A stretch of DNA of 64,000 nt from Candidatus Thermosaccharophagus tengchongensis (GCA_032161105.1 JAVHTD010000002.1); one strand, 5' to 3'. Counted from the first letter of the stretch, positions 1 to 64,000 are shown. Numbers and translations are program-made. Notes: generated from the sequence alone by a model not told the origin.

Positions 1-2
1 GC

Positions 3-275
3 GGCGGGATGGTAATAGCACCGCAGGCTAATGTGATGGATGGGTTGCTTCACATGTGCCTGATAAGGGCGGCTCCAAAGGTGACGATACTGATTTTATT
101 CCCGGCCGTGTTTTTTGGCTGGCACAGATTTCACAGCGCAGTCTCAAGCCATACTGTTACCAATGTTAAAGTCAGCTCACCACAGCAGCTTTGGCTATAT
201 GCAGACGGTGAGAAGATGCGCCCGACGCCGACAACCATTAGCGTCATGTCTAAAGCGCTTTGCGTCGTCGTTTAA
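3..275 (+). CDS. Diacylglycerol kinase family (YegS/BmrU-like) lipid kinase, C-terminal part; 5' end lies outside the window
   Basis: GGM-x-IAP-x-A-x3-DGLL and ADGE motifs of the DAGK C-terminal domain; frame is open to the window edge. Confidence 0.8.
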   Translation, partial: GGMVIAPQANVMDGLLHMCLIRAAPKVTILILFPAVFFGWHRFHSAVSSHTVTNVKVSSPQQLWLYADGEKMRPTPTTISVMSKALCVVV

Positions 276-360
276 GCTGCTCTGGCTGTGCATCTGATCA
301 TTGGCGTGTCACAATTGCTGCAAAACTGCATCTCGCTCGGAAGGTGTGGGGGTGATTGAG

Positions 361-2211
361 ATGCACATGTGGCTTTCGCTGCTGTGTCTCTCTATGGCAT
401 TCCATGCGGAGATAAACATACCGTCACCGGATGAATGGACAGCACTTGTGAAGAGAGCTCACCCGCGCCTTCTCGTCACCGCAGATGGCTTTGATGGATT
501 GCGCAGGCTTATAGGGGCAAATCCGACGGCAGCTAAGTTCTACAGCTCAATCAAGCAGCAGGCTGAACGAATCCTGAACGAAACGCCATCTCGCTACGAG
601 ATACCGGATGGCTTAAGGTTGCTTGGCGTGAGCAGGCGCGTGCTCAATCGGATTTATGTGCTCTCATTTGTGTATCACATTGACGGCGATAAAAGATGCA
701 TTGAGCGGGCTTGGCGCGAAATTGAGGCAGCTGCTAACTTCCCCGACTGGAACCCGCGTCACTTCCTTGACACCGCGGAAATGACACATGCGTTTGCCAT
801 TGCTTATGATTGGCTCTATGACCAGTGGAACGATGCCCAACGGCGAGTCATAGTTGACGCCATAGTTTCAAAGGGTCTTGAGCGAGCGTTGGAGGTTTAC
901 CGCAGCCGTGGTTGGTGGTCAAGGGCAAGGCACAATTGGAATCAAGTTTGCAATGGCGGCATCGGAATGGGTGCGCTTGCCATCTTTGAAGAGCATCCGA
1001 AGCTGTGCGGGGAGATATTAACCAACGCTCTTAACTCATTGCTTTTGCCGATGGGTGAATTTGCTCCCGATGGAGCGTGGGCGGAAGGTCCCGGGTATTG
1101 GAACTACGCCACTTCCTACAATTGCGTGCTCCTTGCAGCGCTTGAAACTGCGGTCGGAACAGACTTAGGTCTGGCGAAGATGGAGGGCTTCTCCGAGACG
1201 GGTTTGTTCCCGATCTACATCACCGGTCCGCTCGGTAGAACTTTTAACTTTGCCGACGGCGGTGATGGGACTCTCCGCGCACCGCACATGTTTTGGCTTG
1301 CTCGGAAATTTAATCGCCCAGTCTATGCCTGGTATGCGAGGTCTACTGCTGCACCGCATCCGCTCGACATAATCTGGTTTGATGAGCGCGGCAATGACCC
1401 GGAAGCTGAGGGTTTACCGCTTGATAAGCACTTCCGAAAAGTTGAGGTTGTGACGATGCGCACCGCATGGAATGATAGGGAAGCCACATTCGTCGCTTTT
1501 AAAGCCGGTGACAACAGAGCCAACCACAGCAATCTGGACATAGGCACATTCGTCATTGACGCGCTCGGTTATAGGTGGGCGCTTGACCTCGGTGCCGATA
1601 ATTACAACTTGCCCGGCTACTTCGGCGCGCTTCGTTGGTCGTATTACCGCATGCGCGCTGAGGGACATAACACCATCGTGATAAACCCATCAAAGGAGCC
1701 GGACCAAGACCCAAGAGCGTTTGCTAAGGTGATTCGCTTTTCATCTCGCAAGGACTTTGCATTTGCTGTTGCCGACTTAACTCCGGCTTATTCGGCTCAT
1801 GCAGCCAGCGTCCTGCGGGGCGTCATGTTGATGCGTGGCGCAAATGGCGATGCCATCCTCATCCAAGATGAGATTGAGCTGAAACAGCCGGGGGAGGTAT
1901 ATTGGTTCATGCATACGCCGGCTCAAGTGCAAGTTGATGGAGCTACGGCAATATTGCATCAAGGCGATGCAAGGCTTTGGTGCCGCATAATCTCGCCAAG
2001 CAATGCCCAATTCACAGTCATGGATGCAAAGCCGCTTCCGTCATCGCCAGACCCGAAGGGACAAAACCCAAACGCCGGTGTGCGCAAGCTCGCCATACAC
2101 TTCAGTGGCGTTAAGGAGCTGCGCTGCTGTGTCATTCTCATCCCGTTGCCCAAGTCGCATGAGCCGCCAAAGGAGCTGCCGCAAGTTAAAGCATTGAGTG
2201 AATGGCAGTGA
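361..2211 (+). CDS. Secreted heparinase II/III-like (DUF4962-type) polysaccharide lyase family protein
   Basis: Signal-peptide-like N-terminus (MHMWLSLLCLSMAFHA); HPRLL, NWNQVCNGG, EGPGYW, FNFAD and GHNTIVIN motifs; start set at ATG 361. Confidence 0.75.
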   Translation: MHMWLSLLCLSMAFHAEINIPSPDEWTALVKRAHPRLLVTADGFDGLRRLIGANPTAAKFYSSIKQQAERILNETPSRYEIPDGLRLLGVSRRVLNRIYVLSFVYHIDGDKRCIERAWREIEAAANFPDWNPRHFLDTAEMTHAFAIAYDWLYDQWNDAQRRVIVDAIVSKGLERALEVYRSRGWWSRARHNWNQVCNGGIGMGALAIFEEHPKLCGEILTNALNSLLLPMGEFAPDGAWAEGPGYWNYATSYNCVLLAALETAVGTDLGLAKMEGFSETGLFPIYITGPLGRTFNFADGGDGTLRAPHMFWLARKFNRPVYAWYARSTAAPHPLDIIWFDERGNDPEAEGLPLDKHFRKVEVVTMRTAWNDREATFVAFKAGDNRANHSNLDIGTFVIDALGYRWALDLGADNYNLPGYFGALRWSYYRMRAEGHNTIVINPSKEPDQDPRAFAKVIRFSSRKDFAFAVADLTPAYSAHAASVLRGVMLMRGANGDAILIQDEIELKQPGEVYWFMHTPAQVQVDGATAILHQGDARLWCRIISPSNAQFTVMDAKPLPSSPDPKGQNPNAGVRKLAIHFSGVKELRCCVILIPLPKSHEPPKELPQVKALSEWQ

Positions 2212-2271
2212 AGGAGAGAGGATCAGCGGCTCCATATGACTTCCGCAAATGGATGAGGATGAGCATTCAAT

Positions 2272-2961
2272 TCATCGCTGCAGCATCTCTGCAGCTGCGC
2301 GTGCATTCCTGATAAACTGCTCCATGAGTGCGGCATCCTTCACACCCTTACAGCGCTCAACGCCGCTTGAAACATCAACTCCCCAAGGGCGAACAAATTT
2401 TATGGCATCCCCGACATTGCTTGGGTTTAGTCCGCCAGCAAGCATTGTTCGCCCATCAAGGTTCTCGTTGATGAACTTGGCATACTCCCAATGTGAAAGC
2501 GTTCCAGTCCCCCCGGGGATGCCCTTCGCCGGCGATGCATCAAGCAGGATTACATCGCTTCCGGCTTTGACATACTGCTCAGCTAATTTGAGCAACTCCT
2601 TTGCGGATGTTGGCTCAAAGCGCTCTTCAGCGCTTGGCAGCTTTATCGCCTTCCAAACACCGCAATCAATGGCGCCCTTCAGTCGGCTAACGGTTTCCAG
2701 CGGTTCCTCACCGTGAAGTTGCAGGGCTGCCGGCTTAACCTCATCTGCCACTTTGAGCAATTTCTCAAACTGCATGTTGACCGTCACCGCAATCACAGGC
2801 AATGGCGAAATGCATGACAGCTCTGCAGCGCGCGATAAGCTTTGCGAGCGAATGGCTCCGGGAACTTCCACAACTATGCCTATGTAATCCGCACCGCAGG
2901 ATGCAGCCGTTGTTATGTCGGCGGCGCTTGTCATGCCGCAGATTTTGACGACGATGCTCAT
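2272..2961 (-). CDS. trpF: Phosphoribosylanthranilate isomerase
   Basis: VKICG, QLHGEE, LAGGLNPSNV and GVDVSSGVE motifs; start set at MSIVVKICG. Confidence 0.92.
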   Translation of the reverse strand: MSIVVKICGMTSAADITTAASCGADYIGIVVEVPGAIRSQSLSRAAELSCISPLPVIAVTVNMQFEKLLKVADEVKPAALQLHGEEPLETVSRLKGAIDCGVWKAIKLPSAEERFEPTSAKELLKLAEQYVKAGSDVILLDASPAKGIPGGTGTLSHWEYAKFINENLDGRTMLAGGLNPSNVGDAIKFVRPWGVDVSSGVERCKGVKDAALMEQFIRNARAAAEMLQR

Positions 2962-3031
2962 TGCGCACTCCACCTCGTTTTGAGCCTTTAGAGCAAAGTT
3001 CGTCCGTTGGGGAATGGGTCTTCGTCGGACT

Positions 3032-4249
3032 TTACCGTGGTGGCGTGACAAGGATGCTCATCGCAGCACCGCTCTTATCAACCGAGTTGATTAGCACAGG
3101 TTTATCGCCATCCCATGCCATCGGCTTTTCCGTGATTAGCCATATGTTTGCGCAAGGCGTTGTTGTGAAGAGAGTTGGCGGTATACTGCGGTATGCGAAT
3201 GACGCGATGGCAACACAAATGCTTAAAGCGCTCCCAGCACCAACAGTTTCTCCAAATGCGGCTTTCGGACTGCTCACCGGGATTGCGTTGCCAAAGAGGC
3301 ATTCCACTGCTACGGCTTCAGCATCATCAATTCTTTTTGAACCATTCGCCGATGCACATATCCAGCCAACTTGACTCGGCTCAACTCCGGCTGACTGCAA
3401 TGCCCCCTTCATGCTCCTCAGGATGGCATCGGAGATTGAGCTTTCGCTGTCAGCATCTAATGCCTGTGCGGCACCAATGCCACCTATGCAACCGAGCACA
3501 TTCGCACAGCGCTGCTTTGCTGCATCCTCATCTTCAAGCAAGAGCATGCAGGCACCTTCACCCATCACCCAGCCATTGCGTGAGGCGTCAAACGGTCGCA
3601 TTATCTCTTCTCCGCCATCATTCGGCGAGAGTTCGCCAGCCAAATAGTTAGCCATGAACTGAAGCGCAGAGAATGCCTCGGAGCCTCCGGCGAGTATTCT
3701 CCTTGCAAGTGAGCGCTTTATCGCCATTGTCCCGTTGGCTATCGCCTGCGCACCGGACAACATTCCGGCGCTGCAGCAGGAGTGATAGCCTTTGAGATTG
3801 AATTCAATTGCTGCGAGGCTTATCGGCGTGTTCATGTATGCGTGTGTGAACATGATTGAGCTTGCGCCCCTGAAGCCGCGCTTGAGTATGCGCTCCCAGA
3901 AGATGAGCATGCTATCCTCACATCCGTATGCGGTGCCGTGGCATATACCAAAGCTCGGCGCATCGTCCTCGGTCACTTCAATGCCCCCGTCCTTGAGCGC
4001 GAGCCAGCATGCAGCAATTGTCAGCGCCGAGCATCTGTCAAGGTATGCCTTTTTTGTGGGTAGCAACTCATCAAGCGGCTTCTTTATCAGGTAGGCGGTG
4101 CGGCTGCGCAGCGCTGTTAGCTCAAGCCCTTGAACGCTTTGGAGTTGGTCTGCACCGCATTTGCACGAGAAGAGGTTGCGAGCAAACTCATCCAGCTGTG
4201 TCCCTATGGATGTGATAATTCCCACGCCAGTTATCGCCACCCTACCCAT
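3032..4249 (-). CDS. Beta-ketoacyl synthase-like protein lacking the catalytic triad (chain-length-factor-like)
   Basis: KS fold motifs (VAITGVG, RPFD...GEGA); Cys-His-His positions read Met, Ser, Glu when aligned to the neighbouring KS. Confidence 0.8.
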   Translation of the reverse strand: MGRVAITGVGIITSIGTQLDEFARNLFSCKCGADQLQSVQGLELTALRSRTAYLIKKPLDELLPTKKAYLDRCSALTIAACWLALKDGGIEVTEDDAPSFGICHGTAYGCEDSMLIFWERILKRGFRGASSIMFTHAYMNTPISLAAIEFNLKGYHSCCSAGMLSGAQAIANGTMAIKRSLARRILAGGSEAFSALQFMANYLAGELSPNDGGEEIMRPFDASRNGWVMGEGACMLLLEDEDAAKQRCANVLGCIGGIGAAQALDADSESSISDAILRSMKGALQSAGVEPSQVGWICASANGSKRIDDAEAVAVECLFGNAIPVSSPKAAFGETVGAGSALSICVAIASFAYRSIPPTLFTTTPCANIWLITEKPMAWDGDKPVLINSVDKSGAAMSILVTPPR

Positions 4250-4266
4250 ATCCTCAGTTCACTCCC

Positions 4267-5478
4267 TCAATGTCCATTGTATCGTCTGAGCACGACGGCG
4301 CTGTTGTTGCCACCAATCCCAGCCGATATTGAGATGGCGATGTTGACCTTATGCTCCCTTGCCACATTTGGGACATAGTCAAGATCACATTCCGGGTCTG
4401 GCTCCTCATAATTCAGCGTTGGCGGAACAACGCCTTCATTGATCGCTTTTATCGTCGCGATGGCTTCAACGCTCCCTGCAGCAGCCATGACATGTCCAAC
4501 TGCCGCCTTGATTGAGCTGACAGGGATCTCGTAAGCCCTCCTTTTAAGCACGGCTTTTATTGCGTGCGTCTCTTCGGGGTCATGGGGCTGCGTCCCGGTG
4601 CCATGTGCGTTGATGTAGTCAATCTGCTCCGGGGACACATTGCTATCCTCAAGCGCTTGCTTAAGGACTCGTATCATTCCCTCACCCTCTTTGCTTGGGG
4701 CTGTCAAGTGATAGGCATTGCTGTTCAGCGCATATCCCATCACTTCGGCATAGATGTGCGCTCGTCTTTCCTTTGCGTGCTCTTCAGCTTCAATGACAAG
4801 CGCTCCGGAGCCCTCACCGAATATTGTCCCGCTGCGCCGCCTGTCAAATGGGCGTATCAACTCTGGCGTTATTGTTCCGAGTATGCTTAAGCCGCCGAGC
4901 GCAAACCGAGAGAGCATGTCGTGACCTTCGGCGATGACTATATCCGCCATGCCGAGCTTTATCATGTCCATCGCAACTCCTATTGCGCTCGTTCCAGATG
5001 AGCATGAGTTTGACAGCGTCATCATCGGTCCGAGGAAACCAAACTTTGAAGCCACATAGCGCGCTGCGAAGTCAAAGGCGAATTGCTCAAACTGATTTGC
5101 ATTGACCTGTTGACCCAAAAGCCATCCCGATGCGAACTCTTCCCATCTCCCAGCACCACCGAAGTTGGTTGAAAAGACAAGCCCGACCTTCATTCGCTCA
5201 TCATCGCTCAGCTCAAGCAGCCCCGCATCATTTGCAGCCTCAAGGCATGCGAGATACGCAAACAAAGTTGCCTCATCAATGTCCTCGTCGGGAAGAGGCG
5301 CATTGGAAAGCACTTCCTCTTTCACCTCGCCAGCATTCTCATTCCTGAGCCCTGTCGGATCAAACCGAGTTATCCTTGAGATGCCGCTTCTACCCTCAAT
5401 CAAGCCCCTCCACAGCGATTCAACTCCATAGCCGAGACAAGTTATTGCGCCCATCCCAGTCACAACGACCCTTCTCAT
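4267..5478 (-). CDS. Beta-ketoacyl-ACP synthase II (FabF-like / type II KS)
   Basis: RRVVVTGMG, catalytic SNSCSSG, YINAHGTGT and SIKAAVGH motifs all intact. Confidence 0.9.
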   Translation of the reverse strand: MRRVVVTGMGAITCLGYGVESLWRGLIEGRSGISRITRFDPTGLRNENAGEVKEEVLSNAPLPDEDIDEATLFAYLACLEAANDAGLLELSDDERMKVGLVFSTNFGGAGRWEEFASGWLLGQQVNANQFEQFAFDFAARYVASKFGFLGPMMTLSNSCSSGTSAIGVAMDMIKLGMADIVIAEGHDMLSRFALGGLSILGTITPELIRPFDRRRSGTIFGEGSGALVIEAEEHAKERRAHIYAEVMGYALNSNAYHLTAPSKEGEGMIRVLKQALEDSNVSPEQIDYINAHGTGTQPHDPEETHAIKAVLKRRAYEIPVSSIKAAVGHVMAAAGSVEAIATIKAINEGVVPPTLNYEEPDPECDLDYVPNVAREHKVNIAISISAGIGGNNSAVVLRRYNGH

Positions 5479-5623
5479 CTTCAGTTCACCTCATTTGCGG
5501 CTTGTTCCATCAATGTGACATGCGGGTGGCTAACCATGTTGCGCTGTTCACCCTCGGGCATTCATGGGAGCGCTGTTGGGCAAATTAAGCGGGATTGATT
5601 GGCGCCTCAAGTGAAGCAAGTCA

Positions 5624-7741
5624 TCACTTCTGTTTGAACTTCAATGGGCGCCCTTCAACATCGGTTATGCGAAGTGTGGCACACCAACCGCCACCGAAGT
5701 TGATCACCTTAAGGAGCACCGTGTTAATTCCGGGTCTAAGGTGCACCTTGACGACATCTTGGTCAACTGCTGGCGAGCGAGGTTGTGGGTAGCGGTGGAT
5801 GAGCTTTCCATTGAGCCAGCACTTTATGCTATCATCGCTGCCGAACTTGAACAGGGCATCGCACTCACTCTCAACCTCAATCTCGGCATACATGTATGCA
5901 GTCACATTTTGGTTTGGCTTTAGCAACGCCCCGAGGTCAACAAAGCCATCTATGTCATTTGTGCGGTGCCTCTCCCATTTGAGTTCAATGCCATCCACCT
6001 TGACCGTTGCACCCAAGTTGACCTCCTTCTCCGGCGAAAAAACGGCGTCAATATCCGTCCCCTCAAACGGACCTATAATCCACCACGATGTGATGAAGCC
6101 CCTCATTGACGCCAAGTCAAGTTCCGGACGAAGCTTCCTCAATGTTGCAACGACATTGTTAGCTATATCTCTCGGCAGGCTCATCTGGGACAACTTGAGG
6201 AGCATCTGCTCAGCTCTTTCCTTCTGACCCGCCTCTGCAAGTTTGACTGCTATGAGGGCATACGAACGCATTGCATCAACTCCAACGGATGCATCCGTGA
6301 GCAATCCCTCAACCAGCTTAATCGCTTCCTCACTTGTGAGCGCAGCGACTCCCGCAAGTGCTTCACGCACAAGCTCAGCTGTGCGTGCCATTTTCAGCGC
6401 CGCCACAAACATCTTAACGGCGCCAGTTGAATCGCCCTCGTTAACCCTCCTTCGGGCGAGCTCAAGATATGCCTTGAGCGCTATTTCGTGGATCTCATCA
6501 ATCTCGGAAGATGCTGCATTAAGTAGTGTCCCCTCAAGTGCCCTATCTTCAAGCCTTCCAAGGGCATGCAATGCAGCCACTTTTACGGCGTCGCTCTTAT
6601 CGGTTGAGGCTGCTTTGAGTGCATCCATTGCCACCTTATCCTTTCGCGCACCCATGATAAGCACAAGCAATGCCCGCTGCTTTTCGTCGGCTTTCACCAT
6701 CAGCTTTGAAAGCACCCTGCTAACATCCTCACCCTTCATGTTGCTCAAGCAGTTCATTGCCGTCGTGCGGACATGCGCATCTGGATCGCTAAGGCACATT
6801 ACGAGTGGCTCAATAGCGCTCATATCTGCGATTGGGACAATGTGTGTGAGCAATGCCCGTCTGCCCCGCGAATCGCTGACAAGCTTTAGCGCCTCGCAGT
6901 ATGCCTTAACGGCATCACCTTTCCGCCCGCTGAGCATCAGGCGTTCGCTCATCATGAGCAAGCCAGAGAGGGCGCTCCTCCTGACGCGTGCATTTCCATC
7001 CTTTAATCCGTTGAGGAGCAAATCAAGAGCCGCTATTTCGCCGAGCTTGCCGAGTGCTTCAAATGCGGCGCTGCGCACATTCTCATCCGCGCTTTTCGCT
7101 TCACCCATCAGCAACTTGAGCGCTTTCAAATCGCCCCTTTCGCCAAGGGCGTTGATTATGCCGACACGCAGATCGCCCTTCGCCTTCGGGAGCCATTCTC
7201 GCAATGCCTTTAAAGCTGCTTCTGAGGGGTTAGCCTGAAGTGCTTGTCTTGCGCTCTCGGCGAGTTCCTCATCAGCAAGTTGTGCTGATAAGCTCTCGAC
7301 GGCTTCCTCACCGCCAATTATTTGCAGTTGCTCAATGAGGAAGCGCTTTGCCCAATTTGGCAGATCCGTCTTGAGCAATTCGCACAGCGTCATGCTGAGT
7401 TCCTTGCGCTCCTTCACCCTGTCCTTTGCCGCAAACGCCATTGAAAGCCTGTGTATAGCTAACCTGATGCTGCCGTCCTTTCCCTCACCGAGCTGCGGCA
7501 TTAAGCGCACAAGCTGCCTTACGCCATCCATGCCGAGCTTCTGGACTCTCTCAATCGCTTGCTTGCTCAAATTGATATCCTCAGAGACGATGTCCTTGAG
7601 TATGCTCGCTAACGGCTCCTCTAAAACTCCGCCAGCTTCTGTCTCTCCTGCAGCACATGGCATTGCTGGCAGGATTAAAAGCACACATGATATCGTCACC
7701 GTCACCACTGTGATGCTGAGCATCAAGCGCATCACACTCAC
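5624..7741 (-). CDS. Exported HEAT-repeat protein with a C-terminal PA14-like beta domain
   Basis: Hydrophobic N-terminus; repeated VR-x-AA-x-x-ALG units; C-terminal WWIIGPF...GSDD-x3-WLNG...LRPGINTVLLKV. Confidence 0.75.
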   Translation of the reverse strand: MSVMRLMLSITVVTVTISCVLLILPAMPCAAGETEAGGVLEEPLASILKDIVSEDINLSKQAIERVQKLGMDGVRQLVRLMPQLGEGKDGSIRLAIHRLSMAFAAKDRVKERKELSMTLCELLKTDLPNWAKRFLIEQLQIIGGEEAVESLSAQLADEELAESARQALQANPSEAALKALREWLPKAKGDLRVGIINALGERGDLKALKLLMGEAKSADENVRSAAFEALGKLGEIAALDLLLNGLKDGNARVRRSALSGLLMMSERLMLSGRKGDAVKAYCEALKLVSDSRGRRALLTHIVPIADMSAIEPLVMCLSDPDAHVRTTAMNCLSNMKGEDVSRVLSKLMVKADEKQRALLVLIMGARKDKVAMDALKAASTDKSDAVKVAALHALGRLEDRALEGTLLNAASSEIDEIHEIALKAYLELARRRVNEGDSTGAVKMFVAALKMARTAELVREALAGVAALTSEEAIKLVEGLLTDASVGVDAMRSYALIAVKLAEAGQKERAEQMLLKLSQMSLPRDIANNVVATLRKLRPELDLASMRGFITSWWIIGPFEGTDIDAVFSPEKEVNLGATVKVDGIELKWERHRTNDIDGFVDLGALLKPNQNVTAYMYAEIEVESECDALFKFGSDDSIKCWLNGKLIHRYPQPRSPAVDQDVVKVHLRPGINTVLLKVINFGGGWCATLRITDVEGRPLKFKQK

Positions 7742-7773
7742 CCCACTCGGTCAAGTTGAAGTTAGCAGGTTCA

Positions 7774-9078
7774 TCACAGGTGCCATGGTGCTCGGTATGG
7801 TATGTTCACGAACCTATTCGCTTCCTCATCACCGACGAACTGCTCCTTAACCGGATCCCAAATTACCTTTCGCCCAAGCCTAATTGAGATGTTGCCTATG
7901 TGCATTATCGTGGAGACGCGGTGTGACACCTCCGCATTTCCACCGGGCTGCTTCCTCGTTTTGAGCGCTGTCTCAAAGTCAATCAGCGGCTCAGGGTCTG
8001 GGTAACTCTCAAGCTGTTTGAGCAGGTCTGGTGGGTCGGTGCGCCCATCGTTTAACACTTTCCCCTTCGGTCCCTCAATCCAGGGAACATCTGGTGGGTC
8101 TGGCTCACCCCACTCGCCGCTGACGCAGCGTATTATCGTTCCATCACCAAACTTGTAAGTGATCTTGCCCCACAACCTGACTGCGTCTGGGTGTGCTGGC
8201 TCTGCCTCAGCCTCAACTTCAATTGGACCGGGACAGTTCTCATCAAAGCCGAGCATGTAGATTATCGGGTCAAAGTAATGTGCGCCCATGTCGGTGAAGC
8301 CACCGCCGTCGTAATCCCAATAGCCGCGGAAGCTCCCATGGCAGCGATGTGGATGATACGGCTTATATGGTGCCGGGCCAAGCCACATGTTCCAATCAAG
8401 GTTCGGTGGGACTGGCTGTGGTTCAAGATCAATGCGCCCGCTCCACATCTTCACCTTCCAGTTATACTTGTGGTGGTTCATCGTGATGATAAGCGGCTTT
8501 CCGAGGAGATTGCTCGCTATAAGCTTTCGCCACACCCTTGCACCATACCTTCCAAATGTGCCGATGTGAAAGATGACGCCGTGGCGCTTAACAGTGTCAG
8601 CCACAACTCGCCCCTCATAAATGAACCTCGTCATCGGCTTCTCGCAGTAGATGTCCTTTCCAGCCTGTGCCGCATGGATGCATTGAAGCGCATGCCAATG
8701 CGGCGGTGTTGCGATGTAGACGACATCAACATCATCCCTGTCCAATATGTAACGGTAGTCCGTATAGCCGTCGCATTTTGTTCCCGCTTCCTCTGCGATC
8801 TTGAGTGCCCTTGTGAGATGATTTTTGTCCACATCGCAGACTGCAGCCACCCTCACATCCTTTCGGCTCAGCAAGTTGCGCAGGTGACCAGTCCCCATTC
8901 CACCAACGCCTATGACTGCCCGCACGCTCATATCACTTGGGGCTACATTGCCCGTGCGCCTACCGAGGACTTGAGCTGGCACTATTGTCGGTATGGCAAA
9001 TGATGCTGCAGCACCAAAAACGGTATTAATGAACTGGCGCCGAGAAAGCCTTGATGCGCTCTCACCGTGCATTTTCAT
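7774..9078 (-). CDS. Tat-exported Gfo/Idh/MocA family oxidoreductase
   Basis: SRRQFI twin-arginine signal; IGVGGMG, ATPPHWH, YCEKP and WLGPAP motifs; start uncertain (9072-9147). Confidence 0.88.
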   Translation of the reverse strand: MKMHGESASRLSRRQFINTVFGAAASFAIPTIVPAQVLGRRTGNVAPSDMSVRAVIGVGGMGTGHLRNLLSRKDVRVAAVCDVDKNHLTRALKIAEEAGTKCDGYTDYRYILDRDDVDVVYIATPPHWHALQCIHAAQAGKDIYCEKPMTRFIYEGRVVADTVKRHGVIFHIGTFGRYGARVWRKLIASNLLGKPLIITMNHHKYNWKVKMWSGRIDLEPQPVPPNLDWNMWLGPAPYKPYHPHRCHGSFRGYWDYDGGGFTDMGAHYFDPIIYMLGFDENCPGPIEVEAEAEPAHPDAVRLWGKITYKFGDGTIIRCVSGEWGEPDPPDVPWIEGPKGKVLNDGRTDPPDLLKQLESYPDPEPLIDFETALKTRKQPGGNAEVSHRVSTIMHIGNISIRLGRKVIWDPVKEQFVGDEEANRFVNIPYRAPWHL

Positions 9079-9182
9079 CACCACCTGAATGGCATGCGTT
9101 GCCTCCCCGTCGTTTGAAATTTTATGGGTGGCAGCGTAATGGCGCAAGGCTTCGCATTTAGATTTGCTCTCTCAATTCGCAC

Positions 9183-10070
9183 CTATCGCCGTATAGTTGC
9201 GGCTTGTTTGAGCAGCGGAAAGCCCAGCTCTTCGCGCTGCTTTATGTAGGCATTGCAGCAAGCCCTCGCAAGGCGTCTCACCCTTGCGATGTATCTCGTT
9301 CTCTCAACGACGCTGAGGACACCCCTTGCATCAAGCAGGTTGAACACATGTGAGCATTTGAGGCAGTATTCAAAAGCCGGTTGAACGAGCCCATGCTCAA
9401 TGATGCGCTCGCTCTCGTGCTCAAACATGTCAAACAGCTTGAAGAGCATTTCGGTGTCAGCCAGCTCAAAGTTGTATTTTGAGCCCTCAACTTCAAATCG
9501 GCGGTGCAACTCCCCATATGTGATGCCGTTTGCCCACTCCAAATCAAAGACGCTGTCAACGCCTTGAAGATACATCGCTATGCGCTCAGGTCCATAGGTT
9601 ATCTCAACGGTGATTGGGTTGAGCTCAATCCCGCCCATCTGTTGGAAGTAGGTGAATTGCGTTATCTCCATGCCATCAAGCCACACTTCCCAACCTATTC
9701 CGGCGGCGCCGAGCGTTGGCGATTCCCAATCATCTTCAACGAAGCGGATGTCATGTTCCTTTGGGTCAATGCCGAGGTATTGCAAGCTGCTCAGATAAAT
9801 GTCTTGGATGTTGTCAGGGGATGGCTTCATGACGACTTGGAATTGATAGTAATGCTGCAACCTATTCGGATTTTCACCGTAGCGTCCATCAGTTGGACGC
9901 CTTGATGGTTGAACATATGCGGCATTCCACGGCTCAGGACCAAGGCAGCGCAACGCAGTTGCAGGATGCATCGTTCCAGCGCCGACTTCCATATCAAACG
10001 GCTGAAGTATGAGGCAACCTTGGTCAGCCCAAAACCGTTGCAACGCCATGAGCAGTTCTTGGAATGTCAC
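9183..10070 (-). CDS. glyQ: Glycine--tRNA ligase alpha subunit
   Basis: [35 protein letters not shown] and ITQFTYFQQ motifs. Confidence 0.98.
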
Positions 10071-10190
10071 CGTGCTTCACCTCGCTTTGGAAGCTACAGG
10101 CGTCAGTGTTGAAGAAGCCCTCCAATCGTTCGCGATGCAGCGGTTGCTCCCCCGTTTGCATGGTTTTGAAGTGGCACTCAGCCAAACAAC

Positions 10191-10200
10191 ATTATACACA
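10191..10200 (-). promoter_or_regulatory. Putative extended -10 promoter for glyQ
   Basis: Minus strand reads TGTGTATAAT about 120 bp upstream of the glyQ start. Confidence 0.5.
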
Positions 10201-10486
10201 GGATCACACACTGCGCACACCGCTTTTCGGCACGGCTTAGCTGCCCGATTGAAGATGGCGGCAATGGGCAAAGCACCGCTGCAATGCATCTCGGGAGTCT
10301 GCCACGCAGTCGCGCTTCCTCAGCGCTCGCGGTAGACCGTAACCCCGTCCGCAAAGCGCGCTATGGTGAAATGGAGCGGCGTGATGGCGTGCAATCGCCC
10401 GACATGTATATTTCATCGGCAACGATGTTTAAGCCGTGTTTGTCTAAGCTAACGGACAGCAGGTTTGTTAGGGGAAGGTTTCGTGT

Positions 10487-13400
10487 GTGAGTGCCGCATG
10501 TGAGGATGCTAACGAGGGAGGTGTATCAAGTGTGTGTCAAACCTTCGTTTATAACCCGCTTTGGCGCAAGGTGCGTTTGGCATCCTCACAAAGCGCCCAT
10601 ATGCGCAATGTTCCGAGGAAGAGCCTTCCGCTTTGTGTAGCGGCGCTTGCGTTGATGATGGGCATATCAACTGCTCAGAAGTATACCCTCACCGGGATTG
10701 AATGCGAGCCCGAGTATACGCTCACTTGCACAGTCAAATCAAATGTGGGTTGGGATGCGAAGGCGCAGTTTTACCTCGCTTTCAACTACATTGACGAAAA
10801 GCATTTTTATTACCTCAAACTGAGCCGGCATCCGCAGTCAAAGATGCTGTCCGCGGAGATCTTTAAGGTGAGTCCTGACGGCGAGAGGAAGATCGGCATA
10901 ACTGTCGTTGCATATCGTCCAACAGATCCTCAGGTCAAGCTTGTGCTAAAGCGTCGTCAAATGCGCATCGTCGTCATCTGCAACAATGTGATAGTGGCGA
11001 GGGCTTCAGATGAAGAATACACTTCGGGGCAAATCGGCATCGCGTTTCTCCCCGATGGTGCTTTTCAAGTTAGCGAGTTGCGCATGCAACCTGTTGAAGA
11101 CATCTACTACGGTGATGACTTCACGAGGGCAACTCAGGAGGCTGGCAGTTTTGAATTTGTTGGCGGTGAGTGGAAATTGACCGGCTTGGGGGATCCAACT
11201 GGCAACCCGGATTACAAGGCAAATGCATTTGCGCTGAAGGGCGGTTCAGGCGAGGCTGCCTTCGCAGCCTTCGGATATTGGTTTTGGGATAATTACCTGG
11301 CGAAGGTTTCCGTCAAGCCAGTTCGCGCAAACGCCGTCGGGATATGCGCCTTCTATCAAGACGAGCGAAACTACATCCTGCTGCGCTGGACGAACATACT
11401 ATCAGCCGATGGCGGAAGATGTGAACTTGTTGAGGTTGTTGATGGCAGGGCAAAGGTGCTCGCGTCAACCCCCGCTAACCTCAATAACCCGATTGGGTTC
11501 GTTGAAGGGAGATGGTATTCTTTGAGCCTTTGCGCCACAGACGATTTTCTCATCGGCTCAATAGATGATGTCCCCGTAGTCACCGCTCGCTCAATAAGCT
11601 TTGGGCAGGGCAAAGTCGCACTTTATGTTGATGGGTGCAAGGAAGCCTACTTTGATGACATAGAGGTGAGCACATGGAGGCACTTCCATGATGACTTCAT
11701 CAGCCGTTCTCTCTCGGATTGGAAAGTTTGGGACGGCATGTGGATGATCAAAGGTGGCGTTGTGAATGGGCAAGGTAAGGTGGCATACTTAGCCACGGGC
11801 ACGAGGGGTTGGTTCAACTATGAAGCATCGGCTTCTGTGGCATGGATTAATGGGGCAGTCGGTATAGCCTTCCTCTGCCAAGACAAAAATAGGCATTACC
11901 TTATGCGGTGCCTCCCGAGAGGCGATGAAGCCATCGTGACGCTGTCGCTCGTTGAGAATGGCAACTTGCGTGTGCTTTCAACCGGGAGGGCTAAACCGTG
12001 GGATGGAAACAAATGGCACATGCTTAAAGTGGTCGCCAAGGATTACGGTGTGCTGGAGGCATTCGTTGATGGACACATTGTTACGCGGGCGTTTGATGTG
12101 TCTATCAGGAGCGGCGGCATCGCTCTGTATTGCGAGGGCAGCGCAAACTTCGGTGATGTGTGGGTGTATTTCCTTGAGCCAAGATACAAGGAGCCGCCAG
12201 TTGCAAGACAGTTCATCAAAGAGGAATACATGCTCTCATGGGCTACAAGCAGGGGCATGTGGAGTGTCAGTCAAAGCGACGGTTGGTTCACATACTGGTG
12301 CAATGGACGGTTCTATGGTGATGGCAAAAAGTTTGGCGAGACCGAAATTGAGTTTGACTGGCTGCGAGCCTTGCAATATTGCAGGGAGCTTGAGTTCTCA
12401 TTTGGGGCAAGCGGGAGGGAATTTAACAGCGGCGCACGATTGAAGATTTCACAGCTTGACCATCCACTGCAGATTCGCTTCGTCATACAGCGCGGCGATA
12501 ATGTGCTTTCCCAAAGTGATTGGAAGGGCAGTCGTGATCATAAGGGGAGTTTGCTCGTGCGCTTAATAGCTTCTTCAGGATACATTGTCGTATTGGTGGA
12601 AGGCGAGCCCGTCATTCACGCCTTATTTGATGATTGGCTTTCTGGCAACGAACTCGCTATAAGGGTTAGCGGACGCCCGATTGACATCACGCTGTTTAAG
12701 TTGCGCCCGTCAAATTTGATTGACACAACCTTCTGGCGTGCCCCGGTTGAATTTTATCCGGTGCGAGGGACTTGGGATATTGTCCCGCGATGGCCGTGTG
12801 AAGTTGATTGGTCTTGGTTTGGTGGGCTTGAGGATAGGGTGCCGGTTGTGTGGACGAAGCTCAGGTTTATCGGTGACTTGGTGATAGAGTTCTATGGGAA
12901 CATCGGAATGGACTTGCCAAAGGAACCGGGATACAGCCGTCCAAGCGACATCAACATCTCGTTTTGTGGTGACGGGATTAACTTAAACAGCGGCTACTCT
13001 TTCATCTACTCAGGTTGGGATAATTCCCGCAGCGCGCTGCTCAAGGGTGACAGAGCGCTCTCTGAGAGCACACAACACCATTTTCTCTTCCCGCACAACC
13101 ACAACTTCTCGTTCCATCAGCGTTGGTTTTACATCCGCATTGAGAAGGTGGGCACGCAGATAAGATGCTATGTCAATTCGCCCGAGACGAAGAGCGAAGA
13201 GCTCGTCTGTCATGTCACCGATAACAATGTGCTTCCTGGTGGGCATATCGCTCTTTGGAGCTATCACAACATACTTCTCGTTGCTCGCCTGCGAATTTGG
13301 TATGAGCAATGCAAGCCATCCCTTGATTACATCGGTCTTTTGAAGCCATTGGCGGTGGCGCGGAGGCAAAAGCAGGAACTCGCTCAGGTCGCATCGCAAG

Positions 13401-13936
13401 ATCCGAACAACGACTTTGAAGCCGGACTAAAGGGTTGGACACCATTGCGGGATAGTAACGAGGTGATACTTGAGCGCGATGCTACTACGAAAGCTGGCGG
13501 GAAGTATAGCTTGAGGATAACGAATGCCATAAACGGTGGTCACTTTGGTGTGAGAGCCTTTCACGGGCAGTTGGACTTGAAGTCGCGACCGATGTTGAGC
13601 TTCGCATACCGCATACCACAAGGCGTGAAAGTCAACCTATACTTCAGGCGCGGCGATGTGTGGTATGCGCTGATACTGACGGGTGATGATGTGCTCCCAA
13701 TGGACTTGAGGATGAAGATACTCGGCAGGATTGCAGATGCGCAAGCCGACAACAGTTGGCGCTGGGTTAAGTTCAACCTGCTTGAGGCTTTCAGGAGAAT
13801 TGAGCCGAATTTGCCCAACTACATCGTTGAGGAAATAGTCATTGGCGAACTTAATGACCCGCCATACCTGCAAGCTGGCTTTGGGGGTAACAAAGCTGGC
13901 GCCTGTTATTACATTGACGAGTTCATCATTCGGTGA
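10487..13936 (+). CDS. Large exported protein with tandem ConA-like/DUF1080-like beta-sandwich repeats; function unknown
   Basis: 1149-aa ORF; hydrophobic signal (LPLCVAALALMMGISTA); repeated DDF...W...AVGI...Y...G-x-I/V-A/G-L units; true start probably downstream (10532 or 10601). Confidence 0.7.
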   Translation: MSAACEDANEGGVSSVCQTFVYNPLWRKVRLASSQSAHMRNVPRKSLPLCVAALALMMGISTAQKYTLTGIECEPEYTLTCTVKSNVGWDAKAQFYLAFNYIDEKHFYYLKLSRHPQSKMLSAEIFKVSPDGERKIGITVVAYRPTDPQVKLVLKRRQMRIVVICNNVIVARASDEEYTSGQIGIAFLPDGAFQVSELRMQPVEDIYYGDDFTRATQEAGSFEFVGGEWKLTGLGDPTGNPDYKANAFALKGGSGEAAFAAFGYWFWDNYLAKVSVKPVRANAVGICAFYQDERNYILLRWTNILSADGGRCELVEVVDGRAKVLASTPANLNNPIGFVEGRWYSLSLCATDDFLIGSIDDVPVVTARSISFGQGKVALYVDGCKEAYFDDIEVSTWRHFHDDFISRSLSDWKVWDGMWMIKGGVVNGQGKVAYLATGTRGWFNYEASASVAWINGAVGIAFLCQDKNRHYLMRCLPRGDEAIVTLSLVENGNLRVLSTGRAKPWDGNKWHMLKVVAKDYGVLEAFVDGHIVTRAFDVSIRSGGIALYCEGSANFGDVWVYFLEPRYKEPPVARQFIKEEYMLSWATSRGMWSVSQSDGWFTYWCNGRFYGDGKKFGETEIEFDWLRALQYCRELEFSFGASGREFNSGARLKISQLDHPLQIRFVIQRGDNVLSQSDWKGSRDHKGSLLVRLIASSGYIVVLVEGEPVIHALFDDWLSGNELAIRVSGRPIDITLFKLRPSNLIDTTFWRAPVEFYPVRGTWDIVPRWPCEVDWSWFGGLEDRVPVVWTKLRFIGDLVIEFYGNIGMDLPKEPGYSRPSDINISFCGDGINLNSGYSFIYSGWDNSRSALLKGDRALSESTQHHFLFPHNHNFSFHQRWFYIRIEKVGTQIRCYVNSPETKSEELVCHVTDNNVLPGGHIALWSYHNILLVARLRIWYEQCKPSLDYIGLLKPLAVARRQKQELAQVASQDPNNDFEAGLKGWTPLRDSNEVILERDATTKAGGKYSLRITNAINGGHFGVRAFHGQLDLKSRPMLSFAYRIPQGVKVNLYFRRGDVWYALILTGDDVLPMDLRMKILGRIADAQADNSWRWVKFNLLEAFRRIEPNLPNYIVEEIVIGELNDPPYLQAGFGGNKAGACYYIDEFIIR

Positions 13937-14043
13937 CGCTTGTTTCAAAAGCAAGTTTGCACGATATGGATGGCGCGCTTCGTGATATAATCACGCGCGG
14001 TGATGTGGGGCGTAAAATTCCGCCACAAAGGAGGTAGTGAGAA

Positions 14044-15228
14044 ATGCATAAGTTGCACGATGGCGGTATACCGCCTGTGAATGAGCTTTCATTTGAGACC
14101 AATCCGTATCTCAAGCGCATCAAGGATACCCATTTGCTCAACCTCCGCCCGATACTTGAAGTTGCTGACAAGCACGAGTTCGGCGTGCTCGCTGCAAACT
14201 GTCTTCGCCCGGAGATAACGAGGGGTGTGCTGAGGGCAGCATTTGATTTGAACTCGCCAGTTATCATCCAAGTGGCGGAGTCGCAAGTCTCATACGCTCT
14301 TGATGGATGGTTCTCCGGGAGCAAGTTTGATCGGCTAAATGCGTTTGCGGAATTTGTCGCAAAGGAAGTTGAGAGATTGTGGGACGAGAAGGGCTATCTC
14401 ATTCCGATTGCGCTTCACCTTGATCACCTCCAGAATGATGATGAGCTTGCATTTGATGCATTGCGTGCTGGCTTCACATCAGTTGAGCTTGACTTCTCAA
14501 AGTATCCCCCCGATGTTGATAGGGAGCATGGTGTTGAGATGAACATTGAGCGCTGCTCAAAGATCATCCCGGAGTTGCACAAGCATGGTGTCACAGTTGA
14601 GGTTGAGGAGGGCGAGATTGGTGAAGCTGCAGTTAGGGCTGCACAAAGTGAAGAGGAGATCTTGAAGGAGTTCACCAAGCCGGAGCACGCAGTAAGGTTG
14701 ATTGAAGGCACGAATGGCGATGCTATAGCTATCTTTGTTGGAAGCGCTCATGGTTGGTATCTTCGCCGCCCAATCATAGGTTATAGGAGGATGCGGGAAA
14801 TTGACATTGCCATTAGGGAGAGGGGCTTCTTTGCGCCAATCGTCCTTCACGGAGGCACTGGCTTAAGCTATGATGCCGTGCACAAGGCTATAGGTGCTGG
14901 TGCTCGCAAGTTCAATTATGCCACAGCGCTTGCTGATATCTTCCTGCGGACAATTGAGAAAGACCCATCCGGAAAGGGCGCAGAGATCGTCCAAAAGATG
15001 GCTGAGACTGAGAAGCAGGAGTCCGAGGCAAAGGGCAGGAAGCCGCGCGGCGCAAGGTATGTGATAGGAAAGTTTGCCGAGGAGATCAACAAGCTCTCTC
15101 ATTCAGTTCTGCAGGCTGCCGAAGATGCCGTCTATGAGCATGTCCGTGATATGATCACAAATGCATACGGCAGCAAGGATAAGGCGCCGCTTTATGGGAG
15201 CAACTTTGGAAGGTGTCCGCTTGAGTAG
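14044..15228 (+). CDS. Class II fructose/tagatose-bisphosphate aldolase
   Basis: ALHLDH, VEVEEGEIG, VGSAHG, IVLHGGTG and KFNYAT motifs; GGAGG RBS. Confidence 0.9.
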   Translation: MHKLHDGGIPPVNELSFETNPYLKRIKDTHLLNLRPILEVADKHEFGVLAANCLRPEITRGVLRAAFDLNSPVIIQVAESQVSYALDGWFSGSKFDRLNAFAEFVAKEVERLWDEKGYLIPIALHLDHLQNDDELAFDALRAGFTSVELDFSKYPPDVDREHGVEMNIERCSKIIPELHKHGVTVEVEEGEIGEAAVRAAQSEEEILKEFTKPEHAVRLIEGTNGDAIAIFVGSAHGWYLRRPIIGYRRMREIDIAIRERGFFAPIVLHGGTGLSYDAVHKAIGAGARKFNYATALADIFLRTIEKDPSGKGAEIVQKMAETEKQESEAKGRKPRGARYVIGKFAEEINKLSHSVLQAAEDAVYEHVRDMITNAYGSKDKAPLYGSNFGRCPLE

Positions 15229-15266
15229 CATTCACAGGCATGCCCAAATGCTAATCTGTAGATGGA

Positions 15267-15297
15267 CGGGCGGCTCATAAGCCGCCCGATGTTTTTT
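15267..15297 (+). terminator. Rho-independent terminator after the aldolase gene
   Basis: CGGGCGGCT-cata-AGCCGCCCG 9-bp stem followed by ATGTTTTTT. Confidence 0.8.
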
Positions 15298-15480
15298 GAT
15301 AGATGCGGTGTTGTGATAAAAGCGATGGTGCGCCATCTGATATGATGAGGTAGTGGTGGAAAGCCCTGCGATACTGACGCCGCTTAAACAGGTTGTATGG
15401 ATGGGTTAAGAGGGCGTGTTACAGCGTATGGGTGAAAAGTTGACGAAGGAATCTTGGTGGCTATGGTGGGGGTGGGTGGC

Positions 15481-18400
15481 ATGCTCTCATGGTGCATGAT
15501 ATTCCTCGCTGCGCTTCCACACGAAGTTCTTGAGAGCGCGCGATTGAAGGTCACCGTTGAAACAAGCGGTGTGTTCTCCGTTCTTGATAAGCGTGCGGGA
15601 ATCACTTGGCAGAGCGCACAGCACATCGCACCATTTCAAAAGGTGCAAATGCTTCCCAGAGATAAGCTTGTCCTCCATACTGATGCGCGCCAGAGAGATG
15701 GTAAGACCTTCCCTGTGCAAGTTGCAATGTGGCTTGAGGACGATGAGTTGGTAGTTGAGGTCAGCACTGATAGCTACGAACGGAAGGTTGGGCTGTTTAC
15801 AGCACTGCCTCCATTGTTGCCGTTGAACACTGACTGCGAGTTGCTTTTGCCTTTGTATGGAAACGGCATTGCTGCGTCGGTCGTGGGGAAGGAGTTTCGC
15901 GGTTGGAACTTTACCACCTTTGGTTCGTTGGACATGCCTTGGGTCGGCATCAGCAATGGCAAGGTGGGCTATCTGCTGCTGTGGGATGGGAGAAGCGCTG
16001 ACGATGGCAGTTGCATCATTGAGGCAGTGAAAACTGTGCAGGGTGAATTGCTCACGCCATCTGCCTACCACAACCCAACAATGCAAACTTTTGGATACCC
16101 TCGCCGCATCCGATATATCTTCGTTGCCGAGGGTGGTTATGTTGCCCTGTGCAAGCGCTACCGAGAGTATGCAAAGCGCAACGGGCTTTTGGTTACGCTC
16201 ATTGAAAAAGCAAAGCGCAAACCCGCCGTCAAGTTGCTCGCTGGCGCTCCCGATGTCTGGGGTGGTAATCCACAATTCGCACGAGAAGCTAAAGCCGCTG
16301 GCATTGACAGGTTGCTTATCAACGGAGTTTGGGCAGCACAGGAGATGGAAACCATTAAAGCGATGGGTTACTTAAACAGCCGATACGACAACTACGAAGA
16401 CCTTTACACTTGTTGCCCCAACCACAGTCAGCCATACAACATTGGCACGATTGAAGATTGCGTCTTGCGAGCCGATGGCAACCGTCAAGTTGGTTGGGTT
16501 ACATGGGACAAAAAGCACACCGCGCACAAGCGCTGTTCGCTTTTGCAACTTGATGTCGCACGAAAATACATCACCGAGCAACTCAAGCGCCATCCGCACA
16601 ACGCTTGGTTTCTGGATGTTACGACGGCAACTTGGCTAATTGAGTGCTACGATCAAAAGCACTCGCACGATAGGACGCAAGACAAGGAAGCGAAGCGCAA
16701 GCTGGCAAAGTTTGTCGGCGAAGAACTCGGTTTGGTGCTCGGTGGCGAGCACGGTCGTTGGTGGGGAGTTGACATTTACGATTACTGGGAAGGCATGATG
16801 AGCATCAACCCGTTTTTCACTTGGCCTGCAGGGCACTTGCGTCCGCCAGAGAAGCGTGAGGAAATTGGAGAACGCTACCTTGAATGGGGTTTGGGACATA
16901 GGCGGAGATTGCCGCTTTGGGAACTCGTCTTCCACGACTGCGTCGTCAGTTACTGGTATTGGGGAGATAGCACCGATTTCCTTTACCGAGTTGCACCTGA
17001 ACTCAGCGACAAGAAAGACGCCTTCAACATCCTTTACGGAACACCGCCGATGTTTTGGGTCAACAGGCTGGGCTTCACTTGGAGCGACCCAGAAATGCGC
17101 AAGCGGCTGCTCCAGAGTTACCGCATCGTCTGCAAACTTCACGAGCAAATCGCCTTTGATGAGATGCTCTCACATGAATGGCTTACGCCAGACCGAGATG
17201 TTCAACGGACCGTGTTTGGACGCTCTGGTTCAAAGGCGGGCACAACTGAAGTGATTGTCAACTTTGGAGAGAGACCGTTCACTCTTGTCCGAAAAGGTTC
17301 AGCGGGAGCCTCACCCTCCAAAGAACAAAAATTCGTTTTGCCGCAGTTCGGCTTTTACGCTCACGGACCGAACATTTTACAGTATCGTGCACTCGTTGAT
17401 GATAGAACTGTTACTTTTATCCGCACACCCGATTACGCCTTTTGCGATGCAAACGGCAAAACCTACGATTTCGGTTTGTGTGCAACGGACGGGCAAGTAA
17501 CGCTCAGGCTTGATGGCAAAGAGCAAATTCGCGTCATTGTTGAGGCGGGTGTGACGGAGATCATTTTGCGACCGAGACAGTTTGCAGAGGGGTTTGATCT
17601 CGCAACGGCGAAACTGATGGAATTGGACGAGCAGGGTAACCCAAGAGCGGTAGGACAGTTTTCTCGTGTTGGCGATGCTCTTCGCTTTGGCGTTCCGAAG
17701 GAAGGCGCGATTTACGGGATTGTTTGGGGCTCAAAAGCAAAGCAGCCAAACTTTACGGTTGGTAGTGTCAACTTATCGCCGAAGCAAATCAAACAGGGAC
17801 AGCAAGTTAAAGTCAGCGTCCAAGTGATCAACAATGGCGGTGCTGATGGTAGGGTGAGGGCTTCGCTTTACCTTGACAAAGTCTCGTCCGATTGTTTGCT
17901 CGGTTCGCAAACGGTCAGCATCAAAGCGGATGGGCGGCAAACAGCTTCTTTCACAATTATGACGGATGCAATTGACGGTGAACACCTGCTCATCGTTCAA
18001 CTTGAATCAGTGCAACCAAAAGTTGAGCTGATTGCTACTGATAACATCGCTCAAGTGCCTTTCGCTGTCCAACCCGATTACGCTCTTTGGCAGTTCAGCG
18101 CCGATATAACTGTCAACGCTGGCGGGATAAGGCGGTTGGACGAGCCTGTGTCGTTGGAAGTTGACTTGAGCAAGTTGGGAGCGATGCCGAGAAGCGCTGT
18201 CGCGGACATTGATAGCGTCCGAGTTGTGGAAATTGTGGATGGGAAACTGACAAAGGCTGTGCCAACGCATTTTGAGCCAAGTGAGCAAAACGCTCAACGA
18301 GGGACTTTGGTTTTCCTGCTAACGGGAGAAACGCCCCCAAACGCTGCCCGTCAGTTCCGAGTTTTCTGGAGTGCTGAAAAGCCCAAGCATCGGCACTTCC

Positions 18401-19101
18401 CGATGTGCTCATTGCTTCATTGGGACGATGAGACGAAAACGGTCACAACACCATTTTACCGACTCCGCTTCGGTGATGACGGCATGGTTCGTGAGTGGGT
18501 GAGTTTGATGCCCAATGCGCCAAAGCAAAGTTTCATCCGCAGCATTGGCGTCTCGTCAGCGCAGACGGGCTGGGTTGACGAAATCGGTGAAGTTGAAGCG
18601 ATAGAGTGTTTGAGCGTAAACCCAGTTTGCGTTGTCGTTAAAGTTGTCAAGCGGTTGAAGGGCGATTTTCGCGTTGTTCGCGCCTTCACCTTCTACCCGC
18701 GCCATTTCATCGTTGAGATTGAATCGGACAAACGAGGCATTAGCGAATACAGCCGAGCCTACTACTTGCTGCCGTGCAAGTTTGAAGACGACAAAGGCAA
18801 CAAAGCAATTGTGGATGGAAAGGGCGAGGGCGAAGATGTGATCGGCAGGAACCCGCAGCCCAAATGGTATGCCGTTTACTCGGACACATGGGCTCATTCG
18901 TGCATTGCGCTTTCGCCGTTCGACAACTTGACATATTGGGATGTTGAGGGCGCTCGTGGTGGAATTGCGTTTAACACCTCGCGGGTGAAAGATATACGCC
19001 TCGCTTATGTCCTCCATGAGGGTCAAAAAGATGCTTCGTTTGCCTTGTGGGATTACGAGCGCTTAACGAAGCCAGCAAGAATTGCCGTTATTTCAAGGTG
19101 A
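15481..19101 (+). CDS. Large secreted glycoside hydrolase (GH101/GH129/DUF5696-like) with CARDB/Ig-like and further C-terminal domains
   Basis: GGYVALCKRYR, YDNYED, FLDVTT, GGEHG and LPLWELVFHDC motifs; CARDB-like segment (VSVQVINNG...DNIA). Confidence 0.7.
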   Translation: MLSWCMIFLAALPHEVLESARLKVTVETSGVFSVLDKRAGITWQSAQHIAPFQKVQMLPRDKLVLHTDARQRDGKTFPVQVAMWLEDDELVVEVSTDSYERKVGLFTALPPLLPLNTDCELLLPLYGNGIAASVVGKEFRGWNFTTFGSLDMPWVGISNGKVGYLLLWDGRSADDGSCIIEAVKTVQGELLTPSAYHNPTMQTFGYPRRIRYIFVAEGGYVALCKRYREYAKRNGLLVTLIEKAKRKPAVKLLAGAPDVWGGNPQFAREAKAAGIDRLLINGVWAAQEMETIKAMGYLNSRYDNYEDLYTCCPNHSQPYNIGTIEDCVLRADGNRQVGWVTWDKKHTAHKRCSLLQLDVARKYITEQLKRHPHNAWFLDVTTATWLIECYDQKHSHDRTQDKEAKRKLAKFVGEELGLVLGGEHGRWWGVDIYDYWEGMMSINPFFTWPAGHLRPPEKREEIGERYLEWGLGHRRRLPLWELVFHDCVVSYWYWGDSTDFLYRVAPELSDKKDAFNILYGTPPMFWVNRLGFTWSDPEMRKRLLQSYRIVCKLHEQIAFDEMLSHEWLTPDRDVQRTVFGRSGSKAGTTEVIVNFGERPFTLVRKGSAGASPSKEQKFVLPQFGFYAHGPNILQYRALVDDRTVTFIRTPDYAFCDANGKTYDFGLCATDGQVTLRLDGKEQIRVIVEAGVTEIILRPRQFAEGFDLATAKLMELDEQGNPRAVGQFSRVGDALRFGVPKEGAIYGIVWGSKAKQPNFTVGSVNLSPKQIKQGQQVKVSVQVINNGGADGRVRASLYLDKVSSDCLLGSQTVSIKADGRQTASFTIMTDAIDGEHLLIVQLESVQPKVELIATDNIAQVPFAVQPDYALWQFSADITVNAGGIRRLDEPVSLEVDLSKLGAMPRSAVADIDSVRVVEIVDGKLTKAVPTHFEPSEQNAQRGTLVFLLTGETPPNAARQFRVFWSAEKPKHRHFPMCSLLHWDDETKTVTTPFYRLRFGDDGMVREWVSLMPNAPKQSFIRSIGVSSAQTGWVDEIGEVEAIECLSVNPVCVVVKVVKRLKGDFRVVRAFTFYPRHFIVEIESDKRGISEYSRAYYLLPCKFEDDKGNKAIVDGKGEGEDVIGRNPQPKWYAVYSDTWAHSCIALSPFDNLTYWDVEGARGGIAFNTSRVKDIRLAYVLHEGQKDASFALWDYERLTKPARIAVISR
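17296..17319. repeat. Possible REP-like short element inserted in frame (encodes GSAGASPS)
   Basis: GGTTCAGCGGGAGCCTCACCCTCC; resembles a dispersed repeat I recall from Planctomycetota-type genomes; single copy in this window. Confidence 0.45.
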
Positions 19102-19289
19102 GGAAGGCGCCCGTTGTTAACTGTTGGTGACGAAAGATGAATTTGAGCGCATTGGGTGGGCGCATAATATGCGCCATCCGCATGCTGCCTTGGGAGCAGC
19201 ATATGGCATTCGTGTTGTTGATGTGGGCTCATCCAATGCGAGTGAGGTATTCGCCTGCGAATTGCAAGCTTCGGACTCAGGGCTTGTAG

Positions 19290-19937
19290 CTATGGGTTGA
19301 ATCGGTAGGTGCCGCTTTGTAGTAGTTCTCTTCGCAGTGGCTTTACATGCCCATCACAGAATGCAAAGTTGGAAAGCTCAAGGTGGCGTGTCTCGGCGAT
19401 ATTGCCCGTCGGATGAAAGTGCGCGTCATCAGTGCTCCCTATTGAGCATTGTTCCTCAACAAGCAGGATGACATTTGCTGGCTCCTCAATGTAACTTACC
19501 TGTAAGCCCCTGTGAAAGCGGTTTCCACCAATTGGATCGCTTGTTAGCGCGCCATTGATTGCGTAGCTACAGCCATGCCTACATCTGTCCGATGGGCATA
19601 TGAAGATCTGCTCGTTCTTCACATAGGGATAGATGCTCCCCTTTTGCGGTTCAAAGTTATTCGGGAAGCATTGGTTAAATTTGTTGTAGAACATCCAACC
19701 ACCATACTGTCCCTCGCCAGCTACATTGTCCCAAAAGTTGGGCAGAAAACCATCGTTGTCCTCAACATACGCCATTATGCCGAGGGCAATCTGCTTCATA
19801 TTTGATACGCATGCAGCTTGACGCCCCTTTTCTCTCGCCCTTGAGAAGACGGGAAGTAGTATTGCTGCGAGGATGGCGATGATCGTGATGACGACCAACA
19901 ACTCAATCAAGGTAAATGCAGTCTCACTTCGTCTCAT
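19290..19937 (-). CDS. Prepilin-type N-terminal cleavage/methylation domain protein, DUF1559 / H-X9-DG family
   Basis: [43 protein letters not shown] and C-terminal [14 protein letters not shown]. Confidence 0.93.
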
Positions 19938-20128
19938 CTAAAATCACCTCCATCATTTGGACGCATCATGTTCGGTTTCGTTGCAGCACCAGTTGTGTTA
20001 TACCACGAATGTGTGACGGACATAGGGGTCGGAAGTTGCGTATGGACACGCTTGCAATTTCTATCCGAGCGAGTGAAAAATTATAGATGAGACAAGTTAA
20101 GGTGAGAAAGGTTTGTTGAGTGAGGGTG

Positions 20129-20416
20129 ATGGAAGTGACTTTCATCAAGCGGCGCAAGGGTCAAACGCAACTTACATATTCCCTCGTCCTTGTGCTCGTC
20201 GCTATTGCCGCTATCATCGCTGTGATGCTTTGCGGGAGGGTGGTGCAAGGATTGCTGTCAGACATTCACTCAAAGTTCAGTTCTATTTTTCCCGGTGCGC
20301 CTACAACAGTTGAAGAGGAAGGCAAATCGTCAGAGGAGCCCGATGTGCCTCCGAAGCTCCCGCGAAAGCCTCTCCAAAAGCCGCCCGGAAAACCCCCAGT
20401 GAAGCCAAAGGAGTGA
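20129..20416 (+). CDS. Flp/type IVb pilin-like protein with a Pro/Lys-rich tail
   Basis: Short basic leader, KG|QTQLTYSLVLVLVAIAAIIAV hydrophobic helix; Glu+5 missing. Confidence 0.65.
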   Translation: MEVTFIKRRKGQTQLTYSLVLVLVAIAAIIAVMLCGRVVQGLLSDIHSKFSSIFPGAPTTVEEEGKSSEEPDVPPKLPRKPLQKPPGKPPVKPKE

Positions 20417-20702
20417 GCTCATCTTAATGGATGGCAGACTCAACCCAGCATGCGAGGTTGATAAAGTTGTTGCCCTCTCCATGTAGCTTTCGTGAGTTGT
20501 GAAGAGCTAATCCACTTTAGAATCATGTGGCATCATGATTAGCCAACAGCGATTGCGTTTTGAGATTTAACCTCTGTAAGCAGACAGCGCTGTGAGGCTT
20601 TAGTCTGGGGTGTCATCAAACGGGCGGTATTGATGGCACGCCAAATTTTGAGGATGAGATGATGAACTGCTCATCGGCAAAATTGCGATGGGGGTGAGGT
20701 AA

Positions 20703-21644
20703 ATGGAGGTCATTGCCATTGGTGAATTGCTTGCTGAGATAATGCGTCCCAAAGTTGACATGCCGCTTTACCAACCATGTGAGTTCATCGGACCCTTCCC
20801 GAGTGGTGCTCCGGCGATATTCGCTGACCAAGTTGCGCGTTTGGGGCATAGCGCTGCAATCATTGGTGCTGTCGGCAACGACGATTTCGGTAAGTGCATA
20901 CTTGAGCGGCTGAGCAGTGATGGGGTCAGCACGAAACATGTGAAGGTTGTTGATGAGCTCGCAACTGGTGTGGCATTTGTTGCATACTTTGGCGACGGCA
21001 GCAGGAAGTTCATTTTCCACTTCGGCAACAGCGCTGCAGGTTGCTTGCCTGATTCAAGTGAAGTTGACCTCAGCGGGACTGAGTTTGTCCACATATGCGG
21101 ATGCACGCTGAGTGCCGGTGGTAGAATGCAACAGGAGTGCTACAACCTTGTTGAGAGGGCAAGTAGCGCCGGGGTGAAAATTTCATTTGACCCAAACTTG
21201 CGCCCGGAACTGCTCTCCGATGTGAACACGGTTAGGCGAATTTGCGAGCCAGTGCTGCGCACGGCATATGTTGTCTCCACCGGACGCCATGAAGCACTTG
21301 CAATAACCGGTGCAGATGATGAGGATGAAGCGTGCAGGAGTTTACTCAACATGGGAATTGAAGTTGTCGCCGTAAAGCTCGGTGAGCGGGGCTGCCGGAT
21401 ATACTCTCACAGTGATGTCGTTGAGGCACTGCCGTTCAAGGTTGATGCAGTTGACCCGACTGGCGCTGGTGATTGTTTTGATGCGGCTGTAGTCGTCGGA
21501 TTGATTGAGGGTATGCCGCTTGAGGATATAGCTCGCTTCGCCAATGCGTGCGGCGCACTGGCGACAACGCGCCTTGGTCCGATGGAAGGGGCATTTTGGC
21601 GTAAGGATGTTGAACGGTTTATGCGTGAAGGGACACTTGAATAA
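20703..21644 (+). CDS. PfkB family sugar kinase
   Basis: GAVGNDDFG, SFDPNLRPEL, KLGERG and DPTGAGDCF motifs. Confidence 0.93.
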   Translation: MEVIAIGELLAEIMRPKVDMPLYQPCEFIGPFPSGAPAIFADQVARLGHSAAIIGAVGNDDFGKCILERLSSDGVSTKHVKVVDELATGVAFVAYFGDGSRKFIFHFGNSAAGCLPDSSEVDLSGTEFVHICGCTLSAGGRMQQECYNLVERASSAGVKISFDPNLRPELLSDVNTVRRICEPVLRTAYVVSTGRHEALAITGADDEDEACRSLLNMGIEVVAVKLGERGCRIYSHSDVVEALPFKVDAVDPTGAGDCFDAAVVVGLIEGMPLEDIARFANACGALATTRLGPMEGAFWRKDVERFMREGTLE

Positions 21645-21652
21645 AACACGGG

Positions 21653-22840
21653 GTGATCTTTGTCGTGCTTGACTTTGCGCAACTCAGGCGGCAGATGAGC
21701 GAAATGGCTTTAGAGCAAGCTGCGCGCCGCGAGGACATTGCTGCAAGGTCGAAGAAGGCATCCTCAGTGCTAAAGCAGTGGGCTGTGTCTTGGGAGGAGG
21801 TGTTGAGGAAGGTTGAGGCGAGCAGGACATCGTGGCTGCTTGCAAGACCGGTGAATGTGCTTGATTTTAAAATGCATGTGGACGAACCCAAGCGCCCGCT
21901 CACTGTCTTAGCAAGCGATGGCTCTCAAATTTTTCCGGACAAGCATGAAGTGGCATTATGCTACCTGATCAACATTGGCTTGGTGGCGCTTCACTATGGC
22001 GTTGGCGAACCGCCAATGATGCGGTGCTACCCGCTGCTCTACTACCGCGAGGAAGATCTCTATGAGCGTTGGGGCGGGAGGAAAGTTCTGGTCAACCATG
22101 ACATAGCTTCAGCGAAGCGTCAGCTCCTTGAGATTGAAACGCTCGCCGACACTGCTTGTTCGCTCGGAGGGAAGCAAGATAAGGTGGCTTTAGTTGATGG
22201 CTCACTCATACTTTGGCGGTTGGAGGGGATGCCGGGTGACTTCGCTGACGGAGTCCTCAAAAGGTTTTTAGCTGCACTTGATAGGTTCAGGGAAGAGGGC
22301 ATCCCGATTGCTGGCTACATTAGCTCTCCGAGGTCAACGGATGTGGTGAACACACTTAAGGTGTGCATCTGCCCTTATGCGCAAGCCGATTGCGATAAAT
22401 GCGAGTATAGGTGTGGAGATGAAATTCCGCCATGTTCATGCATTGATGGTGTAACCGATGCGCTGGTGTTCAGGCATCTCCTTTCAAAGGGTGAGCACAC
22501 TCAGCCATTTTGTAGCTCGTCCAAGATACTTGAGCGTTACGGTGAGCACGCTGTCAGATTTGTTTACCTCAATGTTGGGTATGAGGTTGCGAGGGTTGAG
22601 GTTCCGTGCTGGATTGCAAGCGATGATGCATTGCTAAGGCTTGTCTTGGCGACGGTTTTTGAGCAAGCGCAAAAGGGCAACGGCTATCCGGTTGTGCTTT
22701 CCGAAGCGCATGAGCGTGCCGTCATTCGCAGCAATGAGCGTGAGTTCTTCTTCAGGATGCTTGAGGAGACATTCGTTCGGCACAACATTAGGGTGGGCAT
22801 GTCACTCAAGATGCTCGCAAAGCGTGCGCCGGGCATTTGA
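21653..22840 (+). CDS. nurA: NurA-family DNA double-strand-break repair nuclease
   Basis: ASDGSQ, LVDGSL, ARVEVP and GYPVVLSEAHERAVI motifs. Confidence 0.85.
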   Translation: MIFVVLDFAQLRRQMSEMALEQAARREDIAARSKKASSVLKQWAVSWEEVLRKVEASRTSWLLARPVNVLDFKMHVDEPKRPLTVLASDGSQIFPDKHEVALCYLINIGLVALHYGVGEPPMMRCYPLLYYREEDLYERWGGRKVLVNHDIASAKRQLLEIETLADTACSLGGKQDKVALVDGSLILWRLEGMPGDFADGVLKRFLAALDRFREEGIPIAGYISSPRSTDVVNTLKVCICPYAQADCDKCEYRCGDEIPPCSCIDGVTDALVFRHLLSKGEHTQPFCSSSKILERYGEHAVRFVYLNVGYEVARVEVPCWIASDDALLRLVLATVFEQAQKGNGYPVVLSEAHERAVIRSNEREFFFRMLEETFVRHNIRVGMSLKMLAKRAPGI

Positions 22841-22870
22841 GCGGCGTCATTTACACGGGGGCGCTCAAGT

Positions 22871-25405
22871 GTGATGGATGGGTTAAGAGAAAGGGCAATT
22901 TCAATTGGGGGTGATGAACTGCGGAGCATCATTTATCGTCTCATCCTGCCAAAGGTGCAAAAGGCGGGCAGGTATATCGGCGGCGAGGTTAATTGCGTTG
23001 TCAAATGTGGCAATCCGATTTTGCGCATTGCAATCGCCTTCCCAGACCTTTACGAAGTTGGGATGTCAAGCACTGGCATGGGCATCATTTACCACACATT
23101 GAATGAACTTGGTGGAGTGCAGGCGGAAAGGGTCTTTTCACCTTGGGTTGATATGGAGGCATTGCTTCGTTCATACAACCTCCCGTTGTATGGCTTAGAG
23201 ACATTTACGCCGCTCAAGCAATTTGATGCCATTGGTTTTTCACTGGCGTATGAGTTGCACGGGACAAACATCCTCCAGATGCTTGACCTCTCTGGGATTC
23301 CGCTGCTTTCTCGCGAGCGCGGTGATGATGACCCATTGGTAATTGCTGGTGGATGCGTTGTTGTCAATCCCGAACCATTCGCCGAGTTCGTTGATGCCTT
23401 TTGCATCGGTGATGGCGAGGAGCTCGCAGCCGAGCTTGCTGAGGGGCTTATCCGAACGAAAGGCTTGCCGAGGATGAAGCGGCTTGAAAGGCTTGCATGC
23501 ATTGAGGGCGTGTATGTGCCGATGCTGCACGAGGTTGAGGAGACCGAAAGCGGCATGCTGGTAGTCAAAGGTGCTGGCAGGGAGGTGCGAATCAAGAGGC
23601 GCGTTGTTTGCGATCTGGACAGCGCGCCATTCCCGACAAAGCCGGTTGTGCCGTGGATTGAGACAGTGCATGATCGCGCAAACATTGAGGTGTTCAGGGG
23701 ATGCACGAGGGGATGCAGGTTTTGCCAAGCCGGAATGGTGACGAGACCGGTGAGGGAAAGGAGTGTTGACAAGCTTGTTGAGCAAGCGAATGCGGTGGCG
23801 GTGAACACGGGTTATGATGAAATCGGCTTGCTATCGCTTAACACATACGACTACAGCCACCTGAATGAGCTTGTGAGCGAGCTGCTGATGGGTGAGGTGC
23901 GCCTTTTCCTTTCAATGCCGTCGTCACGCATGGACTCATTCAACATTTCAATTGCGAGACTCGTGCACGAGGTCAGGAAGGGCGGACTTACATTTGCCCC
24001 AGAAGCCGGCAGCGAGCGCCTGAGGCGCGTAATCAACAAGCCAATAAGCGATGGCGAAATCTTTGAGCTGCTTAAGCAGGTCTATTCCAGCGGTTGGGAT
24101 TTGGTGAAGCTCTATTTCATGGTTGGGTTGCCGACGGAAACGGATGAGGATGTGAATGCGATCGCTGAAATGTGCAATGACATTGCGAGGATGGCGCGCT
24201 CGGTGAACAGGCGTGCGAAGTTGCATGTCTCTGTTTCCATCTTTGTTCCAAAGCCGCATACGCCGTTTCAATGGGAGAGGCAAATTGGGCTTGACGAGAG
24301 TCTGCGAAAGAGAAGCCTTTTGCTCAAGCGCATCAGAGAACGCAACTTGAGCCTGAAGATGCATGACTATCGCATGAGCTTCCTTGAGGGCGTCTTCAGC
24401 CGCGGCGATAGGCGTCTTTGCTCGGTCCTGCTTGAAGCATACTTGCGCGGGTGCAGGTTTGATGGATGGACAGAGCACCTCAACTGGGATGGGTGGATGC
24501 GCTCATTTGAAGCTGCTGGTGTTGACCCACACCGTTACCTGCGCGAGCGTTCCTTCAATGAGCCCCTGCCGTGGGAGCACATTGAGACACATTTGAACAA
24601 GCATTTCCTTTTGGAGGAGCGCCAGAGGGCGCTCAAAGGTGAAGTGACTGCAGATTGCAGGATTGGTGGGTGCAACAAGTGTGGTGTTAATACGATTGTG
24701 CCATATGCATGTGCTAAGTCAACCCAAATTTATGCGAGTGCGCCGCAGCGTGATGTGGCACACAAATTTAAGTCAGCCGTTGAGGCTGTTAGGACGCGCA
24801 AGGCGATTGAGCCAGTTCAGCGCATACGGTTGCGATGGACGAAGCTCGGTAAGCTGCGCTTCCTGTCGCATATTGAGATGGTAAGAGCGCTCTGCAGGGG
24901 CATACAGCGTGCTGGGATAAAGGTGTCATACTCTCGCGGCTTTAATCCCAAGCCGAGGTTCTCCTTTGGGTTTGCCTTGCAGGTCGGAATTGAGAGTGAG
25001 GCTGAATATGCGGATGTCTGGCTTGATGAATGGGTCTCGCCACACGAGTTTATGCGATTGTGCAATGAGCATCTTCCAGATGGGTGTAGCGTGCTTGAAG
25101 CTATAACTGTGCCTCTGAATGCCCCGCCGTTTGCACCATTCATTGCCGTATCGGTTTATGAAGCATTTGAGCCATCCGCTTTTGACTGCGCCACCTCGCG
25201 CCTCCCATGCTGTGCTCCCATCTTGCGCTTTGAACTCCCAGAGGGACAGCACGATCGCGTTCGCCCGCTTGATTACCTCAAAGCCGCACTCAAGCTCACC
25301 GATGAGGAGGCGCTCCAAATCAGGATAATCAAGCGAGCCACACTTTGCAGGGTTAATAACATGCTCCTATCGCCGATGGCTCTCCTCAAGTCAGTTAATC
25401 ATTAG
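22871..25405 (+). CDS. B12-binding radical SAM protein (TIGR03960-type) fused to a DUF2344/TIGR03936 domain
   Basis: FPDLYEVGMS, RGCTRGCRFCQAG, TFAPEAGSERLR and PKPHTPFQW motifs; C-terminal FLSH...GFNPKPR. Confidence 0.92.
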   Translation: MMDGLRERAISIGGDELRSIIYRLILPKVQKAGRYIGGEVNCVVKCGNPILRIAIAFPDLYEVGMSSTGMGIIYHTLNELGGVQAERVFSPWVDMEALLRSYNLPLYGLETFTPLKQFDAIGFSLAYELHGTNILQMLDLSGIPLLSRERGDDDPLVIAGGCVVVNPEPFAEFVDAFCIGDGEELAAELAEGLIRTKGLPRMKRLERLACIEGVYVPMLHEVEETESGMLVVKGAGREVRIKRRVVCDLDSAPFPTKPVVPWIETVHDRANIEVFRGCTRGCRFCQAGMVTRPVRERSVDKLVEQANAVAVNTGYDEIGLLSLNTYDYSHLNELVSELLMGEVRLFLSMPSSRMDSFNISIARLVHEVRKGGLTFAPEAGSERLRRVINKPISDGEIFELLKQVYSSGWDLVKLYFMVGLPTETDEDVNAIAEMCNDIARMARSVNRRAKLHVSVSIFVPKPHTPFQWERQIGLDESLRKRSLLLKRIRERNLSLKMHDYRMSFLEGVFSRGDRRLCSVLLEAYLRGCRFDGWTEHLNWDGWMRSFEAAGVDPHRYLRERSFNEPLPWEHIETHLNKHFLLEERQRALKGEVTADCRIGGCNKCGVNTIVPYACAKSTQIYASAPQRDVAHKFKSAVEAVRTRKAIEPVQRIRLRWTKLGKLRFLSHIEMVRALCRGIQRAGIKVSYSRGFNPKPRFSFGFALQVGIESEAEYADVWLDEWVSPHEFMRLCNEHLPDGCSVLEAITVPLNAPPFAPFIAVSVYEAFEPSAFDCATSRLPCCAPILRFELPEGQHDRVRPLDYLKAALKLTDEEALQIRIIKRATLCRVNNMLLSPMALLKSVNH

Positions 25406-25444
25406 ACTTATTGTGCCATATCTTTTTGCTCTGACGCTGCTACC
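25403..25444 (+). repeat. Left inverted repeat (42 bp including terminal TA)
   Basis: TAGACTTATTGTGCCATATCTTTTTGCTCTGACGCTGCTACC; its reverse complement matches 29244-29285 at 37/42. Confidence 0.92.
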
Positions 25445-27911
25445 GTGAAGATAAGCGCACTACATAATACTTTGACTTTAGGTCAGGTGGCAAATCCCGT
25501 TCCTTGCTTAGTAACATAATCTGCATTCCATGTTCAGTCGCAAGCCATTGGCAAACTTGTATCATACCACGCACTCGTTCCCTATCAAGGTTGGCGAATG
25601 GCTCATCCAGCAGGATGAACGGTTTTCCGCTCGTCAAGCGCTTTGCCAGCGCAATTCGTGCCGCAAAGTAAAGTGGGTCACGCACACCAGGATTCATCTC
25701 GTGCTCCTCAAGGACATCCCCTTTCTCTGGATGCACCAAGCTGAAGCATTGCTTTTCTGGAATGTAACGCACTTCGCTGTATCTGCCACCAGTGATTTGC
25801 TTAAGCAGTTCGCCCATCTCTTTGGTTAATTCATCTGCCAATTCCTTGAAAAGCTGCTCTCGCACTTTTGGCAGCAGTTCCTCTAAGGCTCGCAGGACTT
25901 TTTCCCTGTGCTCCAAAGCTGCCTTTCTTGCCCTCAATTCCTCCACTATTTCCTCTTCGGCGCTAACCTGCTCAGCAGTCGGCAACCTCACCAACTCGCC
26001 CTCCAAACGCGCTACCTCTTTGCTTACCTTGCTGATTTCTTCCCGTAACTCCTTGCACTTCCTTTCACGCTGTTGCAACTCCCGTTTCAGTTTTTCCTCC
26101 GACAATTCAGCTAACTCCTCATGCTGCTGCTTCAGCTTTTCCACCTCGCGTTGCAAGGTTTGAACCTCCCGCCGAGCTTCGCTCAGCTTTTCCTCAAGTT
26201 CGTTCAAATTTGACGCATCCTGCCCCTTCAAGATAGCGTTAAATTCACCTTGCTTTTCACTCAATTCCTGCAATAGCTTATCGCGATTTTGGCGCTTTTT
26301 CTCCAGTTCCTGCTCCCGTCGCACTAACCCTTTGCGATCGGTAGCGTATTCTCGCATCCCTTCTAATTCTTTTTCCAATTCCTTCGCCCGCTCATCCAAC
26401 TTTTCCCACTCCGCTCTTAGGGACGCTTCGTCTCGTCCTGCCAGAATTGCCTTCTGCTCTCTCTCCAATTTATCTCGCTCATCCCACAGCTCTTCCAGTT
26501 GCTCCAATTTCAGCTCTAATGAACTCTCGTCATCTGCGTCATACTGCTGCATTAAAGCGTTTAACTCACAACAGATGTTATCCATTTGCTCCTGTGCGCG
26601 GTCCTGTATGCTCGCGTTCAAGGTAACCCAATTGCCAATTTGCAAGACCAAGTGCTGCCTCGCTCTATCCTGGTAGCTACCTCCAGCCTGAATCGGCGCT
26701 TCAACTGTTGGCTCACCGTCGCGTTCCACCCGCAAGACGACATCTTGCTGCGCTTGTATTTGAAATGCCAAAGCTCGTTCCTCTTGAGACTCCTCAAGAG
26801 TTTTTCTGCGTTCCAATAGGCGCTCAAGCTTCTTTCTGGCTTGACGCACTTGCTGCAGTGTAGTGTCCCTGAGCTGCTCCTTCAATTCGCCAAGTTTTTC
26901 TCTCACCTCGTTCAATTGCTCTATGCGTTTGCCGAGCTCATCTCTTTCTCTCTTCACTCGTTCCAGCTCCTCAGCCTTCTCCACATATTGTCGCCGCTGT
27001 TCTACTTCGTTCTCAAGTTGCCTCACCTCTCGGTCAGCATGCTTAAGTTCGGGCTTAAGCGCTTTTATCTCATCATCCAGTTGACGAGCCCTATCAATCG
27101 CCCTTTTTATTCCCAGCTCATCCTTCTCCGCCTCACTCAGCATATGCATAGCTTCAATTAGCGGACGCAATGTCTCCAGCCTCTGTTCAGCCTCCTTAAG
27201 CCCCCTTTGCATTTCATCCATTTTCACCCTCAGCTCTGCCAATTTTTCCTCCTTCCCTTCGCGCTCGGCAATCTGCGCCTTTAGCTCCTTAAGCGTTTTT
27301 TCCTGTTCCTCCAATTCCCTTTCCACTTGTGCTATTTCCCCCGTTGGTCTTCCATGCACTTCACGGCGCATTCTGCGCCGCTCTTCGGTCACCTGATTTT
27401 GCAGTCGGTCCAATGGAATTCCTGCCCCAAACACACCCTCTAAAGCAGCAGACAATCCTTCCACTTCAAGGCGCCCCAACTCCTCCTGCTTCACGCAAAT
27501 GGTTGCCAATGCTTCATGCTTTGTGCTCAAACCCAATGCCTCTTCAATCTTCTGCTGCACCCTTTGATGCCCCCGTAGCCTTTCCTTGCCCGTGTCCAAC
27601 TCAACGCGACCTTCCTCAAAGTCCTTGCGCAGTCGCCATGTTTCTCCATTCACCTCAAGCTCCATTTCAATGGTGAAGTATTCGCTGGCATCCCACGACC
27701 GCTCCCGCAAGATTGCCTGAGCCGTTGTTCTCGCCTGCTCAAATAGTCCAATCAATATCGCCAACGCAATCGTGCTCTTACCCACATCGTTGTCGCCACA
27801 GATGATGTTAAGTCCATCTTTAAGCACAAGCCCTTTGTCGCCAAATCGCTCCAACACTCTGTTGCGGAAGTTCACCGCCTTGATTCTTTTAATCGCTACC
27901 CTGCTCGCCAT
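25440..27911 (-). CDS. Rad50/SbcC-like (YhaN/AAA_27-type) SMC-family ATPase
   Basis: Walker A GDNDVGKST, Q-loop CVKQ, long coiled coil, Walker B/D-loop ILLDEPFANLD; signature degenerate (MNPG). Confidence 0.88.
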   Translation of the reverse strand: MASRVAIKRIKAVNFRNRVLERFGDKGLVLKDGLNIICGDNDVGKSTIALAILIGLFEQARTTAQAILRERSWDASEYFTIEMELEVNGETWRLRKDFEEGRVELDTGKERLRGHQRVQQKIEEALGLSTKHEALATICVKQEELGRLEVEGLSAALEGVFGAGIPLDRLQNQVTEERRRMRREVHGRPTGEIAQVERELEEQEKTLKELKAQIAEREGKEEKLAELRVKMDEMQRGLKEAEQRLETLRPLIEAMHMLSEAEKDELGIKRAIDRARQLDDEIKALKPELKHADREVRQLENEVEQRRQYVEKAEELERVKRERDELGKRIEQLNEVREKLGELKEQLRDTTLQQVRQARKKLERLLERRKTLEESQEERALAFQIQAQQDVVLRVERDGEPTVEAPIQAGGSYQDRARQHLVLQIGNWVTLNASIQDRAQEQMDNICCELNALMQQYDADDESSLELKLEQLEELWDERDKLEREQKAILAGRDEASLRAEWEKLDERAKELEKELEGMREYATDRKGLVRREQELEKKRQNRDKLLQELSEKQGEFNAILKGQDASNLNELEEKLSEARREVQTLQREVEKLKQQHEELAELSEEKLKRELQQRERKCKELREEISKVSKEVARLEGELVRLPTAEQVSAEEEIVEELRARKAALEHREKVLRALEELLPKVREQLFKELADELTKEMGELLKQITGGRYSEVRYIPEKQCFSLVHPEKGDVLEEHEMNPGVRDPLYFAARIALAKRLTSGKPFILLDEPFANLDRERVRGMIQVCQWLATEHGMQIMLLSKERDLPPDLKSKYYVVRLSSR

Positions 27912-29058
27912 CTCCCTCACCCCCTATGGCTTGCAAGCGATTCAACCCATCTATTGCGGCTTCAAGCCAAACGCGCTTTTCATCCTCACTGGAAGCAGCG
28001 TCATAGCGCTCCTTTGCCATGCGCACTAATTGACCCGCAAAGGTGCTTGCAGGATAACGACGCAGAAGCCTTCTCCAATCCATGTGTTGCAGCGCTTGTC
28101 GGTCATCCAATTCAACCCAAAAGAATGCCTGTGCCAACTCACCCCCTTCGCTGCACCATTCATGAACTTCCCGTAGTTGCTCTGGTTGGAAAATCCCACT
28201 TAACTGGACAGTGAGCAGTTTATGCTCCGCATCTGGAAAGCGTTTGATGATGGCGCTCGCCCCGCGACCAATATCCTTTTCCGTCATAGACCATACAACC
28301 TCTTCATAGGCACCGATTTCTTTGGGCGTCACCTTAACTTGTTTGCCATCCCATTCCACCAATGCCACTTTACCTTTGCCGTCGGGTGGAGCAAAGGACA
28401 GATATTCCAGCGCACCTGGATAGACTGCTACTTTGCCATCAACTCGTTGCGTCAACCATTTGTGCCAATGCCCTAATGCGAGGTAGTGGAATGGGCTGCG
28501 AGCGATTTCGTCTCGCTCAATTGGAAAGTCAGGTTCGCTCACTCCACCAAAGCGCAGTGACCCATGCAGCAATGCCACGAGAAAATCCCCCTGAGGAATT
28601 TGAAGCTGCTCCATCACTTGACGCAGCGGATGATCTATACCGTCTTTATCTGGGCATGCCCATCCAGCGACTACCAAAGTGCCGCGCTTTACTTTCCAAG
28701 GCACAACATCCGTTTCAACAAACACAACTGCATTGGATGGCACACGGTTGCTTTGAAGCAACCGTTCCCAAAGTGACCCTTTGCCTGAATGGTCATGATT
28801 GCCAGGGCAGATGAACACTGGTGTTGGCTTTAACGCTTCAAGCATGCGCATCACATGACGGATAGTATCAGCACTTATTATAGGCGCATCAAACAGGTCG
28901 CCGCTGATCAACACGGCGTCAACATCCTCATTTTGTGCCAAGTCCATCGCCCGCTTAAGCGCCTCTAATACAGCTTCTCGCAATTGCCTACCTCGCTCCG
29001 TGCCCAATTTTCTGAATGACGCTCCCACATGCACATCCGCTAAATGCAATAACTTCAT
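27889..29058 (-). CDS. Mre11/SbcD-like (YhaO-type) metallophosphoesterase DNA nuclease
   Basis: All five motifs present: ADVH, GDLFD, GNHD, LHG, GHWH; overlaps the ATPase start. Confidence 0.92.
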   Translation of the reverse strand: MKLLHLADVHVGASFRKLGTERGRQLREAVLEALKRAMDLAQNEDVDAVLISGDLFDAPIISADTIRHVMRMLEALKPTPVFICPGNHDHSGKGSLWERLLQSNRVPSNAVVFVETDVVPWKVKRGTLVVAGWACPDKDGIDHPLRQVMEQLQIPQGDFLVALLHGSLRFGGVSEPDFPIERDEIARSPFHYLALGHWHKWLTQRVDGKVAVYPGALEYLSFAPPDGKGKVALVEWDGKQVKVTPKEIGAYEEVVWSMTEKDIGRGASAIIKRFPDAEHKLLTVQLSGIFQPEQLREVHEWCSEGGELAQAFFWVELDDRQALQHMDWRRLLRRYPASTFAGQLVRMAKERYDAASSEDEKRVWLEAAIDGLNRLQAIGGEGDGEQGSD

Positions 29059-29243
29059 TTGCCTCTCCTCCCCCTTGACAACCTTTCCCTTTCAAAATCG
29101 GGGCGGGCTTTTTTGAGAACGCTCATGAGTTCCTCAAGGGCTTTTAGAGAAAGCCCAGCAAAGCCACGAAAGATAGTGGGAGATTTTTGCTCTTTTCAGG
29201 TTCAATATGGTCACTTTCGCCCCTTGCATGGTCGGGTTATAAT

Positions 29244-29285
29244 GGTAGCAATGTCAGGGCAAAAAGATATGGCGCAATAAGTTTA
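29244..29285 (-). repeat. Right inverted repeat (42 bp including terminal TA)
   Basis: GGTAGCAATGTCAGGGCAAAAAGATATGGCGCAATAAGTTTA. Confidence 0.92.
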
Positions 29286-29305
29286 TTCGCAGGGGCACTG
29301 AGCTT

Positions 29306-30499
29306 TCATTCCTCATCACTGGATTGCCTTCGTGGTGAGCGCAAGAATGTGGGCGTGTCTATATCCTCCATCCCCTCCTCCAGCTCTTTGAGCAGCTCGT
29401 CAACTCTGCGCCTTGCCCCAACCCGCTCCACACTCGCAGGTGGAGCTGTCCCGCCAGTTAGCACTTGCTCTTGCCTTCCCTCGCGGGCAACTTTCTGTTG
29501 GCTGCGTTGCCTTTCCAATTGTTCCCTACTTTCCATCTCTGTGCCTGCCCCAAACCCGGTGGCTATAAGCGTTAGGCGCACCTCATCCATAATTTGCTCA
29601 TCCAATGCTATGCCTATGCGCATGTCTAACCCTTCGGTGCCACACGCATCCTTGATGATCCTCATCACCTCATGCAGTTCCGGCGGCGAAAAATCCGCTG
29701 GTGCAATTATATTCATCAGCCCTCTCGTTGCGCCCTCAACTGAATGCTCAAGCAGCGGGTTTGAGATGGCATTTCTTGCAGCCTCAATATGCCGTTCGTC
29801 GCCTTTCCCAATGCCTATCCCGATCAATGCCACGCCCGCGTTCGTGAGGACACTCCTCACATCGGCAAAGTCAATGTTTATGTAGCCCGGAATCGTGATG
29901 AGGTCACTTATGCCCTGCACAGCTTGTCTTAGGACATCATCAACCATTGCAAATGCATCCTTGAGAGTCATGCGCTTGTCAGAGAGCTCCCATATCCTGT
30001 CATTTGGTATGGTGATGATGGCATCCACAACCTGCCTCAATTGTTTTATGCCCTCGTCAGCTATCCGTGCTTTCCCTATTCCCTCTTCGGCAAACGGCTT
30101 TGTCACCACAGCGACGGTGAGCGCTCCAAGTTCACGAGCCACCTGTGCCACTATGGGGGACGCTCCTGTTCCTGTGCCGCCGCCCATTCCAGCTGCGATG
30201 AAGACCATGTCCGGGCGTTCAAGCGCCTCGACTATCGCATCTCTATCTTGTTCAGCTGCTTGTCTGCCGATCTCCGGGTTGCCACCAGTCCCAAGCCCAC
30301 CTGTTAGGCGTTGACCAATCTGGACTCTGTTTTCGGTGAGCGATTTAGCTAAGTCCTGAACATCGGTGTTGATCACGATGAAGTCGACTCCCTTTAATCC
30401 CCACTCAATCATGTGATTGATGGCATTACCACCACCGCCTCCCACGCCGACCACTTTGATAATCGCGCCCTGCTTTGAGGCATTCATCATCCTCTCCAT
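29306..30499 (-). CDS. ftsZ: Cell division protein FtsZ
   Basis: IKVVGVGGGGGNA, AGMGGGTGTG, INIDFADV and C-terminal DTPTFLR motifs. Confidence 0.98.
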   Translation of the reverse strand: MERMMNASKQGAIIKVVGVGGGGGNAINHMIEWGLKGVDFIVINTDVQDLAKSLTENRVQIGQRLTGGLGTGGNPEIGRQAAEQDRDAIVEALERPDMVFIAAGMGGGTGTGASPIVAQVARELGALTVAVVTKPFAEEGIGKARIADEGIKQLRQVVDAIITIPNDRIWELSDKRMTLKDAFAMVDDVLRQAVQGISDLITIPGYINIDFADVRSVLTNAGVALIGIGIGKGDERHIEAARNAISNPLLEHSVEGATRGLMNIIAPADFSPPELHEVMRIIKDACGTEGLDMRIGIALDEQIMDEVRLTLIATGFGAGTEMESREQLERQRSQQKVAREGRQEQVLTGGTAPPASVERVGARRRVDELLKELEEGMEDIDTPTFLRSPRRQSSDEE

Positions 30500-30675
30500 C
30501 TTCTCGCCCCCTTTGGCATCCTCAATGCCATTTGGCAGTATCACAATACACCCTTTCGCATATCTGTGGCGCGTCATACGGTGATTGCAACGCTCTCACC
30601 TTCAGCGGTTTACTACCATTATGCATCATGGCGAAGCATCATGTCAACCATGCAATTTGACGATAGCAACAGGTA

Positions 30676-31845
30676 TCACTTGCGCCTCATGCGGCTCAAC
30701 TGCTCACTTGCGAATCTTCTCGCCCATGCATCCACTTCAAGCAGTTCATCTAACGATGGATTTGAAATAGCATCATGTGCCTGCATGACGCTCTCAATAA
30801 GGCGCGGTATGTCCATGAACCCAATCTCGTCCCTCAGGAATGCATTCACTGCAACTTCATCAGCAGCGCTCATGACCGCAGGCATAGTTCCACCGATAGA
30901 TGCAGCCTCACGCGCCAACCTGAGGCATGGGAAGCGCACGACATCAGGCTGCTCAAATGTCAGAGAGCCTATTGAAAGCAAATCGCATCCTGAGACTGGA
31001 GATGGAAGCCTGTGGGGATATAGCAGTGCATACTGTATCGGTAGGCGCATATCCGGCAGGCTCAATTGCGCCTTTATTGACCCGTCAACGAATTCAACCA
31101 TTGAGTGGATGATGCTCTGCGGGTGAATTAGAACCTCAATTTTTTCCGGCGGTGTGTCAAACAGCCACATTGCCTCAATTATCTCCAAACCTTTATTCAT
31201 GAGCGTTGCCGAGTCAATCGTGACTTTGGGACCCATCTTCCATGTTGGATGTGAGAGTGCCTCGGAGGGCGTCACCAGCTCAAGTTCGCTCAATGTCTTA
31301 CTCCTGAATGGACCACCTGAGGCTGTGAGTATTATCCGCTTTATACCCTCCCTTTGCTCGCCAAGGAGGCACTGGAAGATGGCACTATGTTCGCTATCAA
31401 CCGGTATGAGCTGCCCATCACTTTTGCGCCACACATCAATGACTATACTCCCACCAGCAACGAGTGCCTCTTTGTTTGCGAGCGCCAGTCGCTTACCTGC
31501 CTCAAGCGCTTTTATCGTCGGGACAAGCCCTATGCTGCCGCTGACGGCATTCAGCACGATGTCAACCTCGTGAAGCGTTGCAAGTTCAATCAGTCCATCC
31601 ATACCGACATGAACCTTCACATCCTCGCGCTGGAGCAAACTTTCAAGCCGCTTTGCAGCTTCGGCTTCATACACGCAGATGTGCTTTGCACCGCACCCCT
31701 CCCACTGCTCAATCAATGCCTCAACATTTGAGTAAGCAGCGAGCGCATAGATTTCAAGCTCGTCACTGTGCATGCGAGCTATCTCAATCGCCTGCCTCCC
31801 TATTGAGCCGGTTGAGCCAAGTATAGCAATCCTTGCCCTCCCCAT
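30676..31845 (-). CDS. dxr: 1-deoxy-D-xylulose-5-phosphate reductoisomerase
   Basis: LGSTGSIG, LANKE, PVDSEHSAIFQ, TASGGPFR and NKGLE motifs. Confidence 0.98.
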   Translation of the reverse strand: MGRARIAILGSTGSIGRQAIEIARMHSDELEIYALAAYSNVEALIEQWEGCGAKHICVYEAEAAKRLESLLQREDVKVHVGMDGLIELATLHEVDIVLNAVSGSIGLVPTIKALEAGKRLALANKEALVAGGSIVIDVWRKSDGQLIPVDSEHSAIFQCLLGEQREGIKRIILTASGGPFRSKTLSELELVTPSEALSHPTWKMGPKVTIDSATLMNKGLEIIEAMWLFDTPPEKIEVLIHPQSIIHSMVEFVDGSIKAQLSLPDMRLPIQYALLYPHRLPSPVSGCDLLSIGSLTFEQPDVVRFPCLRLAREAASIGGTMPAVMSAADEVAVNAFLRDEIGFMDIPRLIESVMQAHDAISNPSLDELLEVDAWARRFASEQLSRMRRK

Positions 31846-31858
31846 CTGGATTGCTCAC

Positions 31859-32542
31859 CTACCTGAGCCATCGCAGGAAGGCATTTGCAATGATATGCGG
31901 AGCTTGCTCAACTCCTACAAGAGCCACATTGACAACGATGTGATATAACGAGGCGTCGTTCCAATCAACGCCGTAGAACTGGCGCAAGTAAAGTGAGCGT
32001 CTTCTGTCGTGCTTCAATATCTCGCTTTGCGCCTGCTCTTTTGAGATGCCCAACGACGACGAAAGATGCTCTACGCGCCATTGCAATGGCGCCGTTAAAC
32101 GCACATGAAATGCTCTTGGCTTATTCCTCAGTATAGCCATCCCGCCCCGCCCAACAATGACTACGCCACCACGAAGGTATAACCGCTCAATGAGTTGCCT
32201 TATGAGCTCGGCATAGGCTTCATGGTCAAGCGGGTCGTATCGTGACACGGCGCCAGTTTGCCTTACCGAGAGCGTTTCCGGCGGATGCCTTATGATGCTC
32301 GGAGTCCAATGCACATCTGCGCATCTGCCACCATGCCGAAGCAGCATGTAAATGAACCGCAAAAGCGGGTTCATGTAAACTTCGTCAAACTTCTCAACTT
32401 CGTGTTCAGGCAACTCTGCCATTTCGGCAACATGCTTTATAACCTCTCGGTCAACAAATTCATATCCGAGCAAGTCAGCCACCTTATGTGCTATCAGTTC
32501 GCCGCTGCATCCATGCGCTCTGCTGATGGTTATGACAGCCAT
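31859..32542 (-). CDS. Cytidylate kinase-like family protein
   Basis: VITISRAHGCSG, VIVGRG, DRRRSLY and YGVDWND..LYH motifs. Confidence 0.85.
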   Translation of the reverse strand: MAVITISRAHGCSGELIAHKVADLLGYEFVDREVIKHVAEMAELPEHEVEKFDEVYMNPLLRFIYMLLRHGGRCADVHWTPSIIRHPPETLSVRQTGAVSRYDPLDHEAYAELIRQLIERLYLRGGVVIVGRGGMAILRNKPRAFHVRLTAPLQWRVEHLSSSLGISKEQAQSEILKHDRRRSLYLRQFYGVDWNDASLYHIVVNVALVGVEQAPHIIANAFLRWLR

Positions 32543-32690
32543 CTCATTGCCCTCCATGAAGCATCGGAGCAGCTCTGTGCGGGATGTCCGAGCACCTTTC
32601 GCGTTGCCAGCCAGATTGCGTTTAACCCTGCGATACAATTTTACTTAAAATGGCATCTGGTGGGCAATTGAACTTCGGAGGTGCTGGAGG

Positions 32691-33557
32691 GTGAAGCTTC
32701 TTAAGCCGTTATATGCGCTCGTAGCGGCAACTGCTGCGTTCCTTTATAGCCATGCATGCTCAGAACGAATCACATTCACCATCACTGAGGGGATGACGCT
32801 TCAAAGCGCACTGCAAGCGATCGCCAACCGCAGCGGTCAACCAGTTTATGTATCAAAGCGAGATGCTGAATTGATCAAAGCCTATCGCTTCCCGCCGCAC
32901 ATGATTGGAGTGACGGTTAGAGCTGACACGGCTGGGCAGGCGCTATCCTTCCTCTTCGGAGCCGGATGGGAAGGCTCCCCCATTCCCGCCGAGCTGCGTG
33001 ACAAAGCGAGCGACGATTACAAGCTCGCAAGAACACCGCCGATGATCAAGCTTAACGGCATCACAAGTTGGGCATGCAACAACCGATATTTTGATTGGAA
33101 GCCCGAGGGCAACGGCGTGCGCGTAATCGTGCGCCTACAGCCCGATGGCGATGTCGTCAAGCGAAAGCCATTTAAGCTTGAACTGGTGGATGAAGCTACA
33201 ATTGATGTTGTCAGAGATTTAATCAACCAATGCAGCGGGGTTTACTTCAACATCATTCCCGAGGAGCACAAGTTCATGCCCTCAAACTTGCTGCCACAAT
33301 ACAAGCGCTTGAAGGTGAAAGAGCCATTCCTTGTTCCGATGAGGGTGGCGCAGCTCTCGTTGCTTTTCGGCGCCTTGCTTGAAGAGGAGCACTCCCTCGG
33401 TGAGTGGTTAACCATGCTTGCCGAGGGATTGAACTTGCATTGCCGTCAAAGGGGATGCCTTTGGAAATGGACTGTGTGGTCTGAAGGGGATAAGGGGAAA
33501 CTCGTCTACACGCTTCGTTGCTATGCTCATCCAAGCGGTTCACAACCTGCGAAATGA
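32691..33557 (+). CDS. Hypothetical exported protein
   Basis: 288-aa ORF with GGAGG RBS and signal-peptide-like N-terminus. Confidence 0.6.
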   Translation: MKLLKPLYALVAATAAFLYSHACSERITFTITEGMTLQSALQAIANRSGQPVYVSKRDAELIKAYRFPPHMIGVTVRADTAGQALSFLFGAGWEGSPIPAELRDKASDDYKLARTPPMIKLNGITSWACNNRYFDWKPEGNGVRVIVRLQPDGDVVKRKPFKLELVDEATIDVVRDLINQCSGVYFNIIPEEHKFMPSNLLPQYKRLKVKEPFLVPMRVAQLSLLFGALLEEEHSLGEWLTMLAEGLNLHCRQRGCLWKWTVWSEGDKGKLVYTLRCYAHPSGSQPAK

Positions 33558-34618
33558 GGCGGCGCAGGATGAGCGGCGGGTCAAATCGGAGCAACTCATC
33601 CAGCTGCTCTGGCACAAAGGGTGTCGTTCAAACTATAGCGCCAACGGCTTCTTCATTTGCCGGAGCGATGCTCTCCTTCCTTTCTTACTTTGCGAGGGCT
33701 GAGTGGTCCGCTCCGGCAATCAGCCTCATCGCGTTGGTGGCACTGTTTAGTCTCATCTCGGAGCCATTTAGGCAGCCGGAAAATTTTTACAACATAGGTT
33801 TGCAAGCCCCGATCACGGTAATAATAGCTGTCGGACAAACGCTCGTCATAGCAGCCGGGGGAATTGATCTGTCAGTTGGGTCGGTGTTAGCATTGGCATC
33901 TGTCATTGCGGCGTGGTTGATAAATCGCGGGTGTGATCCGGCTGTAGGACTGCTCGTTGCCATCCTCATAGGATGCATTTGTGGCGCAATCAATGGTGCT
34001 CTTATCACTGTTGGGCGGCTCCCAGCTTTTGTTGCCACATTGGGCATGATGAGCGTTGCAAGGGGATTGGCTCATCTAATTAGCAAAGGCGTCAGCATCT
34101 TCATCCCGCAGAGTTGGTTTTGGAGCATAAGCAGCCAGCGGATTGTCTTCTTACCGCTGCCGTTCATTATAGCGATGCTGGTTGCATTTATGGGGCATGT
34201 GATCCTTGCTTACACGCGCCTCGGAAGATATCTGTATGCAGTCGGGGGCAACTATGAGGCGGCTCGCCTATCCGGAGTCCCAGTCAGATGGGTGCTCATC
34301 ACCGCCTTCATATTGTGTGGTCTTTGCACTGGGATAGCGGCGGTGGTGGAGGCATCACGCGTTACAATCGGTTCTCCAATGAGCGGCATTATGTATGAGC
34401 TGCATGCGATAGCCGCGTGCGTCATAGGTGGTGCAAGCTTATCTGGTGGGCGTGGGACGATACTTGGGACACTGGCTGGAGCTCTGCTCATGGCTGTTCT
34501 GCGCAACGGATGTGATGCGCTTAACTTGCGCTATGAATACCAACAAATAGTCATCGGCGTTGCAGTCATCGTTGCAGTCCTATATGACAGGTGGCGCTAC
34601 GCATCAAGGGCGAGTTGA
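33554..34618 (+). CDS. Monosaccharide ABC transporter permease (RbsC-like)
   Basis: GGIDLSVGS, PAFVATLG, AVGGNYEAARLSGV and IAACVIGGASLSGG motifs; ATGA overlap with the upstream gene. Confidence 0.92.
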   Translation: MRRRRMSGGSNRSNSSSCSGTKGVVQTIAPTASSFAGAMLSFLSYFARAEWSAPAISLIALVALFSLISEPFRQPENFYNIGLQAPITVIIAVGQTLVIAAGGIDLSVGSVLALASVIAAWLINRGCDPAVGLLVAILIGCICGAINGALITVGRLPAFVATLGMMSVARGLAHLISKGVSIFIPQSWFWSISSQRIVFLPLPFIIAMLVAFMGHVILAYTRLGRYLYAVGGNYEAARLSGVPVRWVLITAFILCGLCTGIAAVVEASRVTIGSPMSGIMYELHAIAACVIGGASLSGGRGTILGTLAGALLMAVLRNGCDALNLRYEYQQIVIGVAVIVAVLYDRWRYASRAS

Positions 34619-34693
34619 GAGTTGTCCCGTGTCAATTAGTCCTCGTGGCGATCGGGGCTCGTTGAGCATTAATGGTGAGTTGTGGAACACCCA

Positions 34694-36301
34694 TCAACCG
34701 CATCTACGAATGACCCTTCCCGGGAGCGCGCCTGTGAGTTGACCATCCGAGACGACAGCGACACCGTTCACAAAGACATGCCTTATCCCGATTGGAGCTT
34801 TGTATGGCTCTTCGTAAGTGCTCGTGTCAATCACAGATTGCGGATCAAAGATGACGATGTCGGCATAGTTGTTTTGCCTCAATTCGCCGCGCCCCCTCAG
34901 CCCAAACTTTGATGCCGGTAGCGATGTCATCTTCCTTATGGCTTCGGTGAGCGTAAGGACGCGCCTCTCGCGAACATACCGCCCGAGTATTCTCGGGAAT
35001 GTCCCGAAGGCTCTCGGGTGCGGTTTCCCTCTCAGTCCCTCCTTGCCATCTGCCGTGAACTTGCGTGCTGATGCATCCGTGCCAAACATTGTCCTCCCAT
35101 AACGCATGACGCAAATCACATCATCCTCTGAGAGCGAGAAACGAATCATTGTGGTCTGCGCTTTGTCCTCTGTGAGGATGTATACAAGCGCATCAAATGG
35201 CTCTTTTCCGATAGCCTCAGCCACTTCGGTCATTCTCAATCCCTCAAATTGCCTCAGGTGCTCATGTGCCACCTCGGAGAGCATTATCTGCCCCCATTCC
35301 TCATCCGAGCCGAAAGCTTCCTCAACTTCCCTGCGTATGCGCTGCAGCATGCCCTCATCTTTCAGCCTCTGGAGCAATTGTTCGGTGCCGCCTGAATGCA
35401 CCCACTTTGGGAGAACCATCTTGAGCGATGTCGCTGTTGCCGTATACGGATACTGGTCGCACGAGACATCCAGACCATGTTCATTTGCCCGCTCAATCAT
35501 CGGCAGCGTCTGCTCAACCTTCCCCCAGTTGTCTTTGCCAACAGCCTTGTGATGTGATATCTGCACGGGAACACCAGTTTGCCTTGCGACATCAACCGCT
35601 TCATGCACGGCTTCAATTAACTCGGATGACTCGTTACGCATGTGCGTCGCATATAAGCCGCTGTAATGACGCACAACTTTGCACAGCTCAACGAGCTCGT
35701 CAGGTTTGGAAAAACACCCCGGTGAATAAATGAGGCCGGACGAGAGCCCAATTGCACCTTCTTCAAGCGCTTCAGCCAACAGCATTTTCATCCGAGTCAA
35801 TTCGTCTTCTGAGGGCTCTCTATCCTCTTCTCCCATTATCGCAGAGCGTATCGTGTTGTGCCCAACGAATGTGGCTATATTCACGCTCACCCCGCCACCC
35901 TCAAGCTCCCCAAGGAACTCGGCGAGCCTCCTCCAGCGCCCTTGGATTCCGTATGTGTGCAATGGTGTCGCCAATTGCGAGGCTACATCCTCACCCAAAA
36001 CTGGTGCCGGTGAGAAACCGCAGTTCCCGCACACCTCGGTTGTGATGCCTTGCATCACTTTACTCTCGCAAAGCCTGTTTACTAAAAGCTCTTGATCCGA
36101 GTGACCATGAGCGTCAATGAATCCGGGGCATGCCACCATGCCTGTGGCATCAATGACGAGTTTGTAATTTGCATCCCAGCCGCTCGGCACCTGTCCAATG
36201 TGCTCAATCCTATCGCCGCAGATGACTATGTCTGCAAAGAATGGTTGACTTCCAGTGCCATCAATAACTGTGGCATTCCGTATGAGTATCCTCTCACCCA
36301 T
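34694..36301 (-). CDS. N-acyl-D-amino acid deacylase (D-aminoacylase)
   Basis: PGFIDAHGHSD, GNCGFS, THMRNE, ISHHK, DQYPY and PHPRAFGTFPR motifs. Confidence 0.92.
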   Translation of the reverse strand: MGERILIRNATVIDGTGSQPFFADIVICGDRIEHIGQVPSGWDANYKLVIDATGMVACPGFIDAHGHSDQELLVNRLCESKVMQGITTEVCGNCGFSPAPVLGEDVASQLATPLHTYGIQGRWRRLAEFLGELEGGGVSVNIATFVGHNTIRSAIMGEEDREPSEDELTRMKMLLAEALEEGAIGLSSGLIYSPGCFSKPDELVELCKVVRHYSGLYATHMRNESSELIEAVHEAVDVARQTGVPVQISHHKAVGKDNWGKVEQTLPMIERANEHGLDVSCDQYPYTATATSLKMVLPKWVHSGGTEQLLQRLKDEGMLQRIRREVEEAFGSDEEWGQIMLSEVAHEHLRQFEGLRMTEVAEAIGKEPFDALVYILTEDKAQTTMIRFSLSEDDVICVMRYGRTMFGTDASARKFTADGKEGLRGKPHPRAFGTFPRILGRYVRERRVLTLTEAIRKMTSLPASKFGLRGRGELRQNNYADIVIFDPQSVIDTSTYEEPYKAPIGIRHVFVNGVAVVSDGQLTGALPGRVIRRCG

Positions 36302-36588
36302 TTTTCTCCCCCCTTGAGCTTTGACTTTCCGCTCAAGGATGCGAGTTTATCTCACTTTCGCAGCGCAGGGTTGCTGCTGCGCATTGAACCGGCAATGCTC
36401 ATCTCCAAAATGCGTAAAGTTGTAATTCGCACGGCGTTGATGCAGCTGCATGTGCTGACCTTTGCAACCGGCATCAAGTTGCATTTTTGCTTTTTGGCAT
36501 GTTGGCGTCCATTGAAGCCATCCGAGGGCATAATTTGTGGCATGATAATGAGTTCGGCAAACACAGCCTTGAAGGGCGGTGGGTTGTA

Positions 36589-37668
36589 ATGGGCGACATA
36601 TTTCGCGTTGGCATAGTCGGATGTGGACGGAAAGCCTCCACCATTGACGATGAGGCGCATTTGCGTTGGCTGACAAACTATGATGTTGTTCCGAGCACGC
36701 ACACATCCGCATACCTGCAAAATCCGCACACCGAAATAGTTGCAGTGGCAGCTCGCACCGAGGAGTCACTTCGCCGATACATCTTGAGATGGGGCTTGCA
36801 CGATGTGCACACATACACTGACTACCGCAAGATGTTTGAGAACGAGCAGTTGGACATAGTGAGTGTCGTCACGCATGCTGATATGCATGCTGAAGTGACC
36901 ATAGCAGCCGCACGAGCCGGTGTGAAGGGAATCATCTGTGAGAAGGCTATGGCGACTTCATTGCGAGAGGCTGACGAGATGATAAGCGAATGCGAGCGAA
37001 ACAATGTCAAGCTACTAATAAACCATCCGAGGCGCTACCATCCCACATTTATCAAAGCGAAGGGGTTACTTGACTCCGGCGCCATAGGTGAGTTGAGGAG
37101 CATGCGTGGAGCTATCTGGACATTCCTCCTCCATAACGGAACGCACCTTTGGGATATGTTTTGCTACTTCGCTGGTGATGCCGAAACCGTTTGGGGGTAT
37201 GTTGCCGATGAAGATGTGCCAGACCCGGGAGGATGCGCGATGATTCGCTTCAGGGGTGGCGTCATGGCATTTGCCGATGTGATGACCATGCAGGGCTTCA
37301 ACATGCAGCTTTATGGCACCGATGGTCTGATTCACATAGACATGTTTCGTGAGGGCTTTCGCATTGAAGTTTACGAGGATGTGATACCGCCATCACCTGA
37401 CAGACCATATTACCAATTCCGCCCAAGGAGGATTTTGCGCAGCGAGCATGTTGGGGTAGAGCATCCATTTACGCCACCAATGCAAGCTGCAGTTCAGGAT
37501 TTGATTGATTCAATTCGTGAAGATAGGCAACCACGCTCAAGCGGTTATGATGGGCGCAAAGCTTTGGAGCTCGGAATAGCCGTTCATGCATCGGCGAAGC
37601 GCAACGGCGCTGCAGTCCATTTGCCGCTCAGCGGCGAGCATAGAGCGTTGCGCGTAATTTCAAGGTGA
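36589..37668 (+). CDS. Gfo/Idh/MocA family oxidoreductase
   Basis: VGIVGCG, ICEKAMA, NHPRRY and HNGTHLWD motifs. Confidence 0.88.
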   Translation: MGDIFRVGIVGCGRKASTIDDEAHLRWLTNYDVVPSTHTSAYLQNPHTEIVAVAARTEESLRRYILRWGLHDVHTYTDYRKMFENEQLDIVSVVTHADMHAEVTIAAARAGVKGIICEKAMATSLREADEMISECERNNVKLLINHPRRYHPTFIKAKGLLDSGAIGELRSMRGAIWTFLLHNGTHLWDMFCYFAGDAETVWGYVADEDVPDPGGCAMIRFRGGVMAFADVMTMQGFNMQLYGTDGLIHIDMFREGFRIEVYEDVIPPSPDRPYYQFRPRRILRSEHVGVEHPFTPPMQAAVQDLIDSIREDRQPRSSGYDGRKALELGIAVHASAKRNGAAVHLPLSGEHRALRVISR

Positions 37669-37694
37669 AGGAGCACAGCGCGTGGTGATGCAAC

Positions 37695-38477
37695 TTGGCT
37701 AAGCGAAAGACGAGGAAGGAGAAGGAGAGGGCAGCAAAGCGTTGGGAGCTGCTCAGGGAAATGACGCAGTTTGGATATGGCTTGCTGCCGGATGAGGTTG
37801 TGGAAAAGGCTTTCAAGGCTTACAGTGAGGCTGTCAAGCGATATGAGCGTGGTGAGTTGCGCGAAGCCGTGGAAGCATTATCTCGGGCATTACAGTTGAG
37901 CCCAAACGCTGTGCCAGCTTTAAAATTGCATGCGCGCATAATGATGCACCTTGAGCGATACGATGAAGCGATCTCTCTCCTGTCAAAGCTTTTGGAGCTC
38001 AGACCAAACGACGCTGAGTCTTATTTGGAACTCGGGTCGGCGCTTGAGCGCACAGGTCAATTAAGGCGAGCGCTTGATGCCTTTAGGAAAGCCGCTGAGA
38101 TTGCCACCTCACTCAGCCCGCAACCGAGTTGGCTTGATGAGCTAAATGCCCGATGTGAGCGGATTGAGAGAGAGCTTTCAAAGGAACGGGAATTGCGCTC
38201 GCTTCAGGAAAGGCTGAAGGAAGTTGAAGAACTCCTGCACCTCGCTGATGTGTATGAGAGGAGCGGCTTCCCAAGGCGCGCAAAAGACTACTTGCAAAGG
38301 GCTCTTGAGTTGAATCCCGAGGATGCCAAAGTGGCGCTTCGCATAGCTGAGATTGACATTGAGCTCGGAAATTTAAATGAGGCTTATGAGTTGCTCAACT
38401 CCATTGAGGAACGCCACCCAACATTTGCTGACAGTGTGCGGAGGCTAAAGGAAAGGCTCGCTCAAAAGGCTCAATGA
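37695..38477 (+). CDS. Tetratricopeptide repeat protein
   Basis: Repeated ALQLSPN / LLELRPN / ALELNPE helical hairpins. Confidence 0.82.
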   Translation: MAKRKTRKEKERAAKRWELLREMTQFGYGLLPDEVVEKAFKAYSEAVKRYERGELREAVEALSRALQLSPNAVPALKLHARIMMHLERYDEAISLLSKLLELRPNDAESYLELGSALERTGQLRRALDAFRKAAEIATSLSPQPSWLDELNARCERIERELSKERELRSLQERLKEVEELLHLADVYERSGFPRRAKDYLQRALELNPEDAKVALRIAEIDIELGNLNEAYELLNSIEERHPTFADSVRRLKERLAQKAQ

Positions 38478-38526
38478 AACAACCAGCGTGGTTTTGATGA
38501 TCCAGCTGCTGTTGGGCATGGAATGC

Positions 38527-40023
38527 TCATAACTTGCTTACAACCCACACCCTTTTCTGAGCGCGATGCCTGCGCTGCCACAGAAGGAGCAAATCACCAA
38601 TGAGCCACAGTAAAATGGCGATGGCAGGGCGATAGCCGAGTGACATTTTGAGAGTGGGACTCCAAGTCCATATGGTTCCAAAGAGCGCACATAGAAGCCC
38701 AACCACTCTCATCACAAAGGCGGTCCAGCTGATGGGTTGGTTCACCCTCTTTAACATTGAACGATGCACCCATAGGCGCTCCTTACGAACGCACATTGCC
38801 CTCCTGAGGATGGCAAACATTATCGCAGTGAATAGCACCCAACCGCATACAGCCCAAATGTCAAGAAAGCCGATGTAGAGGGTGAAAGCTGCCACCACCG
38901 TTTTGAACCTCTCAGTCAGCGTCTGTAGTTCGTAACTTTCCGGGCTCATCGGCAGATGCTCAAACCAAGTCATCGGCAGCGTCCTGCCGGAGCGCAGCGC
39001 TTCAATGGCATCGTTTGCATCTCGCATTTTGCCATGCAGGCATGTCGCTGTGAGGCTGTGCGCACCAAATTTGAAATCGTTGCTCGCTATAAGCGCGAAC
39101 CTGCCGTAAAAAGCCCGCCACAGCGGTATGTCATCGCTGATAATGCTCCTGTTGATGACCTCAAAGCCATCAACATGAAGCGCAAGCTCATCAATCCGAT
39201 GACAAGCAGTCCAGGGATGGGCTACAATTACAGCGCCGCCAGCGGAGTGAACCTCGCTTATGACCCTCTCAAGTTCTTCGTCAGGGCTGTAATCTCGGTT
39301 GATGCCGAGCAGCAGCAAATGCGTTCCAGAATGCAATTCTTCCCCAACGATGACGATGGTCTTATAGCCTTTCGCCACGGCGTATTGTTGCGCATCAATG
39401 CCACCCTTGATTGTGTTTGTGTCGGTTACGGCTATGACATCAAAGCCGCGCCTGCGATGCCACTCAACCACGCCGGCTGGGCTGAATAGACCGCTTGAGT
39501 AATAAGTGTGCGCGTGCAAGTTGGCGACAGCACAGTTGTGCCCAGTTGCTCTATAGCGCATTGTTGGCGCGTAAAAACTCAGCCAACACGCCCCTGTGAA
39601 CAACTGTGCGGAGAGCACCAGTGAGGCGATCAACTTGTGCAAGGTGTCACTGATGGTTTGCCCTCTGAGAAGGATTTGGGCAGAGATGGTGGTGATGGCA
39701 GAAAACAGCGCTGTGAGAATCGCAACGCATATTGTGTCGGCGGTGCCAGCAATGAAGGCGAGGGCAAGTAAAGGCTCGGCGATTAAGCGGGCAATTGCAT
39801 GTGGCTTAAGGGGCTCAACTTGAACATGTGAGCTCTGTTTTGCCACAACGACTTTCCACTCCGGGGAATATTCCAAGACGAAGTTGTAGGGGCGCTTCAA
39901 TGCGAATTGAAGCGACATGAGGATACCCACAATAACTGCCACGATGAGGAGCAACATAAGTCGGTGTGGTAGCTTCCTCTTGCCGAACTTGCCAGTTACT
40001 TTGATTGGTATAGGCTTGCTCAT
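38527..40023 (-). CDS. Membrane protein with a PHP-family phosphoesterase domain
   Basis: NLHAHTYYS, AVTD, GEE, AHP, EVIN and ASNDF motifs flanked by hydrophobic segments. Confidence 0.78.
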   Translation of the reverse strand: MSKPIPIKVTGKFGKRKLPHRLMLLLIVAVIVGILMSLQFALKRPYNFVLEYSPEWKVVVAKQSSHVQVEPLKPHAIARLIAEPLLALAFIAGTADTICVAILTALFSAITTISAQILLRGQTISDTLHKLIASLVLSAQLFTGACWLSFYAPTMRYRATGHNCAVANLHAHTYYSSGLFSPAGVVEWHRRRGFDVIAVTDTNTIKGGIDAQQYAVAKGYKTIVIVGEELHSGTHLLLLGINRDYSPDEELERVISEVHSAGGAVIVAHPWTACHRIDELALHVDGFEVINRSIISDDIPLWRAFYGRFALIASNDFKFGAHSLTATCLHGKMRDANDAIEALRSGRTLPMTWFEHLPMSPESYELQTLTERFKTVVAAFTLYIGFLDIWAVCGWVLFTAIMFAILRRAMCVRKERLWVHRSMLKRVNQPISWTAFVMRVVGLLCALFGTIWTWSPTLKMSLGYRPAIAILLWLIGDLLLLWQRRHRAQKRVWVVSKL

Positions 40024-40433
40024 GATGCCCTTTGCTCGTCCGTTTGGGCTTCCCTGAACCCGAGCAATTCACCCACGATCTCCACCAGTGCCCTTGGTCT
40101 AAAGGGCTTGGTGAGATAACGGCTTGCGCCAAGCTCCATGCCTTTCCTTCTGTCCTCTTCGCCCCTTTCGGATGTGAGTATGATGACCGGTATTGAACTC
40201 AGGCTTGGGTCACCCTTCATAAAACTGAGCAGTTGCAGCCCACTCATCTCCGGCATGTGTATGTCAATGATTGCAAGGTCAATCCTTTGCTGCCTAAGAA
40301 GTCGCAATGCCTCAAAACCATTTGATGCTTCAACCACCTCGCACCCCTCGAGCAGGCGGAGAGATGCATTCACAATTTTGCGAAGCGTTTCCGAATCATC
40401 AACGATGAGCACGCGCTTGTTCTGTGTTTTCAT
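40020..40433 (-). CDS. Single-domain response regulator (CheY-like)
   Basis: VLIVDDS, IDIHMPEMSG, ILTS and YLTKPF motifs. Confidence 0.92.
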   Translation of the reverse strand: MKTQNKRVLIVDDSETLRKIVNASLRLLEGCEVVEASNGFEALRLLRQQRIDLAIIDIHMPEMSGLQLLSFMKGDPSLSSIPVIILTSERGEEDRRKGMELGASRYLTKPFRPRALVEIVGELLGFREAQTDEQRAS

Positions 40434-40618
40434 AACGGTTTTGCCCCCCTCAGCGCAGTGCCCTTCCCCTCAATGTAGTTTATAGCGGATGCATCGCACA
40501 AAGCCAAATGCAGCTTGACATGCGCGCCATGCGGCTGCGCTGCTCCACCTGCAAGGGTGACACTTACGGCATATCAGCCAATGGTAGCTTTATAGCGTGG
40601 CTTCACGACCGCCCTCCC

Positions 40619-41731
40619 TCAGCAGGTGCTCAAAGCCGCCTCATATGCCTGCATTGTCAACTCTGCCGTCCTTTCCCAAGTGTAAGTGTTTGCGACCTCA
40701 AGTCCAGCCCTTACCAACCTATGCGATAGTTCATCATCCGTTAGCACCCTCTCAATCGCCTCAGCGACTTCTCTCCAATCGTTTGGGTTAACCAACAAAG
40801 CGGCGTTGCGTGCAAATTCATTTACAGCTGGCGCGTCGCCAGCCACTACTGGTGTGCCGCATGCCATTGCCTCAAGAACGGGCAACCCAAAACCTTCGTA
40901 GCGCGATGGGAAGGCAAAAACATCGGCTGCGCTGTATAGGATGGAAAGCATTTCATCCGACACATACCCGGTGAAGACCAATCTGTTAGCAGCCTCACCG
41001 GCGACCTTCATGAGCAGCTGCTTCATGTATTCACTTGAAGCCCCGGTTAGCACAAGCCAGTCAACTGGCGCACCGTTTTGAATCAGCCTTCGGAAGGCGC
41101 GAGCGAGCACATGCGCGTTTTTCCTCGGTCGGAAGAAATTGACTGTGAGGATGAATCGCCCTCGTATGCCGAGCAACCGATATAGCTCCATCTTAGCGGC
41201 TGCTTTTTCCATCGGCTTGAGGTGCGCCGAAACACCATATGGCGTCACGAATACCTTTTTCGGGTTCACCTTAAACAGCCTTACGACATCTCTTTTCGCG
41301 CTGTTTGATGGGACGAGCACAACCCTTGAGCGATGCAATGAGACGAAGCTTAGCGCATTGGTTATGATGCGTGTCTTCACACTTGATGGCTCAATGAACA
41401 TTGCTGATATGGCATCATGCATCGTCACCGCTGTCGGGCATGTGCACAGTGGCGGGACAATATACTCCGCATGGAAGAGTTCAATGCCATCTCGCCTCGC
41501 TGCAGCGGTGACTTGGAACAGCGTCCACCACCACCCGGATGGCGCGCGCAGCGGCACCCACTTTGCCCTGTCTGGTAATGGCATCAGGTCTGCAACATCG
41601 CATGGATGGTAATAGAGCATTGCTTCATAGTTGGTGAATTGCTTTGCGAGTTCGCTCACGAGATTGAGCATGTAAGTTCTCATCCCTGTCCAACGCATTG
41701 CTGCCGGGCGTGCATCGTATCCGATGCGCAC
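40619..41731 (-). CDS. Glycosyltransferase family 4
   Basis: MRIGYDAR start; PRKN and FPSRYEGFGLPVLEAMACG motifs. Confidence 0.92.
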   Translation of the reverse strand: MRIGYDARPAAMRWTGMRTYMLNLVSELAKQFTNYEAMLYYHPCDVADLMPLPDRAKWVPLRAPSGWWWTLFQVTAAARRDGIELFHAEYIVPPLCTCPTAVTMHDAISAMFIEPSSVKTRIITNALSFVSLHRSRVVLVPSNSAKRDVVRLFKVNPKKVFVTPYGVSAHLKPMEKAAAKMELYRLLGIRGRFILTVNFFRPRKNAHVLARAFRRLIQNGAPVDWLVLTGASSEYMKQLLMKVAGEAANRLVFTGYVSDEMLSILYSAADVFAFPSRYEGFGLPVLEAMACGTPVVAGDAPAVNEFARNAALLVNPNDWREVAEAIERVLTDDELSHRLVRAGLEVANTYTWERTAELTMQAYEAALSTC

Positions 41732-41743
41732 GGTAATTTCACC

Positions 41744-42913
41744 TCATGCGCTTGCATCCGCTGCTGCTTCCCCAAATGCGTTTAATGTGAGCATTGCCGT
41801 CTGCTCCCATGAGAACTGCGAAGCCCTTTCCAATCCCTTTCGGCTTAGCTCGGTGCGCAGGTCGCAATCGGTGAGCAACTGCATTAAAGCTTTAGCCCAG
41901 CCATCCACATCATTCGGATCAACCATCAATGCGGCGCCTTCGGCTATCTCCGGCAATGCGGGTGCATTGCTGCATATAACAGGTGTGCCACAAGCCATAG
42001 CTTCAATGACTGGCAATCCGAAGCCCTCGGCAAGCGATGGATAGACCAACGCCTCAGCGCCGCAAATCATCGCCGGAAGGTCATCATCGGGGACATAACC
42101 AATGTGTATGACTTCCCTATCAAGTCCGAGGCGCCCAATTTCACCGATTGTATCTTCGCCATACCATCCGACATCACCAACAAGGACAAGTTTGTGCGGT
42201 AGCAAGCCCTTGAGCGCAGCGAATGCCTTTAACAGCGTGGGCAAGTTCTTTCGTGGCTCTATCACCCCGACATATATGACAAATTGTTTTGGCAACCCAT
42301 ACTTGCGAAGCACATGCTCAATCTTCTCCCTTGGCTGTGGCTTAAAATGTTCAGCCGGCGCGAGTGGCGTGACGACAATCTTTTCCCTCGCGAAGCCAAA
42401 CAAGTTTGCCAGTTGTTCCTTAACGGCATTTGAGAATGTGAGCAGTCGCTTTGCCCTCCTTGCCCAAAGCATCGTGATTCGGGTGGCATCAATCGTTGAT
42501 GGTAAGTGGCAGTGAGGATGGGTGAGTGGAGTTAGGTCAAAGATGGTGAGCACAAGTGAGCCGCGCAGATATGGCAGGAATGGGTAGAATGGCGAGAAGT
42601 AAACATCGGGTTTGCCGAAGAGGGCATCGCCGATTGGCATCTTGTTAAACCGCAGGAACAAGAGCCGCAATTTGCGGTTGTGAAAGAGCCTCGTCGGGAA
42701 GGGAGTGATGTTTATCTTGACGCGCCCGCTTGCCGAATCGGGTATGGGAACACCCTTCGCATCCAACGGGCGCTTCAACATGCATCCGTGCCAGATGGTG
42801 TAATGGTTACATGAGTCTATGCTTAACAGCTTCCGAAGAAGCTCCCTAACATATATACCAGAGCCCGCCGGTCGCCTAAACACCTCAATGGGCGCGTAAA
42901 AAAGGATTTTCAT
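41744..42913 (-). CDS. Glycosyltransferase family 4
   Basis: IEPRKN and YPSLAEGFGLPVIEAMACG motifs; start set at MKILFY. Confidence 0.92.
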   Translation of the reverse strand: MKILFYAPIEVFRRPAGSGIYVRELLRKLLSIDSCNHYTIWHGCMLKRPLDAKGVPIPDSASGRVKINITPFPTRLFHNRKLRLLFLRFNKMPIGDALFGKPDVYFSPFYPFLPYLRGSLVLTIFDLTPLTHPHCHLPSTIDATRITMLWARRAKRLLTFSNAVKEQLANLFGFAREKIVVTPLAPAEHFKPQPREKIEHVLRKYGLPKQFVIYVGVIEPRKNLPTLLKAFAALKGLLPHKLVLVGDVGWYGEDTIGEIGRLGLDREVIHIGYVPDDDLPAMICGAEALVYPSLAEGFGLPVIEAMACGTPVICSNAPALPEIAEGAALMVDPNDVDGWAKALMQLLTDCDLRTELSRKGLERASQFSWEQTAMLTLNAFGEAAADASA

Positions 42914-43085
42914 CGCAGGTTCACATTCACCTGATGGGGTTTCAAAGATGCCAATTGCCAATTTTGGCACGCCGACATGAGGTGGCACATGGGATGTGTT
43001 TTTTGATATGGTGGTGAGGCAAAATGGGGATCGTGCACTCGCTGCAGCGGTTGGGCAGGCTAATGCTTGTCTTGAATCCCGCTGC

Positions 43086-43820
43086 ATGTCTGATATTGCT
43101 TACGGAGGGCAAAGGAAGAGCAAGGGCATACCTGTCGCACATTTGGTGGGCATTCATCAATGCAAGTTATTACCGGCTTTCGCCACTTTTCCGTTGCTCC
43201 TCCCGAGGGCAAGGGTTGAGGAGATCTTTGAGGGGATTGATATAAGCCATATTGAGATGCTTTACCCCATGCCCCGTCCCGGTGGCGTTAGCGTTGAGGA
43301 ACTCATTATCATATGTGCCATTGTGCGGATGCTCAATCCGAAACTCATCGTTGAGATAGGGACATGTGAGGGCAGGACGGCATTGAATATGGCATATCAC
43401 TCACCGGAAGATGCGCAGTTGATCACACTTGACTTGCCTCCCGATTTGCTGCCGCAGAGTCCGGAAAGGACAGTTGAGAGCGGGCCTGATTATCGTCAAA
43501 TGGGGATGCCAAGGCCGGGCACACTGTTTGAGAGCCATCCGCTCAAGCGCAAGATAAAACTTGTGCTTGCCGATTCAACGAAGTTTGATTGGACGCCATA
43601 TGATGGGTTGGTTGACTTGGTCTTCATTGATGGTGCGCACGATTTCGTTAGCGTCATGAAAGACAGCGAGAATGCCCTGCGCATTGTGAAAAGTGGCGGG
43701 GTCATCTTATGGCACGATTATGGTGTTGTGGAGGGAGTTACGGCGGCTTTGAATGGGCTCGGAAAGCGCTACCCGATAAAGCACATAAGCGGGACAAGCA
43801 TAGCATGCCTGCGAACTTAG
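43086..43820 (+). CDS. Class I SAM-dependent methyltransferase (Methyltransf_24-like)
   Basis: VEIGTCEG, DLVFIDGAH and GGVILWHDY motifs. Confidence 0.88.
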   Translation: MSDIAYGGQRKSKGIPVAHLVGIHQCKLLPAFATFPLLLPRARVEEIFEGIDISHIEMLYPMPRPGGVSVEELIIICAIVRMLNPKLIVEIGTCEGRTALNMAYHSPEDAQLITLDLPPDLLPQSPERTVESGPDYRQMGMPRPGTLFESHPLKRKIKLVLADSTKFDWTPYDGLVDLVFIDGAHDFVSVMKDSENALRIVKSGGVILWHDYGVVEGVTAALNGLGKRYPIKHISGTSIACLRT

Positions 43821-43833
43821 GAGTGACAAGCCG

Positions 43834-44934
43834 ATGGCGCGCATAGCAGTTGATGCACGCCCATTGGTGAAGGGTGGGCGCACCGGCGTTGAAAATGTGA
43901 GCCATCAATTCTTGAATCTCATCCTGCGCGCCCGATTGGAGCACCAATGGTATTTCTACTTCGCCGAACCACCATCAATTGACCTTCCGCCGGAGATACG
44001 CTGGCGGAGTTATCGCGGCAAAGGATGGCTTCGCTTAGTCGTCCCGATTTGGTTGCTTGTTGATCGCATTCAGCTTGTTCACTTCGGAATAGCGTATGTG
44101 CCGCCACTCGCAAGGTTCACGCCATCAAAGGTTGCAGTCACAGCATGCGATGTTATGTGGCTCGATGACATCAGCATCATTGACCCGCCGAGCCGTAAAT
44201 TCATCCTTAAGGGCGTTCTACCGTCGCTCAAATATCGTTCCGATCATTTGATTGCGATATCCAAAGCCACAAAGTCAGACCTGATTTGCAAGCTCGGTGT
44301 GCCAAGTGAAAGGGTGAGCCTCGTTTATCCTTATGTGCCGGAAAGGTTTAAGCCGATCCAAAACGCAGGCGATGCCGTAAGGCAACTTTATGGGATTGAT
44401 GGGCACTTCTTCCTCTTCGTGGGTGTCGCCAAGCCGAACAAAAACATTGGGAGGTTGTTGGATGCGTTTTCGCTTGTGCGCGCGTCGCATCCGGATACTA
44501 AGTTGGTCATTGCCGGGTTCGTCATGCCGTTTTGGGAAGAGACGCAGCGCATACTGCGCGGCGAGCCGAATGTAATTTGGTTGCGCTATGTCCCTGATGA
44601 TCATCTTCCGCTGCTCTACAGCGCTTGCGTCGCTTTTGTTTCCCCGGCATTAAACGAGGGCTTCGGGTTGCCGCTTCTTGAGGCAATGGCATGTGGTGCG
44701 CCAGTCATAGCGGGCAATGCCGGAGCACAACCCGAAGTTGTTGGTGATGCCGGACTGCTTGTAGACCCGTTTGATGTTGATGGCATTGCGGATGCCATGA
44801 AAGCCATACTCGGTGATGCATCACTGCGCTCCAGAATGTCGGCGGGCTCAATTGAGCGTTCTCGCATGTTTAATGCGGAGCGCTCATTGGAGCAATTGTT
44901 GCTCGCATATGAGCGAGCATTGGGCAAGGGTTGA
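43834..44934 (+). CDS. Glycosyltransferase family 4
   Basis: RIAVDAR, PNKN and EGFGLPLLEAMACG motifs. Confidence 0.92.
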   Translation: MARIAVDARPLVKGGRTGVENVSHQFLNLILRARLEHQWYFYFAEPPSIDLPPEIRWRSYRGKGWLRLVVPIWLLVDRIQLVHFGIAYVPPLARFTPSKVAVTACDVMWLDDISIIDPPSRKFILKGVLPSLKYRSDHLIAISKATKSDLICKLGVPSERVSLVYPYVPERFKPIQNAGDAVRQLYGIDGHFFLFVGVAKPNKNIGRLLDAFSLVRASHPDTKLVIAGFVMPFWEETQRILRGEPNVIWLRYVPDDHLPLLYSACVAFVSPALNEGFGLPLLEAMACGAPVIAGNAGAQPEVVGDAGLLVDPFDVDGIADAMKAILGDASLRSRMSAGSIERSRMFNAERSLEQLLLAYERALGKG

Positions 44935-45071
44935 GTGTGTCCTCACATCGTTTTAGCTTCGCTCAACGGCTCGCGTCATGCTGCAATATCGGTAAGTGGC
45001 TTTTGAATGGGAGCGCTCTCTGGCTGTAGCGATTGCCCACAGTTCATCCCGATGCGTGGAGGTGCACAAGT

Positions 45072-46490
45072 ATGCCCGCCACTCCATCTGAAGTGATAGC
45101 CATGGCTAAGGAGGAGAATGTGCAAGTGATTGATTTGCGCTTTACCGATTTGTTCGGCACATGGCAGCACTTCAGCTTGTCCATGCGCGAGTTCTCGGAG
45201 GAGGTCTTTGAAAGCGGCATCGGATTTGATGGCTCATCAATACGCGGGTTCCAAGAGATACATGAGAGCGACATGGTGCTCATCCCGGATCCGCAAACAG
45301 CGTTCATTGACCCATTCTTTGATGTTCCAACGATGGTGCTCATATGCGATGTTGTTGACCCAGTGACGCGTGAACGCTACCCAAGGGATCCGAGATACAT
45401 CGCCCAGAAGGCTGAGCGTTACTTGATAAGCACGGGGATCGCTGACACAAGCTACTGGGGTCCGGAAGCCGAGTTCTTCATCTTCAACGATGTCCGTTAT
45501 GACAGCGCATCAAACTATTGCTATTACTTCGTGGATTCGCTGGAGGGCATATGGAACTCCGGGAGGGAGGAAAACCCAAACCTCGCTCACAAGTTGCGCC
45601 ATAAAGAGGGATACTTCCCAGTGCCGCCGTCGGACACACTCCAAGATATTCGTTCGGAGATAATGCTCACGCTTGAGCGCGTAGGAATACAGTGCGAGGT
45701 TCACCATCACGAAGTGGCAACTGGTGGGCAAGGAGAGGTTGACCTTCGCTATGATACGCTTGTTCGCATGGCTGACAAAGTTTTGGTGCTCAAGTATGTC
45801 GTGAAGATGGTCGCAAAGAAGCACGGTATGACAGCCACATTTATGCCAAAGCCGTTATTTGGCGACAATGGCTCGGGAATGCATACCCATCAGAGCTTGT
45901 GGCTTCGCGGCACAAACTTGTTTTATGATGAAAGGGGCTATGCGCAGCTAAGCACGATTGCGCGCTATTACATCGGTGGATTGATGAAGCACGCTCCGGC
46001 GCTACTCGCATTTTGTGCTCCAACGGTCAACTCTTATAGGCGGCTTGTGCCGGGTTATGAAGCGCCTGTCAGATTGGCATACTCTCAGAGGAACAGGAGC
46101 GCATGCATTCGCATCCCAGTCTACTCACGAGACCCGAAGGCGAAGCGTATTGAGTTCCGACCGCCAGACCCAAGCTGCAATCCGTATCTTGCATTTGCAG
46201 CCATGCTCATGGCTGGCATTGATGGCATCTTAAACCGCATAGACCCGGGTGAGCCAGTGGACAAAAACATTTACGACCTCCCACCCGAGGAGGCAAAGGC
46301 GATTCCAGTGTTGCCATCCTCACTTGAAGAGGTGTTGGAGCATTTGGAAGCCGACCACACATTCCTGCTGCGTGGGGATGTGTTCACCGAGGATGTGATA
46401 CGGGTTTGGATTGAGTGCAAACGAAGGGAGATTGACGCCCTGCGCATACGCCCGCACCCGTATGAGTTTTACCTTTACTACGACGCATAA
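45072..46490 (+). CDS. glnA: Glutamine synthetase type I
   Basis: [37 protein letters not shown] and NRSACIRIP motifs. Confidence 0.98.
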
Positions 46491-46684
46491 GGTTCGGTTG
46501 GCGCATTGCACATGCTATTGGTGAGTTCTGTGAATGTGGGTTTGGATGTCAATGTGAGCCGAGTGAGAGCGCTTAAAGCGCTAAAGCGATACCGCAGCAT
46601 GAGCAATACTGAATGTGTAGGTTGACGGTGCCCGAGAATGATGTGAGCAGCTTAACACTCTCAAGTGGAAGGGGGTAGGAGGAT

Positions 46685-47731
46685 ATGCCTCACATGAAGG
46701 CGGCGGTGTTGCATGGCATCAATGACATTCGGATTGAGGAAGTTGAGATGCCGAATATCAAAAACGACGACGATGTGCTTATACGCATAAGGGCTGTCGG
46801 GATTTGCGGTTCGGATATCCATTACTACCGGGAGGGACGCATAGGCAGGTTCGTCGTGACGAAGCCGCACATATTGGGACATGAGTGCAGCGGCGAAGTT
46901 GTGGAAGTTGGGAAGGCTATCAAGCACTTGAAGCCGGGTGATAGGGTGGCCATTGAACCCGGTGTTGGATGCCGCAAGTGCAAGTATTGCCATGAGGGGC
47001 GATACAACCTTTGCCCCGACGAGACTTTTATGGGGACACCACCGACGAATGGTGCATTCACTGAGTATGTTGTATGGTCTGGCGACTTCGTCTACAAACT
47101 TCCCGACGAAATCCCATACGAGGCTGGTGCGCTTTGCGAACCGCTCGCTGTGGCTCTCCATGCAATCAACATGTCGGATATGAAGCCTGCGGCAACTGTG
47201 GCTGTGCTCGGCTGTGGACCAATTGGGTTGGCTCTGATTCAGGCTGCGTTGGCAAGCGGCGCTTCGGATGTCATAGCGACGGACATATACCCGTTGAGGT
47301 TGGCTAAGGCTAAAGAGCTTGGTGCAAGTCATGTGTTTAATGCCAATGAGGTGGACGCAGTTGAGGCGATACTTGATGTCACAGGCGGTGCTGGCGTTGA
47401 TGTTGTGTTTGAGGCTGCCGGATCAGTCGTGACTCAAAGGCAATCATTTTCAGTGGTTAAGAGCGGCGGTGTGATCGTGCTTGTGGGAATGACCGCAGAG
47501 GCGACAACCGAAGTCCCGCTGCTTGACTTGATCACGCGTGAATATCAGGTGCGCGGGATATTGCGCTATGCAAACAGCTATCCACAGGCGGTAGCGTTCA
47601 CAATCCTTGGAAGGGTCAATTTGCTCCCGATGGTCACTCACCGCTTCCCACTGGATAAGGCGGTTGAAGCGCTTGAGCTTTCGGACATGCGTAAGGACGA
47701 GTCAATCAAAGTTATGATCACGATGGATTGA
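46685..47731 (+). CDS. Zn-dependent polyol (sorbitol/xylitol-like) dehydrogenase
   Basis: GICGSDIHY, LGHE, C-x2-C-x2-C-x7-C and GCGPIG motifs. Confidence 0.9.
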   Translation: MPHMKAAVLHGINDIRIEEVEMPNIKNDDDVLIRIRAVGICGSDIHYYREGRIGRFVVTKPHILGHECSGEVVEVGKAIKHLKPGDRVAIEPGVGCRKCKYCHEGRYNLCPDETFMGTPPTNGAFTEYVVWSGDFVYKLPDEIPYEAGALCEPLAVALHAINMSDMKPAATVAVLGCGPIGLALIQAALASGASDVIATDIYPLRLAKAKELGASHVFNANEVDAVEAILDVTGGAGVDVVFEAAGSVVTQRQSFSVVKSGGVIVLVGMTAEATTEVPLLDLITREYQVRGILRYANSYPQAVAFTILGRVNLLPMVTHRFPLDKAVEALELSDMRKDESIKVMITMD

Positions 47732-47801
47732 GGCAGTGATGCCGTGCCTCTTCGTTAACGCGTCACTGTGACTCACAGCGGTCTCATTTGATGGGCGAAC
47801 G

Positions 47802-48101
47802 ATGACGGAGTTTAGATTGAAGGACAAATTCTATGTTGAGACGCTTGCAAGAGCTGTTGATGAGGTGCGCTTTGAGAGGCGTTGGAGGCTGCGCATAAGC
47901 ATCGGCAAGGATGGGTGCGCAGTCAAATTGCACCGTTTCATCTTTCCCGTCACCATTCTCTCCGTCAATCATGATGTGGTCAGGATATTTAGGCGTGAGG
48001 GGTGGGTTGTGTGGGAGGCGTATCAAAAGCGAGCGTTGGCGCAGGAGCCATTGCGCAGGCTGATTGATGAGTTGCGATTTTGGGACCTGCTCATGAGGTA
48101 A
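47802..48101 (+). CDS. Small hypothetical protein
   Basis: 99-aa ORF filling the gap between co-oriented genes; protein-like composition; no family recognised. Confidence 0.5.
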   Translation: MTEFRLKDKFYVETLARAVDEVRFERRWRLRISIGKDGCAVKLHRFIFPVTILSVNHDVVRIFRREGWVVWEAYQKRALAQEPLRRLIDELRFWDLLMR

Positions 48102-48168
48102 TCCTGCTGAGTGGTAGTTTGTTGGGTTTGTTTGCATCGGTAAAGCGGTGTGTGGCGGGTGAGATTCA

Positions 48169-49866
48169 ATGGCGCATGTTGAAAGGTATCTTGTCAGCGC
48201 GAGGGATTGCGAGAGCAGTGGGATGGTAGTGCGCCATTACGATTCCGTCGTGATCGGCAGCGGCATAGCTGGGCTTTGGACGGCACTGAAATTATCGCAG
48301 CTGGGTGACTTGAAGATCGCCATCGTAACCAAGTCATCTGCGCACGAGTGTAACACTTATTATGCTCAAGGTGGAATTGCCGCGGTGACAAGCCCCAATG
48401 ACTCACCGGAGATGCACTTCAAGGACACGGTCAACGCTGGTGCGGGTCTGTGCAACGAAGAGGCTGTATGGACGCTCGTCTCGGAAGCGCCTGATAGGGT
48501 CAATGAGCTATGCTTCCTCGGGGTCAGGTTTGAGATGGAGGATGGGAAGCCGAAGTTGGCTCATGAAGGTGCTCACAGTGTCAGGCGAATCATCTACGCG
48601 CTGGGGGACAGAACTGGGTATGAGATTGAACGGGTGCTGCTCGGGAAGGTGAGGGAAGCAAAGATTGATCTCATTGAATGGGCGTTTGCTATTGACCTGC
48701 TCGCGGATGATGAGTGCTTTGGTGTGCTTGTCTGGTCGGAGCAGGACGGCAGATACATGGCGTTGGTTTCATCAGTCACATTCATATGCACCGGTGGCAT
48801 CGGGCAACTTTACGAATCAACCACAAATGCAAGGGTGGCAACGGGCGATGGGTTAGCTTTGGCATATCGTGCCGGTGCTGAGCTATCGGACATTGAGTTT
48901 GTGCAATTTCATCCCACCGCGCTCGTTGAGAGGCGTTCTCAGAGGTTGCTTTTGAGCGAGACGATGCGCGGCGAGGGCGGCATCTTGCTCAATGTAAATG
49001 GTGAGCGCTTCATGCCGCGTTATCATCCGATGGCGGAGCTCGCCCCAAGAGACATTGTCAGCCGAGCAATATTTTGCGAGATGAAGCGCTTCAACACGGA
49101 CCATGTGTTTCTTGATGTGAGGTCGCTCGGAGCCGAGTTCATAAGGCGCCGTTTCCCATTCATCTACGAACAATGCCTTGAACGCGGCTATGACCCATCA
49201 AAACAACCGTTGCCGGTAGCACCCGCAGCACACTATCTTGTAGGCGGCATTAAGGTTGACCTTTTCGGGCGCACGAGCATCCGCAGGCTATTTGCAGTCG
49301 GTGAAGCGGCTTGCACCGGCTTGCATGGTGCAAACAGGCTTGCGAGCAACTCGCTCAATGAAGCCCTTGTCTTTGGGCATAGAGCTGCGATGGCAGCTGC
49401 CAAACTTATAGCTTGTGGGCATCCGAATTTAGATCCAAAGGCATTGCTGCCAAGCAAGGTGCCGGCTGGGAAGGATGTCAATTTCGTCCACATGAGAAGC
49501 AGCCTCCAAAAGCTCATGCAAGAGAGCGTTGGGATAGTGCGCACAGGACAGGGGCTCGGGATGGCTCGTTCGCAGCTTGAATATTGGCTTGAAGCGATAA
49601 AGCGTGTCCCGCCGGATGTCAGGGCATGGGAGACAATAAACATGCTCCTTGTTGGGAGGCTGATAGTTGAATCGGCGTTGAGGCGCACCGAAAGTAGGGG
49701 TGCGCATTACCGTGAAGATTACCCGACGAGGGACGACACAAGTTGGGCAATGCACATCGTTCACAAGCCCATCGTTTGCGAGAACGGCGTCCTGGTTCCC
49801 GGGATGGTTGGCTTGGAGAGGGTGGTTAGGGTAAGGGAGAAGCAATCCAAAGATGCAGGCGATTAA
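48169..49866 (+). CDS. nadB: L-aspartate oxidase
   Basis: IGSGIAG, YAQGGIA, EGAHS, QFHPT, ELAPRD, GLHGANRLASNSL and ESRGAH motifs. Confidence 0.95.
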   Translation: MAHVERYLVSARDCESSGMVVRHYDSVVIGSGIAGLWTALKLSQLGDLKIAIVTKSSAHECNTYYAQGGIAAVTSPNDSPEMHFKDTVNAGAGLCNEEAVWTLVSEAPDRVNELCFLGVRFEMEDGKPKLAHEGAHSVRRIIYALGDRTGYEIERVLLGKVREAKIDLIEWAFAIDLLADDECFGVLVWSEQDGRYMALVSSVTFICTGGIGQLYESTTNARVATGDGLALAYRAGAELSDIEFVQFHPTALVERRSQRLLLSETMRGEGGILLNVNGERFMPRYHPMAELAPRDIVSRAIFCEMKRFNTDHVFLDVRSLGAEFIRRRFPFIYEQCLERGYDPSKQPLPVAPAAHYLVGGIKVDLFGRTSIRRLFAVGEAACTGLHGANRLASNSLNEALVFGHRAAMAAAKLIACGHPNLDPKALLPSKVPAGKDVNFVHMRSSLQKLMQESVGIVRTGQGLGMARSQLEYWLEAIKRVPPDVRAWETINMLLVGRLIVESALRRTESRGAHYREDYPTRDDTSWAMHIVHKPIVCENGVLVPGMVGLERVVRVREKQSKDAGD

Positions 49867-49898
49867 GATGTCAGGGAGAAAAGGCGCGGGGTGATGAT

Positions 49899-50414
49899 TT
49901 GATGCGCGGGAAAAAGAGCGGAAGGTTTGTTACGATATGTGAGACGGAGTTGCTGCGCAAAAGAGGGGTTACGAAGGTGAGCTGCGAAACCGGTTTGACG
50001 CATTTTGCCATCCCGCTATACGGCGATGATGGCAAGGTTGCGCAATGGCGCGTCCGAATTGTGCGTGCGTTGAGTGAGGCTGGGGTTAGACCAATGCTTG
50101 TCAAGTTTCACCCGCAAGCGTTGCACTTCACCGTTCATTCGGAGGAGCGCGAGATGGCGCTAAATGTTTTGAGCGGGCTGCGCCTTAAAGGGGAGCCGAA
50201 GGTGACCGATAATTGTTGCCTTATCGCCGTCATATCTTCCGCGATGCGTGACCTCCCCGGAGTGATGTCTCGTATTGCCGAGACGGCGTTGAACCTATCG
50301 GTTGATGTCCTTGAAATCAGCGATACGAGGTCAGCAGTCCTGTTGCTCGCGCATGTTGAGAAATGGGAGCTGCTTTTATCCGCTTTCCGTAAGGCGTTCG
50401 GAATTGGGCGGTGA
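49899..50414 (+). CDS. Stand-alone tandem ACT-domain protein resembling the aspartokinase regulatory region
   Basis: IAVISSAMRDLPGVMSRI...ISD aligns with the C-terminal ACT of the downstream aspartokinase. Confidence 0.72.
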   Translation: MMRGKKSGRFVTICETELLRKRGVTKVSCETGLTHFAIPLYGDDGKVAQWRVRIVRALSEAGVRPMLVKFHPQALHFTVHSEEREMALNVLSGLRLKGEPKVTDNCCLIAVISSAMRDLPGVMSRIAETALNLSVDVLEISDTRSAVLLLAHVEKWELLLSAFRKAFGIGR

Positions 50415-50444
50415 TAGCGCTTTGATTCATCTTCAGCTGTAGAG

Positions 50445-51848
50445 GTGATGCGCATGCCCTCATCTGGCAGGATAATTGTCCAGAAGTTTGGCGGGACTTC
50501 CGTTCACCCGATGGAGAACCTCATGTCCTCAGCGAGGTGTGTCATAAAAGCAATACATCAGGGGTGGACTCCTGTGGTGGTTGTTTCGGCGCCCGGGAGG
50601 AAGGGCGACCCATACGCCACTGACACTTTGAAGAAGCTCGCCGAGGATATAAATCCACAAGTGCCAGTCAAGCCGAGGGAGCTTGATCTCTTGATGACTT
50701 GCGGCGAGATCATTTCAATCGTGCTCATGGCGCAGGCAATAAGGGTAATTGGTGGATACGACACAATAGCGTTGACTGGTGGACAAGCGGGCATTTACAC
50801 GGACTATGAGTTTGGCAATGCCGCCATCCTTGAGATTGACACTCGCTACATACGCAGATGCATTAGGGAGGGCAAGATACCAGTTGTTGCTGGCTTCCAA
50901 GGTGTGACGAAGCGCATGGCAGGAGGGGAATATGTTCACGGCGCCATAACCACACTTGGCAGGGGCGGCTCAGACACAACTGCTGCTGCGCTCGGGAAGG
51001 CGCTTGGAGCGCAGCTGATTGAAATCTACACCGATGTGGATGGCGTTATGACTGCCGACCCAAAAATCGTCGGTGCGAAAGCGCGCAGGCATGAAAGCTT
51101 AACTTATGAGGAGTTGTCCGAGCTTGCGCATCTTGGCGCAAGGGTTGTTCATCCGAGGGCAGTTGAAATTGCTCATGAGAGCATGGTGCCGTTATGTGTC
51201 AGAAGCACTGGAGCTACTTCCGTGGGCACAATGGTGGACAAGTCGCTCGGGGAGTTTGGCAGCGGGTTTCACCGCATAACCGGCATAACACAATCCGCCC
51301 CAGTTGCGCACTTCAAGATAGAAGTTGAGAGGGAAAGCGACCTGCCCGAAGTTGAAATGCTCGTTTACAGGGCGCTTGGAGATTGCAGGATTAGCGTTCA
51401 CTTTAATGTGCGCTCAAAGAGAGGCTTTGAGTTCGTCGTCAATCGTGAGGCGATGCGCCAAGCCTTGGAAGTGCTTGATGGTTTGCCGATAAATGTCGGA
51501 AGGGATAAGCGTGAGCGCACTTATGTCCTGTCGGCGGATTCGGGCAGCGACTCATTCAATGTCAAGCTGCGCATGCTTAAGGAAGCCATGAGGCGCTCAG
51601 GCGGGCAGTCGGAGCTCAGGGTGACGAGGATGGAAATCGGTGCGGACAGAGCGGTGGTCTCAATCGTTGCCCCAAATGTGAGGGAGCATCCATCAGTGCT
51701 CGCACAAGCATTGGATGCATTGCTTGAAGCCAAAGTTGATGTCCATCAAATGTCGGACGCCGATCACTCACTTTCATTCCTCGTGTATGAGGAGGATGCA
51801 GCCAAAGCGGTAAGGGTGTTGCATAGCAAGTTTGTTGAGGTGGCATAA
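50445..51848 (+). CDS. Aspartate kinase (DapG/LysC-like)
   Basis: VQKFGGTSV, VVVVSA, YATDTL, VAGFQG, TTLGRGGSDTTA and DVDGVMTADP motifs. Confidence 0.93.
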   Translation: MMRMPSSGRIIVQKFGGTSVHPMENLMSSARCVIKAIHQGWTPVVVVSAPGRKGDPYATDTLKKLAEDINPQVPVKPRELDLLMTCGEIISIVLMAQAIRVIGGYDTIALTGGQAGIYTDYEFGNAAILEIDTRYIRRCIREGKIPVVAGFQGVTKRMAGGEYVHGAITTLGRGGSDTTAAALGKALGAQLIEIYTDVDGVMTADPKIVGAKARRHESLTYEELSELAHLGARVVHPRAVEIAHESMVPLCVRSTGATSVGTMVDKSLGEFGSGFHRITGITQSAPVAHFKIEVERESDLPEVEMLVYRALGDCRISVHFNVRSKRGFEFVVNREAMRQALEVLDGLPINVGRDKRERTYVLSADSGSDSFNVKLRMLKEAMRRSGGQSELRVTRMEIGADRAVVSIVAPNVREHPSVLAQALDALLEAKVDVHQMSDADHSLSFLVYEEDAAKAVRVLHSKFVEVA

Positions 51849-51926
51849 GGGACAAAGCTGCACTTCATCTCGCCGGGGGCGCAAATTGCGCCCGTTGCTG
51901 TAATCCCGTCCAATCAATCGCTGCGG

Positions 51927-52310
51927 GTGGTTACCGTGAATTTTGTTGCAGATTATTGGTATGTGGCTCTATTCGCCCTCATGGGTGTCATGTTCATTTT
52001 TGCGGCGCTGTTCCTCGCATGGTTAATCCGCCCGCATAACCCAACGCAAGATAAACTCATGCCGTATGAATGCAGTGTGCGTCCATTGGGGGATGCAAGG
52101 GTTCAGTTTCGCATCATCTTTTACCTCGTCGCGCTGCTGTTCCTCGCATTTGATGTTGAGGTTGTTTTTCTGTTCCCATGGGCTGTTATCCTCGGAGAGC
52201 TTAGCGGCATGGGACTTGGATTGCTCGCTTGGTTTGACATGATGCTATTCATCGGCATATTGTTGGTCGCTTGGCTGTATGCATATCGCAAGGGTGTGCT
52301 TGATTGGTGA
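51927..52310 (+). CDS. nuoA: NADH-quinone oxidoreductase subunit A
   Basis: K-x-x-PYEC, FDVE-x3-LFPWA and KGVLDW motifs. Confidence 0.95.
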   Translation: MVTVNFVADYWYVALFALMGVMFIFAALFLAWLIRPHNPTQDKLMPYECSVRPLGDARVQFRIIFYLVALLFLAFDVEVVFLFPWAVILGELSGMGLGLLAWFDMMLFIGILLVAWLYAYRKGVLDW

Positions 52311-52333
52311 GTTTGACCCAGAGGTGAAGTTGT

Positions 52334-52843
52334 GTGCCTTTGAGCGAGAGCCAACTTGAGGATGAGATTAAACGCAAGCTTGCACAGGTCCCGATGTCAT
52401 TCAAGGTAGGGAAGAGTGGGTTGGAAGTGTGCATTGATAGCAAGCATTTGATTGAGCTCTGCAAGGTGCTGCGCGACGAACCATTGCTGTGCTTTGATTA
52501 CCTGCGTTGCATCAGCGCCGTTGATTGGATTGACGATGGACGGATAGAGGTCGTCTACCACCTTTACTCAATGGCTCACGGGCATTGCATCGTCGTTAAG
52601 ACGAGCGTCCCGAGGGAAAACGCGATGTTGCCATCGGTGAGCGGCATTTGGGCGGCTGCTGACTGGCTTGAGCGTGAGGCTTATGACCTCATGGGTGTGC
52701 TCTTTGAAGGGCATCCCAACTTGAGGAGGATACTACTGCCGCATGATTGGGAGGGGCATCCGCTCCGCAAGGACTACGCTTATGACCCGATAGAGTTTGA
52801 TGAAGAGTATGCTGCGAAGGTGCGGCGTGGTGAGATGCCTTGA
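52334..52843 (+). CDS. nuoC: NADH-quinone oxidoreductase subunit C
   Basis: WLEREAYDLMGVLFEGHPNLRRILLP and GHPLRKDY motifs. Confidence 0.95.
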   Translation: MPLSESQLEDEIKRKLAQVPMSFKVGKSGLEVCIDSKHLIELCKVLRDEPLLCFDYLRCISAVDWIDDGRIEVVYHLYSMAHGHCIVVKTSVPRENAMLPSVSGIWAAADWLEREAYDLMGVLFEGHPNLRRILLPHDWEGHPLRKDYAYDPIEFDEEYAAKVRRGEMP

Positions 52844-54033
52844 AGCTGCGAGGCAATTGCCGAAGCGACTTCAATGGCTCTGTGCAGCCAAGTCAGTTGA
52901 TGGTTGAGGAGGCACGCCCAGGTGAGGCACTCAAGACCGACCGACTCATCCTCAACATGGGACCACAACACCCGAGCACTCACGGCGTGCTGCGCATGAT
53001 ACTCACCGTTGATGGCGAGTGGGTTGTTTCAGCGGAGCCGGATATAGGCTACCTGCACAGGGGCTTTGAGAAGCTCGCAGAGATGCGCGAGTATGAGCAG
53101 ACGATTTTCCTGAGCGACCGATGGGACTACCTCTCATCAATGAGCAACAACATCGCCATGTCGCTTGCGGTTGAGAGATTGCTTGACATTCAAGTCCCAG
53201 AGAGGGCGCAGTGGATACGAATGCTTGTCGCCGAGTTGCAGCGCATAGCATCCCACCTTGTGTTCATCGCAGCATACGGTTTGGACACAGGTGCTATGAC
53301 GCCCTTCTTTTACTGCTTCCGTGAGAGGGAGCGCATAGTCACGCTGTTTGAAATGCTTTGTGGGGCGAGATTGACATATCACTATGTTCGGATTGGTGGC
53401 GTAGCAGCTGACCTCCCGGATGGCTTCCTTGAGGAGCTTGAATCCCTCATCCCGATGCTGCGCAGCGGGTTTGACGAAATTGACGAGCTGCTCATCTTCA
53501 ACCCGATCTTCATGGAGCGCACAAAGGGGGTTGGAATTATACCGCCTCACTTGGCTGTGAGCTACGGTCTTTCCGGTCCGATGATAAGGGCAAGCGGCAT
53601 ACCGTATGATGTGCGCAGGTGTCACCCTTATCTCCTTTACGATGCCGTTGATTGGGATGTGGTCACGCATGATGGCTGTGACAGTTGGGCACGAGTTTGG
53701 GTGCGCTCGCAGGAGATGCGTCAAAGCCTGCGCATAGTTGAGCAAGCAATTGAACATCTCAAGGGTATGCCAAAGGGCGAGGTGAGGGCAAAGCTCGGAA
53801 GGTCAATTCGCCCGCCTAAGGGGGATTGCTATGTTGCAATAGAGTCGCCGAGGGGCGAACTCGGAATTTACATTGTGAGTGATGGCTCAACAAAACCATA
53901 CAGGGTGAAAATACGGGGACCGTCATTCGTCAACCTCTCAATTGCGCCGAGGGTGCTTCCCGGAGTGAAGATCGCAGACCTCGTGGCGATACTCGGCAGC
54001 TTTGACCTTGTCATGGGAGAGGTGGACAGATGA
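52840..54033 (+). CDS. nuoD: NADH-quinone oxidoreductase subunit D
   Basis: NMGPQHPSTHGVLR, GYLHRGFEK, RWDY, ESPRGE and GEVDR motifs; start may be ~52900. Confidence 0.96.
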   Translation: MKLRGNCRSDFNGSVQPSQLMVEEARPGEALKTDRLILNMGPQHPSTHGVLRMILTVDGEWVVSAEPDIGYLHRGFEKLAEMREYEQTIFLSDRWDYLSSMSNNIAMSLAVERLLDIQVPERAQWIRMLVAELQRIASHLVFIAAYGLDTGAMTPFFYCFRERERIVTLFEMLCGARLTYHYVRIGGVAADLPDGFLEELESLIPMLRSGFDEIDELLIFNPIFMERTKGVGIIPPHLAVSYGLSGPMIRASGIPYDVRRCHPYLLYDAVDWDVVTHDGCDSWARVWVRSQEMRQSLRIVEQAIEHLKGMPKGEVRAKLGRSIRPPKGDCYVAIESPRGELGIYIVSDGSTKPYRVKIRGPSFVNLSIAPRVLPGVKIADLVAILGSFDLVMGEVDR

Positions 54034-55091
54034 ACCGAATTGGGTTGGCATGGCTGTGTGAGAGGCTCCTCAGGTGGACTGGTGTGCCGGTTGAATTCTG
54101 GGTTGGTCTTGTGGTTGCCGTGATCATTTTCCTCTTCATGAGCGTCGTTGTGCTTGCGCTCGTCTATCTATTTCGCAAGTTTGCCGGCTTCATACAGGTG
54201 CGCCTCGGTCCAAGGTATGTCGGACCAAGGGGTGTGCTGCAGACCATCTGCGATGCTATCAAGTTACTCGCCAAGGAGGACATCATACCAGCCGAAGCTG
54301 ACAGGGGTATATTCATTGCTGCGCCATTGATTGTTTTCCTTCCGGCATATCTCGTCTACATCGTCATACCGCTTGGGCAGCCGCCGCACTTCCAGCCGAA
54401 GGACTTGAACTTGGGTATCCTGTATGTGCTCGCCATAACTTCAATCACCGTTGTCGGGATAATAACAGCCGGATGGGCTTCCGGAAGCAAGTGGGCAACA
54501 ATCGGCGGCATGCGCAGCGGTGCTCAGCTTATCTCTTACGAGGTGCCAATGTCTCTTGCAGTGCTCATCCCTGTGCTCATCTCGGGCTCGCTCAGCATGA
54601 AGGACATAGCGGAAGCACAGGGGAATCGCTTCTGGAACTGGAACGCATTCAACATCAACTACTTCGGGTTGACGCTTGTAGCCTTCATCGTCTACATGAT
54701 ATGCGCTCTCGCCGAAACAAACCAAATACCGTTTGACCTGCCGGAAGCGGAGAGCGAGTTAGTTGCCGGCTACAATGTAGAATACAGCGGGATTCGCTTT
54801 GCCTTCTTCTTCCTTGCCGAGTTCTCCAACCTGTTCGTTGTCTGCGCAATTGCCACCACGCTTTTCCTTGGCGGCTGGCATGCTCCACTTCCGTTCATGC
54901 CCGATGATGGGCTTTGGTCTGTGGTTTGGTTCATGCTCAAGACTTGGGCTCTCGTCTTTATCGCCCTTTGGATAAGGTCAACTTATCCGAGGGTGCGAAT
55001 TGACCAACTTATGGAATTCGCATGGAAGAGGTTGTTTCCCGTCATGCTCGCCGAATTGGGCATAGTGTCGCTCTTGGTTGCGCTGAGGTGA
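54030..55091 (+). CDS. nuoH: NADH-quinone oxidoreductase subunit H
   Basis: RLGP..VGP.G.LQ, AQLISYE, PFDLPEAESELVAG and PRVRIDQL motifs. Confidence 0.96.
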   Translation: MNRIGLAWLCERLLRWTGVPVEFWVGLVVAVIIFLFMSVVVLALVYLFRKFAGFIQVRLGPRYVGPRGVLQTICDAIKLLAKEDIIPAEADRGIFIAAPLIVFLPAYLVYIVIPLGQPPHFQPKDLNLGILYVLAITSITVVGIITAGWASGSKWATIGGMRSGAQLISYEVPMSLAVLIPVLISGSLSMKDIAEAQGNRFWNWNAFNINYFGLTLVAFIVYMICALAETNQIPFDLPEAESELVAGYNVEYSGIRFAFFFLAEFSNLFVVCAIATTLFLGGWHAPLPFMPDDGLWSVVWFMLKTWALVFIALWIRSTYPRVRIDQLMEFAWKRLFPVMLAELGIVSLLVALR

Positions 55092-55096
55092 GCCGA

Positions 55097-55654
55097 ATGA
55101 ACGGCAGCTTCGTGTGGTGGGCTTTCTTCTACGCCCTATCGGCATTCATCCTGCTAAACGCCATCATGGTTGTGGCTGGCAGGAATCTTTTCAGGTGCGC
55201 TCTGCATTTGATGCTCGTGTTCCTCGGCGTTGCCGGGCTGTTCCTGTTGCAAGGGGCGATCTTCTTAGCCGGTGTGCAAGTGCTCATTTACACCGGTGGT
55301 GTCACTACGCTCATACTCTTCGCCGTCATGCTCAGCGAGGAGGTCGTTGGGAAGGGGAGGCGGCTTGTGAGTGCGAATGTGGGCATCGGTATAAGCGCAG
55401 CCGTGTGCTTCTTTGGTCTGGCGCTGACCATCTTGGGCACAGCGGTTGTCAAGCTGCCGGCAAACTATGAGGTGCAGATTGCACCGCTGGCGCAGTTCGT
55501 TGCAGAGGCGGCTTCCTCACCGATGGGTAATGTGCGCGCTGCCGGTGTAGGATTGGTCACGCAATTCCTTGTGCCATTTGAGTTTGCATCCGTGCTCCTG
55601 CTGGTTGCGGTTGTCGGCGCAATAACTGTTGCAAGGCTCGCCGGTGGCAAGTGA
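55097..55654 (+). CDS. nuoJ: NADH-quinone oxidoreductase subunit J
   Basis: QVLIYTGG...LFAVML and PFEFASVLLLVAVVGA motifs. Confidence 0.93.
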   Translation: MNGSFVWWAFFYALSAFILLNAIMVVAGRNLFRCALHLMLVFLGVAGLFLLQGAIFLAGVQVLIYTGGVTTLILFAVMLSEEVVGKGRRLVSANVGIGISAAVCFFGLALTILGTAVVKLPANYEVQIAPLAQFVAEAASSPMGNVRAAGVGLVTQFLVPFEFASVLLLVAVVGAITVARLAGGK

Positions 55655-55687
55655 GTTTATCCATGCCGTGAAAGGTCGGATCGGCAG

Positions 55688-56008
55688 GTGTTAATGATGG
55701 GAGTGTGGCTCATGCATTACTTGGTTCTCTCGGCGCTGCTCTTCTCAATCGGAATTTACGGCGTGCTCACGAGGCGAAACGCAATCGCGATCCTGATGGG
55801 GATAGAACTTATGCTCAATGCCGTCAACCTCAACTTTGTGGCTGTGTGCTTCGCCTTAACGCCAAATCAGATAACGGGACAGCTATTTGCAGCTTTTGTG
55901 ATCGTAGTTGCTGCCGCTGAAGCTTGCATAGGGTTTGCCCTCATCATAGCCATCTACAGGAACTTCGGGAAGGTAAATGTGGATGACATTAACATCATGC
56001 GGTGGTAG
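55688..56008 (+). CDS. nuoK: NADH-quinone oxidoreductase subunit K
   Basis: RRNAI..LMGIELMLNAVN and VAAAEA motifs. Confidence 0.95.
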   Translation: MLMMGVWLMHYLVLSALLFSIGIYGVLTRRNAIAILMGIELMLNAVNLNFVAVCFALTPNQITGQLFAAFVIVVAAAEACIGFALIIAIYRNFGKVNVDDINIMRW

Positions 56009-56031
56009 GCTGCCTGCGAAGGGGTGAGAGG

Positions 56032-58083
56032 ATGAGCATTGCTTCAGTTGTGCCATTGCTCATTTTGGGATTGCCGTTTCTGGCATTCCTAATCTGCGCG
56101 CTGGTCGGATATAAATTGCGCGAGCGCGCCGCATTGGTTGCGCTGTCACTTGTCGGTCTGTCATCGTTACTCTGCCTCTTTACATTCGGCGCCGCAATCA
56201 TCTCAGCCTGCTCGGGAAAGGATGTCCTTGCGCAGGGCGTCTGGATGCGCATTCAAGTTGGCAGTGGTAAGGCACAGCTCACAATCCCGATCGGTTACAT
56301 CATTGATCCCCTCACATCCGTTATGCTTTTCGTCGTAGGCTTCATCGGATGGTGGATAATGCTCTATTCAGTCGGATACATGCACGGCGATGTGCGCTAT
56401 CACCGTTACTTCGCATACATGTCGCTGTTCATGGCGTCCATGCTCGGGCTTGTGCTCGCAAACAACTTTGTGATGCTTTACATCTGCTGGGAACTCGTCG
56501 GGCTGTGCTCCTACCTCCTCATCGGCTTTTGGTATGAGCGTGAAGCAGCTATGCGTGCATGCAAGAAGGCTTTTATAGTGACGAGGCTCGGCGACACCGG
56601 GTTTGCGCTCGGCATCTTCCTCATCGCTGCAATCACTGGCAGCGTTCTCTTTTACTCCACCGACGGCATTGATGGCATCTTCACATTGCTTCGTGATGGT
56701 TCGCTACCGCATAGCAACCTTCTTGCGCTCGCCCCCATTTTGCTCTTCTTCGGGGCAATCGGCAAGTCGGCACAATTCCCATTGCATGTTTGGCTTCCGG
56801 ACGCGATGGAAGGACCAACGCCAGTCAGTGCTTTAATTCACGCTGCCACAATGGTTGCAGCCGGTGTTTACATGGTCGCAAGATGCTATGTGCTGTTTGA
56901 TGAGCGCATCGTCGGCGTGTTGACGCTGTTTGGAAACACAGTGGCATTGTCGTCGGGTAAATTCGTCGCACATATTGGGTGCTTCACCGCCTTCATGGCT
57001 GCCACAATCGCCCTTGTGCAGACCGACATCAAGCGCATACTCGCATACTCAACTATAAGCCAACTCGGCTACATGATGATGGGGCTCGGGCTCGGCGCAT
57101 ATTCAGCCGGCACATTCCATCTGATGACGCACGCCTTCTTTAAAGCGCTGTTGTTCCTATGTGCCGGAAGCGTCATCCATGCTATGCAGACAAATGAGAT
57201 CTTTCACATGGGCGGTCTGAGAAGAGCCATGCCGATAACATTTGCCACTTATCTGATTGGCATGGCGGCACTCGCCGGAATACCGCCGCTTTCCGGCTTT
57301 TGGAGCAAGGATGAGATATTGGCACATGCCTTCTCACACAACAAGCTGCTATGGGCTGTCGGTGAAGTGACGGCATTCCTTACGGCTCTTTATATGGCGA
57401 GGCAGCTTTGCATCGTCTTCTTGGGTGAGCAAAGGAGGCATGATGTTCATCCGCATGAGAGCCCGCCAGTGATGTTGATCCCGCTCATCATACTCTCCAT
57501 CGGGGCTGCGTTTAGCGGCTTTGTCGGGATGCCTTGGGCAAACCTGTATGGCAAGTTCGTGAGCTATGGCGAGTCGCACAGTGCAGGACACGGTTCATCG
57601 GCATTCGTGATGTTCGTGTCGCTGTGCGCCTCACTTCTTGGCGTCCTATTTGGCTATCGCCTTTATGGCACAAGATGCATCACAAACGCTGCCGAAGACC
57701 CACTTCGGTCACTCCTCGGCGGAGCTTACTCGTTCCTTGAAGCCAAATGGCACTTGGATTGGTATGAGGGCGCAAGGGTGAGGCGGGCTTTCTTTGGCAC
57801 CGTTAACCGTTGCAGGGCATTTGACCTCGGCGTTGTTGACGGCTTTGTGAATCTCATCGGGTGGACTACGGCTTATGTCCTCGCATATCTGCATCGCTGC
57901 TTTGACCTATACATCGTTGACGGCGTAGTCAATGGCATGGCATTGTTCACAGGCTTCATTGGCGATGCTCTCAGGCGCATACAAACCGGCTTTGTGCGCC
58001 ACTACATGCTCTTCGTGCTCATCGGATTTGTTGTTCTCATTGCCCTCACTATGTGGCGGGCAATCCTGCTCGCACACCTGTAA
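56032..58083 (+). CDS. nuoL: NADH-quinone oxidoreductase subunit L
   Basis: WELVGLCSYLLIGF, KSAQFPLHVWLPDAMEGPTPVSALIHAATM and HAFFKALLFL motifs. Confidence 0.96.
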   Translation: MSIASVVPLLILGLPFLAFLICALVGYKLRERAALVALSLVGLSSLLCLFTFGAAIISACSGKDVLAQGVWMRIQVGSGKAQLTIPIGYIIDPLTSVMLFVVGFIGWWIMLYSVGYMHGDVRYHRYFAYMSLFMASMLGLVLANNFVMLYICWELVGLCSYLLIGFWYEREAAMRACKKAFIVTRLGDTGFALGIFLIAAITGSVLFYSTDGIDGIFTLLRDGSLPHSNLLALAPILLFFGAIGKSAQFPLHVWLPDAMEGPTPVSALIHAATMVAAGVYMVARCYVLFDERIVGVLTLFGNTVALSSGKFVAHIGCFTAFMAATIALVQTDIKRILAYSTISQLGYMMMGLGLGAYSAGTFHLMTHAFFKALLFLCAGSVIHAMQTNEIFHMGGLRRAMPITFATYLIGMAALAGIPPLSGFWSKDEILAHAFSHNKLLWAVGEVTAFLTALYMARQLCIVFLGEQRRHDVHPHESPPVMLIPLIILSIGAAFSGFVGMPWANLYGKFVSYGESHSAGHGSSAFVMFVSLCASLLGVLFGYRLYGTRCITNAAEDPLRSLLGGAYSFLEAKWHLDWYEGARVRRAFFGTVNRCRAFDLGVVDGFVNLIGWTTAYVLAYLHRCFDLYIVDGVVNGMALFTGFIGDALRRIQTGFVRHYMLFVLIGFVVLIALTMWRAILLAHL

Positions 58084-58125
58084 GCGCGCTTGAATGCTGG
58101 AAGGTGTGGAAAGGGTGAATGAGCG

Positions 58126-59685
58126 ATGAACGAGGGTGTTGGGATATTGAGTGCGATAACTTTTCTTCCGGCGCTCGGGGCACTGCTTGTCGTTTTGACG
58201 CCGAGGGAACGCGTCTCACTCATAAGGGCGATAGCGCATTGCATAAGCGCGTTTGTGCTCATACTATCGCTCTTTATGTTTGCCGATTTGGATAGGACCT
58301 CGCCGCACATGCAGTTTGTTGAGCGCTTCCTTTGGATACCCACCATCAACATCAGATACTACTTCGGTGTTGACGGCTTGAGTGCGCCGCTTGTTGTGCT
58401 CACAGCTTTGCTTTCTTTCCTGTCAATCGTCTACTCGCCAACCGCAATACGGCATCGTGAGAAGGAATATTATGCGCTCTTCCTCCTTCTCGAGACCGGC
58501 ATGATTGGCGTCTTCACGGCGCTTGACTTCATCTTCTTCTACATCTTTTGGGAGGTCAGCCTTGTGCCAATGTATTTCCTCATCGGGATCTGGGGCGGTC
58601 CAAAGCGAGAATATGCAGCCATCAAGTTTTTCCTCTACACGCTGTTCGGCTCGGTGTTCATGCTGCTTGCCATACTCACGCTTTACTACTTCAGCGGACC
58701 GCCATCGTATGACCCGACGCAGCCTCGCACATTTGACATGTTGGAGTTGATAAGGCAACAGCCGCTCAGCGGGCACATCGTAGCGCAGCTGCTTTGCTTC
58801 CTCGGCTTCTATCTTGCGTTTGCAATCAAGGTGCCCGTCTTCCCATTCCACACATGGCTTCCGGATGCGCATGTTGAAGCGCCGACAGCCGGCAGCGTCT
58901 TGCTCGCTGGAATATTGCTGAAGATGGGGACTTACGGCATGGTGCGCGTCTTGCTGCCTTTGTTCCCGGTGGCTTGCTCAATCTTTTGGAAACCATTGGC
59001 GGTGCTCGCCATCATAAACATCATCTATGGCGCTCTGGTTGCTATGGGGCAGGATGACTTGAAGAAGCTCGTTGCATACTCAAGCATTGCTCACATGGGC
59101 TTTGTCATGCTCGGTGTGGCTGCTGCGGCAAGGGCAACTTCCGATGTCCCAAGTGCCTTATTGGAAGCGCTCATTCGGGCGAAGGTCATTGCGCTCACCG
59201 GAGCAACGCTTGAAATGATTGCTCACGGTCTTATCACCGGAAGTTTGTTCCTGCTTGTTGGCGTCATCTACGAGCGTGTTCACCATCGTGACCTCAACTC
59301 CTTTGGCGGGCTGTGGAATCAAATGCCGGTCTACAGCGCTGTGCTCGCATTCATGGCATTGGCATCGCTCGGCTTGCCCGGGCTGGTTGGCTTCTGGGCA
59401 GAGTTCATGGCTCTGATGGGGGCGTTTGGAGTGTATGGTCATTTTGCATGGCTCGCCGTATTTGGCATTGTCATAGTCGCGGCTTTCTTCCTTTGGATGC
59501 TCCAAAGGATGCTCATGGGCTCTTTGCCGAAGGGTTATGAGACCCTCAAGGACATGGACATGCGCGAATGCATATCGCTCTTCCCGCTTGTCTTCCTTGT
59601 CTTCCTGCTCGGAGTATATCCGCAGCTTTTGCTTGAGCCGATAAGCGCGGTCATGATGCACATCGTAAAATCAATGCCGTTATAA
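58126..59685 (+). CDS. nuoM: NADH-quinone oxidoreductase subunit M
   Basis: FWE..LVPMY, KVPVFPFHTWLPDAHVEAPT and AYSSIAHMG motifs. Confidence 0.96.
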   Translation: MNEGVGILSAITFLPALGALLVVLTPRERVSLIRAIAHCISAFVLILSLFMFADLDRTSPHMQFVERFLWIPTINIRYYFGVDGLSAPLVVLTALLSFLSIVYSPTAIRHREKEYYALFLLLETGMIGVFTALDFIFFYIFWEVSLVPMYFLIGIWGGPKREYAAIKFFLYTLFGSVFMLLAILTLYYFSGPPSYDPTQPRTFDMLELIRQQPLSGHIVAQLLCFLGFYLAFAIKVPVFPFHTWLPDAHVEAPTAGSVLLAGILLKMGTYGMVRVLLPLFPVACSIFWKPLAVLAIINIIYGALVAMGQDDLKKLVAYSSIAHMGFVMLGVAAAARATSDVPSALLEALIRAKVIALTGATLEMIAHGLITGSLFLLVGVIYERVHHRDLNSFGGLWNQMPVYSAVLAFMALASLGLPGLVGFWAEFMALMGAFGVYGHFAWLAVFGIVIVAAFFLWMLQRMLMGSLPKGYETLKDMDMRECISLFPLVFLVFLLGVYPQLLLEPISAVMMHIVKSMPL

Positions 59686-59698
59686 GCGTGCGCTTTAG

Positions 59699-61252
59699 TT
59701 GGTGAGGTTGGAGGAGATGGATGAACTGATGGTGCTTTTTGGATATCTCGCTTCGGAGATGGTGCTTGCGGTAGGCGGCATAGTGATACTCGTCATTAAC
59801 TTCGCATCGCCGCATGTGAGGGGTCGTCATCTTGGCTACCTTGCGGCGTGCATCATCGGGCTGTCGGCATTTCTCATCCCTTGGCAGGGTTGGCTTGCCG
59901 CCGAAACACAAATTGTCAAATCAACCCTCCGCCCGTTCCTCGCCTTTTGTCTATCTCCGGACATGTATGCCACTTACTTCAAGTTTGCCATTGTCATTGG
60001 CATGCTCATCACCATCCTTGCATCGGTTGACTATGTTGAGGCGAGGCTTGAGGGTGTTTCAGGCGAGCTGTATGCCATGCTATGCTTTGTGGCACTGAGC
60101 ATGTCATTCATGGTATCGGCTGTTGAGCTTATAACGCTCTTCCTCGCAATAGAGCTAACAGGCATAGCATCCTATGCTCTTGCGTCCCTTGATGCTTCCA
60201 ATCCACGCTCAGCCGAAGCCGGGATCAAATACTTCCTCACGGGCGCAGCTGCAACTGCAGTAAGCCTCTACGGGATGTCGCTCATCTATGCCTTCTCAGG
60301 CACTACAAACCTTCGCGGGATACTCAGCGCCCATTCGGAAGTCGTTCCACAATGTCCGCACATCGTTCTCGTCAGCCTCGTGATGGTGATGGCGTCACTC
60401 GGCTTTAAGGGGGCACTTGTCCCATTTCATGCGTGGGCTCCCGACACATACGAAGGCGCGCCGACACCGGTGACCACATTCTTGGCTGCGGCATCAAAGG
60501 TGGCAGCAATGGGATTGGTCGCCCGGTTTGTGCTCTTTGGCTTCTCGGAGTCATGCGAGCTGTGGCGTCCCGTGATTTCAACCGTTAGCGCTCTCACGAT
60601 GACCATCGGAAATCTGTTCGCAATACCGCAGCGCAACATGAAACGCATGCTCGCATACTCCAGCATAGCTCATGCCGGCTATATGCTCATCGGGTTGGCT
60701 GCCGTATCGCAGTCCGAGATTGAATCAATGATGGGAAAGAGCCCCCTCGGGCACACCGATGTTTCAATGACCGGATTTCTCCTCTACGCGCTCGGGTATG
60801 CATTCGCTACAGGTGGTGCATTTACCGTGGTGCTCGCCGTCTCACATTCCATTGGCACGGAGGAGATACCGGGATATGCTGGGTTGTCACAGCGAATGCC
60901 GCATCTGGCGTGGGCACTCACCATCTTCTTCCTCTCGCTCATTGGCATACCGCCGCTTGTCGGCTTCTTCGCGAAGGCACTCATCTTCGCCGGAGCAATA
61001 TACTCGGGTTTGAGCTGGCTTGCAATCATCGGTGTGCTCAACAGCGTCATCTCGGGATACTACTATCTCAATGTCGTGAGACACATGTTCTTGCTTCCGC
61101 CAAGCGAGCATTCCGTTGAGCGGACCACACCTGCCACCGATGCCGCATTGCTCATAGCATTGCTTGGGACTGTCATGATCGGTCTGCTGCCAAACCCATT
61201 CTTGCGATGGATCAGGGATACGCTTTATGGCGTCATTATAATGCCGCGATGA
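59699..61252 (+). CDS. nuoN: NADH-quinone oxidoreductase subunit N
   Basis: EAGIKYF, PFHAWAPDTYEGAPTP, KRMLAYSSIAHAGY and SLIGIPP motifs. Confidence 0.95.
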   Translation: MVRLEEMDELMVLFGYLASEMVLAVGGIVILVINFASPHVRGRHLGYLAACIIGLSAFLIPWQGWLAAETQIVKSTLRPFLAFCLSPDMYATYFKFAIVIGMLITILASVDYVEARLEGVSGELYAMLCFVALSMSFMVSAVELITLFLAIELTGIASYALASLDASNPRSAEAGIKYFLTGAAATAVSLYGMSLIYAFSGTTNLRGILSAHSEVVPQCPHIVLVSLVMVMASLGFKGALVPFHAWAPDTYEGAPTPVTTFLAAASKVAAMGLVARFVLFGFSESCELWRPVISTVSALTMTIGNLFAIPQRNMKRMLAYSSIAHAGYMLIGLAAVSQSEIESMMGKSPLGHTDVSMTGFLLYALGYAFATGGAFTVVLAVSHSIGTEEIPGYAGLSQRMPHLAWALTIFFLSLIGIPPLVGFFAKALIFAGAIYSGLSWLAIIGVLNSVISGYYYLNVVRHMFLLPPSEHSVERTTPATDAALLIALLGTVMIGLLPNPFLRWIRDTLYGVIIMPR

Positions 61253-61284
61253 ACACCGCATGTTAAACTGGTTGGTGATGCCGT

Positions 61285-61734
61285 ATGGCAAAGGAACGCA
61301 CCTTCGTCATGCTCAAGCCGGATGCCATCCAGAGACGCCTTGTTGGAGAAATCATCTCTCGGTTTGAGCGCAGGGGTCTTAAGCTCGTCGGTATGAAGAT
61401 GGTTTGGATGAGCCGCAATAGGGCTGAGGAGTTATACGCTATGCACAGTGGCAAGCCGTTCTTTGATGCGCTGATAGCTTTTGTGACATCGTCTCCGGTC
61501 ATCGTTATGGTGTGGGAGGGAGAGAACGCGGTGGCGGCGGTGAGGCAGCTCATTGGTGCGACAAAGCCGAGTGAGGCAGATGTTGGGAGTGTGAGGGGTG
61601 ATTTCGGGTTGAGCGTGACCCTGAATTTGATACACGGTGCGGATTCGCCGCAATCCGCCGAGAGGGAAATGAGCTTGTTCTTCTCGGAGGAGGAGGTCTT
61701 CAACTACGAGATGTGCGATGAGACATGGATCTAA
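61285..61734 (+). CDS. ndk: Nucleoside diphosphate kinase
   Basis: ERTFVMLKPDA, GSVRGDF and NLIHGADS motifs. Confidence 0.97.
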   Translation: MAKERTFVMLKPDAIQRRLVGEIISRFERRGLKLVGMKMVWMSRNRAEELYAMHSGKPFFDALIAFVTSSPVIVMVWEGENAVAAVRQLIGATKPSEADVGSVRGDFGLSVTLNLIHGADSPQSAEREMSLFFSEEEVFNYEMCDETWI

Positions 61735-61746
61735 CGGGTGAGTTAG

Positions 61747-62766
61747 GTGAACTGGAAAAGTGATTTTACCATGCATGCGCAACTTCGCGATGCTGAATGG
61801 CTCACTGCAATTTGGGAACCTTTGGGCAGAGTGGAAAAGTTGCTGCGCGAGTGCGTCAGCACCTCAAGCGGCAGGTTGAGGGAGGTTGTTAACTACACGC
61901 TCAGCTCCGGCGGAAAGCGCATTCGCCCAGTGATTACGCTGCTCTCGGCGCAGGCGGTTGGTGATGTGAATGAGCGCACCATAGCTTATGCAGCTGCGAT
62001 TGAGTTGATACATACCGCAAGCTTGCTTCACGACGATGTGATTGATAATGCGAAGGTGCGCCGTGGTATGGTGACGGCGAATGTTCTTTGGGGTGACAGT
62101 GCTGCCATAGTTGGCGGTGACTTCCTTCTCGCCTGCGCCTTTGAATTGCTTTCAAGGTATGCCGATGTGCATGCCATGTGCGATATCGCTGGGACGGCGC
62201 AAAAGATGTGCCATGGTCAGATGCTTGAGTTGATGCACGCTTTTGATACCCAGATGAGCCGTGACCAGTATCTTGAGATTGTCAGGTTGAAGACTGCAGA
62301 GCTGTTTGCCTCGGCGTGCTTTGCCGGAAGCCTTTCCGGCGGCGCTGCCATTGAGGATGCAACTCGCCTGCGCAATTTCGGCTTGCTCATCGGGATAGCT
62401 TTCCAAATCGTTGATGACTTGTTAGACATCGTTGGCAGTGAGAGCGTGCTCGGCAAGCCGATAGGACAGGACTTGAAGAGCGGCAAGATGACGCTGCCCG
62501 TGATTGAGCTGCTTGAGAAGCTTAGAAGTGAGGGCGATGGACCCCTATTAAAGCGCATTGAAGATTCGCTTAACGAAAGAAGCGTCAGTGACGAACTCGT
62601 CTCCGTGCTGCAGCAACTCATCGTCACTCATGGCATTGATAAGCTTGTCAGGTCGTATGCGAGGCAGCTCTCCCATAGCGCAATAGAGGTGTTGAAGTGC
62701 CCACCCGCACAGCGCTGTGAGGCGCTCTCAAGCATTGCCAAATTTGTCGTTGACAGGGAGTTATGA
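61747..62766 (+). CDS. Long-chain polyprenyl diphosphate synthase (HepT/IspB-like)
   Basis: GGKRIRP, LLHDDVID..RRG, FQIVDDLLD and GKP.GQDL motifs. Confidence 0.93.
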   Translation: MNWKSDFTMHAQLRDAEWLTAIWEPLGRVEKLLRECVSTSSGRLREVVNYTLSSGGKRIRPVITLLSAQAVGDVNERTIAYAAAIELIHTASLLHDDVIDNAKVRRGMVTANVLWGDSAAIVGGDFLLACAFELLSRYADVHAMCDIAGTAQKMCHGQMLELMHAFDTQMSRDQYLEIVRLKTAELFASACFAGSLSGGAAIEDATRLRNFGLLIGIAFQIVDDLLDIVGSESVLGKPIGQDLKSGKMTLPVIELLEKLRSEGDGPLLKRIEDSLNERSVSDELVSVLQQLIVTHGIDKLVRSYARQLSHSAIEVLKCPPAQRCEALSSIAKFVVDREL

Positions 62767-62797
62767 GCGACAAGCATTGTGCAGGGGTGGTCGCAAA

Positions 62798-63559
62798 ATG
62801 AAGGCGATCGTGCTCGCCGCCGGATACGCAACGAGGCTTTATCCACTCACCCTGAATAAGGCGAAGCCGCTGCTCACCGTTGCCGGTAGACCAATGATTG
62901 AGCATGTGCTGATGCGCATTGCGCCGCTTGACCAAGTTGATGAAGTGCACATTGTTACGAACGATCGCTTCTATCACGACTTCGCTTCATGGCTCAATTC
63001 CTTTTCCCCATCGTTTTGCAAGCGCTTGGTGCTCCACAACGATGGGACAAGGAACAACGATGAGCGCAGGGGCGCAATTGGCGACATGGAGCTCGTAATC
63101 ACCTCAAGCAGCATTGGTGAGGATTGCCTCATTGTGGCTGGCGATAACCTTTTTGACTTTGACCTGCGTGGGTTTGCTCAGTTCGCAATTGAACATGGCA
63201 CGACGGTGGGACTATACAGGGTGGGCGATCCCGAATTGGTGAAGCGATACAGCGTCGTTGAGCTTGATGAGGCGGGTCGCATCATCCACTTTGAGGAGAA
63301 GCCGAAACACCCGCAAACGGACCTTGTTGCAATATGCCTTTACATCCTCAAGCACGAACATCTTCGCTTGATAAGCAACTACCTTGCCGATGGGTTGCCA
63401 AAGGACGAACCCGGCTACTTCATCCAATGGCTGCATAAGCGAGTTGATGTTTACGGCTATCCGTTCACCGGAATTTGGTTTGACATCGGAGACCATGAAA
63501 GCCTGCGTCGTGCTGATGAGGTTTTCAGGACACTCTCGGTGGAAGGTGGGATGCGGTAA
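62798..63559 (+). CDS. Sugar-phosphate nucleotidyltransferase family protein
   Basis: LAAGYATRLYPLT..KPLL, AGDNLF, FEEKP and WFDIG motifs. Confidence 0.9.
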   Translation: MKAIVLAAGYATRLYPLTLNKAKPLLTVAGRPMIEHVLMRIAPLDQVDEVHIVTNDRFYHDFASWLNSFSPSFCKRLVLHNDGTRNNDERRGAIGDMELVITSSSIGEDCLIVAGDNLFDFDLRGFAQFAIEHGTTVGLYRVGDPELVKRYSVVELDEAGRIIHFEEKPKHPQTDLVAICLYILKHEHLRLISNYLADGLPKDEPGYFIQWLHKRVDVYGYPFTGIWFDIGDHESLRRADEVFRTLSVEGGMR

Positions 63560-64000
63560 CATCTTCCAAGTCCCAGACTGCAACTGCATCAACATCCAAC
63601 CCGGCTGTTAGCCCCCTTTCAAGCCTGTAATATCCAGCGCAAGCTATCATTGCAGCATTATCTGTGCACAGTGCGATTGGTGGTATGACGAGCTTTATCC
63701 CGTAGCGTGATGCGAGCTCACCCATCCTTTGGCGCAACCTGCTGTTTGCCGCAACGCCGCCGACAACCGCTAACACATCCGCTTCGGTCATTTGTATTGC
63801 GCGCTCAGTTTGCTGTATGAGCATGTCCACAACGGCTTCTTGGAAGCTCGCGGCGATGTCGGCGACGGTGCATTTAGAGGCATCCTTTATGACATGGGCA
63901 TCACCGTATCCCTCAACGAACCGCACGACCGCCGTTTTCAACCCGGCAAAACTGAAGTCAAGCGATTCACCCATGTCGGCACGCGGGAAGGCAACCGCGT
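63525..64000 (-). CDS. tsaD: tRNA N6-threonylcarbamoyltransferase, C-terminal part; 5' end lies outside the window
   Basis: FSFAGLKT, IAASFQ, GGVAAN and CTDNAAMIA motifs. Confidence 0.95.
   Translation of the reverse strand, partial: AVAFPRADMGESLDFSFAGLKTAVVRFVEGYGDAHVIKDASKCTVADIAASFQEAVVDMLIQQTERAIQMTEADVLAVVGGVAANSRLRQRMGELASRYGIKLVIPPIALCTDNAAMIACAGYYRLERGLTAGLDVDAVAVWDLEDVTASHLPPRVS

Follow-up and report, generated by a model that had tools for sequence, protein, structure and literature searches.

Organization of the locus

The window, the whole 64,000-nucleotide stretch of the Candidatus Thermosaccharophagus tengchongensis genome that was analysed, carries between a radical SAM gene and ftsZ a pair of genes for a nuclease and an ATPase enclosed by inverted repeats. 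The host is a hot-spring bacterium whose relatives are Armatimonadota of the class Fervidibacteria. The features are as follows.

22871..25405, plus strand: target gene, a TIGR03960/TIGR03936 radical SAM fusion that has lost four C-terminal residues through the insertion
25401..25403, no strand: left target duplication ATT (family target consensus A-N-T)
25404..25444, plus strand: left arm, 41-bp left-end (IRL-type) stub of an IS5-family element, 36/41 to the right arm
25440..27911, minus strand: Rad50/SbcC-like ATPase, 823 aa from ATG (826 from GTG at 27920)
27889..29058, minus strand: Mre11/SbcD-like nuclease (metallophosphoesterase), 389 aa, overlapping the ATPase start
29059..29072, minus strand: purine-rich ribosome-binding tract at the junction with the transposase stub, common to the armless copy
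29073..29208, minus strand: decayed 5' transposase stub of about 45 codons, IS5-family HTH_Tnp_4, with ATG changed to ATA and a frameshift
29224..29243, plus strand: outward-facing sigma70-like promoter in the left end of the IS, a feature conserved among left ends elsewhere
29242..29250, minus strand: inward extended -10-like motif, inferred candidate promoter for both genes
29244..29284, minus strand: right arm, terminal part of an IS left end (IRL) that runs directly into the transposase stub
29285..29287, no strand: right target duplication ATT (same family consensus)
29306..30577, minus strand: ftsZ, the other flank, which adjoins the radical SAM gene in congeners

The arms at 25403-25444 and 29244-29285 are complementary at 37 of 42 positions and form the top-scoring inverted repeat within the window (~2e-8 expected by chance). 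Every one of the five mismatches is a transition, so that both the 42-bp repeats of the original prediction and their transition-only differences were recovered on recomputation. As had also been claimed, a metallophosphoesterase gene and a Rad50-like ATPase gene lie between the arms, and the ATPase stop codon falls within the left repeat. The GC content of the segment is ~50%, the same as that of its flanks.

The segment is a true insertion

In all three congeners (3/3) the radical SAM gene and ftsZ are direct neighbours, and nothing separates the two. This comparison of the junction in relatives, which had been put forward as a check, shows that segment 25404-29284 is a true insertion. Excising 25404-29284 in silico together with one ATT restored a radical SAM end of HSQGH-stop, aligning with the PSQID-stop of genome G003, which implies that the element landed within the last radical SAM codons and created a new stop. 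The left arm indeed provides this new stop and contains the ATPase stop as well. The insertion site is not a defence island.

The same arrangement was observed elsewhere. Loci L106 and L107 match at 99% identity along a stretch of 9.1 kb that extends from the nuclease past the left arm to the flank. The left junction is spanned in runs X3, X13 and X15, and the right junction in X3 and X13 as well. No joint that skips the cassette was found in the four runs compared out of 23 listed, which are contig data and cannot show absence, and no second copy at another site was found in the host genome assembly (G000). Two terminal mismatches are present in the left arm here and a third in L106. The cassette looks fixed at one site, with ends that are decaying. 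It has probably lost its mobility, because it occupies the same site in other strains, its left arm is drifting and the assembly holds no intact transposase.

Parent insertion sequence and element boundaries

A 24-nt end motif occurs in 6 copies in G000, in 0 copies in the three congeners and in 6 of 20 sister-family genomes, one of which (G006) holds 25 copies; its reversed control gave 0 matches in 31 genomes. The suggested search of the genome and its relatives for repeat copies was therefore fruitful, the end motif not being confined to this locus. The copies share one sharp terminal base, followed inward by 150-400 bp that encode the start of a transposase. Within the cassette, 29064-29198 aligns over 45 codons with the N-terminal part of an HTH_Tnp_4 transposase (53% identity, E 2.8e-8). 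The IS reading frame P0001 matches HTH_Tnp_4 at 46 bits (cut-off 27), and the full-length relatives L072 and L076 carry HTH_Tnp_4 and DDE_Tnp_4; the stub in the window has by itself no Pfam family match and aligns with P0001.

The ~185 bp taken at first for a leader are really the decayed 5' end of an IS5-family transposase gene. The statement that no transposase lies inside holds for a functional copy, whereas a 5' remnant of the gene is present. Judged by domain content, the parent element is of the IS5 family, HTH_Tnp_4/DDE_Tnp_4 type and ISL2-like, this pair of domains being the usual make-up of the ISL2 group of that family. The repeat had earlier been considered as a dif/Xer, integron attI or Tn3-type site; the discovery of the transposase stub led us to abandon these options. 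DDE_Tnp_4 had no match in G000, whose assembly is 97% complete and may lack some repeats; the genome contains only decayed IS copies, on contigs C31, C6 and C39, and an intact cognate transposase was not found in the host assembly. Internally deleted copies of the parent IS are common, and three short two-ended elements were found in five genomes; short elements with unconventional end pairs do bear 3-bp duplications.

The element proper is 25404-29284, 3,881 bp with ATT on each side. The TA seen at both outer ends in the original prediction was a misread boundary, as family copies start AAACTT or AGACTT and duplicate 3 bp. Three-bp direct repeats occur at 7 of 13 outward-facing end pairs of the fetched loci, this cassette counted; the target triplets seen in the family are AAT, TAT, AGT and ATT, and the flanks of IS ends are biased to A at -3 (30/45) and T at -1 (36/45). 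Under this A-N-T preference a matching 3-bp repeat is expected by chance about 1 time in 4, and it is absent from 6 of the 12 other pairs. Among 204 loosely matched ends in G000, the cassette is the only outward-facing end pair within 25 kb that has such a duplication.

Two left ends and the IS-borne promoters

True right ends of the IS, read from the sequence that follows transposase C-termini, have only their terminal 13-18 bp or so in common with left ends. The two arms agree with each other at 36 of 41 positions, with other IRL copies at no more than 31 and with IRR copies at no more than 22. They are mutually closest, and private changes are common to both. By this similarity, both arms are left ends of the IS and not a left/right pair, and the unit is laid out as a left end with its promoter and stub, the cargo and a second left end.

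Promoter-like motifs are found in many of these left ends. The outward sigma70-like promoter, which points toward the ftsZ end, scores at least 9/12 in 21 of 38 left ends, three of these 21 being the cassette's own arms, which score on other hexamers; its spacer is 8 nt here and 16 nt in X3 and X13, through an 8-nt insertion at 29233. The inward extended -10-like motif is present in 23 of the 38 and is intact in the right arm. A promoter scan of 29000-29400 called no site. Going by the conserved motif, the inward promoter of the IS probably drives both cargo genes.

A hookless Mre11-Rad50-like pair

All five phosphoesterase motifs are present in the nuclease, which resembles Mre11 structures (PDB 1ii7, E 5e-16). 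At E<=1e-12 it was detected in only one of 24 class genomes, G000, and its homolog P0002 had no pattern match among viral contigs. The ATPase was predicted (pLDDT 84) to consist of a Rad50-type head and an antiparallel coiled coil, with residues 381-434 forming a six-strand beta domain at the tip of the coil. Among the best fold matches of its head and coiled coil is 7zr1; a fold search with the arm tip returned only helical-hairpin matches (top Z 9.7 over 77 residues) and is uninformative for the beta domain. No CxxC zinc hook was found in the ATPase, and 2 of its 150 best homologs have a central CxxC.

The Fervidibacteria copies carry Asn at the signature Ser (Asn740 in the cassette ATPase) and Asp in Walker A, whereas all 41 aligned distant homologs (41/41) have Ser and Glu. 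In the excerpted text of PMC7247530, a Ser-to-Arg change of the Rad50 signature prevents ATP binding and head dimerisation, Asn not being examined there; by analogy, the ATPase activity may be altered by the signature change. The homologs comprise hydrophobic-hairpin and soluble forms, and the cassette ATPase belongs by hydropathy to the soluble form, with central 19-residue hydropathy peaking at 0.42 against 1.6 or more in 21 of 44 aligned rows. It has no match to Pfam AAA_27 (PF13514), which several homologs carry and which marks 90% of its nearest Atlas cluster. Both cargo proteins fall below every NCBIfam cut-off. At 1e-15, with three candidates scored per genome, the ATPase was found in 12 of 251 phylum genomes and in 0 of the remaining 23 class genomes; only a few homologs are close, and identity is 20-35% for the others.

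We obtained a dN/dS of 0.14 against L108 (108 codons), 0.14 for the ATPase against L106 and 0.37 for the nuclease against L106, the last on only 18 changes. These ratios indicate that the cargo is under purifying selection. The host also encodes, on contig C14, a canonical SbcCD with a CxxC hook, and because this system is intact, the cargo is accessory rather than housekeeping, as had been suggested.

An armless copy of the pair

L108 lacks the arms. In it, a nuclease start of 93% identity immediately follows an orphan ORF of 455 aa and a CRISPR array with 7 repeats, and its alignment to the window begins at 29072 and runs downward. Run X19 covers 25473-29072 only, at ~92% identity and with no depth on either arm or flank; its loose end at 29072 leads into the same upstream ORF end as in L108, and its ATPase tail, shown by P0128 and P0129, differs. 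The armless copy is seen in X19 for only 30 letters past its ends. From these limits, the captured piece runs from the ribosome-binding tract to the stop codon, and at both joints the IS and the armless copy have short similar stretches. The ribosome-binding tract is similar to the IS as well.

The armless copy is likely the donor type, the direction from donor to cassette being drawn from parsimony only. The 455-aa ORF of L108 is low in GC (37%), had no match among Pfam or PADLOC families and did not turn up in the 24 class genomes. The L108 spacers had no match in G000. The CRISPR repeat of L108 occurs within 2 mismatches in 12 of 24 class genomes and exactly in G000 and G002; with matches spread so widely, it leaves the donor lineage unfixed.

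History of the cassette

Taken together, we propose that the segment is probably a non-autonomous IS5-family (ISL2-like) derivative with a captured SbcEF-like pair that was moved in trans. Within a donor from the Fervidibacteria, deletions at short common sequences, one at the nuclease ribosome-binding tract and one at the ATPase stop codon, would have brought the gene pair together with two left ends of a single IS variant. A transposase supplied from elsewhere, requiring only the ~13 terminal bases common to both IS ends, would then have inserted this unit at the 3' end of the radical SAM gene. That transposase would since have gone from the assembly, and the unit would have been retained for its cargo. 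Movement in trans was already part of the original prediction and fits a non-autonomous IS-derived unit whose site is empty in 3/3 congeners.

It is unlikely that the IS instead inserted alone at ATT and that the pair came later by recombination through the IS stubs, never transposing as a unit. This scenario, which includes replacement of the right end by a copy of the left end, with transforming DNA as an example of a route, is consistent with inner junctions that are not transposase cuts, with the private changes common to both arms, as copying would produce, and with the frequency of internally deleted IS copies. However, it needs an extra step turning a right end into a left end while the ATT repeat is kept exact, and the duplications flanking short elements with unconventional end pairs imply that such units can transpose.

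Very improbable is an invertible segment between site-specific recombination sites: two similar sites do stand inverted, but the arms are ends of an IS and run on into a transposase gene, no recombinase is adjacent, a single orientation is present in L106, L107, X3, X13 and X15 (contigs drop rare forms), and no strand-change joint occurs at the arms in these contig data from the runs. An IS630/Tc1-mariner-type cassette inserted at TA is scarcely credible: TA letters do run across both outer boundaries and the excision test alone cannot fix the target, because a TA model is also in frame, but the IS family decides, since the TA straddles the element edge, family copies have A-N-T triplets of 3 bp and the transposase type, HTH_Tnp_4/DDE_Tnp_4, contradicts this lead.

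To return to the main proposal, the cargo would most likely form an Mre11-Rad50-type complex, with ATPase heads that engage the ends or hairpins of DNA and control access to a metal-dependent nuclease. The complex would act like SbcEF alongside the host SbcCD, and the beta-strand tip may substitute for the zinc hook as the arm-to-arm contact.

Repair or defence

We lean towards extra end-processing in repair or transformation as the job of the cargo. With the same origin, the pair could instead be a stand-alone anti-phage or anti-plasmid nuclease that senses invader ends or hairpins, its altered ATPase motifs tuning the trigger, which we consider possible but rather unlikely. In favour of defence, the distribution is patchy and the pair is redundant with the host SbcCD; a CRISPR array and the low-GC (37%) orphan ORF precede the armless copy; one distant plasmid relative neighbours AbiEi/AbiEii, DUF4297-HerA and VWA/PP2C genes; and, according to the part of PMC12663957 available, Lamassu arose from SbcCD. 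H3 appears to have a layout similar to that around this plasmid relative.

Several observations count against defence. A PADLOC search of the window, a check proposed earlier, gave generic ATPase and phosphoesterase matches only; these are weak and scattered (LmuB 67 bits, partial), and the nuclease has no specific match. In 8 Armatimonadota loci of distant relatives, 0 of 46 neighbour ORFs matched PADLOC at 1e-15 (the 46 are drawn from 103 ORFs called in 9 loci), and 4 of 6 inspected plasmid relatives (13 in all) are lone pairs among metabolic or housekeeping genes. The cassette itself lies outside any defence island. The distant relatives constrain function weakly, being only 25-35% identical. 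A job other than repair, transformation or defence is unlikely.

Discussion

Mobile insertion cassettes (MICs) usually have one left and one right end. The MIC231 cassettes (IS231/IS4 family), as outlined in an excerpt of PMC6199540, likewise have two IS inverted repeats around passenger genes, no functional transposase, an IS region kept beside the left repeat and, by analogy, would share movement in trans; the present cassette differs in being IS5-type and in its 3.9 kb against the 0.7-3 kb given there. It has IS-derived repeats, no functional transposase, a duplication of the parent type and an empty site, but its ends are two left ends rather than a left/right pair, and a partial transposase frame remains. 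Composite transposons and transporter ISs, in the portion of PMC9330008 consulted, similarly comprise inverted ends of one IS around captured genes with IS-borne promoters, whereas here only stubs of 41 and 212 bp are left of the two IS copies and no transposase is encoded. The ISL2 group of the IS5 family is alike in the HTH_Tnp_4 and DDE_Tnp_4 transposase of the relatives, the short terminal repeats and the 3-bp duplication; in contrast, the host genome has remnants only. ISL2 examples in the accessible text of PMC3196728 have repeats of 15-23 bp and 275-aa transposases.

For the cargo, the closest described system is SbcE/SbcF of Bacillus subtilis (YhaN/YhaO), and by analogy the pair would work like it. 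As summarized in the sections of PMC2811018 at hand, SbcE is hookless with deviant motifs and a role in repair and competence, SbcE and SbcF are active in break repair and transformation, and both are insoluble when expressed in E. coli; as in the cassette, an sbcD-like gene lies directly upstream of a hookless SbcC-like ATPase. Deviant motifs, a central domain of its own and the place of a second system beside SbcCD are further likenesses. Unlike SbcE/SbcF, the cassette pair has no AAA_27 match, a centre predicted to be all-beta and not hydrophobic, and Asn in the signature, and it lies on a mobile cassette. Because the hydrophobic-centre test failed and AAA_27 did not match, we have not filed it as an SbcEF member. 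SbcCD/Mre11-Rad50 is alike in its Mre11-type nuclease with motifs and its Rad50-type head and coiled coil, but the cassette pair lacks the CxxC hook, has Asn in place of the signature Ser and stays below all NCBIfam cut-offs. Compared with Lamassu as presented in the available part of PMC12663957, the cassette has two genes only, with no LmuA effector and no separate LmuC, and its nuclease matches no LmuA model.

Calling this an undescribed system was an overstatement, as the architecture is a MIC or composite-transposon variant and the cargo resembles SbcEF. The cassette is not described in the open-access literature searched, mainly titles and abstract openings. The kind of mobile cassette is known, but the two-left-end layout and the cargo are unusual.

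Gene capture by IS remnants is well resolved here, with the parent IS, both junctions, the target duplication, the empty site and the armless copy all visible. The pair would represent a soluble, probably thermostable, hookless SbcEF-like member that could make the biochemistry of the group testable. We also entertain the doubtful idea of a two-gene system directed against phages or plasmids, an unstudied soluble hookless Mre11-Rad50 branch (with the beta-domain tip and the lineage-specific Asn) that made a repair-to-defence shift independently, like Lamassu, and moves among Fervidibacteria between CRISPR-adjacent islands and promoter-supplying two-left-end IS cassettes. Should the pair prove to act in defence, it would add a further case of an Mre11-Rad50 machine converted from repair to immunity.

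Genes near the pair and its relatives

The IS5-family-derived cassette carrying the Mre11/SbcD-like nuclease and Rad50/SbcC-like ATPase genes ("the pair") lies close to nurA; a DUF87 (HerA-type) gene of the same genome is on contig C21.

21653-22840 of the window, + strand: nurA, 2.6 kb from the cassette

Because nurA occupies the same position in congeners without the pair, its closeness to the cassette is probably due to chance.

An orphan ORF with a GC content of 37% was found beside the armless copy of the pair (locus L108).

L108:589-1956: 455-aa orphan ORF, flanked by a CRISPR array and the nuclease gene of the armless copy

This ORF had no Pfam or PADLOC family and was not found in a search of 24 class genomes. 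A distant relative of the pair resides on a Sphingobium plasmid, in a single run of genes that makes up a bacterial Mre11-Rad50-nuclease-HerA cluster placed in a defence context.

L261:5021-14846: AbiEi/AbiEii, Mre11-like, SMC-like, DUF4297, HerA, VWA and PP2C genes

Left ends of the IS5-family element

Two near-identical left ends of the IS were observed on contig C39 of the cassette-bearing genome (G000), where, with identical outer flanks, they make up an inverted repeat of 155 bp. The repeat lies at both ends of the contig and encloses an RND efflux cluster.

C39:219-373 and 11499-11653 (L001): IS left ends, inverted

No target duplication was found at this left-end pair, which may represent either an invertible segment or an assembly effect. 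A shortened left end also occurs twice in direct orientation, 2.2 kb apart, on G008 contig C20 (L030 and L042), with 148 inner bases identical between the two.

Miniature elements of 90-161 bp share the terminal motif of the IS, and 3-bp duplications are present at 6 of the 7.

L197, L198: G006, sister family
L228: G004
L235, L241: G003
L251: G007
L203: G013

Internally deleted copies of the cassette's parent IS remain in G000 at C31:1467-2160 and C6:1-336. In both copies the left end lies upstream of a host gene; one of these genes is presumably a dCTP deaminase-like ORF, and the other is an 893-aa ORF.

Across the fetched loci, left-end stubs hold an outward sigma70-like promoter. When IS ends from fetched loci of G000, G006, G007, G008, G013, G019 and G020 were counted, an RBS and an ORF of at least 80 aa lay within 130 nt outward of 17 of 27 left-end stubs, compared with 7 of 43 right ends (Fisher p 9e-5, with IS copies that are not independent). 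Left-end stubs may be retained as portable promoters.
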